DNA of 64,000 nucleotides from Zygnema circumcarinatum SAG 698-1b (GCA_037447605.1 CM074806.1:186001-250000), one strand, 5' to 3'; counted from the stretch's first letter, positions 1 to 64,000 are shown. The notes: generated by a model not told the origin, from the letters alone. Numbers and translations: made by a program.

Positions 1-8
1 AAACATTC

Positions 9-565
9 CTGCACAAAAAAGTGAATGTCTGTGAGCGCGTATGGTACAGGCCGGAATAAGGCAGATAGGAACTGGAGAAAGGAGGGAAAGGAAAGATGGT
101 CGACACCGTCGCACACACAATATTCAGGAAATAATCTTTAAGCAACAAATTCCACGTTTTTTTAACAAGAGTAGAATCCCAAACTGATCAAAAAACACGC
201 ATCCGACAGAGATGGATTTCCTTTGAAATGAATGGTTTCAAGCAATCATGCTGCATGCAACTCATAAGAGCAAGGAGCAACACGATAATATTCTTGTTAT
301 TAGTAAAGTACCACATCCTGTATCCTTTCACAAACAAGAAACAGATTTGCAGTTTGGACCCAGTCAAATTTCCAGTTATCAAGCAATTTGACCCGGTAAC
401 CCCTACCTGCACAAGAAACAGACACGTGCCTGCTCAGCGAGAGATGAATCTTCCAATAATACGCATCATCTTCATGCTTCCTTCCTTCCTTCCGTCGCCT
501 ACCTCTCTATTAGCAGCAGGACTCCCAAGCAGCAACTTCAGCCAAGCCCTGCGGACTGTCTCCAT
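9..565 (-). other. Possible 5' end of a minus-strand gene running off the left edge (product unknown)
   Basis: ATG at 565 followed by METVRRAWLKLLLGSPAANRE and a GAG|GTAGGC donor at 503/502. TGCAG acceptor-like sites at 407 and ~9. G-box-rich promoter-like block at 620-960. No recognisable homology, so these could be UTR exons. Confidence 0.25.
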
Positions 566-619
566 TGAGGGAGCTTGCGACGGCAATGGCCAATAAAAGC
601 TTGCCAGCTAAACATTCTT

Positions 620-960
620 GTCCGACGTGGCGAGCTCTGATTGATCATACTTCACAAAAGCACTGTTTCCCTCGATGGATTGAGTCCAGAAGCCGTCAAC
701 GACACCCTTAAATTGTTTTTATTCTGACCGAAATGTTTATTGCCTGCCCGAACCGTTTTCAAAGAAGGAATCTTCACCTGCCCGTGCAAGATAAATTTTC
801 TCATGTCTGGTCCCCCTGAAGCGGTGGCCGACGGATCTCCCATTTCTCCGGGGCCTCGCGCTCTCTGAACTCGCCACGTGGCAGGAAGATAAGCCGAGTG
901 CGACGTGGCGCCCTTCACGTTTCCAGGCTGTAACAGCCGATGGAAGCGCGACACGTGTTC
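620..960. promoter_or_regulatory. G-box/ACGT-element cluster, putative promoter
   Basis: CGACGTGGCG (~623 and ~901), GCCACGTGGC (~873) and GACACGTGTT (~949) in a GC-rich intergenic block. Confidence 0.45.
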
Positions 961-1854
961 CATCAAACACGATTCCTATGTAGGAATCCGCGTTGTTTGT
1001 CTTTTGTGAGATGTTCCATGTTCTAGATTCCGTAGTTGGTAACACGGTTGGAGAATTTCACATCGATATATTCCGATACAAAAAACATCGATATTGGCAA
1101 ACACGATATGAACATCGGTACGGTATTTCTAATGCAGATATCGTGTAGATATATCGCTGAAACTGGAAAGCTTGAACCACTTTCAGGCCGAAGTGCCACA
1201 GTGCTTTTACAACCTTCTGTATTCAGAGTTTCAGCAAGGTCAACCTACAAAAGACCAGCTTTCTATAAAAGAAATTAATAAATAAAGAACTGTGAATCAC
1301 GGAGGGCCCTTCCCTATATACCTGCACCCCTTCCTTTCCCTGCACATTGCACTTGCTATTATGGTGCTAAATGCTTCACAGACCTTTATTCACACAACCC
1401 TCTTTCACTATTCTGATTCTGACTCTTCGGGGCCATAAACTTACTGAGCAGAAACAGCAGCCCACAGGTGGATTGGACTGCCCTAAAGTTTGCAGCAACC
1501 CTTATTTAGATTCTCCTGAAGCTTATGACTTCTCCTCCCCATCACTACACGAATCCCATGCCTTACTGCTCAAACCCAAACCTGCAACAAACAGGTGACT
1601 ATCCATTGGTACTCTAACAGGGTATTTCAGTAGTGAGCTAAAATCTCGAGACCCTAACGTGGCAGAAACCCTTGCCATTCTAATCTTTACAATAGTTACG
1701 AATCCTCGAGACTTCAATGTTCACAAATCATCATCAAAGAGAGGAGCCGCACACTTCCGATCTTCTGTCAGAGATATCTCGCATCTCCATCCGTCATACA
1801 ACATTTTTGCAGAAATTGTCGCCCAGTTGAAAGTGAATGCGACAGCCAGAAACA

Positions 1855-4816
1855 TTACGCAAGAAACTCCTTGAAGGTGTACGACTTCATCTTCAAGTCT
1901 TCAGGGATTTTTCTTTCGCTGAAGCAGTAACAGCAGAGGTCGAACTTTCCCTGCACTTCTCGGTATCGCGGTCCCACAATTGTGTAGCTGCACACAGCAC
2001 AGATATGCTTTGCATGGCGGATGCGATCATATGTCTCCAATTTCTCAACAGTCGACAAAATTGGCAATTCCTGCAAAAACAACCGCAACATCAATGAGCC
2101 ACTTTACGACACAATGACAAAGACTCCTTACCTGGATGACTCCTTAAACTTCTCTCCAAGATCTGGCCTGAAGTAATCCATAGACTCAAGGCAAAATTCC
2201 AATCAGTGAGCACGCAATACTATAGACATTACACGAAACTTATAGCCTTAGGCAATCTCCGCTCTCAGAAATTCTTACCTTGTCAATATGGTCATAAAAC
2301 TCTTGCTGGGAAAACAGACCTCCGACAGGCCTAGCAGGCACAGAGGGTGGATTAAATCCGGCCAGAAAGACTGCCTGCAGGAGTTCAGCAAAGGCTTCTG
2401 TCTCCCCTCTAGAAATGCCATCAGAATCTCCACTTCTACGTCCCATCAGAGCAGCAAATGCAATGTTCTTCCGCTCATCCCGCGTTCCGGAACATGCCAA
2501 CACAATAGTTGCGGCAAAAAGTCCTGAATCGACATTCCCGTTGTTCTCGAGCTTCGATATAACCTTTTCATTTAAGGCTCTCATTGCCTCCTGAAACGTT
2601 TCGGGTTCCAAAAAGTTAAGAAGGCGTCGGACAAGGACCTCCAAAGCCGCCTTGCGGATGCTCCTTTCCTTCCCTCCATCACTTGATTTGGATGCAGAGA
2701 AAACATCATGCACCCTTTGCACACTGCATCGACTCAATCTTGTCGATTTCTGCCAGGTACAGAGAACGGTACGAACAGTCAAACCATCAGGATCAATGAA
2801 CTCAAGCAAAATGCAAAATGTTTCAATTTGACAAATCTGCTGAAATCATCAACTGGCGGCCATTACTTTTACTCTTCAGCATGTGCCTTCGTGCAGTATC
2901 TTGATGCTCCTAAAGGAGCAATTGCTTACTTGGAAAGCTCGAATCTCAAGGGCGGTCAACAACTCCGCTGGTGAAGTCGATTTATCATCAGCCATTTGGA
3001 TCAAGTTCTCCTCCACCACAATGCTTTTAACAGCTCCAAAATTATGGATCTCTTCCCCAGGTATTGTATCAGGTCGAGCTTCCGCTGTGGAAGGTGATTT
3101 TTTCTTCTTCTTCAACACACGTTTCAGCTGTCTCAAAGCATCATAGAGCTCTACTCTGTTGGTCATCTTCAGAGCCTGCTGTAAGCTTTTCTCCGCTTCC
3201 GCTTCTTTCCCGCATCCTATCAGCGATACCGCCTTGTTGAGCTCAGCCTTCCATGAAGTGGGCTCCAATTTCAAAACATCTTTATACGTTTCAACTGCGG
3301 CCTCAAACATGCTCAGACTCCTATACAGCCCGCCGAGATTATATAATGCCTGCACGTGGTTCGGATCGAGTCGAATGGCATGTTCAAACTCCTGCCGTGC
3401 TCGAGTCTCGTTTCCCGCTGCCAGCAACGTAGTGCCCAGATCGCAATGCGCATCCGCATAGTCGGGGTTCAAACAAAGAGAATGTTCCAAAGCTTCGACT
3501 GCCGCAGTATTGTTGCCAAGGGCATACAACGCACTTCCGAGGAGCTTCAAATTACGATGATGTTGGGGATTAAGAATGGCAGCCTGACGATAATGTTCAC
3601 ACGCATTCATCAACATGCCGTCCGCCTCAAGCACGATTCCTAAGTTAACGTGAACCTACTCACCCAGCACAACCTCGGTTAGAACCTCGACCTTTAATTA
3701 GTCTTTCACTTAGTTGTGAATCTAAACTCCTAGACAAATTCTAGAAGTCTGACTAAAAGAAAAAAGCCCGCAATTGTTTGAAAACAAACCGCTGAGTGTA
3801 CTCTGCTCCATTACTCTACTCTACTCTACTACTCTACTCTACTCTGTACCCTCGTTGATATTGCCATTATCGCCTCGCCTTATATAGCGTGGAGGCAGTT
3901 ATGCTGACATCAGAACACACATGGCGAGCGAGAGGGAGAAAGAAATGGAGAGAGAGAGAAAGAGAGGAAGGGAGAGAGAGAGAGTAGTCTAGTGAGTGTG
4001 AAGGTCTAGTCTAACCTGGGGCAGAATGGCACTGTTAGCCTTCGGGTCAGCCTTTGAATTGTCAAGCGCCACTTCAAACTCCTTTTTCGCTTCCTTGAAT
4101 TTTCCCAAAGAGTATAGAACACTTCCGCATAAAAAACGTCCCCGAACATCCTTTTCACGGAAGTGAACAGCTCTTTCCAAGCTGAGAAGCGCCTCTTTGA
4201 GCAGAGTCTTGCTCATCAGCATCCTTCCTACATACATATGCGCTTCAAAAGCCGCATCTGGAGGTTCCATGTCCACCTTCTCTCGCAGTTGTGTGAGCTC
4301 CGTTGTCAGCTTTAAGGACGGTTCCAGCACCTTTGCATCTCCCCAGCTCAACTTCTCATGCCGCTTCAAAATCAGTTCCAAATCAAAGAGATATGTCTGC
4401 GTGCTTTCATGGACGTATTTTGGTAAAATCTCCAGCGGGATGTGCTCGTCGTCAGGTCCGTCATCCACCTCGAGCGCTCCCTCTTCCTCCTCGGGACTGA
4501 AAGCTAACCCTAAAGCTGCGAAGTCTCTGTCTACATCACCTGCGCCGTCGTCATAGGTTCTGCGAAGCCCTTCCAAGCTCAGACCTGCTTCAGGATCAAT
4601 GAACTCGCGGTATGTTCTGAATACTTCGTCCAAGATTGAAAGTATTTGGTCGTCGCTGAAGCGGACGCGAGGATTCACCGCCACCACAAGAGCCGCCATT
4701 TCATCCTTGCTGAGTCTGCCATCGCCATTGCTATCAAAGCGTTCAAATATCATCTGAATCTTCTTGTTTCGCAAAAAGTCAGCTTCTGGAGACTCGTTAT
4801 CTGCAGGGAGTCCCAT
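1855..4816 (-). CDS. Calcium-binding EF-hand + TPR + C-terminal ZZ-type zinc-finger protein (At1g05150/At2g32450 family)
   Basis: Four exons (4816-4016, 3655-2930, 2749-2279, 2070-1855), all GT-AG and phase 0. EF-hand IFERFDSNGDGRLSKDEMAALVVAVNPRVRFSDDQI, family motif TYDDGAGDVDRDF, TPRs (YADAHCDLG, HVQALYNLGGLY) and CAVCSY...CCYC finger. Confidence 0.93.
3812..3845. repeat. (ACTCT)n pentanucleotide microsatellite in intron 1 of the TPR gene
   Basis: About 6 tandem ACTCT units read directly. Confidence 0.85.
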
Positions 4817-5366
4817 TCTGGCTGCGCTGAATAAAGAGCGTCGAATGCGGAGGGGACGAGAGAAAGAATTGAGAGAGAAATACACGAAGGGTTACAATCG
4901 ATCTTGAGTCCAAAGAAGAAGCTGCTGCTGCCTCACTCAATCACACCCCTTACTTAAAAAGCTCTCAGAACTGATTTGAAATACATAGAGGCGCAAGAGC
5001 GGGGACGCGAAGGAACGGTCGGACGAACGATAGAAAGAGAAGGCGGAGGCCTAGAGAGAGGGAGACGGAGAGGGAGTGGAGACCATGGTTGACCTGACTG
5101 ACAGGCAGCGGTCGTCCCTGCAGCACGCAGCCACTGTCAGACCGAGACCTGGTCCTGCCTCTCCGGCTCCATGTGCGAAATTCGATGGCACTTAGAGATA
5201 ATGCATCTCGACAGAACTGCTTCACATAGATCCCTCGAATTCACTGACTCTCGCCGATGGTTGCAGCCATGCGCACACAACACCGACCTGTAGCCCCACA
5301 TTGGCTGCTTATAGAGCCGTGTTGTTGTTTGAGTTCCATGGCTCATGGCTCTTTAGGAAAAGGAAA

Positions 5367-5530
5367 AGCCATTGATCTCACGATGGCGAGGCCATCACAT
5401 GTACATGGACAAAATCATCTCGGGGAACCACGAGGAACTGGTCGTAAAGGACCTCGGGAAAGAAATAAGCTAGGAGCGCAAAGCTACGCCTAGGCTCAAC
5501 ACCGCTTCTAGCCCTCCGTCGAAGCAGCCG
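5367..5530 (+). repeat. Dispersed repeat family, copy 1 (core GCATTGATCTCACGATGG...GGGAACCACGAGGAAYTGGTCGCAAAGGACC)
   Basis: Aligns by eye with copies at ~18228 (+), ~29960-30040 (-), ~37280-37466 (-), ~48635 (+) and a diverged one at ~48930-49080 (-). Confidence 0.8.
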
Positions 5531-6719
5531 CGAAGGTCGCCGATCGATGTGCGGCACATAACATCGGGCGGAGGGAGCTCTTTTCTCTCGTCCTTTATCT
5601 TTTATGAGCGGTTCGCATTTCATTCTGGTTTTATCTTTGTCAATGTGTATTTGAGTCATGGTGAGATCGATGAAAATTCACTCATTCGTTTCGTCTATGT
5701 AGTGTAGCACAACAACGTGCAGCCACTTCCCGGTACTCCCGTGAACTCGGACAGGACCTTGTTGAACATCCATTGCCGGTTGCTCCAAACACTCTTTGGT
5801 TCACAAGAAACAGTTTTGTACATCGATGTGCTTACAGTGGTCGATATTATCGTCTTTGTAAATTCACAAATCGGACAAATCACAAACGGTCAACGATTTT
5901 AAATTCTCCACTGCCTTAGTGAATACATGAACACCAGCCTGATGGGGCAGGTTCGTTTCAGGCTTGATTTCTGAGATCCGCGGTTGGCAGTTTGGGTGCA
6001 AACTTGACCGAGTCAGGATTGCACCCAAACCTCCGGATTGCCAAGTACCAGAAGGCATTGAACATGAGAACCGCCAGTAGACAGTTTGCTCAAATTTGAT
6101 TGTATGGACAATGAGATTGGATCCACGTTGCAGATGGCTCGCACAGCTCTATACGGTTGTGATTGACACATAGAAGATGCAGCATTGGCGTAGTCTTTGA
6201 CACCGACCGCAATGGACCTCATCAAACAACCACAGACTACAGAAAGCCAGACAAAGCAGAGAGCCAAAATTCGAATTACTTGAAACGGACATATGGACCC
6301 GTATTCCTTTAGACAAGTCCTATCACAATGAAAGCAATTGCGGTAAACTATTGCCACATAGCGGGGGAGCTGTACTTCATAACAAGGTTTGGGTCAGAAC
6401 AAGTACCGTGGTCCGCAGTCCGCCAATCATAGCCAAATGAAGATACCGCAAGATAAGTTTGAGGTCTACATGAAGATATGTCGGCGCCCACATACACTTG
6501 CGTCATCTGAATTTTGAAGGCAATCGAGCAGTTCTCGCTAAAAAAAATGCAACTGCATTTAATGTGCATTTGATTTGTTGGATTTGATGTAATCCTAACA
6601 ACAACAAAAATCATTCTTTAGCTTCTCCCTACTTGTTGTCCACCTGAAAAACCATGCTTGTTTTCACAAAATCCAAACTTGAGCGATTCATACACTTCTA
6701 ACTTCGCATAACAAGCCAA

Positions 6720-7020
6720 CACAACTCAAACCACCCCCATTCCATTCCCCCCACCTCCATCCCCCATCCCCCATCCTCAACGACTTCTGCAACCCCCACC
6801 CCCGTCTCCCAACCCCCATCATCCATCCTTAACTCCGCCCAAATCCCATCCCCATTCCCATTCCCATATACCACCCCCATCCCCATCCCCATCCCCCATT
6901 TTCCAACCCCAACTCCACCCCCACCCTCATACCCACCCCCCATCCTCCATCCCCATTGCCCCCATTACCTCCTCATCATCGCCCCGTTTCCCATCCTCCA
7001 CCCCCATCCCCATCCCAACT
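6720..7020. repeat. C-rich low-complexity tract with CCCCAT units
   Basis: Many CCCCAT/CCCCAC hexamers. The Gly-rich ORF on the minus strand is a composition artefact. Confidence 0.8.
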
Positions 7021-8004
7021 TTCTTCGCACAGTCTTCACATCGTCCATGTCTTCAGCGCGAGTCCTATTCCACATTATACATACACAGCATCCCCACGGC
7101 CGCATCCATTTCCTGGTCTTCAATCTGCACCACGGCTAGTCCTAACCGCTTAAAGAAGCAAGAACAACCTTGCCATCTCTCCTCTCTCAGCTGTTTTTCC
7201 CTGCGCAATTGGCAACTGAACTAGTACATATATCTGCTTTCCTGCACCTGCACTCGAGCCTGCACCTGCACCTGCAGAAACAGCCATACCCTGCAAACGG
7301 GTCCACGATGCAAGGTGATGCCAAGGGCCTGCGATCTGCCTCTGCCATGGCAGGCAGGTCAGAGTTAGAGTAAAATTTCCATCCCAGCGTCAGAGAGCAG
7401 TGCATGGCTTGTTGGAGCGAAAATCCGAAGCCGCCCGTCGCCCTGCACTGCTGCAGACGAGCCAACACATGAGGCCTTCACACTCTCCTCCTTCCATGAA
7501 TCGCTGTCGCGCCGAAAACCTGTACAATGCAGCGAATACACTTCCAAAGGTTTCAAGGTCATCCACATGCATGTCTCTGAACTCCACAGAGTCAGAACAC
7601 CTGCAGCCAACACACACACGCTGTCCGCACCTGCATGGCCACACAACACAAGTTTCACTCCAAGACACGATAGTACCTGCAACCTGCACAGCACTGCAAA
7701 CCCGGTGAGCAAAAAGCTCCAAAGTGGATTCGCTTTATTTGGCCAAATGGTTGCACTCACCACTTGCTACCTTCAGCAATGTTTGTCTTGGACGAACCAG
7801 ATACGGTCACCCCTTTCCAGACAACCAACCCAAAGTCACGGTACACATGCAGGCAACCGGATGCGTTGTGCAGCGCCCCATACCAATCACCGTTCACCAT
7901 GACTGAACGCAATATCAAATTTGAGACGCACACTCATCTCTTGTATCTTGTTAGGGAGTTCAAGAAAGGAATCGAGAACCAACCGTAATCCATTATTTAA
8001 TGGC

Positions 8005-9881
8005 TTAGTAGGCCTGATGCATTGGCGGTGGAAGGGGCAACTTTTCAGGCGCTGCATCACCGTTCCGATGTTGCCTGTCCCGTTCCTCTCGTTCCCTGTT
8101 CCACTGCTCAATTTTCGCACGTCGTTCGGCACTGCCTTCACGCACGGAGCTTCTTTCCCTGCGTCTGTCTGGACTATAACTTCTGCTTCGTTCTCTTCTT
8201 CCTCTGCCATCTCTGTAATCGTCATGATCACGATATCGACCACCCCGTCCACCTCGCTCATCATATCGTCCATACCCCCGCCCGCTGCGACCAGCATAAC
8301 CTCTCCCACCTCTGTAGCCACGGTCATCCCCCCTCCTATCGTAATCATGCACAGGGCTCAGACTGCGGCTCCTGCTCCGGCGCTTGTCTCCAAAAAGCTT
8401 CCGTCGCAAATCCCTGTAATACAGATCCCACGGTTATTGACCAACCTAGCAAATACAATGGAACATTCTGCAACTTTCCCCCACAAGCAGTCATCATCAA
8501 TGGAATTCCCAACCTTCCGCCAGAGCAAAACAAATTCACTAATCACATTGGCGTCACAGAAACAAAAATGCAAACAACGGTTTATTTACAATGTACTACC
8601 CTATACCCTCATCACGCCAAGCACGTGCGACTGACCTGCTTATCTTTCTCAAATGCATGAAGTTGCAGTAACCACCACGATTGCACGTCTGCTCCTCATA
8701 CTGGCGGCAGGTAGCTTCACGGAAGTCCGTAACTGGCGAGAAGTCTGCGATAATTGGTCGGCCTGCCAGAACAGAAGCGCCCAGTGAATCCGCTGACATG
8801 ATAAAACACAGTAACTATATGTGCTTCTTAAAAAATATGACGTGCCACCAAAGGATATGAACTAAAAGATCAGAAAAACCTCCGCTACGATTGAAACTTA
8901 CCGGCATAGAAACGGCCAGTTAATGCTCGTAAAGCTTCAGCGGCTTGCTCTTCCTCCTTAAAGTTGACATAGACATTGCCAACCTGCAATTGGAGAAGAA
9001 TCACAGCAATTACACCGTAAGGTCCAGACATCTAGTTCTCCAGAAAAGCTCTCAGATCATGGCATCGAAAAGGACTTTGTACGTAACCCTAATTGGCCTG
9101 ACAGAACTTTAGGGCGCTGGGCTACTAAAACCAAGCCAATGCTTCCGTCAAACACGTCATACTATTTCCAGATATTTTTATAATCCAAGACGTCTGGCTG
9201 GTACAATAAACGTGTAATACAACTGCAAATGCTTCACTTCGCAAAGTACAACGCACCATGTGATCAGCGAGGTTGTCACACACGTTCAGGCTATCGATTT
9301 TCCCATATCGACTTAGCTCCTCAAACAGGTCCTCGTAGAAGTCCTCAAAATGCTCTTGCACTTTTCTCGGGTCCATCTGCTGCGCAGCTTGTTCAGTTCC
9401 AGGAGCAGCCATGTCAGGCCTTTGATACATGTTGGATAACAGTATTGTTGGAGAAATAGTTGGCCTGCATCAAGTCAACCTCCCCAATAAACGTAATTAA
9501 GACAATTGTCCACTTCAATCGATTCATAATCCTCGTGCAACGAAACAATAAAACAAGCCTTTTAACATGAACCCGCTCCAGTCGATGTCGGAACGGACTC
9601 AGGTCGACCTCAAGAAGGTTTATTCTCATGAACTTGCCATCTCAAGGGTAAGCAGATAAACACTTCCCTTACTTTGCGGCAAGCGCAAACATCTCATGAC
9701 TGCATCTGATCAGTCACACCAAGAGGATCCAGCTCCAGCTCTGTTACATGGAAGAAAGACTCTACCTGTTATGCAGCCGCGAGCATCGGTCTCCATGCCG
9801 ACACGCCCCTATTTTAAAGTAAAACGGACAATTCACTCGATCCTTTTCCGTGCCAAAAATCGACGCCAAATGTTCAGCCAT
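8005..9881 (-). CDS. U2AF35: Splicing factor U2AF small subunit (U2AF35/U2AF1)
   Basis: Exons 9881-9766, 9464-9257, 8983-8902, 8762-8636, 8413-8005. [42 protein letters not shown] ([18 protein letters not shown]), second CCCH finger ([19 protein letters not shown]) and RS/RGG tail. Confidence 0.97.
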
Positions 9882-11517
9882 CTTACTCTTCTACCCTCTC
9901 CTTCCCCTTACACACCACCCCACGTCGCTTGGTGCTGTTGTTTCTCCTCTCAGCCTGCAGCAAGGTGACACACCACAAGGCCCTTCTTCTCCCTCCGCTC
10001 TCTCTACGCCTCCTCCAGTCTATCCAGCGCCTCTTCGGCCCCACAGATAACAAGGAATCGAGCAGCAACAATCCCTGCTCCGCCAAGGCCGCCTTCCTCC
10101 TGCCTCCTCACTTTCACACTTTTTCACCCTTTTCGCAGTGAAGAACATAAGCAAGAGATGCAGGCGGTATCCCTGCCACTATGGCTTTACAGGTGAAGCC
10201 CCAAAGAATTACTGTAGCAGTAGCTGTCCTTTCCAGAAGCTTCCCTACCGCCTTCGCGGCCGCCCGAATTGGCGATGCTTTCGATATGCTCAATACAGAT
10301 ATATCGATTCATCGAGGACACGATGATTGTAGATATTTGCGATACGATACGAAACACGATATGTACGATACTATATTTATGTGTGAGGCCATTCATTGGT
10401 TGCTGCTTCCGTGCGCGAGGGAGGAAGAGGCACTGCGGATCGGTGCGGGTGGTGGTGGTGGCCTGGTGGGGGCTGCTGGCGAGGGCGACAAGGGCACGCC
10501 AGAGAGAGGCAGGCAGGCAGGCTGCTACCGAATATGAAGTTTTGGGTTCCAATCCGTTGAAAATGTCACTACAGGGTCGCGTACTCGAAAGCCGTTTCGG
10601 ACAAATTCTGATGCCACCTGCGAGCGCCGACGCGTTAGCTCATTTCATTTGTAGCAGGAACTCGGCAACGGCATGGCGGAAAGTTGAGGCTGGAAGGGAA
10701 TTTCCTGTCTCCGAGGTTCTTGAAGGAACTAGCGTCGCAACGGCGCAACTCTTGAGCTTCAGCACGGAACTACAGCTTCCTTTGAAGAAATGAATATGCA
10801 ATATGAAAGAAAAGTTACTTGTACGAAAGATGCCAATGCTTGCTTGCCAATGCAAGCAAGCATTCATGAGCATCACTTCGCAGACCGGAAAGGCGCCATT
10901 CGTTCGACAATGTTCAGGCAATATATCGCTGGTCTTCGGTCGTTCTGACAATAGAATGTAGGAGGACGATGTGTGCATTTTTGTTAACAACTGACAAAGG
11001 TGTGTCTATACTATGGGCAGGGAGATAGGTCTTAAACGTTGCAAAAATGCTGCTAAAAAATGCCTTCAGAATGTCGCACTTCCCTGCACTTGGATCAAAT
11101 TTAACGGAATATACATTGCTTTTCAAGGACAACAAAACACATAAAAGGACGCATCACATGACACAGGGCCATTACGGGCGCCTTTCAGAATAAAACCATG
11201 CCAACAGAACGAAATTTACTTTACAGCAATGTTCTGCACAAGCGCCTTTAGAAGCAGGCATTGTACCCTCGAGCCTCTCCCAAAGGTGAAGGAAAAACTC
11301 GGAAGGCCCTGGTAAGCCCAAACAGCATGGCTGCAAAAAAAGGAAGAAAAGTAGAAAAAGGAAAAGATACCGCACGAAGTTGCCTGAACCTCCTGCTGCT
11401 GACATGGCACTTCTGCTGCTGATGTGGCTCTCCCTCAAACATGGCCATTCGCTTTCCAATTGTTAAGTAATCATGGATTGGATGCATTCCTCTCCACATA
11501 GAATGGGAGCCGCCTCC

Positions 11518-14500
11518 TTACTGGAGCCTGTCCACAATCTCATCCGTAGTCACTCCAATAATGTCATTGGCGTTCTTAAGGGACTGGTGCGTGTATTGCC
11601 CCGAGCCGCTCTGCAACTCCACAGGAAATTGACGTTAAAAAACCCAGGAAGTTCAGGAAGACAATTTGAATGGCAGCACCGCACAAAGGGAGAGAGCGGG
11701 GGAGATTGCATAAGATGGGTCGAGGCCCTATCTTCTCATACGAACTAACTAACGCACCCTAAAATTTGTGACTATCAACTTTCAAGTTCCCTCCTTGTCG
11801 CAGGGGCTCCAAGCATAGCCATAGATACTCAACTCAACTGACTGAAGGGTCTGGAAGGGGCGGACCCTGGCAGCTCCAAGGTCAATCATGACTTAGGGGA
11901 TGGTGAATCTGTCAAGTTACCTTAGTGACAATCGCAAGCTTCTGCAGCTTCTGGATGGCATCCTCAACATCGAAATCAAGCTCCTCCTTAAATTCTTCTA
12001 GCAGGAGATCCTCACACCTCTGATCAAGCTCCTGCATCCCAGAATTCATGTCCAGCCATGGCTTGGCATGCGAAGAATACGCAAATCCCTACATGCGAGT
12101 AAGAAAGGGCTAACACCCCCACGCGCAGAGTCAGCTTTCAGAAATGTACCTCCTTTGACGCCTTGCCCTGCGTCATCAGAACGAAATAAGCCACAATCAC
12201 CTCCTTCACCTGCAAGGAGAGACACAAGCCCCACAAAGCTAAACTTTCATTGGTTCTAACCACAACCGTCCATATCGCCGAAGCCATGATATTCCAAACG
12301 GCATATGCGATCAAAAGAAAGACCTTAGGTTTGAGCCTCAACACACACGAGCATATACATATGGTCAGCAATTGCACGACAAAGCAAGACTGAAACAGTA
12401 CAACTTCAGCATGCCGCATAAATTGATGGACTGGTAGCTGCCCATGGGAGGCGAATTTCCAAGATTGAAACTCGAAGAAATATCAAACACTTCGTCTGAA
12501 CATTCATGAAGTCTCTCAAGCAAAAACCCTGAGGCACATGGTCACAGGATCTAATCGCAACCAATCGTAGCAAACCGAAACATGTTCTGGAGAATGTAGC
12601 TCATGAAACCTCTGCGGCAGAGCAAGGAGCCGAAGGGACACCTCACCCCGAATCCAAGATGAATAACCTTCTCTCACCTCCTGCTGGATAACATCATGTG
12701 ATAAGTGCAGAAGCGTCCCTCGTCCACTATCCAACGACTTGTTATACATGCTTTGCGTGATAAGGCTGTTGTACTTCGCCATAGATGCCTGCCACCTGAG
12801 AGAATCACATTGAGAGAACTGACTGTCAGCTGATGATCCCTTGAATGAAGAAAACAACAACAAAAAATCCGACTTTTTTTGAGGCAAGAAATTAGTATAT
12901 AGAACGTCTACAAAAGTGTAAAATGAGCACTATATGGGATTCATCAAATGACAAATGATATGGGGAATATGGTCTCAAATGATAGGAGACTTACGCGAAG
13001 TAGACTCTGGAAAAGTAGCCCGCAAAAGCAACAGCAAAGGTCGCAACAATAGCGAGACTTAGCTCTGCCTTCAAAGAGGCAAACACTGCATACTGCACAA
13101 CACCAAATGCAAGAAGAGGCCACAAGTTTATAGATATTTGTATTCCGACCAGTTTTCAGAGAAGCATGCGAATCGCGGGAACCTAGATTCTGCTTGATTC
13201 TTTTACTTACTTAAAAAATCATTGGATTCATTGGATTCAGCCATTACAAACTCCTCTGTTTGTCTTACGGGTGTTTGCTGCTATCAGCCCCCAGCAGAAA
13301 ACGTAGCGGAATATATATTTCTAATACAACACAAGGACTGTCAGACTCCCTGAGCAAAAGTGAATCTGCATTGAAGAGTATCACAAAAAGGTCAAGTGAA
13401 GTGAAAACCGCATGCTGCACCAAGTTAGCAATTCCATGAAAAGTACGACCTCCATGAGTAGATGGTTCTGGAGAACTTACAAAGCCGCCAACAGCGGTTA
13501 TGAGGAATCTCAGCCAATCCTGTGGCGCCAGGCTTGGGGTCTTCTTTTCCGGCTGTGGCGGCAACCCCAATAACAGTACATGGTCATTCTCTTGAAAATC
13601 ACCGGTTAGCATCAATGTTACACAAGGCCAAGAATACAGTCTGCTATGAAAGGCGTTATCCGCGTATACCGATTTCCCATTCACAAGGTAACACTTACCA
13701 GCACAACCTCCATATCAGCCATTGGAATATTGTGGAAATGTTTGACGGTGATATTGCGATCTCCAAGTTCAGAACCAAAGCCTGGAGGCGTCGCTTTCCT
13801 GTGACAGCAAAAGAAGAGCAGAATGTAAGCACACGTGCCTGCCTAACCAAACAAAATAAAAAATTCCAATAATATTGAATCAATCGATGAAAACAAGCCA
13901 ATTAAAAAGCTGCCCTTGTCTTCACCTTGTTATCCAGCATCAAGATTTTTGGAATCAATACTAGGTTCGTAACACACCAGCTCATTGGAAAGAATAAAAA
14001 AAAATATGCGCGAGTATATGCACAACTTACCTGTACACCACAATAATATGATCGAAAGTTGGCTCCTGAAGAGTCACTTTGCCAAAAAGCTTCCGCAGGC
14101 TTCAGAGCACAATCAAAGGAGAAGACAACAATTGATGAAACGGTAATTTAGTGCAACTAATCTTAGGATTGATTTGCCAATAAAATCCATGAACATCAAG
14201 CTGCACGCCAAAATAGTACAACTCGAGTCCTCACGAGTTTAAAGCAACAGGAAACACGCAAGCAAGTCAAAGACAACTACGCAACAACAGATAGCTCATC
14301 GCTGCAGGTAAAGCTTCTCATCTCCCTTACAAACACCAACGCCAAACACATCCAACACTGGACTTCAAAAATGGAACACCTCATACAACTGAAATTACAC
14401 ATCGTGCACAGTCAACATTCTGTCAAACAAACAAGCACACTGCAATGTCTCTCCCCCCTTCCCCAGCCGCGGAACATACCTGAATTCCATGGATTCAAGG

Positions 14501-16563
14501 CGCCTTCTCTCTATCAGTGTGCTATCTGGACGATCAGGGTCTGGCATCTCCGACTTCTTTAGAACCTCAACAGCTTCCATGCTTGTCTCAGTTTTTGGTT
14601 TTCTAAGCCTGCAGAAGATCCAAATGGTAACCATATGCTCAACAGTGTCATTTCTGACGAGAGGACGAATGATGACGACAACGACAATTTCTGCCTCCAG
14701 AACAATGTTAAGTACATAGGCTTGCAGAAAACTGATTCAAATCAGGTTGGTTAATTATAAAGACCAAGACACAATCCACCAAAATAGACGACAAGACCAA
14801 ACAGCCCGGCTAAATTCTCGTCACCTGAAGAGAATGAGAAGATTTTTCCAAAGCCTGTAGAGAACGGCGTCAATTTTTTCGTTTGGGAAAAGTCCACTGG
14901 TCCGATCTACGCCGACTCCACGCCTGAATATTAAGTACTGTAGAGAAGGAAACAGCCAAGGCGAATAAGGACATAATCAAAAATTTCATTTTCCCTTGAG
15001 AAGGCTTTGCTCTGTTTCCTTCAGTGTCAAAGACATCATGACGGCACCATACAACTCGACGGCTCGCGCTTAACAACCAGTATCAGAATTGCAGAAGTGG
15101 AAATGCACAATCTAGTAAACTGTCAGCTAAGGCGTTGTAAATTTCAAACAACTACTGAAGATTAGATCCGAGTGCAAAGACATGATGATGATGATTACCT
15201 GATGTGCAAATGATGGCTGGTTGGGATGCGGATGCTTCTCAAAGTACTTAGGCAACATCTTTGGGTCCAGCTGCAATATCCAAAAAAAATAGATTAGCAT
15301 ACAGAATTAGACATGGAAGGTCTAGGCGAACCTCGGGACGTCAAACCACCAAAATGACTCCATATTACATCCATCAACACTCCCAGCAGGAAAATATTAA
15401 CTTCAACCGAAGTAAAGAATCGACATTGATGGTGCGCATAATGCATCCATCCGCAATCTTTGGAACAAAATCGTCACACAATCATACAACACGATTACAA
15501 ACGCCTGATTGTGATGCTTTCAGCCAAGCGACCAGGTGCAGATTTCCGCACATACAAAAGAAAGGTTAGATAGCCAACAGACCTTACTGAAATCAACCTT
15601 GATAGGAAGGTCCAACAGGTAGTGTCCACTTGTTGCCACTTCCAATTCGGTATCTGTCAAAAGCTTGAACTGACTCTTCTCCATCACTCGGAATAAGGTC
15701 GTCAAAAATTGGTCTTCCAGAGTCTCAACTTGTGCCGGTGAGAGATTCTGTTTCTCCAGTCTTTTTTGGCCACCGATGGGATCAAAAAGCATGTATAATT
15801 GCTGTACAATTCAACAAAATGACCACAAGGTATTAGATTGAGCTGAGGTTGAAATATAGCGAGTGTACTCTCACAACCGTGATTGCAGTAAAGCGGGAGA
15901 AAAAAGTAAAGGATTTCAGAACAACCATCATTTCTTCGAATTGCTTATGATACCAGGCTCGAATCATAGCCTCCACCCTGGTACAAAAGATCAGAAACTC
16001 CTTCTTGTCTGCATCATTGACTGCGATGAACCAAAAAACAGACGACATCAATTGTTGCCCCTGTTCAAAAGGAGGGGACGAAAGATGCTTTGCTAACATT
16101 CACAATCAGACCAAAGGGATAATAACAATACGGATTTACGATCGATTGACGTTCAATTTGATGAACTGAGTTGCTGAGTTACTATAGCTTAGCCCAGTTG
16201 ACTACGCTTCAAACATCTAGAACACGTCATCATTTGCTTCAAACGATAAATTTTGCAGAAATAATTTTAGTACTCTAATATGGTCCCATTTCGAAATTCA
16301 GATTGCAACTTTCACTTCCAATGTAACAAATCTAATCGCCAGCCTGAATCCTAGGAGAAATTGGTCAGTTAACATACTTATCAGCTCTAAGAGGCCTGCA
16401 ACAAGCCGAGGTTTCATGGTATTGATAACCGACTCGCGTTCAATTGAGATAACATCGTTTTTCTTCTGATTTCCTCCCTGCACAAGATAGACTCGGACTC
16501 AGCAGTTTTCATCATTAAGCTTTCAGCTGCCAATGAAGTATTGAGCAGAGCAATACATACCAT
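11518..16563 (-). CDS. DUF3754 family protein (At3g19340/At5g13940-like), multi-exon
   Basis: ATG at 16563 is followed directly by an intron, then GGNQKKNDVISIERESVI. Further exons: RVEAMIRAWY, LFDPIGGQKRL...VMEKSQF...YLLDLPIKVD, PEKKTPSLAPQDWLRFLI, YNSLITQSMYNKSLDSGRGTLLHLSHDVIQQE, FDVEDAIQKL, and ANDIIGVTTDEIVDRLQ-stop. Internal exon boundaries not all traced. Confidence 0.9.
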
Positions 16564-17269
16564 TTTCAACTCGATTCGGACTGAAAGAAAAAAGAGGTCT
16601 TGATCGAAGGAGCGGCACTGTCCTGGAGCAAACAATCATATAGAACTGGTCATGTCGTCACAATCCACAACACACATCTCAACACTTGTATCTCGATAGG
16701 GTCTCAATTGGCACGAGTGCCTTCCCTTTCCCGATAAAAGTGGAAACGCAATAGTCTTTAACTACAAATTTCCAGCGCACAATGAAAAAGAAAGCCGTTT
16801 ATGCAAGCAAGAAGAAAACTTGCGTAAAAGGACACGTCCTGACTCTATTCTATCCTTGTCGGCCTCACTCTGCTTCTCCAAAGTTTCTCCTTTCCTTCTG
16901 TTTTCTCGCGTTAGTCAATCTTCTGCCTTGACATTCATTCACTACAGAAACACTCTCAACGTCTTCCACGCACTCCACTCCATTCCTTTTCACCTGCTCT
17001 CTGCAGCACAATCTAAACTCCATTTATCCCCTTCTACAAAACCGCAAAAAAATCCTTACCAAGAGCTCCTTATCAGGAGTCTCCGCAGATGCGAGGGTTG
17101 CTCCTGCAAGAGCAGCAGGCCTTCAAGCAAGCATGTCGACTAGATCAATAGCACGAAGCAAGCTCCTATACCGCTTCCAAGATTTCCTCGACGGGCAGGC
17201 AGCAAAAAAAAAAAAGAACCTTTCAGACGGCGGCAGCCATGGTTGCAGATACAATCTGCAGGCGCCTTC

Positions 17270-17520
17270 CCTCCGCAGGACACGCGCTCCAAGCAGGTGG
17301 CAGGGGCGCCAGGAGGCGGCCACCTGGCGGCCAGAGCAAGGGCCACGTGGCGCCAGGGCACGGAGGCTGCCCGTTAGGACCCAGCGCCACGTGGCCGCCC
17401 GAAAGAAAGTCGTTGGCCCAAATATTTTTTTTTTCGTGTACGGGCTGCCCGGACGGCTGCCACCCGCATCCAGTCCGCTTGTCGGCCGGCTGTCCACCTG
17501 TCGTTTCGTTTGATAGCTAA
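17270..17520. promoter_or_regulatory. GC-rich promoter block with G-boxes upstream of the DUF3754 gene
   Basis: GCCACGTGGC at ~17342 and ~17386, GCCACCTGGC at ~17318 and a site-II-like GGCCCA at ~17415. Confidence 0.5.
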
Positions 17521-17529
17521 GGGCACAGC

Positions 17530-18060
17530 CTAGTGACACATTTCGTACTTTCATTGGCGACTACGAAAACATCTGAACAACGTGTCGTCCTTTCATTGGG
17601 GACGACAAACACATCTGAATGACACGTGTCGTTACTTCATTAGCGACTAAAAGCACATATAACAACACGTGTCGTTCTAACCAGCACATTTTATGGACAC
17701 GTGTCGCTCTCTCATTGGAAAATAACACCTGTCATACTTTCATTGGTGACTAAGAGCACGTTTTAAACGACACGTGTCGTTCTTTCACTGGCAATAACGG
17801 ACACATCTGAACGACATCGTTCTTTCATTGGCGACTGCGGGCACATCTTAACGACACGTGTCGGCTTTCATTGGCTCTGAAGAGCACATCTAAAAAGAAC
17901 ACGTGTCGTTCTTTCATTGAAAATTCCACGTGTCGTTCTATCATTGGCGATTGCGAGAACATACTGATTGACACGTGTCAGATTATTCAACTGGAGTCTA
18001 GGGGCACACTTTAACGACAGGTGTTGTCCTTTCATTGGACACTACGGACGCAACCAAACG
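17530..18060. repeat. Degenerate tandem array of ~13 units of ~30-46 bp (consensus about GACACGTGTCGTTCTTTCATTGGCGACTANGGGCACATCTGAAC)
   Basis: Units start near 17533, 17579, 17621, 17664, 17696, 17726, 17769, 17812, 17853, 17898, 17926, 17969 and 18015. Confidence 0.9.
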
Positions 18061-18227
18061 ACAGATCGCACAGCTTACAGGTCGAACAAGTGTCCATGTG
18101 CTCACACTGTCTTGGTTGCAGTTTCAGTGATGGTGGAACAAACAACGCAGCGGGATAACATGGAAACGGACACCGCAAAAGGCCAGGCTCGACTAGAATG
18201 TCTCGATGGTTAAAAAGAGGAGGTTGT

Positions 18228-18290
18228 GGCATTGATCTCACGATGGTGATGCCATCAAATGTACAAAGAGAGAAAAAAAGAGTTAGAAAA
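18228..18290 (+). repeat. Dispersed repeat family, truncated copy
   Basis: GGCATTGATCTCACGATGGTGATGCCATCAAATGTACA matches the start of the 5367 and 48635 copies. Confidence 0.7.
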
Positions 18291-18586
18291 AGTTTGAGCG
18301 AAGCCTTTCATGCATTGTTGAGGCCAACATACTCGCCTTCCCAAAGTAGGGAATCAACCCCCCATCAATTCGCCTCGTCTGAAATCGCAAGCAAGAGTTA
18401 AGCAGTATCTCCCTTCCACCCAGAAGAAGGACATCTGTTTGAGGATTTGAGAGCCTTCTTGTACAATGGGACATGGTGGGCTGCCCGCCGAAGCATATTC
18501 GCTATGTTACAGAACATACCATCCAAGTACCGACAATTTTTTTGAGAAAAAGGAGAGTCAGTGGAGAGCTGTAAGCAGCAGGAATT

Positions 18587-21500
18587 CTACGAAACAAAAC
18601 GGGTGCCAAAAATTCGAAAACTGCGAGTCTCCCATTGCCGCGATTTGTCTCGGTAGAACGAATTGAGGCAACACTTTATCCAGGGGGGCTCCCTCGGCTG
18701 ACTGCCGTCCATTCCCCCCCCAAGAATCACCTCCATCTTGCGTCTCACAGCCTCAAAGGCAGCACTATCAGTGTGAAACTCCTTTGCTGGCACACCGCCA
18801 AAAAACTCGACCTATGGATATTGCCACAAACCATACAATACCATACGCTCGCAGTAAGTATAAGCTGAAAGGTGCATGCTTTTCATTACCCTGACCACTT
18901 GATATTCACAGCAACAGGGGGAGCTCAAAGCAGAGGAGACGAGGAAGGGAAGGAGAGGCGGCAGGAGGAAGGAAGGGGGGTTTGCTGTCATGGAGTATTA
19001 CCGCTTCTTTCTTGCTCAAAGACGCATACAATGTGCCTGTTGCGTCCTGAAGGGTGAAACACATGCGGTACATGTGGCTGCCAAGGGAAGACTGATCGGT
19101 CGCTTGCAGCTTCGCAGTTTCTTCACAAAGATTCTCTACCTTTGGAGGGAAAACATCCACCACTTGAACTAAGCAGCGGAAATTATATGTAACCTGGCAA
19201 CAAACCAAGGGAAGGTTGATAAGAAGGGAGAACTTCAGCAGAATGCCTGTCTAGACATTCCTTAGTACGGAGAGAAAGGTAGGATGCCAAAGCGAGCCGA
19301 GCCTCATCTCACCTGCTCGTGACATAAAACCTCTCGGAGAGTGGAATAAGGGACTCCCTCGTGGTCGATCACTGCACTGCCCTTCACCCTCAATTACATT
19401 TCATGAGAACGACTTCCACACTGTGGACCAGATCAGGGTTCTCCGCCCCTCCTTACCTTTGGGAGCTGCAGAAGTTGGGTCCTAATCCGCACATAACTAA
19501 ATTGACGCAAAAAATAACTGCTGAAAGGGGTGAGGACATTGTTGACTCGCAACTCACAAAAGGGTTGACTTCCAGATCAGAATTCCCCCATATTCAAGTT
19601 ATGCTCGAAATATTGAAAGGACCTACCTGTAGGCGACTTCAAAGTGAACACCCTCTTGGCTAGAGTCGTCGCCTCAGATATCCAACGCTCGCAATAAGCC
19701 CTGTCATTCCAGCTCCCTCAGCTCAGCTCAGCGCATCGTTTTTTATCTACAGTTCTCAAAGGTCACGTAAGTTTTGCTTCCTTATTACATGATGTCTCAC
19801 ATTGTTATCTCTACTCAATGTCCACTCTGCTGTACATCGTGGTGCCCTTAACCTCACCTCTCTATATCCTTTACGTGTGGGCAGTCGTTCTCCAATAGGG
19901 TCACCTTGCTGTGTCTTAGAAACACAGCTTCAAGGGTTGTATTCGTCTTCTGACACAACAGATTTTGAAAAAGGAGCCATGTTCCAAGCACCGGAGGTCG
20001 TCTGGCGAGTTCAAGCGGAGGATTTTTCACTATGACGGGCAAAATTGTACCAAGTTTTGGACTGTCACGAAGAGCTTCTCGAGGTGGGCCCCCTGTACTT
20101 CCTGAAACAATAGTCGACAAGATGGTTGACCAGTTGACCAAAGCAGTGCGCCTGCAAAGGAGCCGGACAGTTCCTCACTTTCAGTCTCTGCAAGACGAAA
20201 ATCTGAAAATCTGTATCGTCCACTAGTGCCCAAACATCTCTTTCCAGTTGAACCATCTTGAGTAGCTTTGCTTAAAGATCTTTTACATGAAGGTATAGTT
20301 TTTGAAGAGATACACCAAAACAGGAGCAGTGCAAGTTCGACAGCTTCTGAGGTCAGACTCCTTCTACGTAGATACATGGTATACTCACAAAATGAATAAC
20401 TCACGGTTGAATTGGGCTAGCCAGAGCGTCAGTTCCGTCCCAGACATGAAACTTGATGTTGACGGCTCCTGGATTTTCTGCGTATATTAACTGCGAAGCA
20501 AAATGATTGTCATTGATGAGAAGCTACAAGGCTGAGCTGCAGTAAACTTCTATGCCAATCCATACACCCTTCGAGAGCAAACATGATTCATCTTTTATTA
20601 CAGATTTTGGAAAATGACCGAGTCGGTAGGCCCCCGTCCATCATGCCCCACGGATCCATCTGGTTTAATCGGTCTCATAAGGGAACAACGTGTCAATAAA
20701 GTTCAGAGCAAACTCACTTTGCAGCGTAGGTCAAAAGTGACTTTATCTCTGAGTTCTGATAGTTTGAGAAGAGGTGCAGAGGGCCTCATCTGACCTGCAA
20801 AACAGCCATTGTGGTTAAGTGAACTGCTGTATGCCTATACATTATTGCTAAATAAACGAACCACTCTCAGCTGAAGCGTGCAGTTTAATGCCATGTCTAA
20901 TGCATGTGGTATTTCACATTTCACCTTTTTCTCTTTTTTCACCTTTTCACCCTTTCACATATTTGCCCAAAGAAATTGCCCTGCTTGTCTTGTCAGGACC
21001 ATTGGCTCCTAAATAAATCATACCTATATCCACAGGATGTTCCGCAGCCCATTCCCGAAGCTCCTGTATGCGCGTTGAATCAGCATCTCCCATAGTGTAT
21101 CTGGGCGAGGAGCTGTAATACGGCTCAAAAGGATCACTCATACTTAGCGGAATCCTGTGAAAGACACAGAAACTGCACCCACGATGCATCTGCGCCACAG
21201 CCTGAGGCGCATCCCGATAGATTTGCATCTGTTTCCACCACAGTTTTCCATCCCGGAAAGCACTTGTGAGCAGTAGGAATCTTGCCATGATTTCAGCTCT
21301 TTCCGCAGCAGGTCTCTTCCTGGAATAGATGCTGGCTTGTTTACAGCACACGACACCAACTCGTATGCTCATCATACTCCGGCGTTCAGTCCAGCTCCCC
21401 AAATACTTACAAGGACACGATGGCACCGAATGATATCACCAACTGCCTGAATTTTGGGCAACATTTCTTTGTCTTTTGCGAAGACCACCACTTCCAACCC

Positions 21501-22054
21501 TGGATGTTTTATCGGGCTCATGTCCATCAACGTAAAGGAGCACATCATGTCTGCAGCAGAAATGAACCATATCACTTCACAACCGTAGTTTAATTTGCTA
21601 TGAGTATCTTATTCAGCAGCTTGCATTTCTGAACTGAAGTAAAGGCCTTTGGAAATCAAAAGTTGTCCGGTACAAATTGCTGTTCATATTGCCATTTTGA
21701 ACGTCGCCATAGATGGTAGAATTATTCCATTTCGTCGCATCTATTCAAAGCAGATGCGTCAGGATGAACCGTACACCTGGTAACTGTGTTTGCTATCTAC
21801 TTTCACACCTCGACACTTTGCATTCCATGAGCTAAAATTTCCCCGTAAGATAACGGAAGCGTGATATAGCAGCTTTTGTCTTTCCCCACAGGGACGAAGG
21901 CGGATACCTTGACCTTCGGTTTGACTTGGAGGCGTCATATTGGCCACAATGCCATAGAAGTTGACTCGCAGCCCAGTACAGGACATTGCATCTGGCAGCG
22001 AAACATACTCGTGTGGTCGGTGTGGATTTGGCTCCTGCTCTGGACACAAGGGAC
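18587..22054 (-). CDS. POT1: Protection of telomeres 1 (telomere ssDNA-binding OB-fold protein); start codon not located
   Basis: OB1: YVSLPDAMSCTGLRVNFYGIV...CSFTLMD...GLEVVVFAKDKEMLPKIQAVGDIIRCHRV. OB2: HVWDGTDA and PKLGTILPVIV. C-terminal FRCLVQVVDVFP, YRMCFTLQDATG and PREPPWIKCCLNSFY...WETRSFRIFGT all match plant POT1. Most upstream exon identified has an acceptor at 22055. Confidence 0.88.
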
Positions 22055-23524
22055 CTGTTAAAGCAAAGCAGCGCGGTCTTCTGCAGCCTTTTGTGTGCTA
22101 GGATGTTACGCCACCATGCCAAATCACCGATGATTTGAAGGGATGAGAGGGAGGACAACGAGGAAAGACATGCAACAACGGCTTGTGTATAAGAAGTTCT
22201 TCAAAATATTTTAGAATCTAGAATTCAGAATATACTCGTCTTTGTGTCTGAATGTAGCTGTATTTTCACGACCTTTGACCAGCTGAGAGCAAGTAGAAAG
22301 TGGAGCAAGTATGCAATGCATCTTTCTGGTTGCATTTCCTGCCGAAAGCATCAAATTAGAAAATGGAAAATCATCGTTTGGCCTCGGATTCAAAATGGCG
22401 GACCTTGCGCCCTGCATTCCTTGCCCTGCCAGGCGCCGGTGCCTCCATGGAATGGATGGCACTGGCCGGCCCAAGCTCCAGCACAACGCGGCTCTCACCT
22501 CTTGTTGCCGACTGCAGGCGGCTGCGACTTCATGGCCAAGCACCTCCAATAAGGACTCGCCACGTGTGCGGAAGTGTCCACGTGGCGAATCGTCATTGGA
22601 TTATGCTCCCCGTGGTTTCGCAAAAGACTGGAGAGGGAAGGGCGGGACACAGCTTGAAAAAGAGAGAGAGTTTGAAAAAGCGACGAAGTAAGTTGAGGCA
22701 CGCGAGGGACAGACAAGCCTTTAAGTGAAATGCTTACAGCCGTTCTGCACTGGAGTTTAAACCAAAACAACAAGGAATCTGACTCCAAGGATTTTAAAAA
22801 AAAAAAAAAAGGAAAAAAAGGATCTCGCGGTGCCTCATGAAGTGCGTGAAATAGTTATTTGAGGCCCGCTCTGACTTGAATACCATTCGCTTACATGAAA
22901 CTTTGGTGAAACGACACGTGATATGGAGTTTCCTTGTGCATTGGAACTGAGGTGTTGGAAAAACTGTTTCTTTGTTTTAAAGTTTTCTAGCCCCAAATAA
23001 CGTTAGTTTTTAACACATGATCATAAGAGCACTTATATCCCACTGAATGCAGCTCCTCTGTTGCTTGGGGGAGAGAGGGTCCATCCTCATATGAAAGTCG
23101 AGGCATCTGTAACTAGGTAACTGACAATATGAGTCAAACTCACCACAAGTCAATTTGAGCAAGTGACTGGTTTGTACATCTCCTGTTTGGGTTTCTAGAG
23201 TTTTTAAGCCCTAAAAGACTGCCTGCTCAAGCTTTCAAATAGCCAGGAACGTTCTGAAAACGCTCCTGCTTACAGCCCTAATTGCTGCACGCATTCAGCC
23301 AAACTTATTACATGCTGGAAACTAATCTTCACCTTAAGGTCCTCTACTGCCAAACAACCCTAAAGATCCTCCTCTATAAGAAAAGCGAAAAAGATGCCTC
23401 CGTATGTGACCCCAAAGTCCCTCAAAATGCTCCAAAGAGAGCAGCTGTACACAAAAAATAATTGCAGCAATTTGGCGTCTGCCACTCTAAAACTCCTAAA
23501 AACCACGAGTAAAGGACAGAGCCT

Positions 23525-25177
23525 CTATACCGCCATTGGGAAAGGCATATCCTCATCTCCATTATCCTCTCCCAAAAGACGAATGCCATCAATCTTCTGC
23601 TTGAGCACTTCAATTGCAGTAAGAAACATTTTCTCTGAACTGAGGGCACCTGTCGACTCGATAGTAAAAAGAAAGCTGTCTTGTTTGGCAGTGATTTCCA
23701 CAAGTCCGGGCTTCTTCATCATTTCAGCTTTTTTTATGACCTCCTCATCATAAGCATATAGCTCTGAATCCACCACAACCACCTGCATTCAAGCCAAGGA
23801 AAAGGTTATTGATACTACTTACAAACTGCAAGGCTGTTCTAATTTTCGATAGAGTTTACAGGTTACAGAGTCAACTCACGCTTTATACGGTGTACAATAC
23901 AATGTACAAGTTTCACTTTTTTCTCTACAGAAACTATGACCGACTGCAAATAGCGACCCCCTCCACCATCCAAACTCTCCTCCTAACAAATCCTTTACAA
24001 ATCCCAGACCACAAAAACCACTTCCTAGACTCCAAGAGATTCTTCTGTAAGGCCCAACAAATTCTAAAACAGAGCAAACACAAATCCAGCAAAAGCTGCA
24101 TAGGCAATGAACGCTGAATGCAGCTTCACGACCACAACATCCAAAATCCTTTCTAATTCACCTCTCATAAGATTAAGAACTCTCGTTCCCCAGACAGATG
24201 TCCCTGCTTCCAAGTTCCAAGCAACGTATCAATACCTGGTTTGTGGTTGGATCAATATCAAAGACCTTTGTTGGAGAGCTATCGACCCACTCCCTCTTCT
24301 CGTCTAGCGATAACGTTTCCATCAGATTCTGATTGATGTAAATTTCTGGTTCATATTGAAAAGTGACAGTTGCAGCCGGAGACCATTTTGCGTGATCCTT
24401 TCCAATGCCCTTCCTTGCAACGGCTCGGAGTTTGAGCTCCTGTCCTCGACGAAGTTTCACTATCAAGATGCCCCTGGCGGTAAGAAAAGAGAATGTATAT
24501 ATATACTTTTTTTTATTTTTTTGATCCTACAACTCAAACAGAAGAAAGGTTTGGTTTTCAAGTGGGTGTAGCAAATTGGAAACTGGTTTCAATCCAGAAA
24601 CAAATGTCTAATAAAAATAACTTTGGGATTCACTTTCGCGAATTACATCAATCATGGCAAAGAAATGTGTAAAAGAAGACGAAGGGGAGGAGAACCCGGA
24701 AAAAAAAAAAAACCATATGGTCTGCGCTTACTTCTGTTCAGACTGTCCATAGTCGCCCTCCCCTCTGCAGTCGACCGGCACGACGGTATCCGACGACGAG
24801 CGGAGGTCTTTACTTGTCACGTCCAAGGTTTCGTCTGAGGTGCATTTCACGTTCAGAGTGAACTCTATTGCGCAGTAGGAACAAGGCGTGTCGCCGTCGC
24901 ACTCTTCACAGTCGCGGGAGAATTTCATGGACATGGCGTCGTCAGAGACGAGAGGAATCAACCCTAATCTGTGTGCCAAAAACTCATCGTTCAGGACGGA
25001 GGAATTGGAGGCGATTTCCACGAGGTCTATGGCGATAGTGGGGACGTCAGCGATCATGACGCGGCGGAGGGCGTTGGCGATGCTCGGGTCCGTGTCCCGC
25101 AGCTCGAACTTCAGGAAGTCGTCCCGCAGCTCACGGATCTTCACTGTCGGGAAGCGCTGCAGGGCCGGAGCGTCCAT
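23525..25177 (-). CDS. NRPB3: RNA polymerase II (shared with Pol IV/V in plants) third-largest subunit
   Basis: Exons 25177-24732, 24473-24236, 23782-23525. [38 protein letters not shown], Cys Zn-loop, [31 protein letters not shown] and [11 protein letters not shown]. Confidence 0.97.
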
Positions 25178-25232
25178 GGGAGCTCCCTCTCTCTCTCTCT
25201 CCCTTCCTCCCTCTCTCGTTAACTCTCTGTCC

Positions 25233-25288
25233 CTCTCCCTCTCTGGCGAGGACTCTTTCCCTCTCCCTCTCTGGCGAGGACTCTTTCC
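25233..25288. repeat. 28-bp perfect tandem duplication in the RPB3 5' UTR
   Basis: CTCTCCCTCTCTGGCGAGGACTCTTTCC twice (25233-25260, 25261-25288). Confidence 0.85.
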
Positions 25289-25924
25289 CTCTCCCTCGCC
25301 CCCTCGCTCCCTCTGTCCTTTTCTTGCTACCGCCCTCTCCCCCACTCCCTCTCTCGCTGGCTCTGCCCGTCCTCTCGCCTCCCGCTCGTCGATCTGCGGT
25401 GTGCGCTCAGCGGTTTGGGACAGACAACGCGTCTCCGCTGTGAGCTAGATCCAATTTCAATCCAATGGAGAGTCGCCACGTCGACAAGTTACTCTAGAGG
25501 TGTGCATGTAGATCTCCCTGCCGTTCGATGTCCAGTTACAAAATTTGTTGAGTAACTTACATGTTTCTTAACTGTCGGCAATTTCTGTTTCACGCTTTGA
25601 GTTTTTGTCGTCATGCGTTTTTGTCTCACTATCGGTAAAGTCTGAACCGTCCATTCTGAGATCGGATGGCTGCCCTGCGCAGGCCTGCCACGTGGCATGG
25701 AGCACCGACCAATTTCCAGGTTGTCCGCTCGCAGCCGTCCGTCCGGCCGGCCACGTCCCGTCGGCGCCCGTCCGCGCGCTGCGACCTGCGCCGTCCGATG
25801 GGCGGCTGCCCGATCCCGAAATCGGAGGTCAAGGCCCCCCATCGTCACAGACCTACGGGATTGGGCCTAGGCTCTTAAGTGATGGACTGTAGGCCGTAGA
25901 AGTTGGAGGCTAGCGGATGGGGAT

Positions 25925-26400
25925 GCCGCCATCCCCGCCAGGAGGTGGGGAGATGGGGAGGCGGGGATGGAGGGAGACAGGGATGGAGGGATGGGGAGAG
26001 AGGGCCGGGGCGGGTAGGGAGGGGAGGGTAGGGGGAGGGAGGGGAAGGGAGGGAAGNNNNNNNNNNAGGGAGGGAGGGAGGGAGGGATGGGCAGAGAGGG
26101 ACGGGAAGGTGAGGAGAGGGTCGGGGATGGGAAGGGAAGGGAGAGACGGGAGGGAGGGAGGGAGGGAGGGAGGGAGGGATGGGGAAAGAGGGACGGGAAA
26201 GTGAGGAGAGGGTCAGGGATGGGAAGGGAAGGGAGAGACGGGAGGGATGGAGGGAGGTAGAGAGGGGAGAAAGGGGAGAGAGGGAGGGAGGGAGGGATGG
26301 GGAGAGAGGGACGGGGAGGTGAGGCGAGGGTAGGGGGGGGGGAGGGAAGGAAGGGTAGGAAGGGAAGGGAGGGAGGGATGGAGGGGGAGGCCTCACTCGG
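25925..26400. repeat. Purine-rich (GGGA)n tract with internal ~90-bp degenerate repeats and a 10-N gap
   Basis: The AGAGGGACGGGAAGGTGAGGAGAGGGTC block recurs at ~26095, ~26187 and ~26305. N at 26057-26066. Confidence 0.85.
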
Positions 26401-26758
26401 GAAAGAATACAAAAGAATGTACCACATGTAATTCGTTGTTAAATTTCATAAACCCGGACAGCATGTTCCTACTTCATACACTGAACCAAATAAATGTCTA
26501 CAGCCAACCGATAGCAAGTTCTATTTAAGTTCGTTTTTTCCGCCTACATAAACCAACCAACTGCTGTTCCTTCCCAGACATTGACAGACCGAGAGGCGTC
26601 CCCTTTACCTCCGGGAAGAAGCACAAGAAGTGCTCTGTATAACAACCAAACTAAAGCAAGTGTAACAAGAAGCCTATGCCAGTGAATAGCTGCGCTTGAA
26701 ACCTAGTCTCTCCTGAGAAATAAGTGTCATTCTGCATACGCCCTGCAATCTCTTTGGA

Positions 26759-27880
26759 TCAGCGAGACTCGAGAGTAGAAAACAGATGTCCTGAGATCCC
26801 CATAATTCTGAAGAGGTCTGCAGGACTCAAATTAGGCAACTGTTCAATAGTGTCTGGAACAGTAGTCAAGGAAGGGCAGTCGTCAATATCCAGTGAAGTG
26901 AGACTGGTAAGCCCCCCCAGCTTCTCGGGAAGAGCGGTTAAACTTCGGCAGCCGTGCAGGTCCAAGATTTGAAGGCAAGGCAAGTTTCCAATAGAATCGG
27001 GCAGGCTCTCTAATTTGTAGCAGTCTTGGCAGTTCAATTGGATCAGTTGACTAAGATTCCCTATGCTTTCTGGTAGGGCTCTGAGTTCATGGCAGCCTTT
27101 GAGGTTGAAGTTCTTCAACCGCGTTAGTTGACCAAGCGAAGGCTGGAGATAGCTCAACTTCGCACAGCTTGAGAGGTCCAATTCCGTTAAATTTTCCAAT
27201 TGCCCGCAACTCTCGGGCAGAGTTAGCAACTCCTCAGCTCCCAAACTGAGTTCTTTGAGGTTCCGAAGGCGCCCAAAATCCGACGGCAATGAAAGGCATC
27301 CCCGAGAGTGAAAGGCTAAAGCTGTCAATTCAGACAAATCACTTATAGAGGGTGGAAGATGGAAATGCGAAGCAGCAGTTGGAAAAGGGGAGGTCCAAAG
27401 TGCTGCTACTGTAAGCTCTCCTAATCTTGAACAGCCCTTGAAAAGTCTATCGAACCCCAAATCAGTCACCTGAGCCACGCCTCTCTCGTCATCCGACGTT
27501 TCCTTCCTTTGCCCTTCCAGATAATGAATATTCAGGGACTTAAGCTGCGGGCAAGACTTCCCAATGTGCTTCAAAAGGCTGTTTGTTACCAGACTGTGGC
27601 TCGACAAGTGAAGTTGTAAGGATACCAGATGAATAAACTTGTCGAGGGAGCGCAGAACTATTGTAGAAATGTTGGGACTGCAATCCTTCAATTTTAGAGC
27701 TTGAAGAGCCTCATTGGCCAGCCTGCACCATCGTCGACACACGAGCTTGTACCGCACCCACTCTTCAGTGTTACTCACTTTCGCCATAATGGCAACAATG
27801 CATCGGTCTGATAGATCAGAGATATGTGTCGAACTGCAGTCAGTCGCCGAGTCCTCTTTATTCGATTTTCTTCCTTCCTC
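26759..27880 (-). CDS. F-box + leucine-rich-repeat protein (large coding exon; true start probably in an upstream exon near 28456)
   Basis: F-box-like ISDLSDRCIVAIMAKV...LVCRRWCRLA, then RNI-like LRRs (GKSCPQLKSLNI, VTDLGFDRLFKGCSRL), then ~6 LPxxxGxLxxLxxLxLxxCxxL repeats. The listed ORF starts at TTG, and a TTGCAG acceptor lies at ~27884. Confidence 0.8.
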   Translation of the reverse strand, partial: EEGRKSNKEDSATDCSSTHISDLSDRCIVAIMAKVSNTEEWVRYKLVCRRWCRLANEALQALKLKDCSPNISTIVLRSLDKFIHLVSLQLHLSSHSLVTNSLLKHIGKSCPQLKSLNIHYLEGQRKETSDDERGVAQVTDLGFDRLFKGCSRLGELTVAALWTSPFPTAASHFHLPPSISDLSELTALAFHSRGCLSLPSDFGRLRNLKELSLGAEELLTLPESCGQLENLTELDLSSCAKLSYLQPSLGQLTRLKNFNLKGCHELRALPESIGNLSQLIQLNCQDCYKLESLPDSIGNLPCLQILDLHGCRSLTALPEKLGGLTSLTSLDIDDCPSLTTVPDTIEQLPNLSPADLFRIMGISGHLFSTLESR

Positions 27881-30115
27881 ATCTGCAATACAGCGCCGGG
27901 AACAGCAAACTTTCAAACTGCATCACAGCTGTCTTCAGCTTGCGCATACATTCCAAAGAAAACCTTTCAGGAAAAAAAGTGAGTCAAGCAAAGTGCCAGA
28001 ACACAAGTGTTGCAAAGGCGCAAGCAAGTCACTCCAAATTTCTGAACCTCTGTTGAGCCATTCCACTTTCCTGTAGCTTGGAAACAGCCAACTAACCACG
28101 AAGGAACTGCTAAATATGGGCAGACACATGCGGCTGCAAGAAGTGTACAAGTGAATTACTACTAAAAATAGCTCAATATGATTTCCACGAACCATAAGCA
28201 AATGGTTGAATGGTTTACCAGATTGGGTCACATCGCTCCATCCAAGTACTACACTCACCGTCCTTCCAGACAAAAAGGAGAGACGTCGCGTCAACGGATT
28301 CCATTTTCCTTGAAGGGGAGACGAGACAGAACGGAGAAACGGGGGTGCTCGAGTTTCATTCTGGTCAGAAGAAGAACGTCGATTCATGTTACGCGAGAAG
28401 AAGGATTGTTCAAGGCTTTGTGACCTGCTAACAGACTGGGGCTGGAAGTCCTGCATTTTGCCGAAAAAATATGTCCCAACGTTTTCAAGCGTCTAATGCC
28501 CGCAGGATGGTCTTGGCTAGGCCACGTTTGGTCTGCTTGTCGGTTGCATTTGCGCTATCTCCAGGAGAAAGTTGAAAGATAAAAGAAATCTATTTGCCAA
28601 TGTATGGGAAATACCGACACACATTGACTAAGAACGTGCATATGTGTCAAGCTTCTGCCCAAGGTCCCTTCCTTCCACAACCAGTGAAATACTACAGACT
28701 TCGGAAACTCCTTAATAGTTGACGGTACATTCAGATTGAATAGCACAAATGTAAACCTGGAAAATTAAGAAGAGAAAATAAGAGGATGGAGGTGTCTCAG
28801 TTTTCATCGAACTTGGTCACATTTAAAGTCAACAAAAGAAACAAAAGTCTGCTACATATGTCTACATCCTTTTACCAATGAAATACTATGTCAACCTATA
28901 ACTGCTGTGCTCTTGGAAACATTTCATTGCTTGTCATAACACGCAAAATTGCGAAAACACAGCAAAAACATGCCAAAACACAGCAAGAGAAGGGCTGGGA
29001 AGCTTAATGAGCAGCAATCGGATAACAGATATCAAAAGAGCTGCAGATTTTTCTGTTCGTTTAACATTCGAGAAAGTAACTTGATAACTTCCAAAGATAT
29101 CATTCTATCGGACACGACGGGAGTGCATCTTTAGCAACAAATGCCACATTAACGGTAGCTGAATCAAAGCAGCCAGAAACAGCAAGATAGCATTTTTCAA
29201 TTGGGAACATATAAAGGACTAGGAAATGCATTCTCCTAAAAAAAAAAAGCTCCAGAAACGTCAAAAATTCCGTCGTGAAGGACCTCAAACAACAAAAAAG
29301 CAATAGCTGCAAGCCTCATTAAACAGAAGGTTCTTCAGTAGTTTCTTGACAGTCTACATTAGAGACTGAAACTCGCAGAAGTGTTGTCATGAAGGATATC
29401 TCGCTTCGACTTTCACATAACCACACCTGAAGCCTTCCAGCGAAGACTTCATGGAAAAGAATCAATGCAGTAAAGAAACAGCAGCAGAAACTTCCCATGA
29501 AAGCGGAAGAAGTAACCGGACACATGCACAGTTCTGTCCGCATTTCAGCAGTTCTGCACTCCGAACAGAAGAGAAGTACGCTTGCAAAAACTTGAAACAA
29601 ACGCAGATTCAAAGCCACGAATACTGCGACGCTTGAAATTTCACATTGACGAAACCAGTGAGGCTGGCACGCGTTGCAGCATTACCGTACCTTCCAGGGC
29701 CGCAAAACATCCCCACCCTTCCTTCCAGGGAGGAACGCAGGCCCGCAGTAGCGCAAGCTGAGCTTTGGTAGTTCCAGGACGAGCCCCCGTCTCCATGCGG
29801 CAATTCTGCAGCCCGTCGCCGTAAAACTGCGTCGTGTTCCATGCACTGCCGACTTCTGCCGACTTCTGCCGGCTTTCGAGATGTACGGAGTTGTCCTGGA
29901 GGCGGACTTGACAATGGCGCGCCGTACAGTACGGACAGCGGAGTAAATTATTGCATTTTAGATGAGATGATGATGATGATGATTTTGTTGGTCCTTTGCG
30001 ACCAATTCCTCGTGGTTCCCCATGCTGCTTTTGTCCATTTTGTCATTCTGTCGCAGTAGCGCGCACTGCGCACGACGGCATGCATGCATGTGCTGTTTTT
30101 GGGCAAAAAAAAAAA

Positions 30116-30577
30116 GGAAATGATACTTCACCCCCCTTTTCGGTTATCCCGCCCCATTTTTTTTTTGAAATCCCGCCCTCCCATCTGTGGCTATTCCTCT
30201 CCCCCCCAACCCATTTTTTTTCGCCTCTACTGTCTCTCTTCTCTGCTCTCACTCTCCTCTCCTCTCTCTCTCCTCTGCTCTCTCTCTCTCTCCTCTGCTC
30301 TCTCTCACCCCTCTGCTCTCTCTCTCTCTCCTCTGCTCTCTCTCACCCCTCTGCTCTCTCTCCTCTAGTCTCTCTCTCCTCTGCTCTGCTCTCTCTCCCT
30401 GCGAATGTCTTTACGAACGTTGCGCTGATGTGTGAGAAGGATAAAACGGGGGAGGTGTGAATATCCAAAATGGGGAGGGGGGGGGATATCAAAACAGGTG
30501 GCGAAATAGCCGAAGTAGGAGGGCAGCATTTCAAAATAAAAACAGGGCGGAATAACCCAAAAAGGGGGGCCAAGTAT
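30116..30577. mobile_element. MITE-like element with ~70-bp terminal inverted repeats and a CT-rich interior
   Basis: 30123-30195 is the approximate reverse complement of 30502-30577. The left end GGAAATGATAC resembles the TIR start GGAGAATGATAC at 36974. The right terminus is eroded and no TSD is seen. Confidence 0.6.
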
Positions 30578-31353
30578 GAAGAAAGAAATTGCGCGAATAT
30601 TATAGCGAGTGCTCATGGACTGGCGGGCATTGGACCCTTCCAACAAGGCAGATCTGTGTATCTACTACCCATGTCCAGGCTTATGTGGCTCATAAACAAG
30701 ATTTAAAATACATTACATCTTATAACCACGATAGTGTGGCATTTGTTTTCTTTACTAAGCCCGACGAAAGGGTCAAATGGTCGCAGGCATAGTTACAGTC
30801 GGCAAGTGAAGGGCGGACCCTCCAGGGGAGAACAACATTCATGCTTCTTCCTTGAGCCCAACAACAACATTACACTCTACATCCGTCCGTGCACGCACAC
30901 AACAATGCCTCCCCCCCAACAGCCGGTACAGTACCGAAGCAAGCGCAGTGCAGCAGTCCGTCTCTGTACAAATCGCCGCGTTACATCGCTCTCCAGTGAA
31001 TGCCACATTGTGTGGGAGGTCCCCAACTCTCTCTTTCCTCCCCACCATGTATTCAAAGAATGCCGCTGAACATGCACCAATATCACTATCTACACAACCC
31101 AACCGAAACTGACTAACTGCCCAAACATGGGACCACTCTATCCGTGTGATCATACGTCTCAATGGTTTCTCCTCCTAGCAAGAACATGTAAACACCCCAT
31201 GAGCCTCTCCTACTGGTCTCCCAACAAAGTGTTTTCGGCCTTTGTGCGATTCACAATTTCATTGGTAGAGAATCCCCATGACAAACCACCCAAACCCTAA
31301 ATCTCACCTCCGTCCCTCCTTATCGAGAACCGCGAGAGGGCTTCTGCTTCCCA

Positions 31354-34300
31354 CTATGCTGAAGCCTCCTCCTTGTCGGCAGCGTGGGAGAGCTCCTCCT
31401 CCACTTTCTCATCCTCCGCTAAGACGACAGGGGGAATGGCATCCACCTTGAAGCGCACCGTCTGTACAGACCAGCAACAGTGAATCAGACAGAAGGCTAA
31501 GTAATTGGAAATTAGATGACTGACAATCTGCTCTCTATCCAATTTTGTCATAATTTCAATATCCAACGCAGTTCTACACAGACTTTGACCAGTTATCTAC
31601 ATAATCTTCGGTGAATTTGAGGATGAAGATGGGAGTGACAACATGGTAAGGGAGTTCGTTAGGTCAGCTCAAGAGTTATCTACATGCATCAGCAGTTATC
31701 TGCGGGCGGGGGGAAGGGGGCATCATCCCATTCCTTTTCCGGAAGTTGGCTTACCTTCTTGTTCAAGTAAGAGTAGGAGTTGTCCCAAACGAGCTGATAT
31801 GAACCCACATCTGGTGCATTGAAGCTTCCCTGCACACGGAGCGGAGAGATTCAGAGAGGAGAGCGCATCTATAGTATAAATTCGATAAGTGGCAGAAAAT
31901 CTTCCAATATGAAGCAACCAGACCAGAAGCTCAAACGACCTTCAAGAAGGTAGACATTCACAGTCCTTTCCCATGACGTTACAGATGTTGACAATAAGAA
32001 GAAAGAAAATCTAGCCATGATCACATTCGTGCTACGGCCCAAGACTCGGGATTCCATTTGAAGATAAGATTGACGCTTGGCTCACCTGATGCGTATCGAG
32101 ACGCTGATAGGGTACAATTCCCTATGGAAGTAGAAAGGAAGGAAAAACAGGGGAAGGGGAGGCGGAGAAAGACACAGAAAAATGCTTCAGAAAAATGCTT
32201 CAATAATCTCATCATCAGCAAAAAGCCCTTCCAGAACTCTGCCCACCACGCAGTCTTCTGATGTAAAGGGCCAAGAAAATTTGCTTACACCCCACTTCAC
32301 ACATGCAATAAAGAGTTGAAATTTCACTCTCCCGCAGACGAATGTTACAAGAGGGAACGTTCCAAGAGACTGACCGTTTTGGCACCACTCTCACTGATGA
32401 AATCGACACTGAAGCCGACATCCTGCAAAATGACGAGGCTAAATTTCAGCAAAACAATTGCAGAAGTTTCTTCAGGAAGGATATCGCTAACTTCAAATAT
32501 TTACAAGCCCAATTTTATCAATCTTCAGCGCGTCTATGGCCAATACTGAGACACGAGATCCTCCTCTCTCTAATCGCGAGAGAGGAGTAAGATGGAGTAA
32601 GATTCACCTTTCCCATTGTCAAGGAAAATTCCCACGCAATGACGGAGCCTTCAACATCTACAGTAAGAGGCACCTGCAATCCATCCATCTCCCGACCACC
32701 TTCATTGATGAGAAAATGGCAATGCCAAACGTTCCTTTTCAACTATAGCATTATTCTGTAGACCAAGTATTTGGGCTCCGGCCACGAATTGCCGTATTTA
32801 ACAACTGGGCACTATCGAATGACAACTATCGGAATCACAGGTATCCATCAGGTCCTTCACAATGATGTCTTGCATCGACTGAGAAAATTCCCCTTATTTC
32901 CATTAGCTTGATGACCACTCAAGACTGCAATATGAACATAACGTACATGATAATGGAGAACAACCCTTACATAGAGAGTCCCTTAAGGAACACATAATCG
33001 GCCATGCCTTAAAAAGTCGAACGAAAAAAAACAGTTCTTACGGATAATCTATTAGAAAAGAAAAGGTACTGTCCCCCATAAATGTTATACTCAAAAAGTG
33101 CGGCTGTTGCTTGAAGCGAGTTTAATGCATAATAAATGTTTGATGCAGTTTGATGCTAGTAGGGACTAATACTCAAATTTCGAATGCATAAGAGAATGCA
33201 AACATTGAAGGTAACATCCTTTTCTCTGCACATCATGGTTTTCGGGTATTCCCATCTTCGCCAGAGGACACAAACCTCATGCTTTAAGCCGTTCGCGATG
33301 GTAACTTCCTTGTACTCATCCATCTTCCTGTTTTAACAGCATTCACAAGCAAAGTTTGCATCAGTCTTGCCTACTACATAAACCTATTGTTTTGCATTGA
33401 AAACTGGTATGAGTACTTCATGCTCATAATCATTCCAAAAGACATTTATGAACTAAAGAAAGTTCAAACTGCAGACATTCAGTAACATTGTTTCTTCAAG
33501 ATACCAGAGAACTAAATGCACCGCCAATGCATCAATACAAAGGTTTAACAGAGAGCAAGAATACATTCCAGGTTCCCATTTTAATTTGTTGAGAACTCAC
33601 GATTTTTCTTCAGCTGTCATGGCATCTTCAGCAGAGATTAGGAAGGGAGAATTCTCAAAAATTGCTCTGAACAGATAAAAACAAGCCAAAGATACCTTCT
33701 GTTAGGAAAAAAGGAACTTGGATAACTCGATTGAAGCAAAGATAGAATCACTAGCTAACACACAACTTGAGGGACATCTTGCAGGCGCTATTTCAGCATG
33801 GCAAATTCGTTACTGGCACCTCAATATTCCAAAGTTCGACAAAAAATGAAACTACTATATACAGTTTCACTCAATTGTTCAACTCGTGATCCTTCATGAC
33901 GTTTCAAGTGGGCCTTTGCTGCTTGCTGCTGACCTGATTGTTCCGAGGAATCGGGCAAACTCAGAACAGTAAAGCGTTATTGCTTGCTCTGTCAATGCAC
34001 TGTACTCCTCACTATTCCTGTTTGTCACATGTCCGATGAAAGTCAGAGAGAATCCTAGCAAGTAACTCAGTGGAAAATTTCTCCGTGAAAAAAGCCTACA
34101 GATTTGTGTTTTTTGTCATTCTGTATCTCTGAGTTATCTGCTAAAGCTTCTTTTGCAATTTCTGCCATGCGGGTATGGCTGGACTGATACTGCTGGGCAT
34201 CTATGATTACTTACGCAATTTCGGTGTCATAGACCGCCCACCATAAAGTCAAAAAAATCCGAATTCTGTTTGCGAAACTGGTAAGTTCATATAAATAGGG

Positions 34301-36361
34301 TCCGTAGCGATCTCGCTGCTCTTCCATCGGCCTACATGTGAACAACGAAACGAAATTGAATTCAGAAATTATATAGCCTCTAGTTTAGAAACGTATGGTT
34401 GATTGAACTGGTGACTACTTTGCATTGTGCGAGTAATGCCCTCTACTCACCCATTGTGGTCGTTGATCTGCTTGACAAAATCCAGGAGCACCTGCATCCA
34501 GAGGAGACAAAAGGAGACAAAGGGGAAGGGGAGAAAAAGAATGATGAAATGAGGAAAGTAAGAGGAAAGAGAGAAAGGCAGAAGAGAGTGGCGAGGGAGA
34601 AGGCGATGGAAGGAGAGGGAGTAATCAAATTAAGGGTGAGCCTTAACATGAATGAGCACCTTCCTAACATAACACCCACAGAAAGTGCAGGATCTGAAAA
34701 AATAAGATGATCACATATGGCTAGTAAAGTTCGGTGGCATAAAGAGAAATCACGAGAGAGGGGGGGGGGGGGGGNNNNNNNNNNGGGGGGGGGGGGGGGA
34801 GAGAGAGAGAGAGAGAGATCACAACTCACCTGGGGAACTCCCACCAGATATTTTACGAGAGTCTTGTAGACTCCGGTAGCTGATCCCAACGAAGCAAGAG
34901 TCTTCCGTCTGCATGGCACAAGGATCTCTGTCAGGAAAACATCCACCTGGTGGTAGGCAAATGAAAAAGAAAAACCACAGCATTCTGCACCAAAGCGAAA
35001 GATCAACGACAGCAAATACATGACTTCAGTTCTTGAGCTTAGGCACTTGAGTCTACTATACCTGTCCATTTGCTGTTGCCAAAGGAGAGCATATTTTTGA
35101 GCGATCGTACCACCAGACGTCAACAGAAGTTCCACCTCTTGTTGCCTTTTTTTTTCTGACTGTTCTCGGAGTTGCTTGATGATTGTGCCTCGGAAGTCCT
35201 TGGGCATATAAGTGAGAACTGCAGTTCACGCATAGAGAACTCAGTACGATGAAAAACTCTGGATATTGAGACAACAGAAACCCACAGCACTGACTGAAGT
35301 GATAAAAGAAGGTAACTTTCGTTGCAATAAAATAAAACAAAGCAGGCCTGAAAGGAGACGCTGTCTTGAAAAATGAGGGCACATTTCAAAGCTAGAGAGC
35401 TGAAATGCATACCCATCTGGAAGACTTTACTGCTAGTACTTGTCTGATACGCTTCAATGGAATCAAGAAGCTTGGAAGCTTCTTCAGTCCATCTAAGTGT
35501 TGCCTCGGCAAGCGATTTGCCCAACGGCGTATCCTCCTTCTGAAGCTGCACATCACCACAGCGGAGAAGAAATCATGCAGCGAGTTAGTGGTTTCTGGCA
35601 GGCTTTATCGCACACAGAAAAAATACGAAACAAAGCTCCATCATCAGTTAGGTGCTCAGGGGAGTTAGGTTAGCCTAGATAGCCACTTCAGTATTTTTAG
35701 ACTATTTCTCCGTCATTTTGCAGAGATCCTACAACAAAGGAAGCCAGCTTGGCACCAACCGCTTCAGGCCAATGTTCCTTATCCAGGAGGTGAAGAATTT
35801 CCTCCACTTGCTCCCGATTCTTCCACAAGTTCTCGTCTATTTTGTGAGGAGGATCAAAAGTCAATTCCTCCACGAGTCCGTCATCACCTGTCACCAGTCC
35901 GACGAAAAAGCTCAAGAGAACTGAATCCTCCTTGCCAAGGTAGGCCTTGATACACTAAAGTGCAGACGGATTGTAAGCGGCTGCAGCACTTACAAAAGCA
36001 ACATTAGCGAAAAATCTCCATTCCCGATTCCTTAAGAACTTTGAAGTTTTCATGCAGTCGGCAGATAAATCAAGTACCCCAGTCTATCAATGTGTGTGAG
36101 TGCGTGTTTGTGTACAAGAGGGAGAGAAAGAGAGAGAAAGAGAAAGATTCACATGCTGCAGTAAATCTGCTGAGGAACGCATACGCCAGATCAGCACAAA
36201 CCTGCAGTCTTCTTCCTCGTCGCATCAAGCTGATCTGAAAGCGATTGCAGCCTAGAGTCCAAAACCTTCACATCATCCACAATCGGATCAAACGGATACT
36301 TCTCATAGAACTTCGCCAAAAAGGCTCGAGTAATGGGCACAAGCCCCTCCGTAGTCGTCAT
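31354..36361 (-). CDS. GOLD-domain protein (At5g01010-like), multi-exon
   Basis: MTTTEGLVPITRAFLAKFYEKYPF, PPHKIDENLWKNREQVEEI, LGSATGVYKTLVKYLVGVPQV, and a C-terminal GOLD domain (IAWEFSL, GSYQLVWDNSYSYLNKK, VRFKVDAIPPV). Confidence 0.9.
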
Positions 36362-36923
36362 CTCTCCCTCCTCTCCCTCCCTCTCTCTCCCTCTTTCCCT
36401 CTATGCCCAATCCTGCAAAACAGCAATAAACTTAAACAAACCCTAACTCACACACAATCGACTCGAATCCCTCTCTCTCTCTCTACCCTCTACTCCTCAC
36501 ATCAAATAAGATCAACAATACCCCCAGAGTGCGCACAGAAGCGCTCCCCCCTCACTCGCCCTCCCCCTCTCCCTCTCCCTCTCCCTCTCCCTCTCCCTCT
36601 CCCTCCCCCTCCGCCCTCTGGCAAGCTCTAGGGAGGGCTCCAGTAGGTACTGCCCTGCGCCAGCCCAACCGGCCTGACCGACCCAACCGCCAAATCAACT
36701 GAACGCGTCACCGTCGGTTGCCACAGGCGCCACACGCCCGCGATCGCCCAAGCGCGCTTTTGGCGACAGTGGGAGGCGCGCAGCCAGGCTGCCTGCCACG
36801 TGGTGCACTCTATGTGGAGCCACGTGGCAAAGTGCTTCTGCCCCTGCGCCGCCCCTTGCTTTCGCCGAAGCGGGTACCCGTACAGCCGAACAGGCTGAGA
36901 AATTGAGACGCGGGTTTTTTAAA

Positions 36924-37744
36924 GGAAAATGATAGTTACACACCTTTTTTGTCTATATCCACACCTTCTTCCCGGAGAATGATACTGCACCCCCCCCATT
37001 TGGATACCCCACCCCCTTTTTGAAAATTTTGCCCTCCCATTTTGGTTATCCGCCCCCCCTGTTTTGGATATTTCGGGAGGAGATATCCCCTGCCCTGCCC
37101 TTCCCTGCCCTCCCCTCCCGTCCCCTCCCCTTTCCTCCTCCTCTCTCTTCTCGGTTGGCAATGTCCACAGAAATGCTACCAACTGAGTATGAGACCCGCG
37201 ATGAGCTCATACAACTCGCCTTTATTGGGGGTCTACGATCTTAACCCCGAAACGAAGAGTAATGGTTGCCCCACATTGGTGACCTTTGCGGCTGCTAGGG
37301 CTGCGTTTTTGCGCTTAAGCCTAGTTTAGTTTAGTGTTTTTTTTAGTTTTTTGCTCTTAGTTTTTTTATTTTGTGCTTAGATCCTTTGCGATCAGTTTCT
37401 CGTGGTCCCCCATGTTGACTTCGTCCATGTTCATCTGATGGCCTCACCATCGTGAGATCAATGCAAATCCCCTTTTCTTTTGTTGCACAATGTTGGAAGT
37501 CAGTAGTGACAAGGAGAAAAGAAGGGGGTGGGGTATCCAAAATAGGGGGTGAAATATCCAAAACATGGGGGGGGTAACCAAAATGGGAGGGCGTAATTTT
37601 CAACAAGGGGGTGGAATATCCAAAATAGGGGGTGCAGTATCATTCTCCTTCTTCGCCGGCCAGGTTTTATTTTAGGGATCTAATGGTATTGGGGTTTTTT
37701 TAAAAAGTGTATCTTGACAAAAAGGTGTGTAATTAGTAATTCCC
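36924..37744. mobile_element. Outer, older TIR element (Mutator-like) interrupted by the 36974-37648 element
   Basis: GGAAAATGATAGTTACACACCTTTTTGTC (36924-36953) versus the reverse complement of GACAAAAAGGTGTGTAATTAGTAATTCCC (37716-37744). No clear TSD. Confidence 0.5.
36974..37648. mobile_element. Non-autonomous Mutator-like element (MITE), ~100-bp TIRs, 8-bp TSD with one mismatch
   Basis: TIR GGAGAATGATACTGCACCCCC... (36974-37074) mirrored at 37551-37648. Flanks are TTCTTCCC (36966-36973) and TTCTTCGC (37649-37656). Interior carries a copy of the dispersed repeat. Confidence 0.78.
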
Positions 37745-38130
37745 TTATTTTTTCAATTCTCAACCTTGTTGAAAGTTAAGGCTGAATTTGAACACTCGAG
37801 CTCGACACTTTTTCGATTTACGAAAGCGAAAACTTTTAAGAAAAAAGTTGAATGGCTCAATTGGTTCGGTCGCACGTGTGGATTCCAATGTTTGCCACGT
37901 CAGTTCCGTGGGATTCGAGGGATCCGGTTAACAACTGGGCCCCAGTTTTACCGTACGACTGACCTCTTCCCGCGAGCCGATCAACAATTTCTGTACGACA
38001 CGCCGGGCCCACGCGCTTTGCGATCCGCTAAAATCTCATTGTTCATCGGTGGACCCAAGGAAAACTCAAAGGGAACACGAACGATAATTAAATGCTCAAT
38101 GTTTACTTAGTTCTCCATAAAAATTGTATT

Positions 38131-38333
38131 AGGGGTAGTCAGACATTGACCATCCCCAAATCAATTTAGTAAGCGTGTCGGGCGAATTTAAACATTGGCT
38201 AGATACGCATTTCGGTACGACTGTGTACGGCGGGGCCGTGGATGCCGACCGGGAATTCGTACACGAAAGAAGTGCCGCTTAGTAGAAGGAATCCGGGAAT
38301 TTAGTACGCGATGGTCAATGTCTGACTCCCCCT
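38131..38333. mobile_element. Small MITE (~200 bp) with ~23-bp TIRs
   Basis: AGGGGTAGTCAGACATTGACCATC ... GATGGTCAATGTCTGACTCCCCCT. Flanked by ATT on both sides (or TA if the terminal A/T is excluded). Confidence 0.72.
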
Positions 38334-38376
38334 ATTGAGAAAAAAATTCGGAGGAATTCATTTCTCATTTCTCAAA

Positions 38377-39008
38377 GGAAAATGCTATTTACAGTGTCCT
38401 TGTTCTGAATGTAGTGTACTTTTTCGCCGGGCAACTTGTACAATGGATTTTTTTTGCGAAAAATGCTGTTTCATACTTTTCAGAATAAATACAGACCTTT
38501 TTTCGTCGGATGTACGGATGGTGATTTGAATGTACGCGCGCGTCTACAAGGTATAAGGGCGCAACACGGGTTTTTGAGTGCGTCTGCCGCACCTCTGTAC
38601 AGTTCAAAGAGTTGTTCGGAAGAGTTAACGGGCCGCAGTGCCATTGAGGCAATGGTGGAGCTGATTTCTGAATGAAGTGAACAGGATGTTGGACATATGA
38701 AATGACAGAATTTTCTTGAAGCGTACCCCAGCCATGGTGTGGCTGGGGATTTTCTGTATATTAAAAAGTCTCCTTACAGACGTTGACAAACCCTAAAATG
38801 AGTTTTTGAAGTCTGTCGGTTTTTTTCCCGCCATTTCCGACTGCGCTTCGTACATTCAAATCACCATCCGTACATCCGACGAAAAAAGGTCTGTATCTAT
38901 TCTGAAAAGTATGAAACAGCATTTTTCGCAAAAAAAATCCTTTGCACAAGCTGCCCGGCGAAAAAGTACACTACATTCAGAACAAAGACACTGTAAATAG
39001 CATTTTCC
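38377..39008. mobile_element. Non-autonomous Mutator-like element, 160-bp TIRs, perfect 8-bp TSD
   Basis: 38377-38536 versus 38849-39008 are near-identical inverted repeats beginning GGAAAATGCTATTTACAGTG. TTCTCAAA at both 38369-38376 and 39009-39016. Confidence 0.88.
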
Positions 39009-39119
39009 TTCTCAAAATGAGTGGTGTTCACAAATATAGGGGTTCTTTTTTGAGAAACTGGTTTTGAAAGTTTTATTTTTCAGAAGCCTCTTTTTTTTTT
39101 CTCAACCTGTTCGGTTTTT

Positions 39120-39380
39120 ACAGTACAGTCCGTACATTATCGTCGTATGATACAGTACAGTACGGCATTGTACCAAGAATCATACGGACATGCATGTACG
39201 GAGAATGATCCCACACGCTTGTACGGTCCTACAGTACTGTACGGGGAATGGCCCCACACGTGTGTAGTGTCTTATTTGTTAACTCGCAGACAGGGCAAGG
39301 TCAAGGGCAAGGGACAGGACAGGGGTACAGTGGTACGGCCTTCAACGATAATATGTACGGATACAGTCGTACGGTACTGG
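39120..39380. repeat. GTAC/TACAG-rich semi-palindromic repeat (probable MITE remnant)
   Basis: Dense GTAC motifs and the palindrome TACAGTACTGTA. Similar motif clusters at ~29915-29940 and 48345-48500. Confidence 0.5.
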
Positions 39381-39559
39381 ACCGGCAGGCGCGTGCCCTT
39401 CCACGTAATTGGCTCCGGCAATACCTCGGGCGCGATGCGGCGACGTCATCATGTACACTATTGCGTCATTCCCACCAATGTGCGCCCTCTGTTACACGTG
39501 CGGGGAGCCTGCAGCCGCCGCGCTGTCAGGTCCCAGCAGGCGTCGCGCGAATTAAAACA

Positions 39560-39690
39560 TACGTGGCGTGTTCTCATTGGAAACATATTGCACGTGGCGC
39601 ATTTTCATTGGAAATAACTTGACAGGCTGCAGTTCGACACGTGTCGACTCTGTACAGGAGCATAACCACGTGACGTATTCTCATTGGAGG
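39560..39690 (-). promoter_or_regulatory. Three CCAAT-N10-CACG (ERSE-I-like) elements upstream of CYP710
   Basis: Exact matches on the minus strand at 39562-39580, 39593-39611 and 39669-39687. Confidence 0.6.
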
Positions 39691-39935
39691 CTGCCACCCC
39701 TGTGTCGGCGTTGCATGCCTCTGCAAACGTTTGGGCCGCAAAAAAATTGAACCCGCTGAGCGCGCTCGCAATGCTAAACGACAAACGAGCGAGTTTCTTT
39801 CGGCTGTTTCTGCCGCAACTGCGCGCGCGCCGGCCGCCATTGGAAGAAGCGCGCGCGGTTTCGCGAAAAAAGCGGGGGGGGGGGNNNNNNNNNNGAGGGG
39901 GAGGGGGAGGGGAAGGGGGCCGAGAGGGAGGAGCC

Positions 39936-42739
39936 ATGGCGGGCAACGCGACCTCATGGGCGGGCGTGACGGGGCTGAGCGCGGGTTTGGGCGGCGGAGG
40001 TGGGGCATGGACATGGGCATGGGGATGCGGATGGAGCCCCGCGGGGTGGGGCGCGGCGCTGAGCGCGGTGGTGGTGGGCGCCGCGCTGTGGGAGGCGGCC
40101 GCGCTGCAGCTCAAGCGGCGCTGGCTGCCGGGCCCCGCCCTCACCGTGCCCTTCCTGGGCAGCGTGGCCGCCATGATTGGCGACCCCTCCAAGTTCTGGG
40201 ACGCGCAGGCACGCCCCTTCTTTTCCTCCCTCCCGCTCTCCGTCCCCCCCTCATTCCCGCACTCCCTCCTGCCCTTCCTCCCGCCTTCCGTCCCGCCCTC
40301 CCTCCTATCCTCCCTCCCTCGCGTCCTCCCTCCCGCCCTGCTCGGCGTGGGCAGCTCGCATGCCCTAGGGCCGTGGGCTCCACTTATCGCCACCCAAGGG
40401 AATGGCTGGCCGGACTGCAGGCAAAGCTGGCCATGGCCACCGGAATATCCTGGAATGCGCTTCTTGGGGCGTACGTGGTTTTCATCCGCAACTCGGAGCT
40501 TTCCCACAAGGTGTTCGCCAATGTGGGGCCCGACGGCTTCCAGCTGGTGGGCCACCCCCTGGGCCGAAAGCTTTTCGGCGAGCACAACATGATCATGATG
40601 GCTGGCGACCATCACAAGGAGCTCCGCCGCCGCCTCGCGCCACTCTTCACACTCAAAGCGCTCGGCCTCTACATCTCGCTGCAGGCAGGCCTCCCAACTC
40701 CTCCTCCTCCTCCTCCTCCTCCTCCTCCTCCTCCTTTTCCTACTCCTCCTCCTCCTCCTCTTCCTCCTCCTCCTCCTCCTCCTCCTCCTCCTCCTCCTCC
40801 TCCTCCNNNNNNNNNNCCTCCTCCTCTTCCTCCTCCTCCTCCTCCCCCTCCTCCTCCTCCCCCTCCTCCTCCTCCTCCTCACTTGGCTCGGAAAGGTGCC
40901 GCCTTTGGGGCCTAGCAGCTCAGCCCTGAAGATTGGGGTGCATGCTGAACTACAGGAGGAAGCCATTCGGCGCCACATTGCCCGCTGGTTGGAGCTGTCC
41001 AAGCAGACGGGCGAACCCCTGACCATGCGCGGCCTTCTGCGGGACATGAACCTCGAAACTTCGCAGGTGAGTGAGTGCGTAGCGGCGGTGGCCCGCAGGG
41101 CTCGGCTTCTGTATGGGCCGGGCCGGGCCGGATAGGTTGACAGCGGAGGCAAAGGCTGTGGGAGCAGACGGTGTTCGCGGGACCGTACCTCACGGTTGAG
41201 GTGCGCAGGCGCTTCAGAGACGACTACTCGCTCTTCAATAGGGGGCTGTTGGCCCTCCCATTGGACCTGCCCGGTTGTGACTTTTGGCGAGCACGCCACG
41301 CTGTGCAGCGGATCATAGCCACGCTTGCAGACTGCGCTCGACAGGTGCACTTTCGGTCTCTCTCGCCCTCTCCACCCCCTCCCTCAATCTCTCTCACTCT
41401 CCTCCCACTCTTACTCCCTCTCCCTCACTCTCTCCCTCCTCAACCATACCGCCCCCATCCCCCATTCTCGTTCCCCGTCTCCCTTTCCCCCCACTCTCCT
41501 CTCTCCCTCTCCCGTCTCGCGCTCTCTCTCTCTCCTCTCTCTCTTTCTCTTGGGAAGCATTTTCTGAGGGGTCGGAGGGGAAGCGAGGTGGCGGGGGGCA
41601 GAGCAAGGAGCGGATGGCGGCTGGCTTGGAGCCCGCGTGTTTGATGGACTTTTGGATGGTCGAGACAGTGCGGGAGCTGCGGGAAGCGGAGGCGGGTGGG
41701 CTGCCCCCGCCCCCCCACAGCTCCGACTTGGAGGTGGGGCAGCACGTGTTCGACATGCTGTTCGCCGCACAGGATGCCTCCACCTCCTCACTGGTGTGGG
41801 TGTTCACGCAGCTAGCCGCACATCCGCAGGTATTACCACACCCGACCGACCGACCGACCGACCTACCGACCGACAGGCCAATCAACCACCTCCTGCTGCT
41901 GGGCAGGCGCTGCATTGCTGATGGGCCTCTCAAGGGAGGGGGGGGGGAACGGGAGGGAGGGAGGGCGGCAGGTGCTTGAGAGAGTGCGGGCAGAGCTCAG
42001 AGAATTCCACCCAAAGGCGGAGGCCCCATACAGCCCTGATTTGCTGCGGCAGCTCTCCTACACGGAGCAGGTGATGAAGGAGATTCTTCGCATCCGCCCT
42101 CCCGCCACGTTGGTGCCGCATATTGCGGCGGTCGACTTCCCCCTCACGCCCGACTACACCATCCCGAAAGGCACAATTGTGTTCCCCTCCTTGCTGGAGT
42201 CTTCGTTTCAGGTGTTGCCCTCCCTCCCCCACCCACCCAGCCCACCCCTTCCCCCTCCCTCCCCACCCCCTGCCTCCTCCCTTTTTCCCTCTGCAGCCTC
42301 CTGTTTCCCAAAGGCGCCCTTGAGGCTGTGCAGGGCTTCAGCGAACCGCACTCCTTTGACCCCGACCGCTTCTCCCCGGAGCGGCGGGAGGACCTTCATT
42401 GCCGCCGCAATTGGCTGCTATTTGGGGCCGGCCCCCACCAGGTGTGCCCCCGTCCATATGGCCCCCCACACACTGTGAGGAGCTTAGAGGGCATTGTAGG
42501 GCTTCTAGGGTTTTCGGGTGTTAGGGGAAGCTCTGAGTGGCTGTGTGGGGACGCATGTGGGCGGGCAGTGCCTGGGACAACGCTACGCCATGAACCACAT
42601 CATGTTGTTCGTCGCCCTTCTGGCCTCCAACGTGCGGTGGGAGCGTGTGCCCTCCGAGGGCTGTGACGACATCATTTACGTGCCTACCATCATCCCCAAG
42701 GATGGCGCCTGCGTCCGCCTCTCCCGCTACTCTCACTAG
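39936..42739 (+). CDS. CYP710: Cytochrome P450 CYP710 family, sterol C-22 desaturase (523 aa by my exon trace)
   Basis: Exons 39936-40208, 40421-40684, 40956-41066, 41168-41344, 41602-41829, 41972-42211, 42334-42441, 42569-42739 total 1572 nt in frame. CYP710 I-helix LFAAQDASTSSL, EILRIRPPATLVPH, FDPDRFS and heme motif FGAGPHQ|CLG. Confidence 0.95.
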
Positions 42740-44275
42740 GCCCCAGGCACTCCCCCGCTTGCGTATGGCCATGCTCTGAACCCCCCTCCCTCCGTCTCCC
42801 ACCCTCTCTCTCCCCCCGCCTTCCCCCTCCTCCTCCCGGCCTCCCCACTCCCCACACTCCCTCCATGCCCTCTCTTCCGCCATTTCCCCGGCCTCCCCCT
42901 CCTCCCCCCTTCATTCCCTTCCCTCCCTTCCCTCCTCCGCCTTCTCTCTCATTGCCCGGGCGGTCAATAACAGAGTGGCAAGAACAAACCAGTAGGACAA
43001 CGTGCTGTTTCACATGAGACAGCTTAGAACCAAATTAGCTTTGTAAGCCCTGAAGGTGGTGTTCATATAAATATAAGGATCTTATATCCTCTCTTCCATT
43101 TTTGTGTTCTTGACTAGTACCCACTGACATTTTTTACTTTTTTTGTTCCCCCTTTCCCTTTCTCTCGCTTCGCTCTCTCCCTCCTATGTTTCACTCTCTT
43201 TCTAGTTCATCCTTTTTGTTCTTTTGTCCATTTTTTCTCAGTCCTCCCCCTCCCGCCCCGGCCCCCTTGCTCCCCCCGCCTTCACATTTCCCACTGCCTC
43301 GTCCTCTGCCTCTTAACCTTTTTCCATCGCTCGGCGCTATCGAGGTACAGAATTCTGCCGATTTATGACAACAAGTTTTGTCCCCCAAGAAGCTATGCGA
43401 TGCAAAAACCAATACTCGTTTCTTTTTGTTTTTTTACAAGCCAGAAGCAATACATGACCTTGCTTGTATTTCGCGAGGCCTCGAAAGTCACCGGCGAATA
43501 CTTGGGGAAATGAGTAGACTGGCGATTTTTGTTGACATTAGGGCGCATGAAGGCGGGACAATATTTTGGGAAAAGCACCTGAATCCTACCCATTAGGTTT
43601 TTCTTACGATGCATTGCTAAGGTAGCAGTTATTTTTAACTGGAGGAAAGTAAAGGATTCTTGGAGGGGCAACATTTTTGTGCCTGGTTCTTAGGAGACCA
43701 CTTGATTTTAAGAAAGAGAAACAACCAAACAAATAGCCATTGCAAATCCTTGACATGTGATGTTACCTCAACATTCCCCTCTACATCCACATCTCACTTC
43801 ACTACATCGCTACACAATTATTATTATTTTAGCAGCACCAAAAAAAAATGGATCAACTCATGAACTCCCGTCTGCCATGTCCTTATGTCCACTAACCGAG
43901 GTTCCATATCAGACTCAAGAGGAGCAGGTTTCGATTTTACGGTCAGTACTTCTCATGAAACGGGATTCAAAGGACTCCAAAGAAAAGAACACGTGGCATG
44001 GCCTTGAAAAAGCGGAATAGTAATTTTGAGAGCACAGCCTCTGCAGAAAGGAAAAGAAAAATAGAGGAAGAAGAAAGACAAGAAAGGACGAGAAACCCCT
44101 CGGCGAGAAACGAACGAATGAATGATCATGGACTATGAGCTGCCTCCCATTATTCACAACGGAAAAGGAGAACAAAACACTTAACTCTCTTTCATACGAG
44201 CAAGGGCACTGCTTACAAAAAGGTATTTACATGGAGGGAAGTCAACTGTGGATCGGGAAGGGGGGAAGAGCACCT

Positions 44276-47200
44276 TCATCTTTCACCTTGTTCCGCCCCT
44301 CCGCCCATTTGCGGGCCGTTGCTCGAAGCCCCTTTGTGCTCTTGGAGAGAGAGATTGATAGCCTCCAGTAACATCTTCTCTTCGTCCTGTTCTGACGAGG
44401 GGAACACCATATTCGAGCGATCCGAACCAAAAGACTCTCCACTAGTTTGCCTCAATTGACTGCTGCTCATTATCCGTGCCACTTCATCAGCTTTCTCTTC
44501 CTCAGTTTCACTCTCTCCTTGTGGAGGGACAATGGAGGTGCTCCAGGCCCACGGCAAGTGGGTACCACTATCAAGCAATTCCTTCACACTTTCTTCTTGG
44601 CACAGGTCCGGTCTCAAACCCCTACCCCTCCCCAGTGAACTGTTGCTTCTGTCAATGGTCTTCGGTTGGGAAGTATCTGAACTCTCTTCCTCACCACCTC
44701 CAGATGCCGATACTATCCCGAGTAGCTCATAAAGCGTTTCCTGCATGCTCAGACGGACCACGTATGCAAGATCCCCAAGAATAAGGCTTTCTAAGCATAT
44801 AATACGAAAGTATTGAATACTGTTCAAACGCAGACCTTCTAAATGAGACATGCAGCATAGTCTTCCGAGCGTTTAAAATGGACTTCCACTTCCACTTCCT
44901 ATCATACCAATGATGTACGATACCCACCGGCCCTTCTTGTCCCATAACATTTCTCAGCATCTTACAAACACTATCACGCAAAACTCACTTGGTCAATCTC
45001 TTCATCATCGAAGTCGATCCCAAGGTCGTTAAAGCCAGCATTCTGTACAATTGACCTCCGGGCAACTCCATTCGTTTGCAAGGCTCCCCTCGAAGGCATA
45101 ACAGCAGCCTCTGGCGGACACAACACATTGAGGAAAAATATCGATACTGAATCGTAGTAGAACGATGGGCGAGGTGAGTTATGATCCCCTGCAAACTTGA
45201 TAATGTTCTTGTCCCCCTGTCAAAGAGCCCACGCTAGCAAACAAATAAGTAGTACTCTAGTTTCAAGCTGCAGCAACTTGTTTCCCTCTAGAGCAAAGGT
45301 CTCGTGTGGTGGACTCGATGACTTTGCATGCTACTTTCACACCAATAACGCTTTGGATTCATTCCCAAAAAGACATAGCTGCTCTAAGATATGCTTTGAA
45401 CGTGACAGTCTGAAAGATCAATTCAATAGCCCTAACATAATGCTTTCAGTAGCTGATAAGCCTAGTTTCTTATGCGTCCAAGTGGTTACATACAGCGTAA
45501 ACTTTATGAATGTCGTGGGAATGATGTGGCTGGATAAAAATATCCCCCTCTGCGTGGCCAAAAAGCACCGGAATGAAGGTCCGAGGCGCCACCTGGACAC
45601 AACATATTGGAAAATGCATGCGAATGACAGGTTTTATCAGACTCTGGATATCCAGCTCCAAACATTGGGGAAGGAAGGGAAAAATGGCAAGTAGAGTTCA
45701 CTTGCCGTAAGGGAATCGAGTTCTTGGATATCAAAATTGGCCTTTTGCCGAATTAAGCGCCGCATGTACTGTACGGCAAGCTTTACCTGCGAGCCCTCAA
45801 TGAAAGTGTAAAACGAAGCCATAATTAGGATTTGAATCTTCACCCACATCAAATGAGAAGGAAAACATGTTCCTCGACAATAAACACCTCAATCAAAAGG
45901 ATGTCCACAAACGAACGCGTTAAGTGCGACAGACTTTGATAGACAGAACACGAAAGCCAGCCTTCTGCGCAGGATACAATAAACCTTCTCCTTCCGTCCT
46001 TATACAGTCTTTGTGCTGATCAGCGATGCGTGTTGGTTACACATTAAAACGATAATCCCAACATGAAACTGCCTGGAACTTAACCTAACCTAACTAATTA
46101 GGCTAACCTTAGCCTAACTTAGGAGAGAATGTGGCATTACTCCAAATTTTGGCAAACGGATCTTGTATACATCCACAAGCTCCATAATAAGTCCATGCAG
46201 ATTGGCGAAGGGCGAGTCTAGCACCATGCCAGCAATCGATGGGTCGGTAGCACCATAAAGCAGCCTGCAAACATGGAGAGAGAATTTAAGGGTCGTCATT
46301 AACTTGCATTGACTGATGTAAATGAAATGCCTGTTATGGAACAATGTGGAGATGATTAAACACAAGTTTGAAGTAATATGTTCCTTCCCACAAAATTAAA
46401 ATCTAATGCCACACGCTGAGCCATAATGTAAATGATCATAATCAATTATCTCTGATCAACAAACAAGCAGAGCTAATAGGCTGAGATTCAAAGAAACCTT
46501 ACGCTGTCACGGCACCCATTGAACGCCCCCACAGGCCTATAAGAGATGTTTTTCCTTCCACTCTAAGGTGGTCCACCACAGTGGCCAGGTCCTGCATCTG
46601 CATTCATCATCAAGTTTGGAAAAGGCATCATCAAGTGAGCTGGGGACATTCTAAAGAGGCCAATAATCCTCACAAAAACTACTCCCGTTGTTACAAACAA
46701 CAGCATTCACCTTACAGAAGTGCTAAAAAAAAAATGCCCAGCAGCAGTTGCCACTTTCCGACAGTTCAATTGCTTTGCCCTTCGCAAGTGTAACCAATGC
46801 TCCTAACTCCTGCTCAATTTCTTTCGGTATCACTTGAAAGATTCACAAAGGGGAGGAAAAATAATTTCCCTTCATTTCCTACAATTTCGTGGCAAACAGT
46901 GTTTTATTGGGATAGGATAAAACATCAAAATCTCCACCTCATAGTGGCCCAGCGTCACATATTCGCCACCTGACATCCCTGAACCCGAGAAGTCCAGTGC
47001 AAAGACTGTGATGTTGGATGGGAGCAACATAACCACGGCCTCATTTGCATCCGCACGGCATCCACTGCATGTATTGCGAGAAGGAACAACAATTGAGGAC
47101 GTCAAACCGCTGACACCGTATTCCTCGTGAGCATACATGACTAAGAAGGAGAAGATAACAACTCGGTTCTGCACGTTTCAAAATATCAAGTTGTGGTCGA

Positions 47201-47578
47201 GGCCATATTCCATGATGAGTTTCAAGCACATGGCTGTTTTTCGAGTGGCAGGCAGCCTTTGCATCCATCGTCCATGCTTGCATGGAATCGATGGCAGGTC
47301 CAAGAACAATCTGCTGCTCTGATAAATAGTTTTTACACGCTACAAGCTTACCTGTTTCCATGACAGTAGATTACACAAGGAAAGGGCTGATCGTTTGGCG
47401 GAACCTCGGGCCCATAGTGACTGCACTGCAGAGTGTGCCCTCGTGCATTGACTAGCTGCATCATTCAAACCCGAAAAAATAAAATTCAGCATGCGGAATA
47501 GCATAGCTGATAGGACAATCTCTCGACCAAGTCATGCAACAAACCAAAAGCCTGCTCATCCCGCTTCGATTGAACTAC

Positions 47579-47628
<50 letters not shown>

Positions 47629-48097
47629 CTCGGTTCGAGAAACTCTATTTATGTGAGAAGTGCAATGGAGGAAATACTTGACCTCAATGTCCTGCCTACG
47701 GTAACGACGCCCTTTTATCGTAAAAGTCGGCCCGATCAAGTCCTCTTCTAACGTATACTCCGCTCTGAACAAATTCAGCATTTTCAATATTAATGGCTTC
47801 ACCTCTTCAATGAGATCTGGATAATAGGATATGCCCAGAATTTAAATAAGCTAGCAACAATCGATAATCACGTGCTTGATCCCCCTCACGGTTAACGGAA
47901 CCACAGAAATTTGTAGGACATTATTTCCAGTAGCAAGCAGCAGAAACGTGGAGCAAACAAACACGAAACAATCGCTTTATCTCCGTATTGCATCTGCAAC
48001 AGCATCCAGCCACCGAATTTTCGCACATACTTTTCCGACCTCAAGGCTTCACTCACCGAGGGGGCCGAATGACAAAACTGACAAGCTGATCAATCAT
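44276..48097 (-). CDS. Alpha/beta-hydrolase (At3g23540/At4g14290-like); 3' end tentative
   Basis: MIDQLVSFVIRPPR|AEY, LQCSHY...PCVIYCHGNSGCRADA, FALDFSGSGMSGGEYVTLG, nucleophile GLWGRSMG, DPSIAGMVLDSPF and FVPVLFGHAEGDIFIQPHHS. Confidence 0.92.
47595..47624. repeat. (TA)n microsatellite after a poly-A run, in a hydrolase intron
   Basis: Read directly. Confidence 0.9.
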
Positions 48098-48344
48098 TGC
48101 AGCAATGAAAAAGGCAGCAACTCCCAATATTCCGAGCTGATTGAAAACGATATTGACAAAGCAAGTTCAATCTTCACATCTCCAACAACTAGCATTCTCC
48201 AAATCCTCCACTTCTCTCCACTATTGTTTTGCTGCAGGCTTGTCCTTGCAGGCCCGCCATGGCTACCGCCAGTTGTCTTGCAACGCAGGGAGCCTTGACT
48301 TTCAAACGACTCCAGCTTTGCCCTCCTCCAGTCTTTGGCAGTTC

Positions 48345-48500
48345 GCACGGTCGTACGGCCGCACATTTCCGTACTGTACTGTACGAACCAATTCGTACAT
48401 ATGTACGGAAACGTATGTCGGTACAGTACAGTACTGTACTGTATTGTATGTAGCCCGAGCGGTTGCTTTCACGTCCTGTACGGCAGCGTCTGGAACGTAC
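48345..48500. repeat. GTAC-rich fold-back
   Basis: GTACTGTACTGTAC (~48370) and GTACAGTACAGTAC (~48421) flank the central palindrome CGTACATATGTACG (~48396). Confidence 0.6.
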
Positions 48501-48634
48501 GGCCTGTGCTCTGGGCTGGAACCTCAAGAGACACACCCAAACGGCGGCACCCAAACGGCGGCCCTTCCGCCCTGGCCCTCGCCCTTGCCCTTCCCAAGGA
48601 CCCATCTTCATCCCTCTTTTGAAGAAATGGAAGT

Positions 48635-48800
48635 GGCATTGATGTCACGATGGCGGGGCTATCAAATGTACATGGAAAAAATCAGCGTGGGAAACCACGA
48701 GGAGTTGGTCGCAAAGGACCTAAGGACAAAAAAAAAGTTAGGAGCGGAAAACTACGCCCGGCTCAACAACGCAGCCCTAGAAGCAGCCGCGAAGCCTCTT
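48635..48800 (+). repeat. Dispersed repeat family, most ORF-intact copy
   Basis: Reads ALMSRWRGYQMYMEKISVGNHEELVAKDLRTKKKLGAENYARLNNAALEAAAK without stops. Confidence 0.75.
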
Positions 48801-49878
48801 TTCGTTTTCCAGTGGAGCTGGAAGTGTCATTGATCCCATTGGCATTTTTCGTTTTCCCGTTTTGAGTCTCAAGGCTTCAGAGGAGAGGAGACGCCGTACA
48901 GTCGAAGGCAGGACACTTTTGAACCTCAACGCCTGCTTTTCAAGCCGCGTTGCTATTGGGCCTGGAAGCAGAGCTCCATAGCTCATGGCTCCGTTCTGTC
49001 GTCCTTAGGTCCTTCATGATGGGTTCCCGGTGGTCCCACATGTTGTTTCGAGGCATCGCCATGAGTGAGACCCATGCGGCCATGCCATGCCACATCCATC
49101 ACAAAGTTGCAAGTCGCAAGGTTGCTGTGTGGCTTCATTGGCTTGGCGTGGCCTGGGGTGTGGACTGAGGGCAAGGGGCGTGGCTTGGCATTTGGGACGT
49201 CCAGATTTCACTAGGGTTTCCTTTATCGGCACTGATTACTGACGGTACCAACGACTGGTGGTCGGTTTCCACGTTTCCAACCATGGGTTGGATTGTAATC
49301 GCAGGCCCATGCACAAGCCCCATGCATGCATGCATGCCAAGCGCGTTCACACGACTCACTGCGATTCGTTGAAAAACGAGAATGGGCATACGTTGTAAGT
49401 TTTTGCACCATATCAGCGCATGTAATCCGTCGGTCCGATTGTTAATGTTAATGTGAGGGTCATACTTCAAACTATTTGAGTTGAGAGCGGAAACTTTCAT
49501 TGAACTCGCGAAGGCGAGGCCAAGGAAAGTTGGGTCCAGGTAGACTAGAACTTAGAGACAATATTCAACGACTCGAACATGGTACAGACAGAGCTTAACC
49601 CCCCCCCTAGCATCAAAGGGACTACCAAGTTCGCTGTGCGTTTTATCTACTCGAAACCCAATAACGAACACCTGGTGTTTGTTGTTGCTTTACCACAGTT
49701 ACAAACTAACAAGTATACACACACACGCGCACACACACACGCCATGCTTCGTAAATTTTGAGCCTCCACGCCCACCAACCCTAAAACCCTAAAACCCGAA
49801 AATGAGCACCACGAGCGGCGGCAGCAGCAGCAGCAGCGGGTGGAGGTCCGTCCGCATGGCCGGCGGCGGCGGCGGCGG

Positions 49879-52800
49879 TCAGCGCGGCACGTCCTGGGAG
49901 GTGCCGGGCGTGCAGGGGCGCGGGCCGGGGTAGCGGCTGCCCGGGGCGCAGAGCGTGGCGCCCGCGGGGACGGAGGAGGCAGCGCGGCACACGGGCCCGC
50001 CGTTGAAGCAGCGCAGCACGCCCAGGTCGCAGAAGAAGTGGCTGCTGGCGAGGGCGGTGCAGGTTGCGGCCCACCGCCCGAGGGTCAGGGTGCGGGTCAG
50101 GCTCAGGGCGTTGTTCCGGGCGGTGCAGAGGGGACACCCGGTGTCGCCGAAGTCTTCGGGGACGGCAGGAAATACGCACACCTGTTGAGAATCATTCAGT
50201 CAAAAGCAACACTCGAAAGGCGTGAGCGAGAGTGTGAGTCGCATTGATGGAAGGAGAGAAAAGGCATGGCTCAGTTTTTTTATAAGGATCCGTTATGATT
50301 GGGATTGGCATGGCTTCTTGACGAGTTTTACATAGAAAGAGAGCGTTACGCACCAGTTCCCCAGGGGTTAGGATGTCACAACGGATTCCAGGGTTCAAGG
50401 AGAAGAAGCTGAGTGCGGTAGTGCGGCCGCGGTAGAGAAACTCGCAGCCCAGCCCTACTTCGGCTTCAGTGATCATGTGGTAGTCTCCACACCGTGGATT
50501 CCGAAAGCGATTTCCGGGTTGTACGCATATCTGCAAGTACGTGTTTCAGCGATGGATGTTAATATCAGCCATGATGATGGTGGTAGTGGTGATGATGACG
50601 AGAAAGATGATGGATGATAATGATCATAATGGTGATGATTTATCACGACCAAGATGATGAAGATTGATGAGGATGACATATCAGTACGAAATCTTACAGG
50701 CAAGGTTAATAGATTTTGTCTTTAGTCAAACCAATGAAAAGTTTGATATGTCAGAATGTAGAGATTGGCTTTGTGACTGATGCATACCGGGAGATGTACA
50801 GGCAGGGGAGCCGTGGGATCGGAGCAGCTAAGACTGATCCTGGAATTGATTGAAACCAATGTCGGCACGTCCAGGATGTACGACGGATTACTGAACAGAC
50901 CTGTAACGCTTGAACAGGTGTCTCCCTGCACCCAAATCACTTCAATTCAGATGCAGAAAATAATACACATTCGTCATCCATTCATCGTTTCCTGTTAAGC
51001 TTCGGTTTTGTGAACGTGGCATGCAGTAAGGCTGGCAAACAAAGGGCACAGGTGAAGCTATCATAGCCAAAAACTGAAAAGCTGATTAGCATAGCTCCGA
51101 AAGTCTGGAGTCCCTATGATGTTACATTGCTAGCCAGTTTAGTGATCGATGTTATGGTTTCTATGGTTTTTAGGATTCTTTAGAGTTCTTTGTTGCGGAC
51201 ATACCGCTATTGTGACGTACATCACTCTGCACTCTATGCCATCAGAAGCGATCGGTCCGATATTGATGACAGTATTTTGAGGCACCCCTCCTGCTTCACA
51301 GTAGGCTTGCAAATACTGGAGAGACAAAAAAAATAAAAGAAAGCCCTCCCACTCGTCAAATTTTCGGCATTTAACAGATTTCAAGTCTTGAATGTCCTGC
51401 ACTTGTAACTTCCAAGCATAACATGCAGAAAGGGCCCAAGTCTCACATCAGATTTCAAATGTCGTATATTGCGGAGACGGAGAGGTTTGGACTCACAGGG
51501 TTGAGGTAGAAGAGGTCCTCCAAAGTCGCATTGGTCAGAAGAGTAAGTTCAGAACAAGAGAGGCCTCCGGGAGGTACCACGAAGGTCGGGTTTGAATCAA
51601 ACACAGCCGTATCGTCTGCATCATTGCTCCAAATGTAACGGTAATGATAAGAAGATGAAAGAAAATGGATACAAAAAGGATGAAGGCGAATTTTAGCAAT
51701 ACAAACTCATTTATCAGCATTGTCGTTTCTCTTAAAGATCAGCTCTCTACATATTATAGTGGATAGAAAGTAAACTCGATTGTTATCACACTCTAAGAGA
51801 TGAACTGTAAATAGAAAAATGCACATGACAAACGATGAAGGAACTAACAATTTTGGAATCCTTTGAGAAACGTTTGCTCGTTTGCGTTAGGTGTTCAGGT
51901 TTGCGCCCACCCGGAATGCAGATGGGAGAGAGGTCTTCCACTCGTGCGCCTTCGCGGAAGCCGCGCGGGAAGGAGCAGTCGCACGAGTAGCCACCCTTTC
52001 CATCGTTTACGCACCTGCTCTAGGGTTGAGGGCTCAGGGTTCTAGAATCTTATTGTTTTTTTGTGATATTTATTTCAGAACAGATTTCATCCTAATCAAA
52101 CCGTGTGGCAAAAGTAAAAGTGAGTGTGTCGTCCCTTACACGATGAACTACTCTCACAGCCTGCGGAGCATCTATTTCCGGAGGGAGGGAGGAGAGGCAG
52201 GGAGGGAGAGAGGGAGGGGAGGAGGGGGGGGGAGGGGAAGGGGAAGGGGGAGGGGGAGGGGGACGGGGGACGGGGGAGGGGGGAGGGTGGAGGGAAAGTG
52301 GGGAGGGGGAGGAGGGGGAGGGGGAGGGGGTGGGGAGTGGGGAGGTGGGGGAGGGGAAGGGGAAGGGGGAGGGGGAGGGGGAGGGGGAGGGGGAGGAGGG
52401 GGAGGGGGGTAGGGAGTGGGGAGGTGGGGGAGGGGGAAAGGGGGAGGGGGAGGATGGGGGAGCGGGGTGTGGGGAGGAGGGGGAGGGGGGAGGGGGGAGG
52501 AAGGGGAAGGGTGGAGGAGGAGGAGGGGGGGGGAGCGGGAGGGGGGGTGAGGGGGAGGGGAGACGAGCATTTACCTGCCAACACCGCATGGGTTGAACGT
52601 TTTTGACCCGCACACATCAACTGAACAATGGCACCCCACCCATCCGCTGATAAGTTGCAAACCGAGACACGGCTTTGCAGAGAAAACCTCAAACTCCGTT
52701 CATACAACTGAAGCTCCTAGATTATTTTAGAAGCAGCATCAAGCTGTTGACTTGAAGAGCAATTGCGACGAAGACAAAACCTCATCCCATCTTTGTATTT

Positions 52801-55471
52801 TCTGGATTTTCACATCCAAGGCAGTATTCAACCAACTTTATTATTTTTTTTAAGAAAAGAGAAAAAAGCTGAATAGTTGAAGGGTAAGACTCACCAAGGG
52901 TACAGACTTCATCACTTCCGGTGGTACTGGGCTGATGAATAAAGCTGAACCTGCATTTACATGTGGCGGTGGTCTGATTTATGGGAGCACAAGTACCGCT
53001 CCCGCACGGATTGTTGGCGATACCTCCATCACATGATGTCACTGCGCAGACATGCATTGCTCACGTTAGAGCAAGAGAGTGAGAGAGAGAGGGGGCGGGA
53101 GGGAATGTGAGAGGGAGAGAAAGAGATGTTACAGAGGCAAGAGACACAGAAAGGAGAGTGAATGAGCAAGAAGGGTGAGAATAGACATGGGGGAGAGGGA
53201 GGACAGAGAGAGAGAAAGGGATTACTGAGAAATGGACAGGAAGGTGAGAGACTGACCAGGAAAGTTGCGAAAATTCGGTCGCAGGGTGGGAGTAAAATAG
53301 AGAGAGTGGGGGAGAGAGAGTGGGAGAGAAAGGGAGAGAGAGAGGGAGAGAGAGAGAGGGGGGGGATTGGGACCTAAACCGTGACAGTTGACTTACCGCG
53401 TCTCCGTGGAGGGGGGAAGGGGGGTGAGGGAGGAGGCCTCCCTGGAGGTCGAGGGGGAGGCCATTTTCGAGGAGGAGGGGGAGAGCGAGGAGGGGGAGGA
53501 CGGCGAGGAGGGGGAGGACGGCGAGGAGGAGGAGAGGGAGGGGGAACGCTCAGAAGTGCTCTTGAAGTCACTGCTGTTGGATCAGATTCAGCTGTCCACC
53601 AATCAGATTTTGAGGCCCCAATTCAACGTCAAGGTTGAGAGCACTGAAAATGGTAAGTTCTTTCTCGCGTTGTATTCAAAGATAACTTTCTTAATTCTGC
53701 GATTGAAATACCATCATTTCAATTCCGACTGTATTTTTGTAGTTCTCAGGAGAAAAATTGAAAAGTTTTTTACCGAGAAGACGCCGAGACCCTCCGCTCT
53801 GTGCAACGGGAAACGGATCGATAACTGGATATATGGGATTGACCTCATACATGTTGCAAACTCCCTTCCCATACATGTCTCGTCTGAGTCGTATATACCC
53901 ATTCTCTCCCCACCTCGGTCCCCATGAATTTTTTGCAATCCAAAAGGGAATAGTTCCCTCCTGCCCATATCCGACAATGAGGAGGTTGTGGTTGGGAGTT
54001 CCGGAGCAGCCGAAGCCATGAAAAATGCCCTGAAGCCAAAGAACACCAACCACTTAAAACGAGCTTACTTTCTTTAGTTTATAAAATGTTCTTCAACCAC
54101 TTAAAACGAGCTTACTTTCATTAGTTTATGAAATGTTCTTCAACCACTTAAAACGAGCTTACTTTCATTAGTTTATGAAATGTTCTTCAACCACTTAAAA
54201 CGACTTTACTTTCTTTAGTTTATCAGATGTTTTTCGAGTTCAAAAGTTATTTGTTTAAAAAGTAGTACGTGGAGGGAGCACGGGCCATCGCTGTGGAGAA
54301 TCACAGATTTCCCTCACCCTTTGTCTTTCATTCCTCTCTCTCTCTCACCCTCTCTACTCTCTCTCTCTCCCTCCCCCTTGTGTCACTTCTCTCACACTTT
54401 CTCTCCCTCCTCTTTCTCGTTTCTCTCCCGTCCTGATGTGCAGAGGGTACTAACCCCACTGTACGTGTAGAACGCGTCAACAGCTGTGGAGATTGCAATG
54501 ATTGCAGGTTGACTGTTGACCACTTTCGTGAGTGCGAGGCCATTCTCAACAGGAACTTTCTCCCATCCTATCACTCTACTCCTGCCCGAATCGTACGATG
54601 CTCCCTCCTGCAAGGAGAAAAAAAATGACAGTTACCACTCTTAGTTAAAACCTAGAAAAACCCTCATCTCCTTTCAGAACAGAAGCTTGTGGAGTGCGAT
54701 AATAAGTAGCAAGAGAACGAGAATGAGTAGCAGAAAGTAGCCCCTAAAGGACAGGAATATGACTTGGCTAGAGATGCATGATTGACTGTTCAGAGAGTGA
54801 AATCACCTTTGCTCTGTTGCAAGCGGCAGACCTCACCTCCCCTCCAAGGGAGGGATACTCGCTGTCATAGTTTAGCCCTCCTAACTGAGCTATGTATTCA
54901 AGTGCGTCTTTGGGGTCCCCTCCCTCACAAGTAGAGCCGAAACTCGGCATGCAGTCCAACAGCTGCTGCAGAGCGAGGGGGGGACCCCCCACAATGCCAT
55001 CGTTCATATTGATCGCAATTTGCACAGCTTCTATACTTGAAGCTGCCCAGCAGGCATCTGGTGAGAGAGGGAAAGATAAGGAGGGGGGAGGGGGGGGGGG
55101 GGGGGGGNNNNNNNNNNGGGGGGGGGGGGGGGGGGAAGGGTGAAAAGAAAGAAATATTGGGTTACAAGGAGAAAGAATGGAGACATCTGTACAAAAAGGA
55201 AGGGAGGGAGGGGGAGGAGGGGAGGGGGAAACGAAAAGAGAGAGGTGTAGGATTAATGGGAGATTTTTTGTTTGTGTTTTGTGTTTTGGGACTTACAGCA
55301 GTTGAGCTGGTTGTGAACTGTTGGGCTGAAACTTCTCCAGTCGACGGATGACCGCAGAATTTGAACGCTGTTGTAGCGGAAGAATGGGGAGAAGGAGACG
55401 GCGGATATGAGAGAGCAGGAGGGAGGGAGGCATAGGCTTGCCAGAGAGAAGCGGTCGATGAATCCGGTGGT
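49879..55471 (-). CDS. Papain-family (C1A) cysteine protease fused to a Pro/Arg linker, two EGF-like and four LysM-like domains; 5' exons probably extend to ~56760 or 57364
   Basis: Thirteen in-frame GT-AG exons: 55471-55297, 55057-54807, 54607-54455, 54029-53774, 53591-53397, 53041-52895, 52620-52575, 52014-51911, 51615-51497, 51315-51205, 50925-50788, 50530-50354, 50181-49879. Motifs [26 protein letters not shown] and KNSWG; [14 protein letters not shown] and [20 protein letters not shown]; LysM-like GDTCSSV..SINS..C..LPICV. Confidence 0.85.
52190..52562. repeat. G-rich purine tract (intronic)
   Basis: Almost continuous GGGGA/GGGGGA runs in the intron that splits the second EGF-like domain. 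Confidence 0.9.
54047..54234. repeat. 47-bp minisatellite, 4 copies, at the 3' end of a protease intron
   Basis: CAACCACTTAAAACGAGCTTACTTTCWTTAGTTTATRAAATGTTCTT at 54047, 54094 and 54141, with a degenerate copy at 54188. Confidence 0.92.
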
Positions 55472-58400
55472 CTGAGGCACAAATGTTACAGGGAGGAGAG
55501 AGTGCATGTGTGTGTGTGTGTGTGTGTGTGTGAGCGAGAGAGAGAGAGCGCGAGAGAGAGAGAGAGAGGGAGGAGGAAGACGAAAGGAGAGCGGCAAAAA
55601 CAAAAGAAGCGAATAGCGCCGACCGAGTTTTTTTTTTCAATTAAAGAGGTAAGGGCGGCAACAAAGACGAAGGGCGGCACTCAGAGGAAACGTTCAAGAC
55701 TGCCAATCACTATCAACGGTGTCGGTCGTGTTGGAAACCATAAAGAGAGAGGGAGGGACACCGAGAGAGAGAGCGAGATAGACAGAGAGAGAGAGAGAGA
55801 GAGAGCGAGAGCGACAGGGAGAGAGAGAGAGCGAGATAGCGAGAGAAAGAGGGAGAGTGTCTCCTCGGACGCTCACAATGCCGAAGGGAGGAGGGCGGTA
55901 AGAGAGACGTGTGCAGTTGGCGAAGCGACACGTGTAACACATTCCCAACTCCTCACTGAAGCAGAGGTTGTACGGACAGCTCCCTCCCGCTATCCACGTT
56001 CCCGCTGAGTCGCACTTGCACCACTCTCTGTGTGAATGCAGCACAGGCCAAAAAGGAGAATAAGACGCATAATAGGAGCGAGTTAAGATAAAAAAGAAGG
56101 GATATATGCAAAACTAGGAGCAAGTAAAAGAATTTATGGGCGGAGATACAAGGCCATGCAGAGCCTTGCACCCATTCCTAAAGTAATGAAAAATGATAAC
56201 AATCTGAGGATTCTTCACAAAGCCAAGTAGACTCCTTCAGGGATGGGAGATGCGTGAGGGGAGAAAACTGTAACTGATTTGTACTTGATTTTCCGATATT
56301 GTTGATTACGTCATTGAAGCAAACTTATGCGTGGCGAGGCTGGGGACCGAACCATGTCACGACTACATAGAAACAGACAGTTACAGACTCTTCTGTTTCA
56401 GTTTAGAACTATGAAATTATAACTATAGAAGATTCCTAGAACTAAAGCGAAATGAGATGTATATGTACGTGCTCTTTTTTTTTTTTTTTTGAATGGGAGT
56501 GCCTNNNNNNNNNNCCCCCCCCCCCCCCCCCCCCCCCCCTTAATTACCTGCAGGGTATTTCGGACGAGTTGCTGACGAATGTCCCATTTTTCCTCCCAAC
56601 ACAACATGCAGTATTCCTCTACAACCCCCCCCTCCCACGGACACAATCTAATGTGAGCACAAAGCAAGGCGACTCAAAAAGCCGAAAAGCAATCAAAAGC
56701 AGCCAAATGTCCGAAGCCCTAAAGTCGCTCCATCGGCCGTTGCTTTCTTCCATGCAATGGTGGCGATCCACCCACATTCACGAGAAACCCTAAAACCCTA
56801 AAATCTGTAGTAAAAAGAATCAGAATGACTCAAAAAGCGCTTCATGTTGTATTCTGTTTTTTCCACTACAAAAGAAGGGTGAGGCCGTTCGTTCCCATAT
56901 ACCGGAAAAGGGGGAGGCCGCGTCGCGTTCCATATAAAGAAGGAGGGAGGGGGGGGAGAGGGAGAGGGAGGAGGGGGGCGAGGAGGAGGAGGAGGAGGAG
57001 GAGGAGGAGGGCGGGAGGGAGGAAGCCTTATGAGCGGTATTCGAATAGCAGGAGGAGGCGGAGGGCTGGTTGACCCAACAAGCTCTCTCCTGAAATGGCC
57101 CTCTCTCTCTCGTCCTCCCTCCCCATCTCTCTCTGTCTCTCCCTCCCCCTCTCTCCCTCTCCCTCTCTCTCTCTCCCTCTCCACTCCCTCTGAGAGCAAC
57201 TCCTCCGCGTTCCGAGTTCTATCATCGACCGTCTCGCGACCCGGACCTGCGCTGCGGAGGTCACCAGCCAATGGCATGCCTCCACGTGGACCAATCCCCC
57301 CTCCCGCCAGGATCGCTAAACCCCCAAACGCGAGCAGCGCCCAAAAGGCCCTCAACCCCGCCATGGCTTCGTCTTTTTTTTTTTTTTTTTTTTTTTAATG
57401 AGCGGGAAAAAAAATTTGAAGTGCCTAAAAAGTGTGCATGCACAATGAATATCGGCGCTTTCTTTTTATAATTTTTTATTTTTAGATTTATTTTGATTCG
57501 AGAGGAGAGGGAGCTTCGTCTTCTCTACGCGGTCGACCCCTTCGCAGCCGCGAAGCCGCCGCGAGTGACGACAAATTTGCCGCCCGGGGAATCGGGTCCG
57601 CCGACGGCCTATGAAACTTGTTGTGGGTTTGGACAACATAGGTCGGTGCCGTACATAATTGTCGGTAGAAGCCTGTCGTTGATGTCGGTGAGCGTACGAG
57701 TTCCGCAGATCTCCCATCCACGGGTCGTCGGGGGTCCCGTCTGGTCGCGAAGGCTCGAATGGGACAGGTTTGAAATATGGTTTTGTCAGACGAGAAAAGT
57801 TTTAAATTTCCTTTAACGAATATGTTTTCCTTTTTTTTGAGCGCTGATCGATGACAGGCCAAACGGAATTTGGTTAAAACTACAGCGGCTGTAAAATAAT
57901 GTTCACAATGGAACTTCACTCTGGCGGCTACATCAGAAATTAAAATGGTTACTTTTTCACTTCAGGCACCTGAAACAGTTGTTTTTTCACGAATATTGTT
58001 TGTTGTTGTTGTTTCACGAATATTTCCGACGCAAGAACACAGCCAGGATTTGTCGTTTTTTCACCATTTTTAGCTGGAAAATAAGGCTGTCAGCTGTACG
58101 CACGTGTGATTGGCGGAAAGCCATTCGAAGTTGACCGGGGTGTGCGCATAACCTCCCAAGGGAGGTTCCTTTATGCCGACCTTGTACTAAACGACAAACT
58201 GTGAGATGTGCAGTAAGTGCAGCAGGGCAATACTTCGTACGTTCGTACGCCCAAATTGGACTCTTGCTGTGCGGGTGTTCACGTGCAGCAGGATCTTATA
58301 TTTGTCGTGTATTGATAGCAAGACAAAAGCCTTGATTATCGAAGCTTCTACGAAGCCCTCCTACTAAACTGTAGGACACATGAAAATTTTCGTGTTGATT

Positions 58401-58809
58401 CCGTAAAAATAAAACTATAACAACACTGAGCAGGCGTTCCTTGCCTAACGGCGCGAACGGTAGCAGTCCAGCCTCGAACCGTTCACATTTGAATCAACGA
58501 AGTTTTTTCTGAGTCGTTTCTAGACGTGTTCACATTGGGCACTTCCAAGCGGGTTAGGGCACACGTGGCAGTCCGGGAGGTCCAAGAGCGGAGGCTCTCC
58601 CTCCCTCCCTGCCCTCCCCCCAGCAGGCGGTTGTTCTCTCTCTTCAAAGGGGCAGGGCGCAGCTCTGCGAGAGTCTGACGAGCAGCGGAATCCCTACCTT
58701 TCTCCCTACATCGCGCTCTCCTTCAATTGCTTTTTCCAATAAAAAAAAAAAAAAATAACGCACCTGCATTTGCATTTAGATCTTCGCTCGTCGTCGCTAA
58801 TCAGAAGCC

Positions 58810-60844
58810 ATGGCTGGTGTTACGAAGCGTTTGACCAAGCTCTTCGATCCAGTCTGGAACTGGGCGGCGAAGAGCTACCAGGCTTCCGTCGCCAAGGAGC
58901 TCAAGAAATATGGTACGGATTGCCGCTACTGTGCGCGCACTTCTACCATATCCTGTTGTCGTGGTGCAGTTGCAGTCGGTCCATGACTAGGCTCGCGGCA
59001 GTTCATATATTGTCTTACATCTTTCGTTACAGAGGAGCTTCGTCAACGAATTGTGGCTAGTTGCCAAACTCCATTGCATAGTTTATACGTTGATAATTGT
59101 AGGGCCTGATCGGGATTCATTGCTCGTGACTTGTTTTATCTTTTCTAGCAGTAGTTTAGGTTTATTACTGTACTTCCTTCGCAAACAAGCACAGACCTAT
59201 GCTGTTATGCCCTCCCACTTAGCGATCTCCTTTATCTCAGCTTTCTTGTCGTGCTTAGTGAAACGGTAAATCAAGCACTCGAGAAAAGTTGGGCATTCAG
59301 CGATGGTTACTCCTTGTGACTGTTAGAGAGCCAGCTTCTTGTTTAGTTAGTGTGTTTTTCGCTCAAGCATAACACGAGCAGCAACTGCCACTTGCTTAAG
59401 AATCGGGCTGTGCTGCTTCCTTCCTTCGCCTGACCCGAACCCTAACCCTACGTATCGATGTTAGCTGTAACTCTCGGTCCTGGCTGGTGGATGCAGGTCT
59501 TCGATACGATGATCTTTATGACGATATGTATGATCTTGATGTCGCTGAGGCTCTAAAGAGGCTGCCTCAGGAGGTCGTGGACGCGCGAAATCAACGCCTG
59601 AAGCGTGCTATGGACATATCCATGAAGCACACATCACTGCCCAAGGAGCTTCAGGTCAGTAGGTTTCTTCAGGGGCAGCTGATAGCCAAAGAAGATTAGT
59701 GTTGCACAGCAATTAACTTGGTCGACACCTATACAACGGCAGTCATTGTTTTTTATAAGACCTAGGTACCATGCCTACAGAGTGTCATCCTTACTATGTT
59801 GTGAAGATAATGAACATGATAATATTCATATTACGATAACTCATTTGCCACTTTAATTTACCACAAAGGTTGAGCCCTAACTCACATCGAATCATCTTCA
59901 CCTTTTCTATTGGAGCACTCCACGATGTATGCGACTGCACTCATCACTTGTAGACGATTCCTTTTTAGATAGGAGCTGTCGCTCATTCATAGTCACCTGG
60001 AGCACTATTTCTGCCTTGTAACTAAAATCGTAGGTTTTTCTTATCGCCTTAAATGGAAGTGGCTGACATTGTGAACACTGTCTATGGCCTTCCTTTGCTT
60101 GCAGGAACAGCAGATTCCATATGAACCTTACCTTCAGGACGTCCTGCGACAGGTATGCATACAACTTGCCAATATTTGTCTAACCACTTTCTTTTAATTT
60201 CATTACTGTGCGCTGCACTTGTTACAGTATTTTTGCTATTTGGCATGCCTCACTTTCACTCAATCTGCATTTTCGCTTGCCTCCTTATAGACACTGTTCT
60301 GGGTACCAGAGCAACTTGTTCACTTTAGGTTCAGGTTTAGGGTTTAGGTGGTTTAGGTTTTAGGTTTAGGTTTAGGTTTAGGTTTAGGTTTAGGTTTAGG
60401 TTTAGGTTTAGGTTTAGGTTTAGGTTTAGGTTTAGGTTTAGGTTTAGGTTTAGGTTTAGGTTTAGGTTTAGGTTTAGGTTTAGGTTTAGGTTTAGGTTTA
60501 GGTTTAGGTTTAGGTTTAGGTTTAGGTTTAGGTTTAGGTTTAGTGTTTAGGTTTAGGGTTAGGGTTTTGGGTTTAGGTGGTTTACCAACGATTCTGGAAT
60601 CAGCAGCCATGTGAAGTGGTTTGCAGATCGCAGGCACAGTAATGGTTGGGGCATTCCAGTAGTTGAATGCAGCAGTTTTCTTGAGCTTGCATTACTTCTT
60701 CACCTATTTGGAGTCATTGTAGGAATAGACTTTCCTGACGGAGTCAACGTAGGACGTCTCTGATCATTTGTGCAGATTAAAGCGGAGAGGGAGGAACGCA
60801 AATCTCTCGGTGCCGGCATGCCCTACAATCGCCAAATTCCCTGA
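58810..60844 (+). CDS. QCR7: Cytochrome b-c1 complex subunit 7 (125 aa)
   Basis: Exons 58810-58912, 59497-59654, 60105-60152, 60776-60844 (378 nt). KYGLRYDDLYD, LKRLPQEVVDARNQRLKRAMDISMKH and PYLQDVL. Confidence 0.96.
60324..60584 (+). repeat. Interstitial telomere-like (TTTAGG)n array in QCR7 intron 3
   Basis: About 32 perfect TTTAGG units (60352-60543) with degenerate TTTAGGG/TTAGGG/TTCAGG units at the edges. Confidence 0.95.
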
Positions 60845-61969
60845 GAGAGGCGCTCACTATTTGAAGTTGATCTACAAGGCTCCCTGAAGCTGTGATTCAT
60901 CTTTTCCAGTCGCACTCACTGTCCTTGCACAGTCAAAACATATGTGAGGCCTATGTGGAAACGCCCTTAGTTCTGTGATTTCTCTAACTGAACAGATTTC
61001 ATGGGACATGAGACGAAGCGTGCCTGGCCTGCTTTTGAAGCTTTGGACTGCCTGTGACCATAGACTCGTCACCCTTTTTCTTCTTTTGTTATATTTCTTA
61101 AACCTTTCCTCATTCTTCGTAGTGTCATACAAATTCATTTATGCACCTCCTTGGTCGCGTCCTACCCCCGTAGTCTCTGGAAACCTTACAATATGAAATT
61201 TCGACTGCATACGTAAGTACTGTGGCTTCATGTCGAACACAAGCCCCTGACTCAACCTTGGAAGGACCGGCTGTTGCAGAGATGAGCCCGCTTTCAAATT
61301 GCTTCAAATTTAAGGTAGCAGGAGAGCTGCACTAGAACAATAGTAGTGATGGCCCCTACCATCTGAATACCAATTGGGCACAGAAAACTCGCTTTAGTTG
61401 GTGATTAGCTTATTTTCCTGTCTGGGTACAGACCCGTGACCCAAGCTTTGTAATCAGTGCTCAATCTTTCCACCCTCCGTCATCGAGACGTTAGGAAACA
61501 TCAGCAAGCTAAGCGAGTGGTTGAAAAGTTTAAACATGAAAAACGCACTTCCACAAATAAAACATGACTCTTACTTCACGATGGCATCGCCATCGACAGA
61601 TCAGTGCCACATCTCTTCTCTTAAGTGAACTACCAGTAATAAACTTTAGGAGGGCTCAGACTTAGAAAGATTTGCACTCTTGGATATGGAAATCGATTAG
61701 TTCGCAATTGACAAAAAAAAAAGTGACAGCACATACAAGTACTTTCTTCAAAAACAAGTTTCGTATTGATGTATGTCAAGCCTACGACTCAACACTCAAC
61801 AGATTGTCAGAAGCGGCTCTAAACTGTGCTCGCAGGATAGCTTCAAGCTTAGGGTTGAGGTTTAGAGGTCAAAGCCACAACCAAACACTCAATAATTCAA
61901 GGAAATCAGTGTACAACAGTTTTCCAACAGCCCTAACATCACCATATAGGACGAAGGAATGTCACAGTT

Positions 61970-62200
61970 ATGCCCCTCACACACTCCCCTTCCACTTCCT
62001 CATCCCTCTCCCTTCCCCGTACCCAGCCCCTCCCCACTTCCACTTCCTCGTCCCTCTCCCTCCCCCTTACCCAGCCCCTTTCCCCTTCCACTTCCGCATC
62101 CCTCTCCTCCCCCCTTCCCCAGCCCCTCCCCCCTTCTACTTCCTCATCCCTCTCCCCCCCTCCTTCCCCAGCCCCTCCCCCATTCCACTCTCTCCCACTT
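61970..62200. repeat. CT-rich degenerate tandem repeat (~45-bp unit, ~5 copies)
   Basis: The CCCTTCCACTTCCTCATCCCTCTCC...CCCAGCC unit recurs. Confidence 0.75.
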
Positions 62201-62516
62201 TGTCCGCCTCCTAACCTCAGTAACAACTAAGCTTAGCGGAGAGGGCAGAAGCCACGGAGTTTATCTTCGAAGAGAAGAGCACAGCTATACATAACTACGA
62301 TAAATACATACTTTCTGTCAGTTAAACACCATAAGGCAGAGGGTCAAGACAAAGGTCGGGCACAATCCCTGTCAGAACAGAGCACCGGGACTTGTAAGAA
62401 GTTGGAAACAATCCCCGTTTCCCCTCCTCTGATTCAAAGCATATCCGGCCACAGTTATAACAAGCTCTGGAGGTCAAGCCTGAAGATGGTTCAGGGTTCA
62501 GGCTTTTGAAAGCCGA

Positions 62517-64000
62517 TCAACGCCAACCCCTTGGTTGGTATCCCGGTTGGGTCCCTGCTTGGTATCCTGCTTGGGCCCCCGCCTGGTAGCCTGGCTGAGC
62601 CCCTCCCTGGTAGCCTGCTTGAGCCCCTGCCTGGTAGCCTGGCTGAGCACCTGCTTGGTAGCCGGGAGGAGGCTCAGGCACAAACCGCTCCTTCTCCAGC
62701 TGCTCAAACTGCGGCTGCTTTTTCGAGTTGTGACGGGCACAGCAACCAATGCAGTAGAGGAGACTCTGCACAGCAACAAATTTCAGAATTTCAATTTCAG
62801 AAGATGCTTCAAGGAAATAGGGAAAATTTCACGAGCCATTCTGCAGGTCTCCTAGGACTGCTGAGAGGTAGTAATGGATTATGTTCACTGTTCAAAGGGG
62901 ATGAACTGATGGGGATCGGGGTAGGTAGGATCTATGGAAGGCAGGAATGCAGCTATTGATGACCCTCAAGTGCTCCTCTCTTAGACAACTTCCGTTCTCC
63001 GCACAATCCCGCCATCCCTCCCTCTCTCTCTCCCTCCGTCCCAAAAACAAAAAAGGCTTGCCTGCGCCTTAATGGTTTTAAAAAAAAAGGCAAACGTGTC
63101 TGCTTGAGCACAGTAACAGGCGAGTGAAACGCAAGCATAAAAAGGCTAAACAGCTCTACCAGGAGTAGGACGACGACAAGAAGCACCACGGAGCTTGTCC
63201 GCCATTCCTGTCGAATGTACTGCGCCACGCCACCCCTGCCCATCTCCAGACATGACTAATATTAGAAAGGATGAAGTCACAAACATCAGCCGCCCCCTCG
63301 CACACCTACTCCTGTTAATCTCAGCTTTCTTACCCTCGTACTAGAGGAATAAGATTTTCACTGCTCAGCTCTACTTAAACGCCAACCCCAACAATACTTT
63401 GACTTCCTTTTTAGAGATTCATTCGCCTTCCTTTCAACAGGACTATTCATATTCGACTAGGCTGTGCCAAATCCTGGCATGGACTCCACTGTATAAGCTC
63501 AGAATCTCTGCTCCTAGATCAAGACAACAGGGGGAAGGCTCGGGACCTGGATACGATGGGAGATAGGGGGAGGGGGGGGAAGGAGAAGGAACGAAGGGGC
63601 GAGAAGCAATATCTAGAAAAGTCATGTGCGGAAGGCGGATGTGCTGGAGTGAGATTTGATTCTTCTAAATTCGCAAGAAACGGACAAGGAAGCGAAGGAA
63701 AAAGATGAGAAGGGTTGACGGGGAAAGGAAGGAGGCGAGAGCGGCAATGGGGGATGGGGACGAGAGGGAGGGAGGGAAAGTAACGATGGACAGAAGGCCG
63801 GGGAGGGAGGGTATGGATTGTCGCATGTGACAGAAGTTGGCATGGCCCCCGTGGATGCTTTCAGCACGGAACAATGGACTGCAACTTACTTGCAAGAGTC
63901 GCAATCATAGCACATCTTCGTAGGATCATTGCTCCACCTTAAGCAATCCTCCGTATTGAAACTGGATTCGGTTTTGTCAAAGACCGTGATGTTTGACTGG
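62517..64000 (-). CDS. Tetraspanin, 3' part (gene continues beyond the window)
   Basis: Exons >64000-63890 (EDCLRWSNDPTKMCYDCDSCK, the plant tetraspanin EC2 motif), 63235-63160 (GGVAQYIRQEWRTSSVVLLVVVLLL) and 62765-62517 (SLLYCIGCCARHN + GYQ-repeat tail). Confidence 0.88.

Follow-up and report, generated by a model that had tools for sequence, protein, structure and literature searches.

Within the 64,000-nucleotide stretch of Zygnema circumcarinatum SAG 698-1b, a green alga near the land plants, that was analysed here and that we call the window (GCA_037447605.1 CM074806.1:186001-250000), the minus strand contains 13 GT-AG exons, named A to M, running from 55471 down to 49879. The exon boundaries were taken from the sequence and checked against RNA contigs of three sequencing runs (X1, X2, and X3) drawn from two studies. 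Each of the 12 introns separating these exons is found in the contigs as a CT..AC joint, i.e., GT..AG on the minus strand. The joined exons comprise 2175 nt with consistent junction phases and form a single open reading frame of 724 codons plus stop, so that the continuous spliced frame proposed in an earlier sequence-only reading of this DNA is borne out at 12 of 12 junctions. The locus is one transcribed multi-exon gene.

Transcript structure and the 5′ end

Separate transcription of the exons for the protease and of those for EGF and LysM, i.e., two adjacent genes that were merged only in the gene model, is contradicted by the unbroken canonical junctions from exon D over E, F, G, and H to exon I in X1, X2, and X3, and by one 1215-nt X1 contig, which covers exons B through F and therefore protease, linker, and the first EGF-like module. 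The only formal opening for two genes is that no single contig runs across all 13 exons. However, the transcript of P0008, a relative described below, is open upstream of its first EGF-like module through the proline-rich linker, and the same fusion is present in Mesotaenium and Closterium proteins, which makes two genes extremely improbable. The joint between exon A and exon B (55297 to 55057) is present in X2 and X3 contigs, where intron A-B (55058-55296) is spliced out with sides of 175 nt. An assembly gap at 55108-55117 lies inside a homopolymer run of this intron and, since the intron is spliced out, does not affect the frame. The end of exon B at a GT at 54836, as assumed in a sequence-only model, was rejected, because the RNA places it at 54807, and the exon thereby gains 10 residues; spliced X2 contigs use the donor at 54806. 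The following intron B-C (54608-54806, 199 nt) is kept in X1 and X3 contigs, of which the pieces 54454-55071 (X1) and 54454-55057 (X3) run continuously, and the spliced joint is listed for X2 only. Reading through this intron in frame 0 leads to a stop 12 codons into the intron (ending in SIMHL), and the retained form would thus truncate the enzyme ahead of the catalytic His and Asn.

The extent of 49879-55471 given earlier is correct in so far as the stop lies at 49879 and 55471 is a true acceptor, but 55471 is not the start of the gene, as an X3 contig extends 250 nt further 5′. The first 30 letters of this contig match the window exactly at 55877, where an exon ends and is followed by GT. 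This exon 0 (55877-56027, minus strand) is Cys-rich and coding, has an RNA-confirmed 3′ end at 55877 and acceptor candidates at 56027 or 56113, and its frame continues into exon A in phase 0. Exon 0 gave no Pfam match; by tblastn it weakly resembles (E 0.15) residues 264-312 of the Mesotaenium protein P0027, an EGF-like module ahead of the protease. Further upstream, a candidate first exon (56801-57364, minus strand) begins with an ATG at 57364 and a signal-peptide-like start with its hydrophobic maximum at residues 9-19, followed by a low-complexity and Pro-rich ORF with candidate donors at 57265 and 56903; neither RNA support nor a Pfam match was found for 56801-57364. A second assembly gap (56505-56514) is located between exon 0 and this candidate exon. 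No LRR similarity was found within 3.5 kb upstream of the gene. Likewise, exon A, exon 0, and the upstream ORFs tested contain no I29 prodomain, an absence that is provisional as the 5′ end of the gene is incomplete.

Protease, linker, and repeat modules

Exon A (55471-55297) encodes the sequence FFRYNS, which corresponds to the family motif FR[HY]AS ahead of the catalytic domain, together with VDWR as the mature N-terminus and NQLNC, which holds the oxyanion Gln and Cys22. Exon B (55057-54807) covers the left lobe of the papain fold with the catalytic Cys in Y-ACWAAS, and NQLNC-Y-ACW bridges the A/B junction with the oxyanion Gln19 and the catalytic Cys25 present. Peptidase_C1 (PF00112, cut-off 20.7) matches exon B with 42.5 bits (E 1e-10, exon residues 1-73) and exon D (54029-53774) with 65.4 bits (E 1e-17). 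The latter completes the C1A domain and holds the catalytic His in NHNLL and the Asn and Trp in KNSWG. Exon C (54607-54455) in the middle of the domain gave no Pfam match on its own; it has RNA joints on both sides and a tblastn match to the family protein P0029. In phmmer searches against the PDB, ACW of exon B aligned with SCW at residues 24-26 of ficin, and exon D matched procerain best (E 3.4e-17). In this enzyme as well as in cathepsin H, the His and Asn fall opposite NH and NSWG, which supply the catalytic His159 and Asn175. Among solved structures, plant papain-like enzymes match the catalytic exons best. On the basis of these alignments, the encoded protein is a C1A (papain) cysteine protease with a complete set of catalytic residues, and the active site that had been read as intact (NQLNC-Y-ACWA over the A/B junction, NHNLL and KNSWG in exon D) is indeed so.

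The linker of some 65 residues encoded by exon E (53591-53397) is rich in Pro and Arg and in part extensin-like, and the joints flanking exon E (53591 to 53774 and 53041 to 53397) are found in X1, X2, and X3. The linker had been described as an extensin-like RRPPPP linker. The richness in proline and the partial likeness to extensins hold, but the units are mostly RPPPP, with SPPPP and SPPP occurring once each, and by its composition the linker is proline-rich rather than a typical extensin. Downstream of it follow two EGF-like modules, both with six Cys in EGF spacing. The first is encoded by exon F (53041-52895), the joints of which are present in RNA contigs, and the second by exons G and H (52620-52575 and 52014-51911). 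Intron G-H is a C-rich, low-complexity stretch of 560 nt, and its joint (52014/52575) is contained in X1, X2, and X3. Exon F is 45% identical to residues 1-50 of P0008, where Pfam EGF is found with E 2.8e-5. Exon H alone reaches 14.8 bits (E 0.035) with Pfam EGF, which is under the cut-off of 21.5. The homologous modules pass Pfam EGF in P0008 and in P0025 (E 6.5e-8 in the latter).

The C-terminal part consists of four repeats, of which exons I and J (51615-51497 and 51315-51205) encode repeat 1 and the first strand of repeat 2, exon K (50925-50788) repeat 2 with GDTC, exon L (50530-50354) repeat 3 with the GDT motif replaced, and exon M (50181-49879) the last strand of repeat 3, repeat 4, a Cys/Pro tail, and the stop at 49879-49881. 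The joint leading into exon M (50181/50354) is present in RNA contigs. Pfam LysM (PF01476) did not match exons I, J, K, L, or M even at E ≤ 10 in a test that was run exon by exon and therefore split repeats 1 and 2. Using exon L alone, phmmer against 1.84 billion proteins retrieved canonical multi-LysM proteins as well as C1-EGF-LysM homologs including Mesotaenium P0025, and the matches have Pfam LysM scores of 1e-38 to 1e-170. Compared as family profiles with canonical LysM, a profile set which was itself chosen from the exon L matches, all four repeats were recognized: repeat 1 (with exon I as master) with 98.3% probability (E 1.2e-14), repeat 2 (exon K) with 99.0% (E 6.7e-18), repeat 3 (exon L) with 99.0%, and repeat 4 (exon M) with 97.7%. 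Exon L alone reached 94% against the LysM profile, covering the C-terminal half only. With a local LysM HMM, exon K alone gave E 4.5e-4 and exon M alone no LysM signal; exon M aligns with residues 288-380 of P0008 (E 1.7e-14). Only repeat 2 keeps the GDT motif that opens the first helix; the other three repeats have lost it, with repeat 4 being the most degenerate, and the cysteines framing the repeats are intact. A check of the LysM fold by AlphaFold, as had been suggested, succeeded for the relative and not for the single exon: the P0008 model (pLDDT 76.8) shows four beta-alpha-alpha-beta units with Ecp6 as best PDB match (E 1.7e-5), followed by SleL, NFP, CEBiP, and CERK1, and its EGF part matches NELL1 EGF1-3, whereas exon L alone, modeled without the last strand, yielded pLDDT 63.6 and no PDB match. 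Judging from profiles and the modeled relative, the four C-terminal repeats are LysM-derived and degenerate. The order of modules previously proposed, C1A, Pro/Arg linker, two six-Cys EGF-like modules, and four LysM-derived repeats in one transcription unit, is thereby confirmed.

Another reading is that the window copy is decaying or mostly unproductive, being transcribed with much of its RNA containing a truncating intron and with its binding repeats eroding. This would fit the retention of the 199-nt intron B-C with its in-frame stop in X1 and X3, with splicing in X2 only, the failure of Pfam LysM on the window copy where Mesotaenium paralogs score 1e-18 to 1e-28, and the fact that an LRR head was not detected upstream. 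However, one open frame runs through all 13 exons, no catalytic residue is lost, the six Cys of each EGF module and the cysteines around the repeats are intact, and a properly spliced B-C junction exists in contigs that indicate presence and not proportions. A decaying or mostly unproductive copy is therefore quite unlikely.

Relatives in the Zygnematophyceae

The architecture, for which the sequence-only reading knew of no characterized protein, is not without parallel. Peptidase_C1, EGF, and LysM are combined in at least six Mesotaenium proteins and several Closterium proteins of public sets, and a combination of Peptidase_C1 and LysM is known from Chlamydomonas (PMC2728734). As far as sequence comparison goes, the Peptidase_C1-EGF-LysM fusion is an already existing, large algal family and not a unique chimera, and the window gene belongs to this multigene family, which is so far known from Zygnematophyceae (Mesotaenium, Closterium, and transcriptomes). 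The family body consists of C1A, two EGF, and four LysM modules with a conserved pre-catalytic FR[HY]AS, whereas the N-terminal heads vary and can be LRR (P0027) or L-type lectin (P0038). Signal peptides are present in P0027 and P0039, and none of seven family members showed an I29 prodomain at E ≤ 0.001. The Mesotaenium endlicherianum proteins ME000065S09004 (P0025; Pfam C1 2.6e-42, EGF 6.5e-8, LysM 8.7e-28), ME000065S09001 (P0027), and ME000073S09330 (P0028) have the module order of the window gene, and the Closterium proteins P0034, P0035, and P0037 also have C1A, two EGF, and four LysM modules. By tblastn, the window gene is colinear with P0008, P0025, P0028, and P0034. The Mesotaenium and Closterium relatives are about 25–45% identical to the window protein and share with it the cysteines framing each LysM and FR[HY]AS; as in the window gene, no I29 was detected in them. 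In contrast to the window copy, their LysM repeats keep GDT and clear the Pfam threshold, and several of them have an N-terminal LRR or L-type lectin head, for which no counterpart was found in the window gene. Since no LRR head was found upstream and GDT is lost in three of four LysM repeats, the window copy is, by comparison with these proteins, a reduced family member.

The closest relative found is P0008, an ORF from transcriptome contigs of the runs SRR8128903, SRR8128907, and SRR8128908. It aligns colinearly with exons F to M, the individual exons being 32–55% identical (exon L 53% by phmmer). Like the window protein it has a proline-rich linker, here Pro/Ser-rich, just upstream of EGF1, and degenerate LysM repeats 3 and 4. 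Unlike the window gene, it is a C-terminal fragment only, as the contig breaks in the linker, and it is derived from another species. No paper characterizing any zygnematophyte C1A-EGF-LysM protein was found in the literature.

Putative function and known counterparts

The window protein is predicted to be probably secreted, as signal peptides are present in two family members and modules of the EGF and LysM type are extracellular and rich in disulfides. The proline-rich stretch would then serve as a spacer separating the protease from the binding modules, and the LysM array might anchor the protease on GlcNAc-containing polymers, e.g., chitin or peptidoglycan of microbial surfaces, where the anchored enzyme would cut proteins. 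Such a layout would follow the logic of catalytic domain, linker, and carbohydrate-binding module known from chitinases and from bacterial LysM-tethered NlpC/P60 peptidases. Taken as a whole, we consider it likely that the locus is a single C1A-linker-EGF2-LysM4 gene, the product of which is probably secreted and tethered to GlcNAc polymers via its LysM array.

A possible though doubtful alternative is that the protease acts on the surface of the alga itself, at the wall, in the mucilage or at a conjugation stage, where it would be held in the matrix by the proline-rich and LysM/EGF modules. VcPap-11 of Volvox, the only algal C1A protease for which a physiological context is reported, is described as sex-pheromone-induced where PMC2474614 cites Amon (1998), which points to such a role. 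The degenerate LysM repeats of the window copy would also fit an altered or relaxed ligand specificity. On the other hand, the nearest LysM relatives outside the family are cysteine-stabilized and in several cases fungal, and the P0008 model matches a chitin-binding effector best in fold. Moreover, zygnematophyte walls are not known to contain a GlcNAc polymer. Tethering to GlcNAc polymers is therefore preferred over a role at the own surface.

Among the known systems, the Volvox protease of Amon, Haas, and Sumper (1998) is said to combine a cysteine protease domain with an extensin-like module and three chitin-binding repeats, and it is reportedly induced by wounding too. VcPap-11 is not known to have EGF modules, and its repeats are three instead of the four in the window gene. 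Land-plant C1A proteases of the RD21 type have a proline-rich hinge followed by a Cys-rich C-terminal extension. This extension is granulin instead of EGF and LysM, and an I29 prodomain, which was not detected in the window gene, is present. The architecture of Peptidase_C1 and LysM catalogued in Chlamydomonas (Zhang et al., 2009; PMC2728734) resembles the window gene, as judged by architecture, in joining a papain-family protease to LysM-type repeats. As a search with the Mesotaenium LysM region gave no chlorophyte relatives, the chlorophyte and zygnematophyte fusions may be independent. The non-algal sequence matches of the LysM searches were fungal LysM proteins only. In bacterial NlpC/P60 endopeptidases (Thermus thermophilus, PDB 4uz2 and 4xcm), a cysteine peptidase is likewise anchored on a GlcNAc polymer via LysM, and the P0008 model also matches their LysM domains in fold. 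However, the peptidase does not belong to C1A, it follows the LysM repeats, which are N-terminal, it acts on the stem peptide of peptidoglycan, and there is neither EGF nor a proline-rich stalk. Finally, Ecp6 (PDB 4b8v), CEBiP, CERK1, and NFP, which in contrast to the window protein have no enzymatic domain and are glycan binders or receptors, share the cysteine-stabilized LysM with the window family and are among the best fold matches of the P0008 model.

Exon structure and transcription of the locus

Translation of the minus strand in three frames, from 49700 to 55700, gives open segments in which papain motifs, a Pro/Arg stretch, two modules of six Cys and four repeats framed by Cys can be read, and inspection of the sequence found GT and AG at all candidate exon boundaries. 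When the region 49800-55750 was compared with the contigs of four public sequencing runs, three of them (X1, X2 and X3, from two studies) had joints spliced as CT..AC in plus-strand reading, and therefore contain RNA of a minus-strand gene. Together these three runs represent 12/12 introns of a model with 13 exons, A to M, in which A-D encode the protease, E the linker, F the first EGF-like module (EGF1), G and H the second (EGF2), and I-M the four LysM-like repeats. The minus-strand joints in the RNA contigs are 55297/55057 (A-B), 54807/54607 (B-C), 54455/54029 (C-D), 53774/53591 (D-E), 53397/53041 (E-F), 52895/52620 (F-G), 52575/52014 (G-H), 51911/51615 (H-I), 51497/51315 (I-J), 51205/50925 (J-K), 50788/50530 (K-L), and 50354/50181 (L-M). 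The exons total 2175 nt, i.e., 724 open codons plus the stop at 49879-49881, with compatible phases at every junction. Moreover, a single 1215-nt X1 contig covers exon B through exon F, which places protease, linker and EGF1 on one assembled molecule. The single spliced frame proposed by the sequence-only reading is thus confirmed, and the locus supplies a clean exon map supported by RNA. For exon B, the end at 54837 derived from sequence inspection (GT at 54836) was overruled by the RNA joint, which moves it to 54807.

Intron B-C (54608-54806, 199 nt) is unspliced in the assembled contigs of X1 and X3, and its spliced joint is listed for X2 only. Read-through leads to a stop after 12 codons, ahead of the catalytic His and Asn. 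Assembled contigs attest an isoform without giving its share, so the retained intron may represent ordinary pre-mRNA, regulated retention, or the sign of an inefficiently expressed copy. The 560-nt intron G-H, which splits EGF2, is nearly pure C/T on the coding strand (52095-52570) and open in all three frames as a Pro/Ser-rich “protein.” As it is removed by splicing in the RNA yet open in every frame, it could mislead gene finders. On the plus strand, GT..AG joints are present at 53652->54444 (X2 and X3; intron 53653-54443) and at 50917->51891 (X3; intron 50918-51890), both with good donor and acceptor contexts, and point to a spliced antisense transcript across protease and LysM exons.

A run of N at 55108-55117 lies in a homopolymer tract within intron A-B (55058-55296). 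The contigs of X2 and X3 join 55297 straight to 55057, and the shorter flank of this joint is 175 nt long. The codon split by the junction, T|AT, specifies the Tyr in NQLNC-Y-ACWA. Since the gap is inside a spliced-out intron, the coding frame is unaffected. This gap and a second one at 56505-56514 each have 10 N; the former is inside a G run, whereas a G run borders the latter only on the high-coordinate side, and a T run lies about 20 bases off its other side. Both look like assembly breaks at homopolymers, not like missing genes. Short telomere-like TTTTAGGG repeats, of about two copies, are found on the minus strand at 49770-49800, directly past the stop codon of the gene, and at 56785-56800, in the region upstream of the exon that precedes exon A.

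Position 55471, taken earlier as the upper end of the gene, is a true acceptor but not the gene's limit, as an X3 contig runs 250 nt further 5′. The first 30 letters of this contig are found in the window at 55877, the end of an exon (here called exon 0) that is followed by GT. Exon 0 is Cys-rich and aligns weakly (tblastn E 0.15) with the EGF-like module preceding the protease in P0027 (Mesotaenium endlicherianum ME000065S09001); a Pfam scan of it gave no match. The ATG at 57364 starts a signal-peptide-like and then low-complexity, Pro-rich ORF, which is a candidate first exon. The assembly gap at 56505-56514 sits between this ORF and exon 0, and neither splice-site scoring nor relaxed tblastn with family N-termini yielded an exon chain from the ATG to exon 0 that is consistent by splice phase. 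Secretion of the protein is inferred from its modules and relatives.

Protease domain and LysM-like repeats

The C1A domain, described earlier as having intact Gln, Cys, His and Asn, was recovered as Peptidase_C1 by Pfam on exon B (E 1e-10) and exon D (E 1e-17). Among solved structures, papain-like enzymes from plants match the catalytic exons best, together with cathepsin H. In these alignments ACW falls on the catalytic SCW (residues 24-26), His159 is opposite NH, and NSWG covers Asn175 and Trp177. With the oxyanion Gln carried by exon A, the enzyme looks catalytically competent from its sequence. A search for ORFs of the alga itself, by words of the stop-free ORF around exon B, gave no match.

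The Pfam LysM model matched no single exon in the same scan that gave C1 and weak EGF, and therefore the label “LysM-like” needed an independent test. The single-exon result was not counted against LysM, and homologs were used as evidence instead. Exon L, a near-complete repeat of 59 residues, has 26 matches among 1.84 billion representative proteins. Four long, low-complexity ones (P0001, P0002, P0004, and P0013) were rejected as compositional, with half of the query matched repeatedly and spurious Pfam labels. After removal of low-complexity matches two groups are left: canonical multi-LysM proteins (Pfam LysM E 1e-38 to 1e-170) and algal proteins with the architecture of the window gene. 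Each window repeat was then aligned with its positional family homologs and compared with eight aligned canonical LysM domains. In hhalign the four family alignments A6, A5, A1, and A7 reached 98.3, 99.0, 99.0, and 97.7% probability, respectively, over 39-44 columns, a comparison with some circularity because the canonical members were drawn from exon L's own matches, though all are strong Pfam LysM proteins. With this caveat, the four LysM-like repeats are upheld. Exon L by itself reaches 94% against canonical LysM, in its C-terminal half only, and a local LysM HMM gave E-values of 3.5e-7 (exon L), 4.5e-4 (K) and 0.011 (I), and no signal for exon M. The GDT motif is retained in repeat 2 only.

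Folded alone with a 9-row alignment, exon L gave a poor model (pLDDT 63.6) without a Foldseek match in the PDB, which is uninformative since the last strand of repeat 3 is encoded in exon M. As a proxy for the window protein we folded its closest relative P0008, a C-terminal ORF from another organism's transcriptome, with a 22-row family alignment. The model (pLDDT 76.8) has two small beta-rich modules followed by four beta-alpha-alpha-beta units. Its best Foldseek match is the chitin-binding LysM effector Ecp6 (E 1.7e-5), followed by SleL, the NFP ectodomain, CEBiP, LysM-NlpC/P60, OsCERK1, and MltD, and its N-terminal part matches the EGF arrays of NELL1 and EMR2. The predicted LysM fold thus holds for a close relative, and not directly for the window copy.

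A family of C1A-EGF-LysM proteins in zygnematophyte algae

P0008 shares 53% identity with exon L. It aligns in colinear order with exons F, G, H, I, K, L, and M, and its contigs remain open on the 5′ side of EGF1, through a Pro/Ser-rich linker. Judged by its Pfam matches, the clearest example of the architecture elsewhere is P0025 (M. endlicherianum ME000065S09004), with Peptidase_C1 (2.6e-42), EGF (6.5e-8) and LysM (8.7e-28); an ESM Atlas look-up of it gave no usable match. A word search with its EGF-LysM part returned 18 proteins, including six from Mesotaenium, seven from Closterium and three from EukProt transcriptomes, the remaining ones being fungal or other LysM-only proteins. Most of the algal proteins have PF00112 and PF01476, and many PF00008. 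In the seven that were re-scanned the order is C1A, EGF, LysM, and no I29 prodomain was found at E<=0.001. All family members examined have a short motif, FR[HY]AS, ahead of the catalytic domain, and its counterpart in exon A of the window gene is FFRYNS. The N-terminal heads are LRR in P0027 and an L-type lectin in P0038, and signal peptides are present at the start of P0027 and P0039. In the 3.5 kb upstream of the window gene, tblastn with family N-termini found no LRR similarity. By these comparisons the window locus is a reduced family member, with no recognizable head and degenerate LysM repeats. We consider gene identity and family placement very likely to be correct. The LRR region of P0027 has a weak tblastn match at 26885-27199 on the minus strand (E 0.003), where a separate LRR-encoding gene is probably located. 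In a further relative, the ORF P0015 (Logan transcriptome of another organism, 307 aa), a signal peptide leads straight into the degenerate four-LysM module, without protease or EGF part; the LysM array thus occurs as a secreted protein on its own, too.

The Mesotaenium and Closterium proteins show that this architecture is not without precedent, as does the combination of peptidase_C1 and LysM in Chlamydomonas; “peptidase+LysM” belongs to the green-algal architectures lost in angiosperms (Zhang et al., 2009; PMC2728734). Martinez and Diaz (2008; PMC2474614) name a single algal C1A protease with a physiological report, VcPap-11 of Volvox, which is induced by the sex pheromone (citing Amon et al., 1998). 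Our search found no publication in which LysM and papain (or cysteine protease) occur together with zygnematophyte names, and none describing a C1A-EGF-LysM family. In the Volvox protein, a cysteine protease domain is reportedly combined with an extensin-like module and three chitin-binding repeats, and wounding is said to induce it, too.

Possible function of the family

From module logic and relatives, the most likely mechanism, to which we give about an even chance, is a secreted protease that would be held by its LysM repeats on GlcNAc polymers of microbial surfaces, and whose proline-rich stretch would serve as a spacer. If it is true that the LysM array directs the protease to microbial walls, this would be an effector-type use of such modules before land plants. 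A wider and rather doubtful idea is that papain proteases without detected I29 were placed in an ectodomain of receptor type that comprises an LRR or lectin head, EGF and LysM, where binding of microbial glycans or proteins would position or release the protease; the family would then be an enzymatic counterpart of the LysM/LRR pattern-recognition receptors, and older than land plants. The family may also provide a natural example of a papain enzyme apparently able to work without the classical prodomain. LysM and LRR ectodomains form the core of the immunity and symbiosis receptors of land plants. In the algal sister lineage, such ectodomains are joined to a putatively active protease in place of a kinase, in a gene family that has expanded.
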